64,000 nt of DNA. It comes from Bugula neritina. Lineage: Eukaryota > Animalia > Bryozoa. Below the pieces are notes generated by a model that was given only the letters and a program-made list of their open reading frames with translations, was not told the origin of the DNA and searched no databases. The translations under genes were made by a program, and so were the position numbers. The stretch covers positions 18,521,700 to 18,585,699 of the forward strand of contig OZ037768.1 of NCBI GenBank assembly GCA_964035545.1, written 5' to 3'. Below are positions 1 to 64,000 of the stretch, one piece after another. Within the stretch, counting starts at the first letter, position 1. Every line of letters starts with the position of its first letter.

Positions 1-83
1 TGTGGAGAGAGCTGCGCAGTTATCTATTGTTGTTATACGATACACATACATTGTTTGTTTTTGAGCACGTTACTATATTAAAG

Positions 84-3000
84 ATGTCAGGTAAGCTGTT
101 ATTCTTACGTGTATTTGAATTAAAAGAACAATTTAGTATGAAACCAGTGACCTCTAAAAATCGCTGTTAATTTTTTTTGCAAGACTTTACTTTGTGAATT
201 TTATTTTTCATTGCCAATTTAACTTTGAAAATTAAAACTCTGTTTTCTGGTAAATGTGTGTGTTTTGCAACAAAAGCAGTGTTGATTTAGATTGTTTGAC
301 TAGCGATTCTTTCATAGTTGTATTGTTTTGTAAATTTAAGTGTCCAAGTATTTGAATGATCGGTACTGGAGTTTGAAACCCTCTACCTGGACTTCTCTCT
401 CGTATTCTACTCCTACACGGTATTTAAAACTTTTTTCATAACCTCTCCATGTTATTAAAGCATGAAAGTTTTAATCAACATAGCTATTATGGAGAATAGT
501 GTTTTGAAATGCTATTTTTGGTCTATAGCTTTATTTCATGAACTATGATATTGTATGTATATAGTTACCAGTGTATACTTGTTTCAATGATTTTCATATG
601 CCTATAATTATAATAATTAATATTTCAGTAAATGTTTTGTGTCAATTATAACTATAATATAATGTAACTGAGTGCAAATTACAAAATGTTGACCAGTTTT
701 TTCTTTATATACAAAGCAGACACCTGCTAACTATTATCATACCAAATGTACATATTATTGTAGAAATTACTCTGACTATAGATATAGTCACAGTTATACA
801 TATTCAAGAAAGCCCCAACATTATAGCCCCTCGTCTCATAACTATTGGCTACCATCTACATCTTACATTCAGAAGACTCCAGCTTTGGCAACTTCCAACT
901 ACAACACTTCATATTCTCGATGGTCAAAGCCAAGTGAAACTAGATATACGCCAAGTTCTTATCAGAAAGAAACCGCTGATAGAAATGTTTCTAAATTGAC
1001 TACGAGAATTGACGTTAAACCTACTGAAGGCGCAGGTAAGGAACGATTCCTCAAATGAAAAAATATCTCTTCATATGAATTTAAAGAAGGATTTTTTTGC
1101 ATATTGCTGAATAAAAATAATGAATAACAGTAATGTAGAATGTTGTGATCTTTCTAAGAATGGAGAAGACCGGGTTCCAGACAGCGTTTGAAAGTAGAGA
1201 CTAAAAGGAATGGTGACAAAGATCATAAACCTTCAACTTACCAGAATGATTACTCCTCCTATAATCGGAATAGTGGTAAGAATTTTTATATTTATGTTTC
1301 GTTTATCACCGTTTGTTATCTAAACACTACCAAAGTTTTTCTGTTCCATATGTTTAACTCCAATAGAACTTGTTAAAAATCCTTTTTACATAAATATTAT
1401 TAAAAATACTTTAGACAAAAGAGTTACAAAGCCTGAGCCCAGCAAAGCTGCAATAACAGGAATCAATACGTGTGTCCCTGAAAACAGCAAAGCCCATCAT
1501 ACTGACAGGTGTGTATTCTGTGTGTGAATGTTATTGCATTCCTTGGAGTTCTAGAATTAGAAATGTATTTCTTTATTTATGGCATACAACAATTACGTTT
1601 ATGAAGCAAGTCTGTACCTACTCTGCTGTTGCACTTTTACATTCTGGCAACTTGTCACTTTCTCAATTACTCTGTTTAGCTATGAAATGTGCCAAGAAGG
1701 GCATATAGATGATTTGACCAACAAACGGTCTGCTGCCAAACTGGTGTTGCGTAGAGGTCAGGAGTTCAAAGTAAAGGTGCTTCTGGATTCTCCATATAAG
1801 AATGTGGGACAATTTCGAGTCACTTCCTCTATAGGCAAGTCAAACGCTTGTTCAGAGCTTTATTTCACAGATTCAAGCTAAGTGGAGAGAATAAAAACTG
1901 TATTACATTTCTTTTGCAAATATTTATTATCTTTACAACTAATTGGTTTGTTAGTACAAGTTTATACAATGTTGTGCAAATGTTAGGTGAGGCACCTCTT
2001 CGTAGCAAGGGAACACTTAACGAGATGCTAACCGCTGGAGCTGCAGATGATGGTGGTTGGTGGGCAAAGATTCTGTCAGTTCATCAGAATGAGGTATATT
2101 ATATTATAGCCTCTTCAATGAGCACTAATTGCTCTAGCAAACTCTACATCTATTGTGTTCTACACAGAACCATGCATCTTAAAATAATGAGGCAGGTGCA
2201 GTAAAGGAGAAATTGAAAAAAACCTCTGTCCTAGATTAGAAATATAATAAAAGAAGTTATGTTTTTGCAAAAAGTTCAACCCGCGCTCCAAGCCAAAATC
2301 TATAAAGGAATTTAAAGAACTCCAGCTATCTCACTTTCTCCACTACTGCACCTAAATGAAAATAATGAGGTCTTACTTAAAAATTGTTTACTTCAAGGGC
2401 AGATCATTGGCAAATTGAAGTAGTTGGTGATTACTGACAGCAATGAAATGACCAACCATAGAGTGAAAGTGATGTGTAGTCAAGATTCCTCCAAGTGCTT
2501 AACTATTATATTGGCAGGAGTAACAATACTTTATGTTTTATATTTTTCAGGTCGACCTGTCCATCTTTATTCCTACAAAGTGTGCCGTGGGTGAATGGAA
2601 GTTTTTAGTTGATATGGTGCCAAAGAGCGAAGACGGTAAAGCTGTGGGGCCAGCTATGTGTAATGCTATGAAGTTTCGTGCTTATATTCTCTTTAATGCT
2701 TGGTGCAAAGGTACAGTTGTATTGTTATTGCTTGTGTTAGTTTTCGTAAATTGTTTTGTGATTATTTAAGAAGAATTTTATTTATTCTAATGAGTTATTA
2801 TTGATTTCCAATTGATTCATTGGAAACATCGATAAATTTCCAGTATTAAATTTTAGAGGTTCTTAAATTATGAAAAGCAATAAACTTTAAGTAATAAGAT
2901 GTGAGTGTAGGAATATGCATCCCACACTGCTCGTTATTATTATTTAAACTGCTGTTGAGAATTTATTATATCGTGGTTGCTTTTATTTCATCATATTTTC

Positions 3001-6000
3001 AAAGGCCTTATGCCACCTAGCATAACATTATGTGCACCAGAAACATAAATTCTATAATGCAGCAGGACAGGACTGTATGATTGATGTATTAAGTAAATTA
3101 TTTAATCTCACATGCCACCACAATGAAAACTTTATTATCAATTTCGGTTTTCCTACAATAAGTTATTAAATCAGTGCATCTCAAGCGCCCTAATGATACA
3201 ATAACCTTTAATTATATAGTATGAAATTATATTAACAGGTGATGCTGTGTACATGGAGAATGCCAGGTGGAGAGATGAGTATGTATTAAATGATACGGGT
3301 AAACTGTATACCGGAAATTACAAACAGGTTTGTAGTATAGTTTACTTGTAATGTCATTTAATGCTTAATTTTTTTTTTAATTTAATGCTAAGTTTTTAAG
3401 CATAAATCTGAATCATTTTTATACTGAGTTTACGGCTGCACACTAGTTGAGTCTAACATATGTTATTATTTGCACATTACAGATATTTGGCATGCCATGG
3501 AACTTTGGGCAGTTCGAGAGTGTTTCGCTGCAGGCAACGGTATATGTGCTCGACAAGTTGGCTAAGATCCCGATGACTTATCGAGGAAATCCTATTGCAA
3601 TCACGAGGATGCTGTCAGCTCTGGTATGAGTACGCTTAGTATACATTTGATCGATAGGGCACGTGCTGTGATCAATAAACATGACTCATTGGACACTTGG
3701 CTCATGCAGTGCTGATGAGTATATTGTTTACGTGAATATATTATACCAAAGGCGCTGCACGTCTTATGAAATCATCACTGTTTACATTTACACGCGATTA
3801 CTTTTTCTTTTTTTGCAGCAATTTTTGATCGAAACTATCAAAGATGTTTTCAAGACTGCATTTTTTGCTGATTGCTTATTAAAATACAACAGTGTAGATA
3901 CAAACTAGTTTGGGTAAACCAACCTATTATATTCATTTATAATGAATCTATGCTCTACCCACACAATATTCATCTTTGCTATATATGCAACCTTATTATA
4001 GGTAACAATAGATTGATTGACTTTCAGGTAAACAGTTTGGATGATAATGGGATCCTAACTGGGAGGTGGGACGGTGAGTATTCAGATGGAGTAAGTCCAA
4101 CCAAATGGACTGGAAGTGTTGCTATCTTACAGAAATACATGGAGACCAAGCAACCTGTGAGCATATAACTAATGAGCTTTAAGCCATCTACTTATTTGAT
4201 AATAAGATATGCAAAACTTATAGGGACAAGTTCCTTAGAATTATTATTATTATAGTATATATTATATATATTATATAATTATTATATTATTGTATTATAT
4301 AATATCATCTTCTATTGCCAATTGAGCCATACTAATTATATATGACATCAAGGGTAGATAGGACTGTCCTCTCTACCCTTAAATACATGTACCTATTACT
4401 CACCTTTCAGAATGTGTTAAACTAGGTACAGTTAACTTATATTTATTGCTGCTTACCAGTTGTAGATTGAAGTTGTATAAGAAATTGGAATGCTGTAATT
4501 AATTGATTTAATAAATTTGTAAATAGTATAGAATTGTAGAACAGCTTAAATTGTCAAGTTTTTGTTATTAAATTCCAGAACTGTTTTTACCTTAAATTTT
4601 CATATTTTAATATGCATTATATGTGTATTTACACATCTCTGGAGGGTTTTTTTTGTAAGAATTCTATGATGACCCAAAATGTTATAAAGCTCTTAATAAT
4701 ACTTGAGAAGATACTTAAATAATTACATACTATGTATGTATAGCACAGTATATATATATAATTACGTATCATGTATAACATGTATAATCGTATATAACAT
4801 TGTATATCTATAATTACATACTACGTATTACATGTATAATTACATACCGCACATAACACAGTATATGTATATCTACACACTATGTACACCACACATTGCA
4901 GGTAGATTATGGCCAATGCTGGGTATTCTCTGGTGTAATGACTACAGTCTGCAGAGCTCTGGGTATTCCTACAAGATCTGTTACTAACTTTGCCTCGGCA
5001 CACGACACAGATGGCAGTCTGACTATTGATACGCATTGGGATGAAAATGGAGAACATATGCCTGGTGAATATTATATCATGCTTATTTCAATACTAAAAA
5101 TACTATCTAATATTTTATTTTATCTATTCACCCTGCTGATTTCCATGCTTTACGCTTGTTGTTTTATACAGAACTGGATACAGATTCTGTGTGGAACTTC
5201 CATGTGTGGAATGAGTGCTGGATGACAAGACCTGACCTACAGGAAGGATATGGAGGATGGCAAGCAGTTGATGCCACGCCTCAAGAAACTAGTGAAGGTA
5301 ACAACATTGTGTAAATCTGAAATATTACAAAACGTTGAAATTCACAGTTTTGGTTTTGAAAAGTATGTGATGAATAATTTATTTTTACACGATATTTCAA
5401 TGACATAATTCTTTGACTTGTATTCTAAGTTCTTATTGGATGAAATGTTGATATTGTTTTAAAGTCGGGCATGTCACAATATAATAAACAATGAATTAAA
5501 GAACAAAAATAACGCTTTAAATATAGATATATAGTGGCTATTGGTATACTTTGCCATTTAGAAGTTTGTGTGCTAAAAATCGTCAACTATACACACATAT
5601 GCTATTTCAGTGTGTATACTCTTTTATATCAAATTAGATGTTTTTAATAGTTTTAATAGCAGCAAACTGAGCATGCAAATATAACATGTATACTGTATCT
5701 ATAACGTAAAATTTGAAACTTGAGCAATAGAGAGCTAAAAATGCAGCTATAATAACATAAGACTTCTTGCTGCAAACTGTAGGGATTTACTGCTCTGGTC
5801 CAGCCTCAGTTAATGCTATCAAGAGTGGGGATGTTGGCATTCTTTATGACACGCCCTTTATCTTTGCTGAAGTCAACGCTGATAGAGTCAACTGGTTCCA
5901 ACAGAAACATGGCCCAGTTAGAAAAACATTTGAAAGAGATGTGTAAGTAGTTGTTGTTTACCTTCGATAGAGTTGTGAGCAGAAAAAGCTTTCTTTCTAA

Positions 6001-9000
6001 ATCCAAATGTTTTGAATTGGTAAAAACTTAAACTAATGTTTATAATGAAAATAAATGTGCAAAAATTTACATTTTATTATATTATATATTTATTTTATAT
6101 ATTATATTTTACATTTTAAAAATACTCAAGCTAGCTAAACTTTGATCAAATTATTCATTTTTAGCTAACTTGCAAACACTTGTACTGAAAATAATGTTCT
6201 GTCTAAGTAACAAACTGTGAATTAAATGCATTTTTTAGTATTTGCTAATATAATTAATTTAATAGGGTTGGAAGAAACATCAGTACTAAGGCTGTTGGAG
6301 TGAGTAGAGACTTTTCAGCTAGGGGAAGCAATGTAGACCGTGAAGATATCACACACGCCTACAAATACGATGAGGGCTCTACTATGGAAAGGGCTGCAGT
6401 ATGGAGAGCTTCCCATTTCTCTACTAAACCTGACGTTTACACAGAAGAAGATTCTGTTGAGGTAGTTTCTTCATCTATTTTCTATTAGCCATAATTAGCA
6501 GTAATAAAATCAGTATATATACGTCTGCCTCAAAGATGGTAATGCTGTACCATATAGACTGTATGCTTATTATTGAATAATTGCCTGTATTTCGGTCAAT
6601 TTACATGTAAGTCTAACATGTTAAATGGCAAACCTCTTTGATTTATCTTTATTTGTTTGGATAGACTTTAATAAACAATAAGCAATCAGATGGCACTAAT
6701 GATACATATATTCATATGTGATACAACTACCAACTCAAATAATAGCTCAAGCCTCTTGCATATGTTACTAAACAGCGCTATATTTAAACTAAATTTTTGC
6801 ATCATACATTTGTTTGTATTATTTCAATGCTTTAAAGTCAATTGAGCACTTTTAGCTTATTTAAATATTGCAGGACGTGTTATTCTCAATCAAAGATTTC
6901 GAAGAAGTCTATTTCGGCTCGAGTTTTGAAATTCCCATCGAAATAAGAAACACCTCAGATGAGTGCCGGACTATCAGCCTTACAGTCACTCTGCTCTCTG
7001 TCTACTACACAGGTGTAAGAAAGTCTAAACTTCTGCATAAAGTGTTCAATCAGCAACTCTCTCCTCGCTGCAGTAAGTATACTCCAGTCTATTAATTCTA
7101 TGAACTAACGAGGTAGGAGCAGTAATTGAGAAAAGCCTGCGTTCTAGTTAAAAAAGGTAGCAAAAGAAGTTATGTTTTTGCGACAATTTCAAAGTACAAT
7201 GCTATGCTTCTACTGCATATGTAATACATTTATAGTTTCTGTCGTCACTTAATATGTTTGTTTGCATAACAGAGAAGGTGGTGACAATGAAGGTGGAAGT
7301 AGACGACTACTTAGCTGACATGAAAGATCATAACTATGCTATGAAAATCAACTACCTCGGGTCTGTCAGAGAAACTAAGCAGATATTTGCCTCTCAGGAT
7401 GACTTTAGACTAAGAACTTTAGTTCCTGATGTTATCCCAGTAAGCAGCATTCAATATTGTGACTTTTTACACACTGTTTTTGCCTAGCTTATTGCGGTAA
7501 TAGAGAGGGAGCAGCCGTGGTCTAGGGGTTAGAGCGTTTGCCTAATAAACACGAGGTCATGGGTTCGAGCCCGGACAAAGGCCATTGGTGATGTTAGGAA
7601 GAGCATTCAGTCATAATTGCTCCTGTGCCTCATTTAAATAAGTCCTTAGCCCACTTTAACAAAAACCCTTTCCACCAGGGGTTTCTCACAGGGATAGTGA
7701 CTATAAACTTGCATGAGTTTTTTTTTATTGTAGTAATAGAGAGATCAGTTTGCATAACCTTTAATAGTCACAATATTTAATTTTAGCATTTGATACATAA
7801 GTTTGTGTTTGCACCTGCACTAGACTATAACATATCAGTCCTTGGTTTTATCCCTGTAAATATTATATGGGATAGAGTTATGTAAATTACTCAATTCAAT
7901 ATTTATTAAAATTTAATTGGGTAACTAAATGTTTTGTAAAAAACTATTAATTACAAAGTTATATAGCTTTGGCTCTGTGGGTAGTCTTCTTTCTGTCTAA
8001 TCCACTGCTGCCTCATTAGTTATCACACATGCAACTGTCTAGTCGTAATGTTTAGCACTTTAACTTCTTTATAATTGTGAATTCAAGGCCACTGTTCTTG
8101 TTTTATTTTTCACATGTGAAAAATGTGAGTTAAGAATCAGTCTTGATGTAGATTTAGAAAACATTAACTGCTGTACTTTGATAGAAATTACTTGTATGAC
8201 ATAAACTTGTATAACCTTTTATGTACACAAGGCTACTTTTACAGAAACAACTTATTTTGAATGTTGCCAATTATTATGCTCAGTATATTGTATAAACTGC
8301 TCGTTCAATTAGTATGTCCCTTTTCTATTCTATTCCATTTTATTCTACTTTACTTTATTCTATCCTATTCTATTCTATTTAATTCTAATCTATTCTACTA
8401 TATTCTATCCTGTTCTATTTTATTCTACTCTATTCTATTCTTTTTTACACCATTCTATTTTATTGTAATGCTCACATGTAATGTACAGGTTTAGGAAAAT
8501 ATAAAGTGCTCTTTTATATTTTAGTCAAAGACCAGAGTCTCAGTAGGAGAAGTGTTTTCAGTGAAAATGAGTTTTGCGAACCCCCTGAGCACGCCCCTCA
8601 CCGACTGCGTGTTCAGTTTTGAAGCTGCTGGCAATTTAAAGCCAGTCGATCTAAAAAGAAGGTATTATTTGATGTAATGTAATCTCTGTATGCTATGCCT
8701 CAGTGTTGATAGAACAAACTTCTCAATGCCTTTAAAGACTAACACTTGACAAATACGTTTGTTTCATTCAAGCATTATTATTACGATAATTTACTTCTTA
8801 AGGCAAATGTAAAAAAATTTCTTCTTTTCTATAATCATTGTTTTATGAAAAAATTTGTTTTAAGAAAAATTGGAGTATATATATGGAAATATTTAATGCC
8901 TAGTTTAAACATATACGATACTGCTAAGTTGCTATAATAAAGTTTATATTGACACTTGTAATTTGTAATGGGCTCTATAAATAGAACTCATTATATATTT

Positions 9001-9220
9001 ATAATTCTTCAAGTTATAATCTTATAGCCACTTGAAAATTGTGTTGTTAAATTTTCCATTTTTGCATTTTAGAAGGGTGGGTGTTGGTTGCATGGCGGAG
9101 ATAGAAGTAGAGGTAACAGCCAGGAGGGCTGGGGATTGTGTTGTCATTTCATCATTTGAGTGTAAAGAGATGGGAGATATTCAAGGTCAATGTACTGTCA
9201 CTGTACAGCCTTGTCGCTAA
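84..9220 (+). CDS. Protein-glutamine gamma-glutamyltransferase (transglutaminase), copy 1; 19 coding exons, 881 aa
   Basis: Exons 84-90, 341-419, 764-1035, 1159-1275, 1415-1508, 1680-1834, 1987-2093, 2551-2710, 3239-3327, 3483-3623, 4028-4156, 4902-5064, 5172-5297, 5783-5942, 6266-6461, 6874-7072, 7273-7439, 8525-8661, 9073-9220 join with consistent phases (2646 nt). Motifs: [26 protein letters not shown], catalytic Cys YGQCWVF, His WNFHVWNE, Asp [19 protein letters not shown]-terminal beta-barrels (F.NPL). The first four exons are less certain because they lack recognisable homology. Confidence 0.95.
2181..2370. mobile_element. Short interspersed element (~170 bp) with sub-terminal inverted repeats, copy 1 of 3
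   Basis: AGGTGCAGTA...TACTGCACCT inverted ends, flanked by direct AAAATAATGAGG (2181-2192 and 2359-2370). Homologous to 39914-40095 and to partial 7110-7195 (shared AGAAGTTATGTTTTT core). Confidence 0.75.
7110..7195. mobile_element. Partial copy of the 2181-2370 repeat family
   Basis: GAGGTAGGAGCAGTAA..TTGAGAAAAGCCTG..TTCTAG..AAGAAGTTATGTTTTTG matches the 5' half of the other copies. Confidence 0.65.
7508..7726 (+). mobile_element. tRNA-derived SINE, full length, with target-site duplication
   Basis: A-box TGGTCTAGGGG, B-box GGTTCGAGCCC, non-tRNA body and T-run tail. 17-bp TSD ATTG(CG/TA)GTAATAGAGAG at 7491-7507 and 7727-7743. Other copies at 25301, 31440 and 45296. Confidence 0.9.
8320..8465. 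repeat. (TATTC)n-type pentamer simple repeat
   Basis: Degenerate TATTC/TTTTA tandem run in a TGase1 intron; explains ORF 8261-8494. Confidence 0.85.
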
Positions 9221-12200
9221 ACGTCTAGCCTCTCATCTCTTTCACCATTAAACATTATCCTGCATCAAATGCTGCTGCTACATTGTTTGGACTTCTAATG
9301 GATATTTCTGTTATAATTTCTATCCAACATCTAATTATTCGTATATTATTTTTATTTTTCAAGTAATGGTCCTTTATTATTTCATAAATAATATTTCTTA
9401 TACCAGCTATAATAGAAATGGTCATTTGATTTATCACGCTGTAGTAGTAGTACTAAATAAATTATTTCTATCAGAATTAATAAAGTAACTATATGGTATG
9501 TTACCATTGATGATCAACTCAGTTTTACCTGAAATGTGAATGATTGAATCAATTATCAAATACTCTGTATTCTTTCATTTTTGTTAAAACACCATTTATT
9601 GCATTATGTACTCCTGGTTTACTATGTCTATGTATTTGAACATGTTTTAAATTGTTGCAATATGATTTAGAATTTGTTTTATTAAAGGTTTTTGTTAAAT
9701 TATTTTTATTATTGCTATTTAGTCATACTGTCTATAAGGTAAGAGGTTAATTTATTACAAAGGCAATCATCAAGTTATGTTAATTTGTAGAATTTACGAG
9801 TTACACATTGGAAACTATACTATTTATTTGTTGCATTTTACACATGAACTATATTTATTTAAATATAATTGGTGAAAGTCTATCAACATACCCATGACCA
9901 AATTTGTTAACTTTTTTATTTTGGAATAAAATGCTCTGTTAAATTTTAATATGCTCAAAGCTATCATTTAGAGTCACAAATTTTAAATTTAGAAAGTTTT
10001 AACAGTTTAAGTCTCAAATATTATATTTTTCTATTGACCTGAAATTATTGAAGTAACCAGGGACTGGTTTTTATCATATACACAAACCTGCAGGTATAGA
10101 CATGCAAACCAAGTGCACAGATAAGCTCTACCTGCATGCTGTATGTGTGATTGTAGTACAATACTGACCTCTGCAGTATATGTGGCTCTCTATTATATAA
10201 TTATATATCATAGGTGTCCTGGCTCAGAGCAAGGCAGTCTTGAAGCCTCTGCAGCTTACATAAATTATTGTCCTATAACTTTCCTCATATATGTGTGTAA
10301 TCAAATACATAACCCCAGCTTTTGTTGCTTTCTCAATTCTCAAAGCTGCACATCTGTAGATTTTACTAATGAATTTATAGAAGCAGAGTATAGATTTGGT
10401 GCTTAGAAAAGGGAGAATGCAAATATTGATGTTCCATCAAGTGTTCACAAAAGTATTTTAAGTCATGCAATGCCTTAATTAATGACTATAAAATAAACTA
10501 AACTTTACCTGAAGTATAGGAAATATGCCAACCTAATGTTTTGGAATCACGACAACACATATATACACCAATATATTATGTTTTGTGATGTGCTGACGGC
10601 TTTTAAAGCATTATGTCATTCATTAAAGTCAGTTACTGTGATTTCAAAGTCACATACAGTTGGGTTAGTTAAGCAAGATTTTACAATGATTAAAGACTGT
10701 TAAATTGTTAGAAAATAAAATTCAAAAAAATTAACAAATGCAGTTGTAATCGCTAAAATGAATTTAGCAATTAAGTATGTTTTTATGAAGCCTAGGTTTT
10801 AGCAAATGCATATATAATAGCAGAATGTCGGTCAAAAAGAACATCATGTAAGCAAGAGAAAAAGCATTTTTGCTCATCAATATGTGTAAGAAGGATGCTT
10901 TATGCAAACTAATTAATGTGTAATTATGCAGTAACTACTGTAATTAAATAATTAATTGCTGTAACTACTTACTAATTGCTGTAACTACTGAGCAGTATAA
11001 AAATAAAGCATGATATTTCCTGTAACCTTTTTTCAATCCTACATATGTGCAAGTTGCATGTCAGGTTTTCTTAACTTTTCTTAAAACTTTATTAAGTCTC
11101 ACACAAGCTTCAGCATTAAGCTCCAGCTTGAATTATTTTGTAAAATTTATAAAAAATATGAATTGCTTAAAACTTTTAAACATGCAACTTCTTATTACTC
11201 AGCGTGTTCATTCTTTGGGCAGAAGTTACACTTGAATGTTGTAAAACAAGAGCTGTTAATATAAATGTCCCTTTTTGTTACAGGCCCAGTTTCTGTTTCA
11301 TTTTATGTCAAAATATTGGATTATTTTTGCTTTCATTAAATCTGATATCACACCCTGCTTTTTTGTCAACTTAATTCAGCTGTTTTCTCTTTCTTTCAAG
11401 AATTTTTACAGTTTTGGTAGAGACTTGCCTGTTAATATTTTAGTAATTTGACCACTATAATAGGAACAAAACTCTTTGCACAATATTGGACTATCAACAC
11501 GCAATTTTTGGAAACAAAATAATGAGATTTTCATGGCTATCTTGATTAGTATTCATTGTATAGTTGCTAAAAATATCTTGCAGTCAGCTTATAATTCTAT
11601 TACATTCCTTTTTACCAAACATAATTGAAATGTTGTACATTGATCGATTTAAATTACTGAATTTGCTAAAAAGTTCCGACATATATAATATATAAAGCTC
11701 TAAATATATTGTATTGCATTGTATAAAACTATAGAAGCTGCAAAACTCAGCGCAATATACATGTTATGATGCATGTTATTGTTTTTCTGCTAAATTAGTT
11801 TGACGTCTGGCAAAAAACAAAATCCTACGGTGTTATTATATTCACAGGAATGACTAAGCCAATTATGCTTGCTTAAAACTCTTAACAATATCTTAATTGT
11901 TTCTTGCATTTTGTGTTTTTGTGTAAAAGAAAGTAGTATATTGATTCAACTATTATAATCAAAATAGTTCCAAGTACAAATATGATTTTGGCTATACAAG
12001 ACTTTGCGTATGTAGACTGGCAATATTCATAGCTTTTAGAAACAGCTCATGAACAGGATGTAAGCAGAAGGACAGAATCTCTAATACTTATAAGTCACAG
12101 CTAAACTATCCTACAGGAATTTAATCGACTGACTTGTTTATCAAAGTTTACTTCATTCTTATCTACATTTTGTCATGTAGAGAAATACCCTTATACCTGA

Positions 12201-12286
12201 AACACTTGGAGCTAGATAAACTCACACAGCTGTAACAATATCCACACTTTGCCTCCTATATAGCGTGTGATTGGATAACTGTTACC

Positions 12287-15200
12287 ATGGGTGGTGTATA
12301 CAGCACATTGAGCTCATACTTTGACTCTGCTGACCCTCCACGTGCACACAGAGCTGAATCCATTGTGTCGCTGCCTGGCAGAAGAATAAACACAAGCGGA
12401 GAAACTTGCAACTTTCATGAACCTGTCGAGCCTCCATCAGGTAAGCTTCAAACTGTAACTATTTCAGTTGCTCACGTAAACTTAAACTATATTGGAGGCT
12501 TTTTAAAACTGTTTGTTGTATGCTTTTCTACCCATGAATTTGTTGTTAATTTCAACACTTCTAAAGTGTTAAGTATAGTAGGAAGTTGTGAATCTTTAAT
12601 AACTGACGTTTTCTGAAATTTATTTAAAACTGGGCTCGCAAATTTAGACTACATTTTTAAGGAACCCAACGACTTTTTCATTTTTCTGTTTTCAATTCTG
12701 CATACAAAATACATTTTTATATTTCTATTTTCAAGTACGCTATACTGAACAGTTTAAATCGAACACACAGCATATTCTTGCAACACTTTGGTTATAAACT
12801 ACAAACAGCAATTTACAATCTAATTCTATATATGCACTTACATTCAATAACAATAATAATTGTTGCACATTGTCAACCATTAAAATTAGAAAAATTTTTG
12901 AATCAACATGTCAATATATTATTATTATACACTGCATCAAGTAGCAACTTCTAGTAACTATGAGGATACACAGCCATAGTTCTTTTATGTTCACTTACAG
13001 TTAGATGTACTAATGAGACATTGTTTACACATTATATGCAATCTTTGCCTCATCTTTTTCATATGTGTGTAAAGACATGTAATATGCTTTCTTCACAATA
13101 CCAATGACTCACTGATACATGTACCAAGTTTTGATATTTTCCAAAAAACATAATCTGTTTATATACTAATTTCCTCATTTGCATTCTAAATATTAATATA
13201 CTGCTATTCTACTGCTTTGTCATGCAACTTTATCAGTGTAACAAATTTAATCAGTTACAATCAGTGTAACAATTTCACACATGCACACACATATCATAGC
13301 TTCTTATTGAGATAGTTTCAGTGAAGACTAAGAACTATGTTCTAACATTTTTGCTGGCTGTACTATTGTAACCATGGAACAATGCATACTTTATATATTA
13401 TATGAGCTATATATTGATATGCATTTTTTACCCTGTGCAATGTAACAGCTCAGTTTCTCTCTGAAGACTTTCATGACGGCTTGTGTCAACATTTATGTTA
13501 TGTGAATTTTCATTCATACTTCGCATGCACTTTATTATTATATCCATATATATACAATGCCTGCAGCTAAGGACTACAACCTCTGCAAGCTAAAACATGG
13601 CTACTTTTGATTATGGTCGAAGAATCAAATTCACAAATCTCATCAGCTTCCATGCCACAGCAGGTTAATTTGTTGGAAAAGCTTTTCGTTTAGTGTGGCT
13701 ACCTGTTACTAATTTGCATGCAGTCAGATTTTTCCTTTGTATTTTAAAGAGAGTATATAAATGGTCACATCATCCCTACATGAAGTGTAGAGTTACAAAG
13801 TTTGTGTTTGAGTGGTTTGTGTGATACCTTCAATTTTTGTCAGCAGATAATTATTTAATAAATAATTTAAATGTTAAGTCATTACAATTATAATACCATA
13901 AACAACCTATTCACGTTACTTGTGTTTAATGGCATATCTCATACAGCTATATAGTTATAAAAAATGCTCGGCAGCTAAATAAAGATTAGTACAAAAAAAC
14001 AGTGTAGGACTATAACTATTTTTGCAAATAGACAATAGTTTACAGCTCTGTGCATAACATAGACAGATGTAATGTACTATCATTACATATTTCCAGTTTA
14101 TCACTAATTCAATATAAATACTTATCAGCTTAATGTACTCTGTTTTTAAACTGAAGCACAAAAAATGTTTTCTCTGTCAAACTTAAATACATATCAGACA
14201 GAGACTTTGACTGTTAATCACAATACATCTGCATGCAGTTATGAGAAACATTTAGTGCTATCAGCTATATAATGTGTAGATGTCTTACAAAATGGCATAT
14301 GAATTGTATGTTGCATCTATTAATATACTATTGCTGAAACCTCAACTGCATGTATAGTGTGCTATAATTACAAAATACACTGAAGGCTTATAGTGGATAG
14401 CTTGTGCTTGTTCTACTCTGAAGGTGCCTGGATGTGCCAGGATTTCTAGTGAAAAAATTTGGTTTCAAATAGTTTTTTATAAATTTTAATTAATTTTTTA
14501 TAAGCAAGCCTTCTTATACAGGCTTTTTATAATTAAATTGCATGTTAATGTTTCTATCTGTTGGATTTTGTTTGCTTGAAATTTTTTTATGAAGGAGTTT
14601 ATAAAGATTTTATTCTAATTACAGCAGACACTCCAAAGAAGCCCAAGAAAGCAGTTGAAATAGAAAATGTAGATCTGTGTATTGATGAGAACAGCAGAGA
14701 CCACCACACAGACGAGTTGGTATTTTATGTTTTGTTATATAATAATATATATCTATACACTACGCATATTTATAATATGTAGAATATGCGTTATATGCAT
14801 CATGGATTATATAATATGTGTTATGTAGATTATTTATAGTTTAAAATATTTATGTTATATAAACATGCACTATAAAAACTATTGGATTTTGAAAAAGTAA
14901 TAGGCCTAATTGTATTATATATATTAGGCAGAAGTAATAAGAAGAATTGGGCAGTAAGCTACCACAAATGCATTCTGTCTAGTTCATCTCCTAGGAGATA
15001 TTTGCTTATAATATATTGAATGAAAGTAGTAGAGCACCATTAACGTTTAACGTTAAACTCCAATTTATTTTCAAGCTGTCAGAAATAATCATTCAAAAAG
15101 GAAAGTTGAAAATGTAACAATATATTATTATATTGACAAAAAGATACTGAACCATAATAGTAGCAAAAAACAATGAATCATGTAACTATATCCTTGTATA

Positions 15201-18200
15201 TATTATGGTTAGTTATGAATACACATGTATATGTCATGTATGTAATGTACACGTTTAGCTATGAGGTATGTCAAGATGGGTACACTGACGATTTGACAAA
15301 GGAAGTGAAAAAAGCGCAGCTTGTCATCCGCAGAGGCCAAACATTCAAAGTGAAGATAACTCTCAATGATGAATGTTCAGAGGACACACAATTCAGAGTC
15401 ATTTCTACAATAGGTATGAATTAAATAAATCATGCATTTATATTAAATAAAACCAAAGTGGTATATAGAATATTCTAGATATAAATTTTGCAACAACGAA
15501 AATTGTTGTAAAAATGTGAAATATTGATTGTAATTATAGCTGAAATATCAATGAAACTTTGTTGAAATAGCATTTACTTTGGTTTTAAAGCAGTTTTTTA
15601 TTGAGCTTTTGTAAGAATTACATAAAAGGCAAAGCACATTGCACACAATTTTAAACAAATAATGGTTTATTCTATGATTCTACAAAGCAAATTTAAAGCA
15701 ATTGATTTTAATAAATTGTATATGGCTAGAAGGCTACATATTGCAATTACCCACGTATTGTACATTTGAAGGGAAAATTCCTCTCGCAAGTAAAGGTAAT
15801 TATAGTGAGATAATTACTGGAAAGAAATCAAAGGAAACCAATTGGAGTGTCAAACTTGACTCAAAAGAAGGGAAAACGGTAAATTTCTCAGCAGCCATGT
15901 TGCATTTTATTTTGTTTTCTAAGAAGTTAGTGTATATGTGTATGTAAATGTATAAGTTATGATAGTATGGCGTTTATTTTCAACTACAATATGTATGCAT
16001 TTCATATCATCAGAATAGCTATCTAGGTGGTCAATGAACTAGTAAAAAGTTACTGTCTGGTAACAAAGCGATGAAAGTAAAATATCCTACCCATTACTGC
16101 AAGTAATTACTAAACAATAACTACAAGACTGGACTACACTCAATACTATACTCATCATGGAAAGTGCAACGCCTTATTTATTGCTCAGCTAATATTTCTA
16201 CATCCACCTTTATACAGATTTGTTATTACAAGACTTTATTTTCCTCCAACTAATTCATTTGTGAATGCATGTTTTCGTATATTATAGCTATAACATATAG
16301 GATCAATATTATTGTACAGCTTGCTTAAGATATAGTGTAAGCCATTTTGTTGAAGTACATGCATAGTATTGCTATATTTTTACCTAAATATTGACTTATA
16401 CTATCTAATTGATGGTTGAGATGGTATGTGCCTTACAAACCATGAGTACATAGGCTGGCTTTCTTTGCTTTTTCTAACAGGTAGAATTGCTCATATACAG
16501 CCCTCCCAAATGTGCAGTTGGTAAATGGAACCTAAAGTTCGATGCAGTTTATGTTGATGACGATGGTGAAGTTGTATCCCTGTCCACAGACAAGACTGTT
16601 GCTGCACAAGCATACATATTGTTCAATGCATGGTGTAAAGGTGAGCTACCACTTTCTAGAGCTATGTTAAGTCAGGCCAAATCAAGTCAGTTGCTTACCA
16701 AATTAAGTCATGGTCAAAAAACCTCAAGTCAATTTTAAGTCAAGTCCAATCAATGACTAACCAAGTTAGCTGATTTTTAAGTAAAAAACTTAGTAAATTC
16801 AAGCAATGACCTAAGCTAGTTTTTAAGTCATGTTAAGATTTTCTAGCACTCAATTGGTTGGCAACTTTATCGGAAAAGTTGTTGATTCCACGAAATTATG
16901 TTATATAATTATGTTATGTTTAACAATATAAGTGTATAATATTAGACTGGGTTTATAAATATTTGTTATTGTAGATGATGCAGTCTATATGGACGATGAA
17001 ACTTGGAGAAAAGAGTATGTTTTAAATGATACAGGAAAAATATACACAGGAAATTACAAACAGGTGCGTTCATTCAAAATTTGTAGTAGCTAGCATACAT
17101 GTAGCATATAAATAATATATTTAGTTTATTATACATATATTATTTTATAATATAAATATATAAATTGTTTATAACTTATTTATAATATATTCATTTGATT
17201 CTTGAATGTTTCTTATTTGTACATATTGTTTTTATCTGTTGCCATTGAATTTAATGCTCTTACTGTAAAGTAAGTACGCATGTTTGCATGTTTCAGTACC
17301 TATGAACAATGGAAGTCCCGAAAACAGCGTGTGATAACAAGTTGCATTATGTCTAAAATGCATAATGGTACTTTGAATTAACTTTTTAATAACTTTTCAA
17401 AAAGCCTCCTACTAACATAATCATTATTATTATGCTGAACTTGTAGCAATATTAAAATTCCTTTGCTATTCTATTGCACAAATTATGATCATTTTCTAAT
17501 TTCTGATGTAAGTGAAACTTTGATGAGAATTAAAATTTTTGTTTGTAAAAACACAAAATAAAGAACACACATAGATATGAATACAACCACTATGAACACT
17601 AGTCACCTAGTACAATATGTCTCATATAGTTACTTCCATTACTTAAACAAGCTCCATCATTATAACTTTTGTAAAACTAAACACAACATTTTCTCAGAGT
17701 CAATGCAAGCTCTTTATTTCTAGATTTACGGCAGACCATGGAACTTTGGGCAGTTTGAAAGTATTTCACTGGAAACAGCTCTGTATGTGTTAAATGAGCT
17801 GACAAAGATACCCATTACGTTTCGAGGAAGTCCGACTTTGATCAGTAGAAAGATGTCTGCTTTGGTATGTATCCTAGAGAAATACTACACAACACGTAGG
17901 ACATTGCTGTATAAGATAGGAATTACTGGTAATACATTACATGACTACACATCATAGTATAAGATATGATTATATGGCAATACCACATATAAGATGAAGA
18001 TGTAGCAATACATTATATGATTACACACCAGAGTATAAAATAGGAATTACTAACAACTAAACAGCACACCGTATTCTTGCTGTCAACACTAGTGCTGCTA
18101 GTAGATCATGCAACGCAATGTATTGTATTGCCCTGCAGTGCCATATATTGCAATGTATTGCAATGTGTCACACTGCAAGAGGATGTGGTGTAATGCATTA

Positions 18201-21200
18201 GAATATAAGACACAGTACTTCACCATAGCACTGTGAGAAGCGCTGCAAGACATGCACGCTGTAGCAAAATTCTTATTTATTGCATATACTGAAATTTTAG
18301 TTAAATATCATTATGCAATACTTCTAGAACACACCCAACTCTAAATCAGTCAGGTGTATACTTATATTTGTAAATATTCAAGTAGTTTTTTATTGACTCT
18401 TGAAATAATATAATTTTTAGACATCAAGTAAAGTATTCTTGTGTATCAGTTATTAAAGTAATAATAATATTTTAAGGTGAACAGCTCTGATGATAATGGG
18501 ATCCTTACTGGAAGATGGGACGGTGAGTATTCAGATGGAGTAAGTCCAACCAAATGGACTGGAAGTGTTGCTATCTTACAGAAATATATGGAGACCAAGC
18601 AACCTGTGAGTATAGGAGTCACAACTATATTTCTGGTGGAGCAACTAGAACAAGAGGCAGTAGCTACAACTCCTTTACTCAATGTTCATGACAGAAAATT
18701 AATGTTTCATAAACAGAATGTCATCCGACAGAATTATACATCTACATGTAAATGAAACACTTATTAAATAGCGTAGTGTGTATAACTACATACTCTGGAT
18801 AACACAGTATATGTATAACTACACATTATGTTACGTCTTACTACATGCTATGTCTGACATGTATATCTACACACTATCTACACCACACATTGCAGGTAGA
18901 GTATGGCCAATGCTGGGTATTCTCTGGTGTAATGACTACAGTCTGCAGAGCTCTGGGTATTCCTACAAGATCTGTTACTAACTTTGCCTCAGCACACGAC
19001 ACAGATGGCAGTCTGACCATTGATATGCATTGGGATGAAAATGAAGAGCATATGCCTGGTAAATATTACATGCTTATATCTATATACTAGAAGTATAACT
19101 AAAAGTTCTATTATACATGTGTTTCCTGCTGATCTCCATGCTTTACGCTTGTTGTTTTATGCAGAACTGGATACAGATTCTGTGTGGAACTTCCATGTGT
19201 GGAATGAGTGCTGGATGACAAGACCTGACCTACAAGAAGGATATGGAGGATGGCAAGCAGTTGATGCCACGCCTCAAGAAACTAGTGATGGTATAATTCT
19301 TCAACTCTTCAAAACACAAAAGCAACTGCACGATGTATTATTTATTTGAAATAATGAGACATGTTTTACAGCTTTTTGCAATTACAAAAAATGTATGTGA
19401 AATTCATTAAAGTATTTTTTGGGGGATGAATTGGATATTTTCAAATAAGGTTTCAAGACTTATAAATAATAATGGATAGAAAGTGTATAAAAAAATTCAT
19501 TTAAATTATTATTGCATGTTTTAGGCATATACTGTGCTGGCCCAGCATCCCTTGCTGCAATAAAGAATGGAAATGTTGGTGTCACTTTTGATACGCCTTT
19601 TATATTTGCTGAAGTAAACGCTGACAAAGTGCATTGGGTTAAACAGAAGGATGGCTCAATAGAAAAGTTGTTTGAAAGGAGTGTGTAAGTAAAACTTTAC
19701 ACATAATGTACTTTGCTACTACTTTTTTGCATCATGCACTTCTTGGTCTATAAAAGCTATTGTATTGCATAGTTGACTATGTGCTTATAGAGTGGGCAAA
19801 AAGATAAGCACAAAGAGGGCCGGTTCCAGCAGAGACTTTTCTGTAGAGATGTGGAATCCTGACCGAGAAGACATCACAAACTCGTATAAGTACCCTGAAG
19901 GGACATCAGAAGAGCGAGCTGCGGTTTGGAGAGCCAATGAGATGTCAACAAAACCAACTGTTTATACAGAGGGTGATAGTCAAAAGGTAAATGATGATGC
20001 AGTTTTTGGCACGGCACCTTTAGCAATTTTCAATGAAATAGAAACTTTTATTTGAATGAAAACTTGTTTCATAAAGTACCAACATCAGTATAGCTATTCA
20101 GAGTCATTTAGTATTGAATATGTTAGTATGCCCTATGGCCTACGGGTCTTTAAATTGGTCAGAGGGTAAAACTGGTGAGGAGATTTTCTCTACAGTTGAC
20201 TATCAAAGCTCAATTATGACACACTATTTATTTTATTCATTCAAACTTTGTTTATGAAAAGCAACATAAAATTGTAAATTATATTTACAGGACGTAACTT
20301 TTAGAGTAGAAGAAGTTGATAACGTGTTTCTCGGATCTAGCTTTGAGATTCTTGTGGTTATTAAAAACACGTCAGATGAGAAGAGATCTGTTGGTCTTAC
20401 AGTAACACTCTGCTCAGTCTACTACACTGGAATCAATAAAACTAAACTGAAACGGGAGCATTTCACTAAGGAACTAAAGCCAAAAAGTGGTGAGTGTGTT
20501 ACAGAACTTTATAGATATGACCTTGACAGTCAAACTTCATTTCTCATATTAGTTCTTTTACAGTAAAAAAATACACGATAAGCCTCTTTCGTTAGCAAAA
20601 AATAATATATTATATTTCAAACCTAAAATTAATTTTAGAGATTGCAAGTTTAGTGTGTAATGTTTATTATTATTTCAGGATACTTTGCTACCTGTCTTTT
20701 GAAGCAACTTAAATGTAACGTCAACTTTAAACCTAGTCTGTGTTCACTACTTGCTACATGTTCTGTGGCTATGCATACCTTTTGGTGCTGATGACCTTCA
20801 TGACATGAAAATTTTAAGACTGCCATGAACTCTGACAATTATAGTTAAAAGATGATGACAAAGCTGAGCTCATATGCTCTGGAAATTCAGTTACATAATC
20901 AATGTTATGGCGTCTTCATAGTTCAGCTAAATTAAATATGTTTGGTTGTTTAACAGAGGAGGTGGTGACAATGAAGGTGGAAGTAGAAGACTACTTAGCT
21001 GACATGAAAGATCATAACTATGCTATGAAAATCAACTACCTCGGGTCTGTCAAAGAAACTAAGCAAATATTTGCCTCTCAGGATGACTTTAGACTGAGAA
21101 CTTTAGTTCCTGATGTTATCCCAGTAAGCAGCATTCATTTTTGTAACTTTTTACACATCAATTGTTTTTGTCTAGCTTATTGCAGTAATAGAGAAATTAG

Positions 21201-22670
21201 CTTGCATAAACTTCCATATTTAATTTGGTTCTTTGATTAATAAGTAATAATAGACAAATTCCATGTTTGTATTTGCACCAGCACTACATCTTAGAACTGT
21301 TTATCCCTTACGCGTTCAATGGACCATATATGTCCCTGAAAGCGACACTATCCACAGATCAATGGACCATATATGGTCTTTTAGGTAAACAAATAATAGC
21401 GCTTACTTTAAACTTCCAGTTTTCAACCGAAAAGGCTAAAACCTTTTGTAATTGAGGTTGATAGGGCAGCTTAGTAAGTTTGGAATAATTAGAGCCATTA
21501 AATTTGATTAAATTAATAGCTACCAAGCCAGCTAGTTGCTTTTCAATTTAATCCCTAAATTTCAAAATTGTCGGTAAAATTTAACGCTACTTTCAAATGC
21601 AAGAAACTGCTGTCAAATTATAGAGAGCTAGTTTATTTTATTCAGATTACATTTAGAAGAACATCTAAATAAACAGAAATGTTAAATTCACTATATTTTG
21701 AATCATATTATAAATTAATTTTATCATTTTGAATTTTCAATTTTAAAATAGCGGTTTTTAGAGGCAAATTAAAATGACTGATTTTAGCTAGAATTGAGGT
21801 CTCCCGTCACTTTAAGAAGCTTTTTATGAAAGAAAGTACTCTTAAAATTATATTATCCAGTTTGATTAAGGCCAAAATCAAGAGTAACTTTTTAATAATA
21901 AAATTGAAACTTATGCAAAATTTGCTAGCAAATTTCGCGATAAACTCAAACAAGGCTTAAAATTACGTAAGTTCAAAGTTGATCGCCAAAGGGTTATTCA
22001 ATTCTTTCTCTAGTCTAAGAAGAGTGTAGCTGTTGGAGAGAGTTTCAATGTAAAGGCAAGTTTCAAAAACCCTCTTGACAGTTTGCTCCTATTCTGTGAA
22101 TTTACTTTCGAGGCGGCTGGCAACCTTAAGCCTGTCACCATTTCCAAAGGGTAAGGTTGTTATCCGAGTTGTAGAAATATATTGGTATTTCTGGTAACTT
22201 CTGAGATATATGTTGTACACAATGTACATACATTATAGATTACAGATTATAGATTGATTAGTTAAGCCATCTTGTTTTCAAATAAAAGTTGTAAATGAAC
22301 ATAATTATCTGTATCCTCACTTTACCTATCTTTACTCTGTCCTGTTCCGGTAGCGAGATATAATTATCTGCATATTCTATCATATATTAGAATTTTCTAC
22401 TGCTTGAAGGTGTAAAATATTTAACCTAACAAGAAGTTAAAGTTATATTTGAAAGCCTGATGAATTGAAATATAATTGCTATGTAAAATGCAAACATCAG
22501 CTATGCATTTTTCAAACTGTTACAGTACAATTGGTCCTGGAGAGTTGGTTGAAGCAGAAGTAGAGATAACAGCCAAGAGGGCTGGATATTGTGTTGTTAT
22601 TTCATCATTTGAGTGTAAAGAGATGGGAGATATTCAAGGTCAATGCACTGTTGAGGTGAAAAAGAAGTAA
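12287..22670 (+). CDS. Transglutaminase, copy 2 (tandem paralog); 16 coding exons, 772 aa, N-terminal MGxxxS motif
   Basis: Exons 12287-12440, 14625-14715, 15259-15413, 15772-15878, 16481-16640, 16975-17063, 17724-17864, 18477-18605, 18896-19058, 19165-19290, 19525-19684, 19791-19986, 20291-20489, 20957-21123, 22014-22150, 22526-22670 (2319 nt). Thirteen internal exons have the same lengths as in copy 1. Catalytic GQCWVF, WNFHVW and AVDATPQE are intact. Confidence 0.95.
13597..13663 (+). CDS. Candidate alternative first coding exon of transglutaminase copy 2 ([22 protein letters not shown])
   Basis: AAACATGG start context, open frame, CAG|GTTAAT phase-1 donor compatible with exon 14625. Confidence 0.5.
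21305..21993. mobile_element. piggyBac-like non-autonomous element
   Basis: CCCTTACGCGTTCAA versus reverse-complemented right end CCCTTTGGCGATCAA (12/15), TTAT on both flanks, internal direct repeat TCAATGGACCATATATG x2. Confidence 0.55.
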
Positions 22671-23607
22671 CTATTATACTGAGTAACTGCTGTTATAAAC
22701 TCTTTTATTATTATTTAATGCTGTAATATAAATATGAGTGTTTCTTAAAGTTAAATATTTTATTTGAAATACATACATTGTTATCTAGTTTAAGCACAAT
22801 AAAATTAAAATTAACTTAGCCATACTGTAGTGCACATCAGGGGAATGTATAATTAGAAAGTATAAGTTATATTATTTTTACAAAAAGGAAATCTGATATC
22901 CCACGATATCAAACCCAATTACAGGCAAAAAGTCCTTCTAACACGTAGTCTATACTATTATAACAATGATTTAAATAATAATGGTGAGCTAAGCTAACAC
23001 ATGTGTGAATCAAAAATATTTAATTTTTGTTGTTGTATAAATATATTAAAATATAAACAAATGAAAATGTTTAAGTGCTTTTAAATAGCCCATTTTGCTC
23101 ATTTCAAGGTAAAATATTGCTTTAGAAGCAAACTTTACCAGTCGGCACAACCAATGCATAATTTAGACATAGCAAATGATGTTAAAAATACTCATAATTA
23201 TTCAAAAGTGCACAATACACCAATATAGCAAATACCTTTTACTGTTAAATTACTTAACATTTCAATAATGATGAATTTACTATATTTAAAAAAAGCCATG
23301 AGGAAAGTAAAAATGTTTATGTAAATGAGAGAGTAGAATAAAATATGAAGAGAGAAAAAAGAATACAAAAATAAATGTTAGTTAGAAAATCAATTTAACA
23401 ACAAATCACATAACTTGGCGCCTTGTAATGCCTTTAGCATCTAGAATTGTAGGTTCGATCATTAAAAGATTTTTAAATTTGCTTACAAATAGAAAATATA
23501 AATTAAAAAGCCAAGGCTTGTGTAAGAGTTTTGTGCTCAATCTCTGCAGCGATACAGTCTATTCATACAAATTGTGTTGATATAAAAGGAAATGCCAGTT
23601 CTTTGCA

Positions 23608-26600
23608 CTAACTAATAGGGCTACTCCTAGTTTTGGCAGGAGCGGAAACAGCTCGAGCAGCAAATCTTGACCTAGCTGTAGAAGCACGGCTATCCCGGTA
23701 CTCTCTCCTGTGACTCATACCGGTCTTAGGGCGACAAGAACCTAACAAACAGCAGAGAGTTGATCTCGATGAATGCATATTTATCAGCACAGCAAAAAGG
23801 TCTACGGAAAAATCTTCTTCCGTAAAACATAAAATAAAATGGCTGGTCAATTAACGCCAGAATATATTTCATCATGCAAGTATTTAAATCCTGTAAGTTT
23901 CATGTTCAGTACAGAGTTTACACAACAGCTGAATCTAGGCAGAGTCACATCATGCATTATATCACAGACTGATCACAACACCTGAGATACTAAACCAGTC
24001 ATGCTGGTGCAATGAATGAGGAAGATATCGCATGATACATAGCATGCATGCCTCCTGGGAACAGTTATTACAAACTTCTTCACCAAATATGATAATCAGA
24101 TCTTGATCTTTTTAAACAAACCATAAAGAAGATAACACAATACTTGTGTACAATGCATATAGACACTAGTGAGAGAGATATGGAACAATATAATACCTCA
24201 ATGTAAACAACTGTGGATTTTAGTGCCTATCAAATATGATTTAGGGCTGAAATGGTTGACATAAGAACTTATATGGATTAAATGACATAATGGCATGTGA
24301 AACTTAAATGTTGTAATTATGAACTTAACAAAAACTTTAATTTCTACTCAGAGAGTACCAGTGATAGACTTAAATCTAAGTAACTTACCTTGCCGTTTTG
24401 GGGGGCAGGCAGGGGGCCCTCCATTTTTCTCTAGACTGAAACAGACATTAGCAAAAATATTGACATATGATACATGACCACATCAATTTATTTAAACTTC
24501 CTGAATACAATATTCACATCCTATTATTGTCATCAGTTGGAAGGCAGATACCAAACTATTTGAAACCTAAGTATAAGGCTCTTTTAAAGGTAGCGTACAA
24601 AATACATATATTTAATTATAGACTGTAGTCACCAAACTGGTTATAGTATACTAATACAAGTACCTGTAACTTTGTACCAATTAAAAGAAACCAGTTACAT
24701 AAACACAAAACAATCAGCAGTTGAAAAATACATTTGGTGTTGACCTTACAACTGTCACTATGTTACAATGTAAAACTATGATACCTTTGGGAAGGCAGAC
24801 CAATCTTCTTAGCTCGCTCAAAGTCTTGTTTAAACTCGCTACTGATTTTAGCGTCTGTGTCAATGTTTTCTATGAGTTTATCATAGAGTCCGGGTTTGTC
24901 TCGACAGCAGGAAAACAGCTTCCTGGCAGCTGTTTTATTGAAAGAGAGATACCCGAGAGCTACAGCACACGACGTTCTCACTAGGTTGTACTTGGAGTTC
25001 AGGTGATCAATCAGGACATCCACTGCACCACTTGTGACCATTGCATCTGGTATTCCAGCTCTGGTGTGAGCTAAACTCGACAGGAGACTCGCTGGAACAA
25101 TAGAGAAGAGATAAATTCAACTTATTCATACTCATATATAGAACTTTTGTCTAAATAAACAGGCAGACTATGAATATCAAAACTCTTGCAAGTTTATAGT
25201 CACAATCTTTATGAAAATCTCTGATAGAAAAGAATTTTCAAAGCAGGCTAAGGATTTATTCATACGTGTCACAGGAGTAACTATGGCTAGATACTTTATA
25301 ATATTACTAATGGTGTTTATTGGGGTTCGAACCCATAACCTCATGTTAGCTAAGCTAGCGCTCTAACCCCTAGACCACGGCTGCTCGAACTATGCATATA
25401 TGGTTGCACAATATCACAGCGTCCTGTCTACAGTTTAAACACGTGCAGCCCTCACCGGAGAGAATAACAACATTGTCCGTCTTAGATTTCAGCAATTCGA
25501 CCAGTGATGTCACGCCTTCTGCCGTTAGAGATACTTGATCTCTATCCATTATTACTCTAGCCAACACAACAATCTACAAAATGAAATATGTAGACACCTT
25601 TACAGAGTTCTAAACTTGAAAAGGATTTATGATTAGTTATTTAGCTGCTCTCAATTCAGATGTACATTTCTTTGGACTAGTCTTCCTTATTGATAGTATG
25701 AGTTTTCCTAACAAGTAACACTATTTACACATGTTGACTTTAGCAAAAAATGGCATAGGTAATAATGGCACAAGCGGAAAGTAGGTAAAAATGGCCAACT
25801 GGTGCTAAATTTTTCCAAACCCCAAATTCAAATCCGCATCCCCAAACCCAAATCTCTATTCCAAACCCCTAACCAAACCCTAATATTGAAAATGTGCTAT
25901 GTTTACCTACTTTGTCACTTGTGCCTTTATTACCTGTACCATTATTGCCTGTACTATTTTTACCAGACACCGGTAAAGTCATACACACGCATACAATATT
26001 TTATTCTGTATTGTTACTTGGTAATAATATTCATATTTTATTTTGAACTATTCTTGGTTATTCTACACTAAGACATGCAATTATCTATCATGTTTACATT
26101 TGGTAAAATTTGTGCTTTCATTGTAAGTACCAAAACTGAAAATATACCCACACAGCTACAGATATAGCAGTAGATTATAATTGAATGAGAAATGAATCAT
26201 AAATCATTTAAGAAAATAAATTAGTTACAAGTTAGCAAACAGACTTAGTTTGTCTGAAAGACATTGATCTAAAAGTTGAATAAATTTAGTTGAAGATTCA
26301 CCTAAAAAGAATCAAAATTTCTAAATTCAAGACGTGAAATATTTACCTGGAAAGAAGCGGATGCCCGATAGAACTCATTGTCAGATGTGAGAAATGGGAG
26401 AAAAAGGGAATAGCTGATCCCACCAGCCTCTCTGATTGCATATTGCTGAGGTGTATTGTTGAATCCAAATATTGCCAGTGCTGTTCCAGCTTGTAATCTA
26501 ATATTCTACAGAAGTTACACATAATCATAACATAATGTACAGGCACCTAAACTGTTTATGTAGTGTTTCATTAGCAGTCATTTCTAAAAATAGATTTAGA

Positions 26601-29600
26601 ATGAAAAAAAATAAATATAACGCTTACCAAACGCTTAATACCTGAACATATTGAAAAGCGAAGCAAAAATTAAGCTTTGTCAGCTCAACGCAAAATAAAT
26701 GACACAATATCATGTTATCCAGTAATATAAAAGCTTAATTCAAGCAAAGTAATAGTCCTGTACCAAAAATACACTTGCAGAGATAGACAGATTTGTGATG
26801 ATAGTTCAAATCCCATCAATGAGTGTAAACCACATAATATTTAATAAATTGTTTTATATGTGAGTCATCTACTCATCACAATGAGATGATAACCCCAGTT
26901 GAATCTATCTACCTTTGCACATAGCTCACTCAATATAACATAGTAGTTTAAAACGCACAAGCAGCCATAAGCTAACTACAAAGCAGCTGACTGAAAAAAT
27001 AAACAGAGAGAATAACCTAGAAGAAAGTATACATTCGCTAAACCAAGTTCTAAAAAGCTGGGTACACAAACGCTTCAATAACATTTCAAATTTAAAAATA
27101 ATTCTGTAGTTGCAGTAAAGTTACCAAGTATCGATGGTCGACATACGACCAGTAACGCTATAATTACATACATACATATATATGTATACAAGACAGTAAG
27201 AAGAGCTCAATGTACAGCACATGCATGTCTAACTGCCTGGGAGATTGTCTAATTGGTTCAGCTGTTGGAAGAGAGGATTTGCTAAACAGCATAAAAGGTA
27301 TTGGGTCTCCTTACCATAAACTGTGACAGCCAGTTACTATATTATAGAATTAAATTAAAGAAAATAATACACAACTCTTAGAAATAGAATTGTCGTGTTT
27401 TCTTGCACAAAAACTTCATTAGTAACAAAAGAATGAAAGAAATAGAAACTTGCTCTGTGCGTTACCTCATTTCTAACTTTGAGCAAATTTAGTAGTGTTG
27501 AGTATTTGAATGAAGGTATTTCTTTCAGCTTCTCCTGATTTTCTGTGTTGCCAAGGACAATACAGGCCAAAGAGCAGGCAACTTCTACCTAAAAACAGTA
27601 TAAACCACAGTTGGCTAACAGTGTAGTTAGCACTGTAATGAAGCATATACATGGAATAGCTGAAACTATTTATTGCATAGACTATACAGCTTTCCAACAT
27701 CAGTAAAATTATACTGAGTTGAAATAATATTCGCATATAATGTAAAAGATAACTATCAACAATTTCACATAAACAATATATAACTACAAACAACCAGCTT
27801 AAAATAAATTAAAGTAGAAATTTTCGCTAAGAAGCTAATAAATTTAGTCTTCATAATCATCAAGACTATAGAATCGGCATATTTAGTCTAATACCTGAAT
27901 TTCTTGAGATGGGGGGTTAACCATGAGGCCCACAAGTACAGGCACAGCATTACCATCAGCTATTTTATTCTGTGCTTGTAAATTGTTTCTGTGTGCTACT
28001 CCTAAGATTGTAAAACACTCATATTTATAAATTTCATGACACACATGATTCTGCAAAACTTCAATTTTATAGGAAAATTCTGTGATGTATTCAAGTTTGA
28101 ACTGTATAAAATTATCTTGTCTTTAGATATATGAAAATTTGACATTATCTTGAATAAGTGAGGTAAAATTTCATGTATTTATGCAAAAATGCCAAGGTGA
28201 GAACTACACATTGAAATACTAGTGCATTAAAATACTGACACATTAGAATACTGACACATGCTGATACATTAGTATACTGACACATTGAAATACTGACACA
28301 TGCTGATACATTAGACCAAGTATAAGTCTCACCAATGCAGAGTATGCCAAGAGTTCTGATGGCTGTTAGCAGCACCTTTTCAGATGATTTGCTAGATTTG
28401 ATGAGTCTAACGAGAGGCTCAATACCGCCCTCCTCACACATCTGATTCTGGTATTCAACATTCTCTCTACATAGAGCCATCATTGCCATGCATCCTACAC
28501 ACACAGCGTACATTACATTGAGCTGTGTCAACACGTTATGGGTTTGTTGTTAGTTAAAGAGCCATACAATTGTAATTTACATTTTTACTAATTAAACAAG
28601 TAGATTAAAGTTTTTCTGCTTTACCATTGGCTGCAATCAAGAAAGTATGTCTACAGCAGACACCATACTCAACATACAGTCTCTCACCTACATACTGCAA
28701 AGATTCTGATTTCAGCAACAGCATGTCTATAATCTGTGTGACTCCTATTTTCTGTGCTATTAATAGCTGTTGTGGCTTGGTGTGGCCAGCAATAGCCCAC
28801 AGGGCACACGCTCCCTGCTCCTTCACCACAGTAGACCATATCTGTAAACATGTAAATATGGTCTGAGTAACGATATATAAATAAATTAAATACTGTGTGA
28901 AATAAACTATACAATCTATACATTATGTATATCATATTAACATTTATAAAAGTTCTCCTAAATAAAACTGTTTATTATTGGAGGATGGCTAAGAAATTAA
29001 AACGGTAGCTTACCTTTAATAAGCGAATCAGAAACCTTGGAGCTTCATAATCCAGGAACGCAGACTGGTTGACGGAGTTATCAGTGCACAAAGCCTCAAT
29101 AGCACTGGAGGCCTTCACTTGTACCGTCATGTTTCTCGCTTCAATAAGTCGAACTAAGGGTCTGTAAAATAAGCATTTCTATGGAAACTTGAAATTGTTA
29201 CCTCAAAAAGTAGATTTTTGGAAACTTTGGCAAGCAAAAGTGAATACATATTTTATCCATTACCTATATAAACAATAAATTAAAAACTCAATCTGAAGCA
29301 TATTTTATTATAAAATTCTAAAACACTAACTCTATGAGTAGCAGTTAGCCTCAGACTAAACTCAACACACCACACTTATGAACTGTGAGCAGTATAGGAT
29401 TTGTAAAACTTACTCAATGGCATTTGCTTCCCGAACTTTATTCTGATTTTCTTCATGATTAGCACATATCGCTGCCAGAGCAGCTGAGGCAGCGGCTTGA
29501 AGTATATCTACCAGGATTTACAGACATACACAGTGATAACAAGCTACACTATAGAATGCATTCAAATCAGCATAATCAATTGTCAACATAGAAGACAACT

Positions 29601-32600
29601 CTTCATTTAATTTTGAGAAAATGAACTCTTATTTATTTATTTTTCATAACTTGTTCTCAAACTAGCATAACCATGCTGGCAGAAACACTGAACAACCATA
29701 GAATGCAAAATAAAAAATTCAGCATTTAAAAAAATTCTGACATTGTTTAGACTTTTAGTATCCTGTGACACAAAATAAATGCATGAATGCATATAAAATG
29801 AGATAAAAACTCAATCAAGTCAAATCATGGTGGCTTACACATTTCAGTTGAAATTTAAAAGGGCAGAATTAGTGGCAACAGATATAAAGAGTATTAGCGC
29901 TAAGATAGTTCACAGGGTACATAACATACAGTTCATATTCAGAGTAAGTGTTGTGTGCCAATAATTAGAATAGAGATGCCCATTATACATTATATGCTAC
30001 ATGCAGTTAATTAGGCAGAAGTTATCAATTTCAAAATCAGAATAAATGAAACTTTTACACAAAACACTTCAAATGCTAGCAGTCAAGAAGACCACACCTG
30101 AATCGTGAACTGAGAGAAACTCCACCAGAGGTACGAGAGCTCCTGTCTCCGCTATCTCTGATTGGTTCTCTTTGTTGTGTGCACCGAGAACTCTGAGAGC
30201 GTTGACAGAATTGACTAGAACGTCTTCCAGCTCTGACTCTAATAGTGTGATCTGCAGAACATAACTGTAATCTGCAGAACATGACTGTAATCTGCAGAAC
30301 ATAAATGCAATCTGCAGAACATAACTGTAATCCGCAGATATTATATAACCATATAAAACAGCTCACTTTATACGCAGTATATTTCTCAAAACAAAAATAA
30401 ATATGAATATGTAAACAGGAAAACTTACAGCACATTGCTCTATCAGAAAAGTAACCTGCATAAAAAGCTTATACCTTTGCTTGAAAGCAGTACAAAATTT
30501 CAAAATATATTTGATCTTTGAGCTGTTCCCTAAATCGATTAACTTAAAACAACGATCTGAATTGGTGTATAATCTTAGCAGAGATGGTATAGCACTTACC
30601 ACGAATAGTATAGCACTTATCAGAGATAGTATAGCACTTATCAGAGATAGTATAGCACTTACCATATATAGCATAGCACTTACCAGAGGCGGTATAGCAC
30701 TTATCAGATATAGTATAGCACTCACCAGAGGTGGTATAGCACTTACCAGAGATAGTATAGCACTTACTAGAGACAAATTAGCACTTGAAAGAAAAATTAT
30801 AGCACTTACCAGAGGCGGTATAGCACCCAGCCTAGCTAACTCAATCTGATTATCCCCAACGCAGGCTACATCAGACATGATGATAGCTGCACGAGACTGG
30901 ATCTCATCTTGTGGTGAACTCAGCAGGTCTATCAGAATCTTACAGGCTCCACACGCTGCCAAACCCGCTCTGATGTCATCTGTCAGCAGTCATTAACAGT
31001 CATTCAGAAAGCAAACAAACACTATGGGACACTTTTCATATGCCTCTTAATAAGGAGCAAAATTTATAACAAAATTCCTAGAATACAAACAAGTTACAAA
31101 GCTATTAGACATGATGTACCTTCTTCGGAGATGTTGCATAATACTGACGCGGCCACTGACTGGATATCTGGTCTATTTGACTGTAGCAGCTTCACAAGAG
31201 CTGGAATTCCCTCTAGAATATAACACCATGTCACTGTACATACACTGTATATACATTGTAAGTACATTTTGTATACACTGTACGTACCTAGAGTATACAA
31301 TGTAAACAATAAACATGCAGTGTATACACAGTGTATATACAGTGAATATACACTGCATATGCACTGTGTTTATACATTTAACACATAGAGGTTAAAGTTC
31401 TAGTATGGTAAAGCTAAGTTATGAGTCGAAATTGTGGCGGAGCCATTGGAATTACTTCTGTACGGCATTAGAAACAAATCCTTAGCCCATTTGAAAACAC
31501 CTAACTATTAGGGGTTCTCACAGGGATGAAGATGTTTAAACAGATGTACTTTCTTCATATAATTTGAATGCATAACAGAATATTGGTGGAGCATAAACAC
31601 ACTTCATGATAAACCATATTACATAACCTGCAATATTAACTACAATAGCTGCAAAGCAATTCTGATTTAAATGTTAAAAAACCTAAATAATCTACAGTAA
31701 GAGGTAATGTACTAAATATATAATAATAAAAATATTATTTTACTGTGTTATATGATGCAAAGATATATAAAACTTCCTCAACCGAGATATGAGTATATTA
31801 CACTCACTGTAATCTCTGATAGCTTTCCAGTACTCTTTGTTAGCTAGAGATAGAGTTTCCATGCACCGGACAGCTGAGTCTTGCATGATATAGTCTTGAT
31901 CATTGAGCATACCTGTGTAGTTTGGAGTTATACACACTTGAGTATGATTCATACATATAAGAATTCATGCTGGAAAACTAAAAACTTGTCCACATCGGGA
32001 GGGTTTTATAAAAAGTATGTACAGCCATTTCTAGTTGTCACTGTTTTCGGAAAGCTCGTGATGTTTTAATCAAGTATGCTTTATTATTTAAACCGTTTAG
32101 ATGATCAGATGGTACTTCAAAAAGTACAACAAATAGAAATTGCGTATTTATGTATAAATATATATATTTTTGTACAAGACTTAATATATATGCACCAGTA
32201 CTTCAGCAAGTGCTCTGCAAACAATACTCTATTCCTATATGAAAACTTTTCTCCTTCCCAGCAAGAAAACATCTGTATTAAGCACCCGCTGTCTCAATCG
32301 TTTGTCTATCATTGTGACCGATGGTTTTAACAGCCGGTAATTTCTAAAGAAAGTTCCAAAGAAGACAAACTTTTACAGCTTATTTATACATTGTCTGCTT
32401 GTTTCAACAAAGTTTTAACTATAAGTTTTAAACTCTTCCATCTCCTCCCATGTTTAGTAAGCCTTGTGAGCCCTCACTAGTAAACTGTGTGCCTATCGAG
32501 TTTTTTCACATAGTAATGTCTCAAAACAAATAACCACCTTGCACTACGAAAAAAAAGAAAGAAGCAAAGCTGGCATGTTGCAAATAGCATACATTTTTTA

Positions 32601-35600
32601 CCAGTTATAGGTTTTGCAAAGATGCTGTGTACTTACTAACTAAAACTGTCCATACAGAAATTCCTGGATGCACATTGCATATAAAGTAATCCAAAACATT
32701 GGTATGGAATCTGAGAGTGGCCAGATGAATGAGATTCTGCTGCTTCTCATTGGTCCGTAGTAACTCCGCCCCCAATGAAATCAGACAGCAGACAGACTCT
32801 AATGCCCCAGAACTAGCAGCCAGTAACATGGGAGTATTCTTATCTCTGCAATAAAATAGTGCTGCTGAAACAGCATGGCAATATACATCACGTATGTATA
32901 ATAAGGCAGTAATGCATGTGTGTAGTGACCTTTTCATTATAGGGTATTACATCTGTGCCTATTGCTCTAAAGATGCAATAATTTTACAATAGCACCACAA
33001 CTGTTCTGGTCTTTAACCAGCTTTAATGTTATTTTTCTACATTTAGTATTTCCAATAATTGTAATAACATGGTATATTATAAAACATGGCATAGGAAAAA
33101 TATTGAGATATTATTAATCCTATAATTATTCAAATGACTACTTACTCATTTTGAGTGATCAACTCCAGGAGCGTATTGTGTTTCCTCACCAACATCTTAA
33201 TGACAGGCACGTGGTTATAAAACGCTGCCTGGTGAATCGGCGCCCAGCCATTGTGGTCAATGACAAGTATGTTGGCATAGTTGGCGCACAGACAGGCAAC
33301 TGCATCTAAGGAGCCGCACCTTGCTGCTAGGTGAAGGGCAGTCGGACCTACAGTTGAAAGAATTAGTATTCATTTCAACATCGTACACATGCACTGTGCT
33401 AATCTAAATTGACATGTCTATTCATATCGATTTGAAAATTGATATAACTTGGTGAATACAAATATTTTCATCTTCTAGTTATTAACAAAGAATAAAAAGA
33501 ATACAAATAGTACGTGCTTTAAATCATTTCAGAGAGAATAATCATTTTAACCCCAGAATCATATATGCAGCTCTAAAACTAAAAACTAAAAAATAGAGGG
33601 GTGTTATTGAGAAAGCAACAACAAAACAGACCTGAGCCAACAAATACTGATAGCAAAGCAAATTATTGTTAACACAGTGCACAAACAACACTAAACCTCA
33701 CTGTATCATATACACTGAAACCCATTAATAACTTTTAAGATAATGAATAAATGTAAGTAAAATAGAATCAACAAAATCAATAAAATACTAAAAAATCTAG
33801 TATTTTATTAATTTTGTAACATGTGTGACCGAGATTTAAATTAAATAAATGGTTTTAGAATGACTAAAAGACTGTGAAGTATTGTTCTATTTTCTAAAAT
33901 TAAAATAATCATGATGAACCTATATTCATGCGCCTTTGCCATGCTGGACAGAAACCAAATTACAAACATTAATGTGCGAATACATCTACGGCTAATAAAT
34001 AATAAAACAAATGAGCTAGTTTTGTTGTGAGCAGCAGCCGTGATGACACAACTCCCATTACCTTGCCTAAACACAACAGATCTGCTATACTCATTAAATT
34101 GATCAGAGTCTTGATCAGTTGATGCTTCCGTTATACTATCATCACTTTCCTCCTTTTTCTGTGTGTTTGCTGAGTTTTAAATGGTACATATTATGTAAAT
34201 AAGCTCAAAGTTGAATAAAATTAATAAAGCAAGCGAACACTAAATTATTTAACTTTAACTGGAAGCAAAGGGTTATTAAAAGCTACTGTTAACTTATATA
34301 GCAATATTGTATTCTATTAAAAACACAACCATTCAACTTAATTTCAAATTTCAACATAAGCTACAATACAGCCTTAGTTCCCATTCCCCTGTGTGCACAT
34401 TAAATACTGGGCTATTGAATGATGCAACTTTTGGAAAACATAATTTTTTAAGAAAATTCAACTAAAATAGTTATGATTCATTACAGTAAAAAAATTAGGA
34501 TTTTTCTCACTCTCTATAAAAAAACCAAGCATCAGCAAGCGCATAGTGTTGTCTTGCTCCATTTCAAATTTTCAGCTAACAATGTAATGTACTCATGTAA
34601 AATTATATCCTTTATACCACCGTGTGCTCATACTACACAACACAGGCATTACCATATTTTAGAAATTACTAAAAACTTTAAAATTACTAAGTTTCTATAA
34701 ACAATTGATACAGCTGAGTTCAAGCAATCTTCTAAAACTAAAAACCTCAACTCAGAATAGTAAACTAGAAATTCTAAGGCTGGTAAAAGTATTTTTAGAG
34801 AAATAACTTAATTCCTTTTGCACCAATAGAAATTTAGATACTTCTAGTTAAGTAACTTATTTCCACATTAATACATGAATTTACCATTACTTTTATAAAA
34901 ACATATATGAAAATCATTTTTCAATGTTACACAACACTTGCTAATCTATAAAACTGATGATATTTGGAGAGCCGCACACCCGCTGCAAACTTGCTGCCAT
35001 TTTATGTTAGGTTCTTAGGCTTGTATTCACTAAAGCAGTTGCAACTCAAGCATAGCCATGTTATTTTGGAGCAAACATTTCTAGTGCAAATAAACAAAAC
35101 TTACGAGTAGAGTTTTCATCTCCATCGAGAAGATAATTACGACTTCCTAACCACATTGTATAGAATATCATATTATAATAATGGACATATCATATTTAAA
35201 AACATGTCATAAACATAGAACAAGATGTTACCTTAGAATATTTAATTATAATATAAATAAATGTATTTTTTTAATAAAAGCAGTATTTAACAGAAAAAAT
35301 AATAAATATTTGGTTTTCAAGATTACATAACTAAGCAAAGTCTTACCAATAGAAAGGACACTCTGATTCCTCCTTGCATTGACATCCATGGATTGTAGAA
35401 TCAGTTTAGCTATAATCTAAAATTTAACATAAAACAAAGTAGTATTATCTCATTTTCTAGATTACATCAAACACTATAATATAATGCCACATTGCCAACA
35501 GTACAGCTTACTTCACAACACTGCACCGGACTACAACATAGTGTACTATTGATTATGTACAATCTCATCACTCTTTACTGTTCCAACGACAATTCATACA

Positions 35601-38600
35601 TTACAGTACATGTACTACACAACCACACTATCTTACACTACAATACTACATCATACATACTACACTATCTACACTTCACTATACATGTTCCACTATTTAT
35701 GCTATACTACACCACTACACTACACAAACAATACTGTTCACATTATCCAGCACATACTAAGCTGTACATACTGCATAACATAGACTACAGTACAAAATAT
35801 TGTTTATCATATACTGTACATACACTTCATTACACTTGCTACACTGCACACACAATACTGTTTAGACTAGACCCGCCTACATAAACATACTACCAGGGAT
35901 GTAGTGGTACCCATACGCCGTATGGCCTAGAAGAAAATAGACTGTTCTAGGCCATACGCCCGTATGGGCATAATATTTTTGAAAGATGATTAGTGCACAG
36001 GATAGTTAGGGCCACTGAACTGAAACTATAACCCTGGAAAGGATTATAGTTCAATGGTTAGGGCATCCTCACTGAGAATATCATAAATTTCCGCTCACAA
36101 TCTAGTTTAAGTTCTTGTTATGTTAATGCTATGTGGGTGGTATGCGTGTTGCCTACTTGTGATTGTTTAGCCTGAGATTACACTATGAATAGTAAGCAGT
36201 CATCAACATTCCATCTTCTCATCTCTACATGTTCACTGAAGCGCGAAGTGCTGTGCATTGGTGATTGCTAAGGGAAAAATATTTCATTTCAGTGTGTAAA
36301 TCACTAATTTGTAGAAAATCTATGAAGGCTATTGAAAGGATAAAAAAATTTGCTGTGCATAAATTTCTCAGGTTTCCGACAGTGTTTGTTCTATTCCAAT
36401 ACCATACTTTCCTGCTGAGATATTTGGCAGATTTTGAAAAATAAACTTTTCAGATAAAATTGGCCAAAATGGGTAGTTTTTTGTCCATAACTTTGCAAAA
36501 AAAGTATTGAAAACTCGAAAAAGCAGGTGCTCTGAGGAACAGGAAGATCTACAACATGGTTTTTAAATTTTTATTCTAGCACAATTAGGCAGTGACAGCT
36601 AGAAGGTTTACCTTATATATCTTGTGTGGACTTGTATTTTGTCAATAAGCAATGGAATTTAAAAAAACCAACATGAAATCCAGAAATAAAATCAAAATGT
36701 CTTCAAGAAACAGTATCAGTTGTGTAGGAGAGGTTAACGGTCTACAGGTACTATGTCCACATTTTGCTCAAAAACCTAGCGTTATTACATTTTAATTATC
36801 AATGCAATGAGGTTTTGCAAACTGTACACCACCATAAGTAACCATTTATGTTTGATTGTACTAACATCTGGCTTTATATTTAATCATCTTCTAGGTTAAC
36901 ACATATTAAACCTGTCAAATTTTTTCATTTGGGGTATGTTTCCTTGATGTGTCTAGTGAAAGTTCAGGGGTTTTATTTTAAAACCAAGCTAACATACTCT
37001 TCTTGGGTGTGCTTTATTGTGTGTTAGAAGGTGTGATGGTATCTCCTTATGGTTTAGACTAATACTCTAATAAACTCCAATTAGGTTTTTAACCGATTTC
37101 TGCTTGCCAATGAGTTATCAATTCAAATTGCTCTTTATAAATAACAAACACACATTTTCTGATTTGCAATCTGCCTCTCTTCTGATCTATTATTCTTTTT
37201 CTGGGCACGTCAGTCTATTAGTTATTAAAAAAAAATCAGGTTGCATTTGGAGAGCACTTGTTACCTGCCTCTATCCTTCCATTTTTTTGAGATCTTCAGC
37301 AATTTTTCTGTATAATTTGGACTTGGTGCATGTCAGAACAAACCTAACTGCAGTTGAGTAAGACTACATTTAAGATTACAGTCAACAAGTATGGGACAAT
37401 ACTGAATATTTATATAGTTTGCAGCAATGTAGCTGGTATGGTATGAAAATAATAGTGAGGTGCACATTTCAACACAGATTTTTTCAGAAGAATTAGAATT
37501 CACAATGGCTTTAAATTGCATAAATTTGCATCAGAAGAGCCCTGAGGGCTTCGGCGGCCGGGGCGCTGCCCCGAACCCCGCCGGGGGCCTGGGCGGCCCC
37601 CTGGACCCCCGGCCTGAGAGTATGGCCTAGAATATTTTTGCCACTACATCCCTGCATACTACATGAATATTTTACCTGCGGCCTGTTGTTCATAGCAGCG
37701 TGATGTATCAGACTCAACCCATACTCATCTTGCTTCATCAGCTGAGACATCTGAGACTTTCTAGAGAGTTCTGAAAAGATGGACACCAGCCCTCTCTGAG
37801 CAGCCACCTTCAGACCAGCTGGAATATTCTAGAAAACATACCATAGTAAAATGAGAGTTGGTTACATACTTGCGAACAGCACTGGCCTTCTGCCTGCAAG
37901 GCTATAATATATGCATGGCAAAAATTCCACAGGTTATTAGATGGTTCTAAACAAATGTTGTATATATTATTTTGTCATAATTATATGTGCTTATATATCT
38001 TGTAAACTAATAATATGTAACCACCACCCAAAGTATAAATGTGGAGTAGACAATGCAGAGCAGAAGTTCCAGTTTGTGACAGCATGCGGAACTGAAGTAG
38101 CTCAACACTGAACACAAATCATAAAACGTTACGACACATCACATATGTATATGAGTATACTGCTTTAAGGGCAAATCTGTTGAATACTGCTTTAGATACT
38201 GCATTGGACAGTGCATTGAATTACTGTATTAAATATTGTATTGGATATGATAATAAAAGAGCAATAATGTAATCTGAACTCAAAGTAAGACACATGAAAG
38301 GTGTGAGGAAGATAGGAGCAGAAATCACTTAGCAACTTGTGTGCAATCAGCCATTTTGTAAAGTCTCCAAGAAAATAAAGCTGCTTTTATTTTATAAATT
38401 ATATAATACAAATAATTTTACTGCATGAATAATTTCCAGCTCATTAAATTAAATGTAAAACTCTGTTTAATACTTCCTACAGAGCAATATGCATTGGAGT
38501 TATTGTCACTACATCTATTATTTCTCTTCGTTCCAGTTAATTGGTGATGTACAAAGAGTTTGCTTTGAAATAAACATTTGCACAAAATTTAGAGCAGAGA

Positions 38601-41600
38601 AAAACTGCATCTATTAGTTTGTTTTACTATTAACTGCAGAAGTGCAGCACTGCTTGGGTATACATATTAGGATTTTTCCTACTGCTTAAATGAAAAAAAT
38701 GGATTCACTTGCATTACAAACTATGTACACTTTGCTAAATGATTACAGTCTCATATGAGAATATAAGCTGTTCAAATAAAGCCTCAACATAATCATTTTG
38801 CAAGAATATCATTCTTTGCAGATTGCATAAATTAACATGATGCTACATTTATAGCTTGCATACCATTTCTTGAGAGAGTCGCCGTTCCAACTGAAACAAA
38901 ACTCCAAATTCAAATTTTCTGACAATAGTCAGTACTTTGGCAAAATTTAGCTATAAAGACAAGGTACAGGAAAAAGAAGAAAATTCTACCGACAACTAAA
39001 CCCAATAAAGCAAACAAACCGAAAGTATAAAATAATGAATTTCTATAATAAGTAAATATATATACTTTAATGCACAAGTTGTATAATAACTGCAAGGAGA
39101 AGTTAGACTACTGCATAAGACTAAAATAAAGAGTTGTATTTGCAAAACTACAGATGCAAAGACTTGGAAAACAGATAACATCGATTCACTCACTGCAGAG
39201 TATAACGAAAGCACACACCTTGCGTTATTGTATAGTATAGTAATATAATATAGCATATAGTATAGCATATAATGTAGCATAATATAGTATAGCATATAGT
39301 ATATCATATAGTATATAATATAGCATATAGTATGGCTTATCGTATAGCATATAATATAGCATATAGTACAGCATATAATATAGCATATAGTAGCCTATAG
39401 CATATGCCATATAGTATAGCTTATAGTATAGCATATAATATAGCAGAAAACATATTGAACAAAGTAACTTATTCATCTATCTCCTATACCTACCTCATCA
39501 CGTCCAGCCTGTTAATTCAAATAATAGCGGGATACAATATAGAAAAGCTGATTCAACAGTTAAGGGAAAACAGACATGCAGTATATTGTGTAGTGCTAAT
39601 TCTATATCAGATAATTTAGCTCTCTACTGCCAGTATAAAACCAACGCAAAAAGAAAATTAAAACATAAACATGAGATTAAAAACGCAACTCTAAGTCTAA
39701 TATAAGAATTTTAATGGTCATGGTACTCTTTGTTCAGAAAATTGTGATTTTTTAAAAAAACTTATAACTTCATCAAAAAATTTTCAAATAATTTTAAAAC
39801 ATCAAATCAATTGCAACTAGCTCATCAGTAAAAATAGCTGTTATATTTAAAATATACAGCTAAGTGACTGAATGTCCAAACTTATCCTCTTACAAACTCC
39901 TTATCAGGGTTATGGTAATAACTGAGGTAGGTGCAGTAACGGAGAAATTGAGAAAAGCCTGTGTTCTAGATTAGAAATGTAGCATAAGAAGTTATGTTTT
40001 TTTTCGAGAATTTCAACCTGCGTCCCAAACCAAAATTTAACAAAAACATTAAATAACTTAGGATACCTCAATTTCTCCACTACTGCTCCTAAATGTGTTA
40101 TATTTAAAATATACAACTAAGTGACTAAATTCGAAACTTAACCTCTTACAAATGTCTTATCAGGGTTATATAACTCTGATGGTTACACAACCTACATGAG
40201 TTTACCTTATATACTGTTAAAACACACCTTAAATTTCAAAGCCCTTCGGTAGCCGAAAATCTTCTTGTATACATCCATCATTTGGGGCTCTTGAATTGGC
40301 AGTTTCTTTGGTCTCAACTCAGCTATGCGGTCAAACTCAGCCTCGAGCCACTTTGGCTTCTTTGGATTTTGAGGATAGTACGTATCAAAGTCTATCTTCA
40401 TCATGTAAAACCTGATGGTAGAAGCTTCCAGAATTAGTGGATAGTAACAGAGCATATTACTTAATGTCATTAAAATACAGATCTGTAGCGGAAGCACTTC
40501 ACTTGTTGAATTTATGTGGGAGGTATTTATGTTAGTATAATTTGCTTTACATTAAGAATAGCATAATATATTTTAATACTGAAATTTGAGAACAGAAATT
40601 TACCACGGAAGGTTGCTGTATATTGTAACGGTGAAACTCATCATAAAGTCTCAACTCATAGTCAAACCCCACACCCCTGAAACTAATGATAAATAGTGTA
40701 GTTATACCATTTTAACCTATAACCTGTTTGTTGACTTACACTTAGACCAATGTTATAAGTAGCACCATAATAAATAGCCTCATTAACCTAACAAAGTTAC
40801 GATAGAGTGAAAACACATTTCAATAATCACTGAACTTCCAGTCTATCTATATGTCCATGAGGAAGGTTAATGTAAACCTACTACTAAATGAATGAGACAA
40901 CGCTAAACATCTGAGTCATAAAAAAGAATATAGTAATTAATGGTAATGAAGCTGATCAAACTGACACAAACTGCTCACCTCTTGCCATTGACCTCTACGA
41001 CTGGGATTTCATAAGCTTCCTGAGCAGGCAGATTGGGATCCAACGCTTTGTTGTTCTTTAGCTGTGCCGACTGGATAAACTCATCATAACACTCAGCTAA
41101 CTCAGCATCCATAGGTACTGGGTCAGGGGTATCCAGATCAACCATGATACCTATGGCAACAGTAACCCATAGCAACAGTGGCCCATGGTAACCCATGACA
41201 ACAGTAGTCGATGATAACATTAGCTCAAAGCAACAGTAGTCTATGGTAAAAATAGCTCATAGCAACAGTAGTCCATGGTAACGGTAACCTATAGCAACAG
41301 TAGCTTATAGCAACTGTAGGTAGCAACTGTAGCAACATTAGCCTAGAGTAATTCATGACAACATTAGCCTATAGTAACAGTCACCCATGGCAAGAATAGT
41401 CCATATAGGTTACTACAGAACAAAGCTTTACTGAGACATATGGCAGAAATGGTGTCAAATTTTTCAAAAGCTTAGATATCGGTGCTTCATAATATGCTTT
41501 ACACTAAATGGCAAATAATTATCACCATTTTTATTAGATATTCTTTTAAAAAGCTACATGCTGGCAGTTTCATTAGGATTCGCAAGAACAGTCATATACA

Positions 41601-44600
41601 TATCATATCATAAACACTTAGCCTAGGACCACACTGTGCATATTTTCGCATGCGAATATTTAAACCACAAGTAGCAAAGGTGTCCACTGTATGCGTTGAG
41701 AAAACATTCGCACTTGTCGCTCAGGATTCTGAACTCAAGTGCGAATCGTTTCTGTCGTCGGCACCTAATTGGCTGGTAGTTATTTAGCGAGCCCAAATTT
41801 TTTATTTTAGTGTTACATTCCAGTAAATTGCGTTTTATTGAAAGCAGTGCGATTTAAAAATGAAAACTTCGTTTATCCCACACTTGTAGCCATAGCAACA
41901 AGGCGAGCAGTAAAGTTTAACGCAAATATTATTAGCTAGTAGTTTTCCGATCTCACTGACGCTACAGTGGACACCTTTGCTATTTGTGGTTTCAATTTTT
42001 ACACATGAGAATACGCACAGTGTGGCCCTAGGCTTAACGAAACCCTGAAACTATTAGCAACAAAAATTTATGAAGCAATCATAAGCAAAATAGCAAAGTT
42101 CAGAGTTGTTTTATTCTAAAAAGTAAATGATGAAAAGACTACAATTTCACCAAACCCTAATAATCGATAATCAATCAATCATATTACCGGGTCAAAAACA
42201 TATTTATAATTTATATAAACTGCATATAACGCAGAAATTACCTCCATGCAATGAGAATATTTGGTCTTTATAAGAAAAATTCTTACAAGCATAACCATCA
42301 CCAGTCATCAAGGGAGGTAACTCTCTTTCAGTTTTTACATTTTCACCTGTAAATAAGTGTAAAGCATGATGTCGATTTTCGTATAACCATAAATATCATA
42401 AAAGTGACATAATTTGTTTAAATTTAGATAACCTACATGCACATACATTGTACAAATAAACATTTATGTTATCAAAAAAAATTATTTGAAGCAAACAAAA
42501 TCCTAATCACATAATTTTAACAAGCTCAGCTGATAAATTACAATGAGCAAATTTACATAAGCCGAAGGTTGACCAGTTTTGACCATGCATGTTGCTGCTC
42601 CCTGACATCGCATTGTTTAACATCTCCTGATTTGAAACGGTAGGTAATAGATGTTAATCTATGCTCATAGGTTATAAAGTAAAATATATTGAAGCCACAG
42701 TAAAATTTAACTACAAATGGTTGTAATAACACAGGAAATTATTTCAATAGCTGTGTTTCATGTAAATCAGAAACCCATATTATAACATAAAATCTGGCAT
42801 AGAATTGTGAAATAAAAGGAGCTTCAGATGTGTTTGTAAATACCAGTTGACTTGTTTTACCAGAAATGCATAAAACCCAAACCACCCACATAATGCAACT
42901 CAAAAGACAAATAGTATAAACAAACTAACAACTATCACTATTCGACATCAATTCAAAACTTAGGCAGTGAACTTTCAATTTAGTTTGCAAAGAAAAATAA
43001 ATTGTTCTAAAAATAAATCATATTAATTTAGAAAAGTTGCTAAAGTCAGTAAACAAACATTGATAGCTTTACAAAAATATTATCGTCTGAGGTGATCTGC
43101 ACACGCTATTGTTTTCTTCTAATCGATGTTGAGTGAATAGTCAAAATGCAATTAAAGTTATTCTAAATGTGAATTGATTACTTTTATGATTATGCAAAGA
43201 TTTTCATTCACTTATGAATTATTGACGTAAGCATAAGCAGTAGTCTGCTTTATAGTTGCAGTTGGTGAATATATTATAAACCTGGGTCAGTGAACTAAAT
43301 ACGTATTCATAGTATCTCCAATCTGTTTCACCACTTGCAGCACCTTTTGATATTATAACATATAATATATTTATGCTAATGGGTAGCCTAATTTCAGTTT
43401 TATTGAAAAAATTACACATCAAATTTTCTACACTGGCTGTATTTATTTGCAAAATAAACACTGGAAATGTTTCATCATTTTCTATTTAATTGAATGAAAA
43501 TCTTGTTTGCTAACATTTATACAGGTATCAGTTAGTTCTTCCTCGTATGCAATAGCTAATAAAATAAAAATTGCTTTACTTCAAAAGAAAGAAACAGTTC
43601 AAAGAAAAAGCATTAATCAATTTTCTAATATATTACAGCCTAACTGGTGAGCTTTATATGCAAAATATATTGGATATGCTATATAAATATACGGAAATAA
43701 TGCACGCTAACTCCCCTTTGACTTGTCTTTGTAGATCTTTCAATAAAGTTCATAAAATACAGTTTGCTGCTTAGCTAAATAGTAATACAAGAACATTTGC
43801 CTTGTTAATTATGTCACTAATTTTTCCTATTGCAGCTTTTCCAATGTGATTACAGCTGCAAAGCTTTTGTAAGATTTAGGGATGACCTGACAAAAACCTG
43901 GTGATATTTTCAGATGTTTTATGCTATAGCTGCACTCAGTGCTACTTTCACAGTAGTCATGGTGTTAAAAAGAGACTCTCATGTGTCTGAGATCCACTAT
44001 TAAATCTGTCTAATATTGTCTTTAAACTCAGCATGGCTTGCCTCTGAGAGGCATGACTGCCATAGTTTAGCTTGCTGCAGAATTTTTACATTCCCTCATT
44101 GTTACAGCACTAAGTTATAACTGTAGTTGAAAGAAAACTTTGAAATGGGCACGCCTAACTTCAGTTACCCTAAATTTACATACAATTGTAAACACCTATA
44201 GCTCTTTGTGCTCAAAAATTAAATGACTTTACTCTATCAGTTAGACCAGAGAGTAAATTGATCACCAGGTGTAATTCTACCTTATTATATACAATATGGA
44301 AACTATATACTGTATATAATCTGAATAGCATGTTTACAGAAGTAAAGTGTTTATAAAAACCAGGTAACTGCACCGAACACATTTGCATCGGCATAATATT
44401 TGCTATAGGATATTAAATAAAACAATAGATAAAAGATTAGACTAGCATTTTTAAAGGCATATGAAACTTTGTAAGCTCAGTATATTCGGTTTCAAAACCA
44501 ATACTTTGTTAAAAGCTAAATAAGCTTTGATACAAACTACATGTACATTGCAGTCTAAATCCACACTGTTAGCATATTGTATTTCAATACTTTATAACCC

Positions 44601-47064
44601 ATTTAAACAACATGTATTGCCAATAATCATGTGCTGTGTAGGTTTCAGAAGAACATATATTCATTTTAACGGCATTGTAACTATTTTCAAGTGCTACTCT
44701 CTGCCTGTACTGTGTTGTGGCTTAGTAAGAGCAATATAGTTTATTTTATAGTATGTTATAAAGTTAACTGACAGTAAAACCTGAGCTATTGTACTACTAA
44801 AACAGCCAGCAACACTTGACCAGCTATGTTACAGTGAAATCACTTTACATGATCACTTTGGTAGTAAAGTCTCCTATGTCAAGTGTAGATGAATGTAAAT
44901 GAGTGATGGGGGCAGTAACTTTGACATGGGCAAGTCACTACCCCTTCTAAGCAAGATCTAGATACTGAAAACCGCTCATACCAAGTAGTGGGGTAAATAA
45001 CTTGGATATGAGCAAGTTACTACCCATTCTATGATCATGGGTAGTAACTTGCTACCCATTATTTAGATAATGAAAATTGTCCATACCAAGTAGTGGGGGT
45101 AGTAACTTAGATATATCAGGTATTTTCATCTTCCTTCTCATTGCACAAAGAAATGGAACTAGAAAGGCTGTGAGTTTGATGAGACTGAGCTGATGTCTGA
45201 TGTCATCTCTGTTAGCTAAGTTCTCTTTAATCACATTCTATAAATAGAAATGGCATGTGATGCATCAAATGAATTATATTACATAAAACACCATCAAGAT
45301 TATAGTCCCTGTCCCTGTGAGAAACCCCCGGATGGAAAGGTTTTTTTTAAGTGGGCTAAGGACTTATTCCTATGTGGCACAGGGCAATTATGACCGGATG
45401 CTCTTCCTAACATCACCAATTACCTCTACTGGGGTTCGAGCCCATGACTACCAGTGATATTACAAAAATATATGAATGAGGCAAACTCGAATGTTTTTAA
45501 AAAATGTGATATAGTCTTTGCCACGTCCAGGAGTATTCGGTATGTACATTTACCTGATACACTTATACAAACTGCATAAGTATATAGATACAATATAAAC
45601 ATTACAGGTTCAACAAGCAAACAAATCTAAATTTTTACAATGCACACTGCAAACTTTAAAAAGAATACTCAATGATTTTATGCTTTATTGTACTCAAATT
45701 CGACAATACTTGATGCATTAGATTTTATATGTTTTTATTTACTATTTTTTCAACAGCCAATTGTATCTTGGTCATATTTAGTTATAGACAGATAAAGGCT
45801 ATAAAACCTGATCAACACACCTATTAATTACATAAGAGACACTTGAAGTAATGAGCAACACTTCAATGCACTATCTGTTACATGCTATAATACTTGAAGT
45901 TACTTTGAAGTGGTCGCCAGTGGTACAAGTATTTACATCAAATCCTCAAGACTTTATCAACAAACAACAATTATATTATTTGTATTAAACTGATAGTACC
46001 TACACAAGTATTGGTTATTTATGTAGCCAATCTAATAAAGTTTGATGCATACAACACGATGCAACATTCTTTTAAAATTCGAATAAAACATTTACAGAGA
46101 AAATTATAACATAAACTATGACAGGTGTTGAGCAATTTAAGCAAAATTTTGCTCTAAAATTGAAAATATGAAATTGAAGCTTTTTTAATAGCTACACCCT
46201 ATGACAATGATAGGAGAACATTTGAAGATTGTGTTACAGCCCATAAAAGTTTTATTTTAATTTAATTCTACCTGCACATAATAACGATTAACATTATTTA
46301 CCTGCTGAAGACGAAGTCTAGACTGTAGCCTCTCGTAGCCCATGCTGTCGATCCTTTCATCAGTCAGCTTGACAGCAGACGACACGACCCAGTCACCGTC
46401 AACTAGGAACATGTTCTGGTATTGCTGTGCTGAGTTTAGGAAAACAGTCATTCTCATAGTCATGTCTTCAGCGTGGCCCATGAAAAACCTGCAAATAAAA
46501 ATATGTAGACTATAATTTTTCAATTTTAAATAAAATCTAACCATGCTAAGTTTGAAAGTTGTTCTCTGTTCATCTACATTCAGGTATTTAATTATTGGAA
46601 ACATTGGTAGTTGAGCTTACACCTAAGGAGCAATAAAATATATAATTATTTTTGGGTGCTTAAAAAAATTAAACAGGGAGCAGAATAATGGTACAGTATT
46701 GTGCTAGACCATGGGCTAGCATCCCTAGCCGGGCGGGGGGGGGGGGGGGTTAGCAAAAATATCAGTCAAAGGGAGTTTGAATATCTCAATGAGATGAAGA
46801 CTTCACACCAATTTGAGTTGTTTTAGAAAATTAAAAAAGATGCAAGAAAGTTTCAAAAAAGAAGTTTATGCAGTAAGGATTACCTCTTGTTTTCTAAGAT
46901 TTCTGCATCTCCTGCACTTTCTGTTGGAATTTTACTGTAGACATCTTGATATTCCTTAATCCTTGTAACATCTATCATACCTATATATAAATACATAAAT
47001 ATACATTATATAAACACGCCCGCCCGCACGCACACACACACACACATATATATATATTATATAT

Positions 47065-47125
<61 letters not shown>

Positions 47126-49392
47126 ATGATATGCAGCATATAAATAGCAAATATATTAATAGTGGTTAGCATAAGCAATCATAAAGTGTATAAGAATCAT
47201 ACAGATAGTATATTAAACTAGCTGACATACTGCTTGCACTCAGATATAGCTGATTGCATCATCTTAATAAAATATTGATTAATATTATAATTATCATTCA
47301 TATTGCAATTTTAATTAAAGTAAATTCTTAGCCCTCCATTATTCACTGAGTGATAGGACACCATACCAAGTTTTACAGACTTAATCCTTGAATATTAAAA
47401 TATAGAATGTCTGTGTTAATGTAATCTTCTCACAAGAAGGCAATAGAAATATTGTATAAAACACTTGAATATATTTGACATCTAGGTAAAGAATTTAAAT
47501 TCTCACCAGTTATCAGAAAGCTTTGAGTTGCAGACCTCAAGTGCCAGTGCATAACTTAAATCTCCTTCTAATTACAGATGACAACAAAACCAAATCAGTT
47601 TTATACAGGTTGTTAGTTATTGTTAGTTATTATTCCCTACCTGCCCCATGAAACTCCATGATGTGTGGGGACTTAGACTCGGCTGCACCTGTGTCCATAT
47701 TGACGTCAAGTTTCTTCCTCCACCGATCAGTGAACTTCATTCTCTTCTCTCTCGGGATGTATGAGCCGTGCCACAGTGACTTCATCATGTAGTCAACGTT
47801 TGTTAACAGCTGGCCTATCTAAAGCCACAAATATAAAGTTATTGCATTTAAAAACCCTTATTAAACATAGAAAGAATAACATTCCTTGTTTGCTTAATGG
47901 TAAGAAATTTAGTTATGATTATAAATTAACATGACTACTGTAATAAATATTCAATCGGGCTGTAATTATTAAAACACTCATCAGCTTTAAATCTAAATGT
48001 GGAAGAAATTTTAATATAGTGCAACTCAAAGTTTCGAACACAGCAATGAGAATTTAAGTTACCGATAGCAATTATATATTTGTACATCTATAACAACATA
48101 TGTTGACATTCCAATCCTCGGTAGCATTTAAACAAATCTTGACTAACTTTGGTGTCTATATAGGCTGGTGGAAGCAGCACACTCGTACTGCAATCAAAGT
48201 TAGATTCTAAAGAGATATTTGGAACTTGGTTAAGTAGAAATATTCCAATAGTGAGTTCTCTAATTATCTGGTGAATCACTCTAAAGTCATATTTGTCACA
48301 GCCTTCCTCTTCCGGTATCTAAATACCAACATAAATGTTTTAAATAAACAACTTATAGGTGAAGGAAACTCAGTAAACTTAACAAAATAATATCATTCAA
48401 AGTATATAATCACTATCTTTCCATAGATCAATCTCAGTTTGATCTCCGCCAGAACTGAGTTCAAGCTGAACAAACGGACCAGCTCAGATCGACTGAGATC
48501 GATCTTTGATATCTTTCCATAGATCGAACTGGCCGAGATCGATCTGAGATCAATCCACGGAAAGACAGTGATTATACCAGTATAGTATGATATAATATGC
48601 AATACAACATACTACAAAAATGCTTACTATTGGTACTGTTATTATTTACTTTACATTCTGACATTGACACACCAACAGCACATTACAAAAACAAGGAGAT
48701 AATATTTTTGTTCAAAACAAAGTAACAAATCACCAAAGTATAATTCAGTTCGGACTTACCAATATCCAACAATGACTAGTTTTCAGTGGGGTAAGTTGAC
48801 TAATGAGACCACCAGGTGGCTCTGTGGGTATTTTATAATCATCTACACTCAGCATCCAATGATTCTGCAGATATGACAGACACTCCTGGGTCTCATAACG
48901 GTCTAGACTATTGAACAATGTTGAAGTTGTCAGTTTTATCCTGGCGTCATAGACGGCTGAAATATTAAGTCATTCTTATTATAAAACTACTTTTAAATAA
49001 CGTATTTAAAAGCAATATTTTTTCAAAAAATAACATTTTTATATCAAATAATTTTGCTAAAAATGTTGCTTAAAAATTGACAAAAAAACTAACATAATTG
49101 TATTGCCAGTGTTTACAATGAAACTAATTTCCCAAAAAGAGGTTTTTAAATTGAAAACAGTTAGAAAAGAAATAACTATCACAAGCCTTTCACAAAAAGA
49201 ATTGCATTTTTGTAATATATTCAAACTAAAAACAAGCTATGAGTACAAGAAAATTATACAATCTAGATAAGACATTGTCTTGTACTTAAAAGCAAAATAA
49301 ATCAGTTATTCCTTATACTTTCAAATAAAAGAAAGAAAGAAGTTCATCTTACGTGACATCTGATCATCGCCATTTGCTTCAACCTTGTCCAT
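23608..49392 (-). CDS. ANKAR: Ankyrin and armadillo repeat-containing protein; 29 core exons
   Basis: Exons in transcription order: 49353-49392 (ATG uncertain; frame open to acceptor at 49457), 48760-48956, 48148-48318, 47641-47818, 46884-46980, 46302-46488, 45087-45237, 42242-42346, 40979-41150, 40228-40411, 37676-37828, 35347-35416, 33146-33347, 32637-32845, 31808-31912, 31120-31212, 30810-30979, 30098-30251, 29414-29507, 29014-29161, 28688-28841, 28333-28494, 27895-28001, 27466-27588, 26347-26505, 25456-25573, 24785-25091, 24389-24435, 23608-23741, all phase-consistent. ANKAR-typical segments: HQIIRELTIGIFLLNQVP, LPPAYIDTKIGQLL..DYMMKSLWHG, KTERELPP, ankyrin repeats (TPMLLAASSGALE), ARM repeats (VKEQGACALWAIAG), GLPSQSLEKNGGP. 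Confidence 0.95.
25301..25386 (-). mobile_element. tRNA-derived SINE head fragment
   Basis: Reverse complement GAGCAGCCGTGGTCTAGGGGTTAGAGCG...GGGTTCGAACCCC matches the 7508 SINE head. Confidence 0.85.
25742..25971. mobile_element. MITE with internally repetitive inverted repeats and CCTAAC core
   Basis: AGGTAATAATGGCACAAG..AAAGTAGGTAAA on the left is inverted on the right (TTTACCTACTTT..CTTGTGCCTTTATTACCT), with 15-bp tandem units at the right end and an internal CCCTAACCAAACCCTAA. Confidence 0.7.
28212..28315. repeat. Intronic minisatellite (TACTGACACAT units)
   Basis: Repeated TACTGACACAT(T/G) and GCTGATACATTAG units just downstream of an ANKAR donor site. Confidence 0.8.
30250..30339 (-). 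repeat. 20-bp tandem repeat of a splice-acceptor site (4.5 units)
   Basis: ATCTGCAGAACATAACTGTA units; on the - strand four units contain TTCTGCAG|AT. Confidence 0.9.
30585..30826 (-). repeat. 21-bp tandem repeat of an exon end plus splice donor (~11 units)
   Basis: GTATAGCACTTACCAGAGATA-like units at exact 21-bp period; on the - strand G|GTAAGTGCTATA. Confidence 0.9.
31230..31378. repeat. Degenerate TACACTGTATA-type repeat
   Basis: Repeated TACACTG/CAGTGTATA units in both orientations; explains the overlapping short ORFs here. Confidence 0.7.
31440..31540 (+). mobile_element. Diverged SINE body fragment
   Basis: GCCATTGG...TCCTTAGCCCA...GGGGTTCTCACAGGGA matches the 3' body of the 7508 SINE. 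Confidence 0.55.
34062..34169 (-). CDS. ANKAR: Candidate phase 1-1 cassette exon of ANKAR (NTQKKEESDDSITEASTDQDSDQFNEYSRSVVFRQ)
   Basis: CTCAG acceptor, AAG|GTAATG donor, 108 nt open in the ANKAR frame. Confidence 0.65.
35105..35146 (-). CDS. ANKAR: Candidate phase 1-1 cassette exon of ANKAR (SRNYLLDGDENST)
   Basis: TTAG acceptor, GTAAGT donor, 42 nt open in frame. Confidence 0.55.
35894..37654. mobile_element. Non-autonomous hAT-type DNA transposon (1761 bp)
   Basis: Perfect 14-bp TIRs CAGGGATGTAGTGG / CCACTACATCCCTG and perfect 8-bp TSD CATACTAC (35886-35893, 37655-37662). Sub-terminal TATGGCCTAGAA repeats and a GC-rich block at 37545-37615. No transposase ORF. Confidence 0.93.
39225..39445. 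repeat. AGCATATAGTAT 12-bp minisatellite
   Basis: Tandem AGCATATA(G/A)TAT units; explains Y/M/L-rich spurious ORFs. Confidence 0.85.
39914..40095. mobile_element. Copy of the 2181-2370 repeat family, flanked by a ~75-bp direct duplication
   Basis: AGGTGCAGTAA...TACTGCTCCTAAATG; the flanks 39839-39913 and 40096-40169 are direct repeats. Confidence 0.8.
41151..41395. repeat. ~16-bp minisatellite composed of RFX X-box-like motifs
   Basis: GTAACCCATAGCAAC (41162), GTGGCCCATGGTAAC (41178) and GTAACCTATAGCAAC (41284) fit GTNRCC-N0-3-RGYAAC, with many near matches between them. Confidence 0.8.
41621..42033. mobile_element. PIF/Harbinger-type (Tourist-like) MITE
   Basis: ~75-bp imperfect TIRs (GCCTAGG.CCACACTGTGC...AAACCACAA.TAGCAAAGGTGTCCACTGTA) and TTA TSD at 41618-41620 and 42034-42036. 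Confidence 0.88.
45296..45449 (-). mobile_element. 5'-truncated tRNA-SINE copy
   Basis: Reverse complement matches the 7508 SINE from the B-box through TAAGTCCTTAGCCCACTT and GGGTTTCTCACAGGGA. Confidence 0.85.
47030..47124. repeat. (CA)n/(TA)n microsatellite
   Basis: Direct dinucleotide run. Confidence 0.95.
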
Positions 49393-51229
49393 AGTGACAG
49401 TGACTGGCCTTTCTTCACTCAAAACTGCATGTATAAGTGCACGCCAATTCCTTCCATCTAAAGTATAATACAGTAGCTATAGCACTCACTTATATAGCAA
49501 ATATAATACTAATCATTTGTCTAAGTGCTTCTTTCCAAAGTTATAGTTGAAAACGTCAATAATTTTTGTCAAATGCTGATAATCAACACTGAAAGCATGC
49601 TGAAATTTAAAAAACCAAATAGTTATTTTGACTTTAAAAAAAATAAAAGCAAAGTTAAATGTTCAGCACTAAAATTAAAATAATTATGTTATTTTTTGTA
49701 AAAATATTACATTTAATACGTATTAGTCAGATTATTTTATAAATACCTAGACTTTAAAATTTGCTTTCTATCTAGATTAAAAAGAATAATAATTTTTTAA
49801 GTACAACAATTAAGCTACTAGTTTTATTTGACAGTTATGGTCTTTGTAAATTTTTGACAAGCGATTGCAAAATAATTTTTACCTCTAAAGTTATTTCAAA
49901 TGTATATATTTACATAAACATTTTGTTATGTATATTACATATACATTGTACAACTAAAAGTTTTAAAATGCAAGCTGCGACAAAAAGTACATTGATATAT
50001 TTATATTAAATAAGGTTGATCATAAACTTTTACATTCTATCTAATAGTAAACATAACAACAGCTGAAACACACAAAAAATATTTTTAGTAACTGCATTAC
50101 AAATGTCATGCAAATATAAATCACTACAAATTATTTAAAATATAATTTTATTGTGCATTACAAATCTGCAAACATGTATATTCGTATTTAAAAACAACTC
50201 AATCTCAAATGATAAACTAGCAATTTAAATGTAACTTCAAAAAAAAATAATAGAGAATTAGATAATCATCTCTACTTCAAACTTAAATGGTTATAAATAC
50301 TTGAATAGTGAACAATTGCTGAAATTAAAAACCGTGAATGAGTGAGTCATTACTGATCACCACAGTAAATTAACCATCATAGTTATGATACATTGATAAT
50401 TATGATGATTGTTGATGCCCAAGAAATTAATCGTACTACTAATATTGATATATAAAAGGGAAAAGCAAATGTATTTATATAAACATTATAGATACATTGC
50501 ACAGATTTACAGTGGACACTGCTATCCGTCAATTTACAGTATGAGTACTGAGTATGCCACTGACAGTGATAGTTTTTTTAAATGTATAATTAGTACTTTT
50601 ATATAATGAATAGCCAACACTCTACAGGTGCACAAGTGGTAATTGCAAAATAAAATGATAAGTTTAGTTATTCTTATATACCATACTGATAAATAACTAA
50701 AGTCTAAAAATGATACTTATACTTAATCTTATAACTATAGACTTAAAACTACAACATGTTGGAACTGGTCATAGTCATAGTGATGCTGTAGTAGACCTAA
50801 CTATAGCTTGCAAAGATTACATTTACTGTCATTACTTGTTATTATATCTGTTTTACTTTTTGTAATTGATTTACAGCAACAATAAAAAAATAATAATACT
50901 AACAATAATAATAGCAATAGTACAATTATTATAATAATAAACATTATTACTATTAGACAAAATATGTCTACGGCCATGTCACGTTGAAAAAACTAATCCT
51001 CGTCCGATCACTGAAACATAATTCTTATTCTAAATTATCACGCATTACGATTATCATTATTTATCATAATCATAATGATAATGATTATAATAATAATAAT
51101 AATAATAATCATGTAGAATCTATATTTTATAAAAAAAAATACATAGTCATATAACCAATATATTAAATGTTGCCTTATTCTATGATAAAATAGTGTAAAT
51201 AGTAAATACAAAAACGTTTTCCAAATGTT

Positions 51230-51430
51230 ATCGATTTTCGCGTTCGAGCACTTTAAACCACTGACAGTGCTCTGGTTGCCATAACGCTTATTAAATGAGC
51301 CTCGATATGGAAAAAATTAAGAACTGTAAATATTGTCGTCGCTGTTGCAGCAGGTCGTTATTTTCAATCACAGGAATAAAATTATTTTCGATAACATTAC
51401 CGACCTTTTTAATTAATCAGCGTCTGTATA
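51230..51430 (-). promoter_or_regulatory. Possible ANKAR promoter region
   Basis: Local CpG enrichment in otherwise CpG-poor DNA and a GTTGCC X-box half site at 51275, upstream of the first recognisable ANKAR exon. Inference only. Confidence 0.3.
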
Positions 51431-53098
51431 GTAGATAACTCTACAGTACAGAAAAATGTACATTCCAAGGCATTACAATAACATCCAGCTTGGTATAGTA
51501 TAATCATTCCTGTCCTTTTACAGTAGAGAATTTTAGGCCATAAATTTGTATGTATGTGAAATCTGACTGAAGCATATTTACCCAGGTGTTTAACAGCTGC
51601 TGTAATATGAGACTATAAACATTTTTATCGGAAATTTTCATCTTGTGAACTCTGTACTTATGGAAAACTCAAATGAAATTGCCGAAAAAGAATTAAGTAT
51701 GTAAATATTTGGGTTTTTCATTAAAACAGACCTAAGGCATTAATATTACTATCAATAGCATTTTGTAAACACAACCATAACACATGACCCTTAAAATGTT
51801 GATCATAATGTAAAACTGCTAACTGTATCGCCATTTGCATTCTTCAATTATGTGCATGTATAACTATTTTCCCCTCTAAGAAACTTTCAACACTGCAGTA
51901 TAGAATAAAATCTTTATTTTGTAAAATTCTGTGTTTCATCATAATTGTAGGATCCAAACTGATACAGAACATTTTTAAAACATAAATTCTATTTTTAGAA
52001 TATTAAAGCTGATTAGGTTACTGTAAAACTTGAAATCTAACAATGAGCAATTTTAAAATCTTTAAAAAGTTTTCGTCCAACAGTAAAACATGCATTAAAA
52101 ATACAAAGCATTTAATAGCTATTGAAAAATAAAAATTTTGCTTCAATCTTTTTTATAACATCTTTTGGTACAAATCCATAATATTCGGTGCTTTCTTTTC
52201 TTAGTAAAGTATTTGAAGCAAATTAATGAATTATTCTATAATAGTTTGTATATAGGTACACAAACCACGCTTTGCTGCAGTTATATCAAATAATATATTG
52301 ACAATTATTATGCTTATGTTATTTTTTTATTCATCACAGTAATCTCAAACTAATAAGTTACAAATAAACATATACAAGGTGTTTGTGAATTTGGTGGAGA
52401 ATAGATTAGAAAGCTTATAATTAAGAGAGAATAATTTGAAAGGATGGATTTTTATAAATTTGCTCTCTTTTGATAGAAACTTTAGTGCTATATAGTGCTC
52501 ACAAGTTTATTAAAAAACATAAGTAAAACACAAACAATATAATATCTGTAGATGAGTGGCAGAATACTTTTTAAGAGTTGAACGTCGACTGGCTTATTGG
52601 GCAAAACAAGAAATTGTTCAACAAAGCGTTATTACATTGAAGAGAGGTTATAGATTTGATGCTTTGTGCAATTTTTATTTAATTTAAGTAGTTTTAAGAA
52701 GTAAGTAAAGTGTGATTTCAAAATTTTAGTAATGATCAGCTAGTTAAAAACAAAATACACTCAATTACACAGCAGCTAAAGTCATGCAAGCATAAGTATT
52801 ATACTATTCAATGCACATCAAACTATAATTAGTAGTATTGATGAAAAAAATAAATGCAATATTTGTGTTCTGCTTGTTTTATATCACAGGCTACAAAATC
52901 TGAAGTTAAAACAAAACTAGATTTACAGGTTTTCTAAAAATAAAGCAAAAAGATGTTGTAAGAAAATAAACAACACAACCTAGAAGGGTGCCCAAAAATA
53001 ATATGTATTCTTCATAATATTATAATGCCACATGTATATGTGTATAAATGTTACAGACATATGCATACAGTACAGTGTTTCTGGTTGTTTAAGTATCT

Positions 53099-53589
53099 TT
53101 ATTTATCAAACTGCAGATCATCTTCTTCCTTGTTGCTCTCTGAAACAAGAGGATTTCGATCAGGCTGAACTTTGCCATCAATAAAACACTCTTCACCTGC
53201 AGTAACCAGGTAGCTCAAATAATGCTTTAAAATACAACATTGTATAAATCACATCAATCCTTTTCCTGTTTAAAATGCTGGCATAAAAATATAATTTAGT
53301 ATTATAGTGAGCATATAGTTTCACACAAGTGAAAACACTGAAAATCGGTTTTTAATATCCCACAAATGTTTACACGTTACACTAGATTACCACCAACCTA
53401 TATGCACTTTTATACAGAGTCTATTAGTAAAGTAGGTGACAATGGAATATTAAAAAAACATGGGAAGATGACTCTAATTATGAATAGTTTTATTTTCATA
53501 AAGAAATAACTGTTTTGAATAAATTAACTTACCAAAAGCAGGATTTGCTCTGTTATTTACTTGACGATTGTTGTTTCCTTCATTATCAC
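53099..53589 (-). CDS. Two terminal exons of an unidentified gene (GDNEGNNNRQVNNRANPAFG-EECFIDGKVQPDRNPLVSESNKEEDDLQFDK*)
   Basis: Exon 53533-53589 (TTGCAG acceptor, GTAAGT donor, phase 1-1) joins exon 53099-53196 (CTGCAG acceptor) in frame to a TAA. Upstream exons were not identified. Confidence 0.55.
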
Positions 53590-55242
53590 CTGCAAGCACA
53601 AAGTCAGTTATGCTCGGCTGATGATGCTTTCAAATATCAATTAATTGATATCCTTGAATGTTTCGAAGGGATCAAAATTTTAGTTTTTATAAGCTGTTTG
53701 CATGAGGAATATTGTATCACATTATATATACATATAATTAAAATACAGTGTATAACTATAATTGCTGACTAGCAACCAAAATATGTGATTGTAAGTACAC
53801 AGGATAGTTAAGGGCATCCTCCACATAAATATGATGAATTTGTAGTCTCAGTTCTTAATTATTATTTCTCTGTGGGTGGTGTGCGTGTTGCCTACTAATC
53901 ATAATATAGCATGAGGTTTAGCCGTGACCAATAAACAGCCACATCTACTAGAGCTGCACCTCTTCGAATTATTATTATTTGTGCAGTCAATGTTGAGTTT
54001 GCTCAGTGTCTGTGGTTAATTATCATCAATTTATCACAGGCTGCATGTATTACAACATGGCATTCTCTTCTCATCAAGTTACAGCTCAATAATAAGCCTA
54101 CTATTTGGTGATTGAAATTATATCAATTTAAATTATTATTTTTTACCCAGTTGGATTACAGAAGCCCTCAATACTTTTTTAATCTCGTTACCTTTTGGGA
54201 AATTGTTTCAGAATGGCTATGTAACAAATAATCTAAATTGTACTCCCTTTTAAACTAAGGTTGAGATCATTGACTATTAGCTTTCTATCCATAGATGCCA
54301 TTGGCATGACTGTAACACTTTCTGTGAGAGAAGGCAGTTCTAGTTCTACATCTTTTTAATCAAAGCAGCAAATAGTGATGATATGACTCATCAAACACAG
54401 TGGCCCTGCTTAGTAAGGTAGCATTGTGAAAAATACCAATATGAGAAATATAGTATGGTTATGAGTTTATGGCTAATTTCTATCCCAAACATACATATAC
54501 AATGCATATTTTAGATTAACGTTTTATTTTGCTATCTATACTACAGATTTTTCAAAGCTGTTTAGTGTAAGGCAGTGTACTATATTATATTTTAAAGAAC
54601 CTTTCTATTGAACGGGGATGCAAGGATGTTTTATGGCCTTGTGACTACATCACTTCATAATCAATTATCTGTTTTAACATTTAACTAGTGTAGTGAAAAT
54701 AATAAATAACATACTGGAGCCACTTGAACCTTGTAAGAAGCTCACTTCAGTGATGGTAGTTTACTTGTTAATTGGTAATTTAACTAGGTTGGTGCGTCTA
54801 CGCACTATAATAGAGGGAATTTAGGAATTTAAGTCATGGGTGCTTAGGTTAAAATATCAAAAATTTTAATTGATATAAAAATAAAAAATGCAAAACTTAA
54901 ACTAATGCTAATCAACAATGCTTATATATAAACTTTCCATTATAAAACTTGTTGCCCAAATTTGGAATTAAACCACAGACATTTGGTTTTTAAGCTGATG
55001 AGCTATGACAGTCACATCAAAACTTCTAAATTCTGCCTTAACCCATTGTGGTCATACAATTAGCTCGGGTGCTGTTTTCGATAGCTACAATTAATATTTG
55101 CTACAGCCAGACCCACACAACCTGTTGTTTTTGTGGTTGCATTACGTAGGAGCAGTTGCTGCTTGGAATTACTAAAATACAAAAATTGCGCCTTTTCTGA
55201 CTCAGTGCAGGGTTATTCAGTTCAGTTACAAACAAGATAGCC

Positions 55243-58200
55243 ATGGGGAAAGATTACAATGAGAATCAGTGTGGATTTTTAGCAACAATTTACTTTATAC
55301 ACCTTAAATCAGGTGCTGAAGTAGAGCATTTCAACAGAGAGTTTAAAGTCACAAAAGGATTAACTGCCAAGGATTATAGTAGAAAAAGAAAGCAAGCTAG
55401 TAGGCATTTCAATAACGCCCTATCCTACGTTAATAATAATAATGAGAAAGAAAAAGATAATTTTGTTTCCTATTTCTCATTTCAAAACTTCAAGAAGCTG
55501 TCAGCAGCAAGTAAACTAAAGCACAACTACAATAATTGCCTAGAATGCGCTGAAAACCATAGACCAATGTGGATAATGAAAAGAAGCAACAAATGCCATC
55601 TAGAGACTCCTGCTAAAACTGCTTTGAATTCTTTAAAAGCTGTATTGGACAAGACACCGACTGAGATAACTGCTACTGTGGTGGATGATTTTGTTAGAAA
55701 TGTAATAAAACCAGTCACAGAAAAATTAAAAGGAACACCCTTCTCAGCAAAGTTATCTATTGGCTCAAAGCGTAAAGCAGTGACAGTTGACGCAGTCCCT
55801 AAGAAGGTTCGCAGAGCCATCATCAAGTCTGCCAATGATGAAATGAATGATGAAACCACTAATAAAGATTTCATATCGCTCTATGCATCTAAGCAATCAC
55901 AATCAGAGTGGGATGTGCAAAGAAAACGATCATTTGGTGAAATGAGGCAAAACAGAAAGAAATCACACACCGGCAGACTAACTGATTATACATTCAATGA
56001 AATAGTTGTAAAATCAGCTTTAAAAGAAAATGAGGACATAAATTGGTCTGCTCTAAGCAAGTCAGCAAACTTGAAAAATGCCAACAATAAAGCTCCTAGA
56101 AACGCAGGCCAGGTAAGACTTAATCAAATTGTAACTACTGCTGCTAATTACTTTTTTGGCAGAGTTACCATTTTTTATTTTAAATATGTTATCTATGCAG
56201 AAAAAGTTTGACAAGATTATCACCATTACTTTATTTCATCTTTGATGGATCTTCCAAAAACATAAATTGCACACACACATAATATATACTGACATATATA
56301 CACACACATAATATTTACTTACATATATACATACATACACACATAATATATATGTCATAGAAGTTGAGCAAAAGTAATATTTGCAAATGTAGTACATCTA
56401 TCATCTATGAAACAGGAGTGTATTGACTTGTTTACCAGGTTATGAAAGAAGTCGCAGAACATGTTTTGAAGCATCCTGTACAAAGAAAGCCAAAAACCCG
56501 AATATCATGGCTAAATTACAAAAATCTCAGTCTAAATATCAAACGAAAAGCTTCTGTAACTAGGCTAAAAATAAAGAAAAAGCGGATGATAGACAACGGA
56601 GAGATTGATGTTGGGAAAGCCATAGTACCAATAGAATACCAGACTGTACAAGTTCAATCAAATGGCACATTGGTAGGTTGATTACTCCTAAAGTCAATAA
56701 CTGAGCTTTTCAGCACACTTGTACTATGTTACAGTAAGTATAAAGGACTGATAATATCATTTCTTACTTTATCTAGTTATTATTTAAAGTATTTGGTATA
56801 TCATTCTTTAATTTTGCAGGTCAAATCTAAAAAAGAGGTATCTGGTAGAAAGTTCTCTCTTCTAAACATACGGAGAGATCATCTCGCCAGAATGGAAAAG
56901 CTGAAGATTTTAAGATCTGCAGCTGACATAGAAAAGATGTCTGTAGTAGATTCACTAGCTTTCCTGGAGAGAAATGGTAGGATTTGAATTAAGTATATCC
57001 AGAGGCTCATTTGTCTTTAAAACTTGTTCTACAAATAAATGATACTGATTTTCTTAACATAATGAACAACATTCTATGACTTTTGAGATTTATGAGCTAC
57101 ATAAATCAAAACTAGCGCTGCAATAGCTATAGAAAACTTTATTTGAACAAAAAAAGATATTTACAGCTAAAATGCTTGCAATGTGGAGCAAGGCTTATCT
57201 CAATATATCCATGCCTTGTGGAAATCAAAGAAGCCTCAAAATTTCTGTCATCTTTTTAGAGATAAGCTTTTTTAGACTAAGACCAAGTAAATATAGTCAA
57301 TATTCCAAAGGCCCATTGCTCCGAAGGTGCATTATTCCGAAGGTGCATTAGTCTGAAAATTGGTAGATATAGTATTAAATCACTGAGAATATCATAAATT
57401 TTACTCACAATCTTGCTATATTATTGCTAGCTGTGGGTGGCGTGCGTGTGGCCTACAAGTTTGTAATTTTTTAGCCTGAAATTACGCTATGATGCTGCCT
57501 CAATTAAGGGCTCCATCATCTATCAACATTCCATTGTGGCTGCTCCATAAACTTAGTACACAGCAAGCTATTCACTAGCCTGTCAGCTAGCAAGCCTGCA
57601 ATTAGTAATCTATGCATTAGTTTCTCTTCATCTCCAAGTGTTCACTGAAGTATGAAGTGTTGTGCAAGGGTGATATAATAAGTATTTTTATTTCACAGTT
57701 CATGTAAAAATGACAGCTATAGGCAATGAACTCATAATATCCAGTTCAATGGCTATAGCGACTGCAATTCTATTCTAGCTACAGTCAGTCAGCTTATATA
57801 GGCCCTTCACACGTTGACTATTAACTGAAAAACTAAATTAAAAAATATTAAAGGAAGCAAACATTTTGGGTCTACTGTACTGCATTTATGATAAGCTTAG
57901 AAAAAGTTTACCTTGTATTTTATAAAAAATAGTTTGCATTTGAAGTTGGCGTCAAAAAATTATTGGTATTGAATGAAATAGTAAATTTCTGGCTTGGCAG
58001 TTAATTATTTAATATCACATATTTAATCTCTAAAATTATTTGTAAGCTGCTAAACTGCATTATTCTATGCTAGTATTCTTAATATCAGTAAATACGAGCA
58101 TTGGGGACAAAAAATAATAAACATCTTACTCTGAAATTAAATAACCAAAGCTGCACACCAAACCAAACAACCCCACAAGACATGTAGATGAGGGCAACAT

Positions 58201-61200
58201 TATTAGTATATAAGAGTTCAGGCCCGCCAAATAAAACCTCACCTAACCTAAAATTTGAAAACCATGTTGCAGATCTTCCTGTTGCTCAGACTATGTTCAA
58301 TAAATAATTTTAGTTCTAATAATAGTTCTACTAATTTTCGGACTAATGCACCTTCGGAATATTGCCCAGTCCCCCCTAAAACTACCATAAAAAATCAGTC
58401 TGGAATGCGCAATCACATTGAATGCAATTCTTTAAAATAATTACTATTCAATGTTTAGGGATAGTGGTTGGCAGTATGGACAGCCCCAAGGAACGCCTTA
58501 AAGAAGCCTCGCAAAGTAGACATATGGTTTTGTGGCATGACCATTCAGAAATTGCTGGTAAACATTTATTTATTCATGTATTTTTGTACAAAGAAATGTT
58601 AGTTACATAATCAAGCTGTTCACCAATATATCTTATATGTATTTTTTTCAGGTAAAAGCCACTACTTGTTCATGGTATGGTTTTTGTACGACCCATGTAC
58701 ATACTATACAGATGGAGAGTTTTCAAAGATGAACTGCAAAGTAAGCTGATAGAATTATGCAATCTCAATATAGAACACATTTCAATTAGGGTCATCTTAT
58801 TTGAATTAAAGTTGCTACAATAAGCCAAGCTCTCACTACAGTATTACAAGTGTCGTTTAGTCTTTGGTAACAGCAATTACTAATGACTAGGTGTTTTAAA
58901 GAACAAGTGTTGAAATACACCAAAATATTTTGAAACATAAATGTTTACTTTATGCTAATTCAGGAAACACCAGTCAATGTACAATCAGTGGTGGAATCAC
59001 CTTACATCTATCTACTTGCCCAATCGAACTCTTCCGTTAAGGATCAACTTCTTTATGTTCCTACTCGACTAGAAGACCTTAGAGAATTGGAGGAAAAAAT
59101 TAGCTCAAAAGATGGACGAACATTTACTGACAAACTAAGATTTTTTTCTGGTGATAGTCCAGCAAGGCAACTAGAAGCTGGGCAGCAATGTGGAGGTAAG
59201 AGTGATAAACTATAAATTGTTTACACAGGATGAAATACAAGATAGCTTTTGCTACAATAATAACAATACGTGTTTGACTTATTCCATGTATAAATTCCCC
59301 AAAAAGAATACATATTTACAAGAAACTATATTATTTATGATGAAACTTGATAAAAACATGCATATGTATGTTCAGGAATGTTCCCATGTATGTGTGGCAC
59401 CCAAGACATTTACTTCAGTAACACTAGCAAATATAGCCAAGAAGGAGCTTTCTATAGTTCACAAGACCGCCTTCAGCTGCTCCATAAGACAAAAACATGG
59501 GAAGATGGTTTTACTAAAGGGAACCTAGCAGTCTTTCAGACAATGAAGGTATGAAATTAAGCTGAGTTATAAATAAACACTGGTTGGGAGAAACAGGACT
59601 TCCATGTAATACATTTATATATGAGCAGCAATAATTACACTTTTTCAGACTGAAGGGCTCAGGAATGAATTGTTTCACAGAGGGGTTGCCTATTCAAGTG
59701 CAGAGAACATTTCAGGGCTAAGAAGAATTTTGAATGTTAGCCTAAAAGGTCAGAAAATTTAGAATGATAAGTTTAAACTATATGTGGTTACAGCGTTGTC
59801 GGATGAGATACATAGAAAAAATATGGGCTGCATGAAGCCATAGTAACATAGAATAAATCTTCATCCAATCTTAGTTTTGCATCTAGTGAAAGTAGCGATT
59901 CATTGTTATGTATAGACCCACACAAGCTACTGTGGGCGCACACATGTATATATAATCTTTATGAAAAACTTAGTTACGAATATAACTTAAGCCTCACATA
60001 AGTTTCTAAATACCTACTTTACAGGTGTGAAAAGGCCTCCTGCTCTTCTTTGTACTAAGCTGGAATCACAGATCGATATAGGCAGCTACGAAATTTCATC
60101 AATAGAACCATTACATGATCTAAAAAATGTTATCAACAAAATTTTAAAAGAACTACCTAAAGCTGCAAAGAATAAAGAACTCAAGGAAAAATTGACCAAT
60201 CTTGTTTCAGACATTGAAGGTGAGTAGAGATTCTAACTTGCTAGTAGAAATTGCTAACACACATTTTCAATATTGTCTATATCAAAATTAAATAGCCATT
60301 TCAAAAACAATTATAAACCTATACAAACATGAATTATAGCTCAAAATAGAGAAATGAAGGGAACAGAATGCCGGCTTAATTTGGTAAAAGTCACCATCAT
60401 GCTACAAGATTTCCAGCACACTGAAGATGGGAGAGCCATGTACGTTATGCTAGCAGCATTGACAGAGCTGCAAAGTTTGGCATACATGTGTGACACTAAT
60501 AGATGTCCTAGAACAATCCTCAGGGCATATAATCAAAGTTTTCTTTTTGCCATTAAGTGCATGGAACTATTTGAAAACCCAGAAACTTGCACCAAGCGCG
60601 CTATGTTTGGGATGCCCTTCCATTGCCTTTCAGTGCACTTGCCTGAAACATTGAGACTTGTTTCAGGCAGATCATTAGTAGCCGAACACGCTGAAAGGCA
60701 CTTTTATAAACTAAGGTGCGTACTAAAAAATAATACTAGTACAACAGGAATTTATGCAAAGTTTGTCCACTCACTTGAAAATGAATGCAAATAGCTTACT
60801 ATAGGGGTGCTGTAGAAAGAACTCAGATCTATTTAAATTCAGCCCTGATAATATTACTGTGATATATGAAAACAGTATTGTTTTAGGGAACTAACGCTGA
60901 GGTGCTCCAATAGAAAATCGCAAAGTATTATAGCAAGTGCTATGTTTAGAATAGTGGTAGAAAGAAAGGCTGCTGATGATGCCATTACCAGCTACGGCAG
61001 ACAGGAGCACACTATCTCCAATGCATGTAGTGGCCTTAGCCTAGGACATAACACCATATTCTCAAACAAGTAGGTCACTGTCTGATAAGTAAGAATAGTA
61101 GCTACTTTGTTGTGTATGATATTGCTACTAAACACAGGCAAATATGCTACTTAAAAGTCTATCACTATTTTTACACTAGTTTCCTCAAAGCTCATAGGAC

Positions 61201-61795
61201 AGCAACACTTCACCATTTCCGACGAATTGCTGACTTTCTAGAAATTGGAGAAGGAGTTTGGTTCAAGGTACATGATGGGGGAGTAGAGTTCAAGGATGGA
61301 AAAAACTGCCCAGACAACTACAATTCAGGGCCAATATTAACTCATTTCAGGTAAATATCTTAACTACCTATATACCACTATATATCATATATTGTATATA
61401 TCATACAACAAAAGTAGACTGTTTCTTCCTAAAAATTAATCAAAGAAAATAAAATTAATTAAAGAAAATAAGCTTCCACTTGAAGAAAATTAAATGGAAA
61501 TTCTTTACAACTTGAATCTAAATTGCATGTCCTAGCTTGAAAAAAATTGCATACAAAATTTGAACAGCTACTATCTAATTTTTATTAATTCTAAGCAGTT
61601 TGTTTTATTTAACATGTTTGGTAACCACCAGAAATTTTTTTGTTAGATCGAGAAACATGAAAGACATTAACAACATGCTGAAGACAAGCTGGGAGTTTTG
61701 CATCAGAAATAAAAACTCATTAAAAATTCCACTTTTGTGTGACATGCTGACAGATAAGAAGACAGCTGATAAGCAAGGTAAAATATTCTTTTGAA

Positions 61796-61850
<55 letters not shown>

Positions 61851-62791
61851 GTTATTTATATGTTAATTACAAGCAATTTGAAAAATGAGCAATAATTTTC
61901 TTCTGCCTAAAATGTCTATTGATAAAATTTTAACAGTGTCAAGAAAATATGAAGAAATCAAGCCTGCTATAAGCAATGTGTTGAGTAGTTTGGCAAAGGA
62001 CAAGCATAAAGAAGTAGAGAACTCTATTGCTGTTTCTGCATCCAATACCTTGAATGAAACAGATGAGAAGCTTGATGAATCTTCATATGTGTGTGCTGTA
62101 CCATTGTTGACACAATGTAAGTAATTTTAGATGCTGCCTCCCAATTTTAAAATTACTTATCAATTTGAAATACATCAAATACACTAAGAAAAAATTATTT
62201 TAAATTGGCAGGCCAGACAGAGGTACCAAGCATTTTGCCTAAGAAACTTCAACAAAAGAACACAGTTACTGGTATGTTGCTTTAAGTATGGTTATCATAC
62301 ACATATAACATACTTATTTTCAGTAACATAAGTTATAGTCATTTAGATTTAGAAAATAGAACCATGCAGCTACTATAATGACTTCAGGGCAGCCAATGCA
62401 CTCACATGTAATCTGAAATAATTAGAATCACCCTGGTGTTTTACAGCATATATTTCTGCCCACCTTACTTGCAATCAGTTGCTTTTCAATTTTAGATGCT
62501 ATGAGGAGTCTATGGCCTTACAGTAAAACGATTTTAGAAAGCTTTCTTTCAGCTAAACACCGGTTCAAACAACATAACTCTTGCGTTAATAAATTAATGT
62601 TGAAATCTGCAAGCCATAAAGTAAAGCCATATTTCTTGAAATTTGTTAAAATATTAGAGGAAGAAGAAAAAGCAAAAACCATAAGCAAGTTCAGAGATAG
62701 AGGACTGATTTCTATGGAAAGTAACTCAGAAGACAATTGGAAGATTAAAATTATTAATTATTGGTTGAATCAAATTAATGAGTTTCTATAA
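55243..62791 (+). CDS. RAG1/Transib-like DDE transposase-related protein; 16 exons, 1005 aa to an in-frame TGA at 61879 (frame continues to 62791)
   Basis: Exons 55243-56112, 56439-56672, 56820-56976, 58459-58557, 58652-58740, 58964-59195, 59376-59548, 59649-59748, 60025-60219, 60340-60715, 60887-61069, 61180-61350, 61647-61777, 61874-62116, 62212-62271, 62496-62791, all GT-AG and phase-consistent. Motifs colinear with the RAG1 core: [79 protein letters not shown]. Confidence 0.8.
57298..58364. mobile_element. Non-autonomous TIR element inserted in intron 3 of the RAG1-like gene
   Basis: Left TATTCCGAAGGTGCATTAGTCTGAAAATTGGTAGA (with tandem sub-repeats) is the inverse of right TCTACTAATTTTCGGACTAATGCACCTTCGGAATATTG; internal ACCTAACCTA. 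No clear TSD. Confidence 0.8.
61795..61851. repeat. (TA)n(CA)n(TA)n microsatellite
   Basis: Direct dinucleotide run in intron 13 of the RAG1-like gene. Confidence 0.95.
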
Positions 62792-63298
62792 TAAAATTAT
62801 TCGCATCCTTTTTTTCTATTTTTTTTCTAACTTTAAGAAAAATAAACCTAAATGTGAAACCAAATCAATATCAAAAGATGAAACTATTTTTTCTGAAGTG
62901 TAATTCAACATCACTAAACATGTTTGTTCTAGTTCAACATCATTATGATTAATATTATGACATGAGTCTTACAGTTAGTGTTATTGATACTCATACTGAT
63001 ACTCAGTCTCATGTCGATACTCATAGCATTAGCTGATGACTTTTATTAGATACGTCATTGCCAGTAACAAAATGAATACAAATATATAAAAAAATTAATG
63101 AATAATAATTATAATAATAATATACATTATATTAAATTAAAATAATACTAATAGTATTAGTAATAGTAAATAATAAAAAATTATTATTAAAAATTACTAA
63201 TAGTAATATATTACTATTAGTATTAGCCGTAATGCTAATACTAATAACTATAAGATCATCACTATGAATATTATGTGAGTATTTGCTGAAAAATTTAC

Positions 63299-63454
63299 TT
63301 ACCCTGTCCCACAAAAAATACTTTCACTGTTGTATAATTCCAATCTCAGTTTGTCACTTGGAGAGTGAGAATAATATAAACACGCAGACGGTACCCAGCT
63401 ATCGCACTTTGTACACTGTATAGGTCGCGAATAATGAGCCAATGTAATGGATTC
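63299..63454 (-). pseudogene. PHD-finger-like coding fragment, probably degenerate
   Basis: Translates as ESITLAHYSRPIQCTKCDSWVPSACLYYSHSPSDKLRLELYNSESIFCGTG*. It matches the IQCxxCxxWxxxxC...FC pattern but has P at the His position, lacks the last ligand, and has a stop immediately upstream. Confidence 0.45.
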
Positions 63455-64000
63455 TCATCCTCATTATTATAATTACTGTTGCGTATGTTTTGAATGCTGT
63501 AATTGTAGCTAAGTTGGGCTAGCTTTCTAATGCCTTATTATTGTGATTGTTGTTAAAGCTTTCAGTATAATGTAATTTTCATGAAATACGCATTCCAGAG
63601 TTATTTTCTCTTTCTGCTATTTTATCGTTTTGCATTAATACTGATACTGGAAATTTGTGTGGCTTTTATGAATACCTTCAATACATAGGTTGGCCTATTG
63701 AATTATTCGTTTTCCTTTGTCTACTTTTCTTTTGTTTCTGTCAAGCTTAACTTTCTTTTGTCTGTTGGAACATTCTAGATGTGAATTCTTGTGTATAAAA
63801 GCAGGCGAGTTTCCAGTATAGTTCAGACTACTACTGGAGCTCGCTGGTAGTTGGGCCCTAAGCTGTATCTGATACAATAAAGGTTATCCTTATTTGTACT
63901 CAAATACTTGGCTTATTCTCTCTAACACAAAGAGTATGTTCAGGCACTAGTTGCATTCATAACCCACAGTTTACTACACCATAAATACAGCAATTTGCTT

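Follow-up and report, generated by a model that had tools for sequence, protein, structure and literature searches.

An intron-rich gene in the bryozoan Bugula neritina raises the question of what kind of enzyme, with the residues of a RAG1-like DDE recombinase, is encoded in 16 exons, and in whose service. The gene lies in a window of 64,000 nucleotides, which is the whole stretch of DNA analyzed here. Working from the letters alone, an initial annotation placed it in a divergent RAG1/Transib-fold family, either as an intron-laden transposon or as a domesticated DNA-cutting gene, and called for a count of genomic copies and a comparison of predicted structures. Our analysis indicates that the gene very probably belongs to a DNA transposon of the CMCT clade that is autonomous, moves by cut-and-paste, has been active recently, and represents a marine-invertebrate lineage distinct in sequence.

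The splice check bears out the annotated architecture: 16 exons, all bounded by GT-AG, join in one frame with compatible phases and zero internal stops. The frame as first drawn encodes 1160 residues. Contigs from four studies, presumably RNA-derived, splice intron 10 as 171 nt (60716-60886); the start of exon 11 is therefore moved upstream (Table 1) and the protein grows to 1181 residues. The 21 residues gained agree with the family consensus. The annotated boundaries are backed by exact junctions in these contigs for eight introns (4, 5, 6, 7, 9, 10 as revised, 11, and 12), and only the acceptor of exon 11 had been misplaced. Intron 13 is backed by loose contig ends that extend out of exon 13 into the next exon. 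The contigs were placed on 56380-61780 only, so that introns 1, 14, and 15 lie outside, and the joints of introns 2, 3, and 8 are not exactly listed. The catalytic and zinc-binding residues had been located correctly. Exon 1 holds a conserved H-x4-C-x2-C site, the first part of a weakly DDBD-like element, and the start of an HTH-like insert. Abundant contigs keep the second intron and leave out most of the core. No defective derivatives matching them were found in this assembly; the contigs themselves hint at defective derivatives of the transposon.

Table 1. Features of the transposon and its gene, in window coordinates.
Feature	Position	Strand	Remarks
Left TSD copy, TA	53796..53797		right copy just after 64824, outside the window
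Whole transposon, 11,027 bp	53798..64000 (to 64824, 824 bp beyond window end)	+	from copy comparison
Left TIR	53798..53816	+	19 bp perfect (22/23); starts CACAGG; family motif C(A/T)CAG-N5-TTAAGG
Exon 1	55243..56112	+	290 aa; N-terminal helical region
Exon 2	56439..56672	+
Exon 3	56820..56976	+	region of first SAP-like motif in relatives
Nested dispersed repeat in intron 3	57294..58365		inverted ends; boundaries approximate
Decayed piece of a short element of the same transposon family	57380-57665		inside the intron 3 repeat
Exon 4	58459..58557	+	first catalytic Asp D448, WHDHS, codon 58539
Exon 5	58652..58740	+
Exon 6	58964..59195	+	GDSPARQ with second catalytic Asp D547, codon 59153; unchanged across 58 relatives
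Exon 7	59376..59548	+	zinc cysteines C565/C567 (59387/59393)
Exon 8	59649..59748	+	with the end of exon 7, the family's SAP-like insert
Exon 9	60025..60219	+	EPLHD, H682 (60114)
Exon 10	60340..60715	+	zinc histidines H811/H816 (60621/60636); catalytic Glu E835, codon 60693
Exon 11	60887..61069	+	start corrected; frame of the initial annotation implied 60950
Exon 12	61180..61350	+	conserved C-terminal HxxRIADFL..G..W motif
Exon 13	61647..61777	+
Exon 14	61937..62116	+	loose contig end
Exon 15	62212..62271	+	least supported; frame only; absent among exons detected in diverged copies
Exon 16 with stop	62496..62791	+	polyA-like signal at 62841
51-aa PHD-like frame	63302..63454	-	weak, not conserved
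Right TIR	64806-64824		outside the window

The genome contains six full copies of the element on five contigs (92-100% identical), together with a few hundred short non-autonomous copies of ~756 bp. One of the other full copies, on another contig, is 100% identical to the window element over 11,027 bp, three are 98.5-98.7% identical, and one is ~92% identical; a genome search with exon 10 yields five further matches at 99-100%, plus diverged ones. The frame and splice sites are intact in most of the near-identical copies, one of which (C3) carries an insertion and a mutation in the acceptor of exon 6. Against the 92% copy, the window coding sequence gives a pN/pS of 0.27. Transposition was probably recent, as read from the near-identical dispersed copies.

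The flanks of these copies define the target site duplication (TSD). All six full copies have 2-bp duplications (TA, AT, TT, TA, TA, and CT). Exact matches to the terminal inverted repeat (TIR) number 500 in the genome and 0 for the control. Each of 20 sampled TIR pairs (mostly ~756 bp, mostly 92-99% alike) is flanked by a 2-bp duplication, with 3-bp and 4-bp flank matches found once each and 5-bp matches never; two of the 20 have the same flanks and may represent a single event. A diverged 12.4-kb family member also carries TIRs and a 2-bp duplication (TT/TT). With a 2-bp TSD in 27 of 27 host insertions, a 5-bp TSD is rejected.

Searching with exon 10 returns 420 cluster representatives. Full-length relatives of 900-1300 residues occur in Argopecten, Mytilus, Saccostrea, Actinostola, and Branchiostoma, and partial relatives in Crassostrea, Pinctada, and Ptychodera. 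The window exons are collinear with these proteins and are 25-49% identical, exon by exon, to the Argopecten relative P0031. Common motifs are WHDHS, GDxPARQFExGxQxGG, CxC/CxxC, EPLHD, H-x4-H, and ExxER, and the D, C, H, H, and E columns of the family alignment are invariant. The residue order given in the initial annotation is supported. The first zinc pair is CxC in the window protein rather than CxxC, the form found in many relatives; H-x4-H is conserved. Termini in other animals read CTCAG-N5-TTAAGG, with spacing equal to that of the host CACAG-N5-TTAAGG. The conserved terminus is accordingly C-x-CAG, and it resembles the RSS heptamer CACAGTG only in part. Three of five insertions outside the host have 2-bp flanks (TA, TA, and CC); one of the others lies among repeats and would fit 4 bp, and the last is without a duplication. 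A generic TIR search around the genes of the Argopecten, Branchiostoma, Mytilus, and one further relative gave no convincing pair.

The introns set the host copies apart from several of their relatives. Intronless single ORFs of 1018-1184 residues are found in Branchiostoma, Mytilus, and four relatives in ENA assemblies, and the core of the Argopecten relative is contiguous. Single ORFs are preferentially captured in the protein collection, which therefore over-represents intronless relatives. A diverged family in the Bugula genome, with 15 of the 16 exons detectable (mostly 31-85% amino acid identity by exon), has introns at the positions of the window gene and AG/GT at most of its exon boundaries. 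Exon 10 is bordered by AG and GT in three metagenome contigs that are 50-55% identical, and in one of these so is exon 9. In an exon 10 tree of 124 columns, which is unrooted and has unsettled bootstrap values, the intron-bearing rows and host copies form a single 11-row clade (98/96), and the intronless rows are spread outside it. Judged from these sequences, the most likely history is a single gain of the 15 introns within one subclade of a family that otherwise has none. Plant CACTA transposases have introns, with 1-6 exons (PMC4158355), and Chapaev3 transposases of ~560 residues have 1-2 exons (PMC4079192). The intron-bearing Tc1-like TLEWI elements of bivalves (10.1101/656579) set a precedent for transposases gaining introns in a lineage-restricted manner, but they belong to another superfamily, have 2-5 introns, and are without TIRs, unlike the intact 15-intron element described here. 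In the literature searched, higher counts appear only for domesticated genes. A mobile transposase with 15 introns and intronless relatives offers a clean case for intron gain and for splicing control of transposition.

Structure models were built from database relatives, and the window protein was searched exon by exon. The AlphaFold2 core model of P0031 (residues 440-990) has a pLDDT of 93.5. Foldseek comparison of this model with the PDB retrieves RAG1, BbRAGL, and HzTransib; the 45 matches below E 0.001 are RAG1 chains (TM ~0.5), BbRAGL (TM 0.44), and one HzTransib chain (HzTransib TM 0.28-0.39). VIA-align gives Z scores of 16.2 for RAG1, 14.3 for BbRAGL, 11.4 for the P element, and 10.7 for HzTransib. 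The RAG1 superposition extends over 379 aligned residues with an rmsd of 4.7 (E 4e-8, identity 12-14%). Predicted structures of CACTA (PF02992, TM 0.57-0.60) and Plavaka (TM 0.57) match the model at least as well as RAG1, which probably heads the PDB list because the PDB matches include no CACTA, Chapaev, or Plavaka structure. On the model of this relative, the family is predicted to fold like RAG1, with an RNase H core and a zinc-binding insertion domain. The fold proposed in the initial annotation therefore holds, but a special closeness to RAG1 and Transib does not emerge.

In a gapless reading, the alignment end points place model D44 (the WHDHS Asp) on RAG1 D600 and HzTransib D125, and model E427 (the second Glu of ExxER) on RAG1 E962. 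These end points suggest that the catalytic acids of the family are in register with those of RAG1. Neither exon 6 nor exon 10 nor the family profile found a transposase in PDB sequence searches, and the profile found no RAG chain at E<=10. The N-terminal model of a relative (pLDDT 84.7, pTM 0.53) has zero Foldseek matches in the PDB and a best VIA Z of 5.1. Its top rows include helices of HzTransib (25-74) and RAG1 (458-508) at Z ~5, within background, and a second SAP-like motif stands directly before the RNase H strand. We treat these helix similarities and the second motif as weak leads only.

The CMCT clade comprises EnSpm/CACTA, Mirage, Chapaev, Transib, Plavaka, ESTA, Lanisha, and RAG1 (Kojima 2025, PMC12730594). 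The window element shows the features of this clade: a DDE RNase H domain with a RAG1-like insertion domain and the same predicted fold, C..C and H-x4-H between the second D and E, host termini of the CA..TG type (CACAG..CTGTG), and a TSD within the 2-5 bp range. It differs from the described members in its zinc pair (CxC or CxxC), in the SAP-like inserts of its family, and in the CT..AG ends of its relatives. It also matches no Pfam family of the clade. Across the individual window exons and 58 relatives, Pfam finds no transposase domain, neither the RAG1 core (PF12940) nor Transposase_21 (PF02992) or DUF4218, so that the resemblance to CACTA is structural only. In the 58 relatives, SAP is the sole match, in 22 of them, located between the cysteines and EPLHD.

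Among the members of the clade, RAG1 and RAG1L (ProtoRAG) provide the best solved-structure match and the same order and inferred register of D, D, H, H-x4-H, and E, and the host TIR starts with CACAG. However, ProtoRAG has a 5-bp TSD (PMC7204232) and a RAG2L partner, and the N-terminus of the window family is without a clear RAG1 match beyond the weak DDBD-like piece. The element resembles Transib in its single gene, its CAC ends, and its D-D spacing of 99 residues, as in HzTransib (125-224). Yet the window protein is far longer than the about 500 residues of Transib (structure chains of 451-480 residues), its D-E spacing is 288 residues vs 211 in HzTransib, and it has 15 introns and a 2-bp TSD (canonical Transib 5 bp, with exceptions reported). 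In place of a CACAATG-like heptamer, the host termini read CACAGGA and those of relatives CTCAGG(G/T). EnSpm/CACTA and Plavaka (PF18759) superpose on the model, and a 2-bp TSD is known in PlavakaA and ESTA, but the window element is without a second ORF and has a short TIR with its own consensus, in addition to its 16 exons. Chapaev shares CAC..GTG termini and the LH and H(4)H motifs (PMC4079192), but has 3-4-bp TSDs. Because the CACTA and Plavaka models match as well as or better than RAG1 and no transposase Pfam match exists, the element most probably represents a distinct CMCT-clade lineage and not Transib or RAG1L. By analogy it would work like RAG1 and Transib, although it falls outside Transib, RAG1L, Chapaev, and CACTA as defined by Pfam.

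There is a real possibility, which we rate somewhat short of even, that this lineage already has a name in Repbase without a Pfam model, as Lanisha, EnSpm-1/2_NV, the Aplysia Chapaev group, or an animal EnSpm with 2-bp TSDs. Lanisha and EnSpm-NV are separate long branches in Kojima's CMCT tree. CMC TSDs span 2-4 bp, and relatives of the window gene are present in oyster, mussel, and a sea anemone. Those groups are well covered by repeat databases, and the label StPi of a Lanisha member presumably denotes the coral Stylophora. However, the reference element of Lanisha comes from a moss and has eight ORFs. The named matches to our family profile come only from bivalves, a cnidarian, amphioxus, and an acorn worm, with no moss, fern, or fungal protein among them. 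All of these are labelled 'uncharacterized', and no published description of the motif set was found in the literature searched. A prior name would be compatible with the mechanism proposed below and would affect novelty alone.

A bolder placement, which we consider rather unlikely, makes the element an undescribed superfamily-level lineage and the nearest outgroup to Transib and RAG1: a one-subunit RAG1-fold enzyme with CACAG-like ends and a 2-bp stagger, one branch of which acquired 15 introns and is still mobile. If so, it would offer a living system in which to test how a 5-bp stagger is set by the RAG fold. The account of RAG origin is unchanged unless phylogeny places the element beside Transib and RAG1.

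It is improbable that the element is instead a highly diverged Transib or RAG1L whose TSD has shifted to 2 bp. The rank of RAG1 among solved structures, the N-terminal helix rows, the RSS-like CACAG start, and Transib TSDs of 3 and 2 bp reported in the literature all point that way. They are offset by the 12-14% identity to RAG1, the lack of a RAG1 Pfam match in 58 members, the equal or better fit of CACTA models, an HzTransib Z score below that of the P element, the CTCAG start in relatives, the background level of the helix matches, and the absence of RAG2L. A second gene in the 3' arm, RAG2-like (kelch-PHD) and convergent, would give the element a two-gene layout like that of ProtoRAG; this layout is very improbable and is rejected. 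Its basis is a minus-strand 51-aa frame with a weak Pfam PHD score (E 0.021, 15.3 bits, cut-off 24), but this frame has Pro for a zinc His, is missing the first CxxC, is stopped in the 92% copy, and has no counterpart in the diverged family or in intronless relatives; moreover, the 2-kb 3' arm has no minus-strand frame over 63 residues, and thus none of kelch size. The frame is probably a remnant or chance occurrence, possibly a decayed PHD remnant. That the window copy is a domesticated gene serving the host is scarcely credible, despite its 15 introns, intact frame, purifying selection, and spliced RNA, given its perfect TIRs, its TSDs, six dispersed full copies including an identical one, and hundreds of short dependents, and since an active transposase is also expected to be under purifying selection; the intron-laden transposon of the initial annotation is the alternative that proves correct.

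For an autonomous CMCT-clade transposon, a mechanism can be proposed by analogy with RAG1 and HzTransib. The host spliceosome would remove the 15 introns to yield the 1181-residue protein, and splicing would thus make transposase activity dependent on the host. The protein would dimerize and use its N-terminal helical/HTH region to bind both C(A/T)CAG-N5-TTAAGG ends. D448, D547, and E835 are expected to hold two Mg2+ ions, nick each TIR, and excise the element, probably via a hairpin on the flanking DNA, with C565/C567 and H811/H816 binding a structural zinc. The SAP-like modules probably give extra non-specific DNA contacts. The 3'-OH ends would be joined to the target with a 2-base stagger, and repair would yield the 2-bp TSD. 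The element encodes no second subunit, and the same protein would move the ~756-bp elements in trans. The element can be assayed because it is intact and recently mobile, and a side-by-side study with HzTransib and RAG would reveal which features determine the stagger (2 vs 5 bp) and the recognition of ends within a common fold. The unannotated 'uncharacterized proteins' of this widespread family in bivalves, a cnidarian, amphioxus, and an acorn worm can be labelled transposases.

High-depth contigs assembled in all four RNA-like runs join window positions 56380-57028 to 60018-60120 and ~63305, so that intron 2 of the main transposon's gene is kept and the catalytic core is omitted. These contigs likely represent an internally deleted derivative of the transposon carried by other individuals; no derivative of matching structure was found in the host assembly (G000).

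Within the 3' arm of the main transposon, the degenerate PHD-like frame is confined to the young copies, which also carry the 537-bp segment that is absent from the 92% identical copy on contig C6. The dispersed repeat in intron 3, for which the genome yields at least 49 matches, is missing from the older copy on C2. The C3 copy is interrupted by a relative of the window's hAT-like, non-autonomous element (82% identical), flanked by its own 8-bp TSD. The window's hAT-like element itself encloses a piece of the main family's short element (35996-36589).

Coordinates of repeats, segments and related elements
Feature	Location	Details
hAT-like, non-autonomous element	window 35894-37654	1.76 kb; CAGGGATG termini, 8-bp TSD
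Inverted repeat	window 48405-48576	48-nt arms, 83% complementary, spacing 76 nt; possibly a small MITE
Dispersed repeat	window 57294-58365	inverted ends; nested within intron 3
Degenerate PHD-like frame	window 63302-63454	minus strand; 3' arm
Segment differing between copies	window 63442-63978	537 bp
Second, diverged family	G000:C6:7082395-7101894 (L024/L025)	12.4 kb; TT TSD
Tandem array	L051-L053:11841-14944	~3.1 kb, unit ~150 bp; 3' arm of intronless relative's element

The gene of the second, diverged family is apparently intact at L024/L025, and a similar copy on G000:C4 (near 15505551-15510086) has a stop in exon 10. The element of the intronless relative (L051-L053) spans 9.4 kb and is present in three near-identical copies. 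Another intronless member, a very divergent 1046-aa protein from a Tara Oceans contig (L059, P0114), forms the longest branch of the exon-10 tree. Finally, two short elements on C1 (L035 and L036), separated by 85 kb, have identical flanks, which suggests a segmental duplicate.
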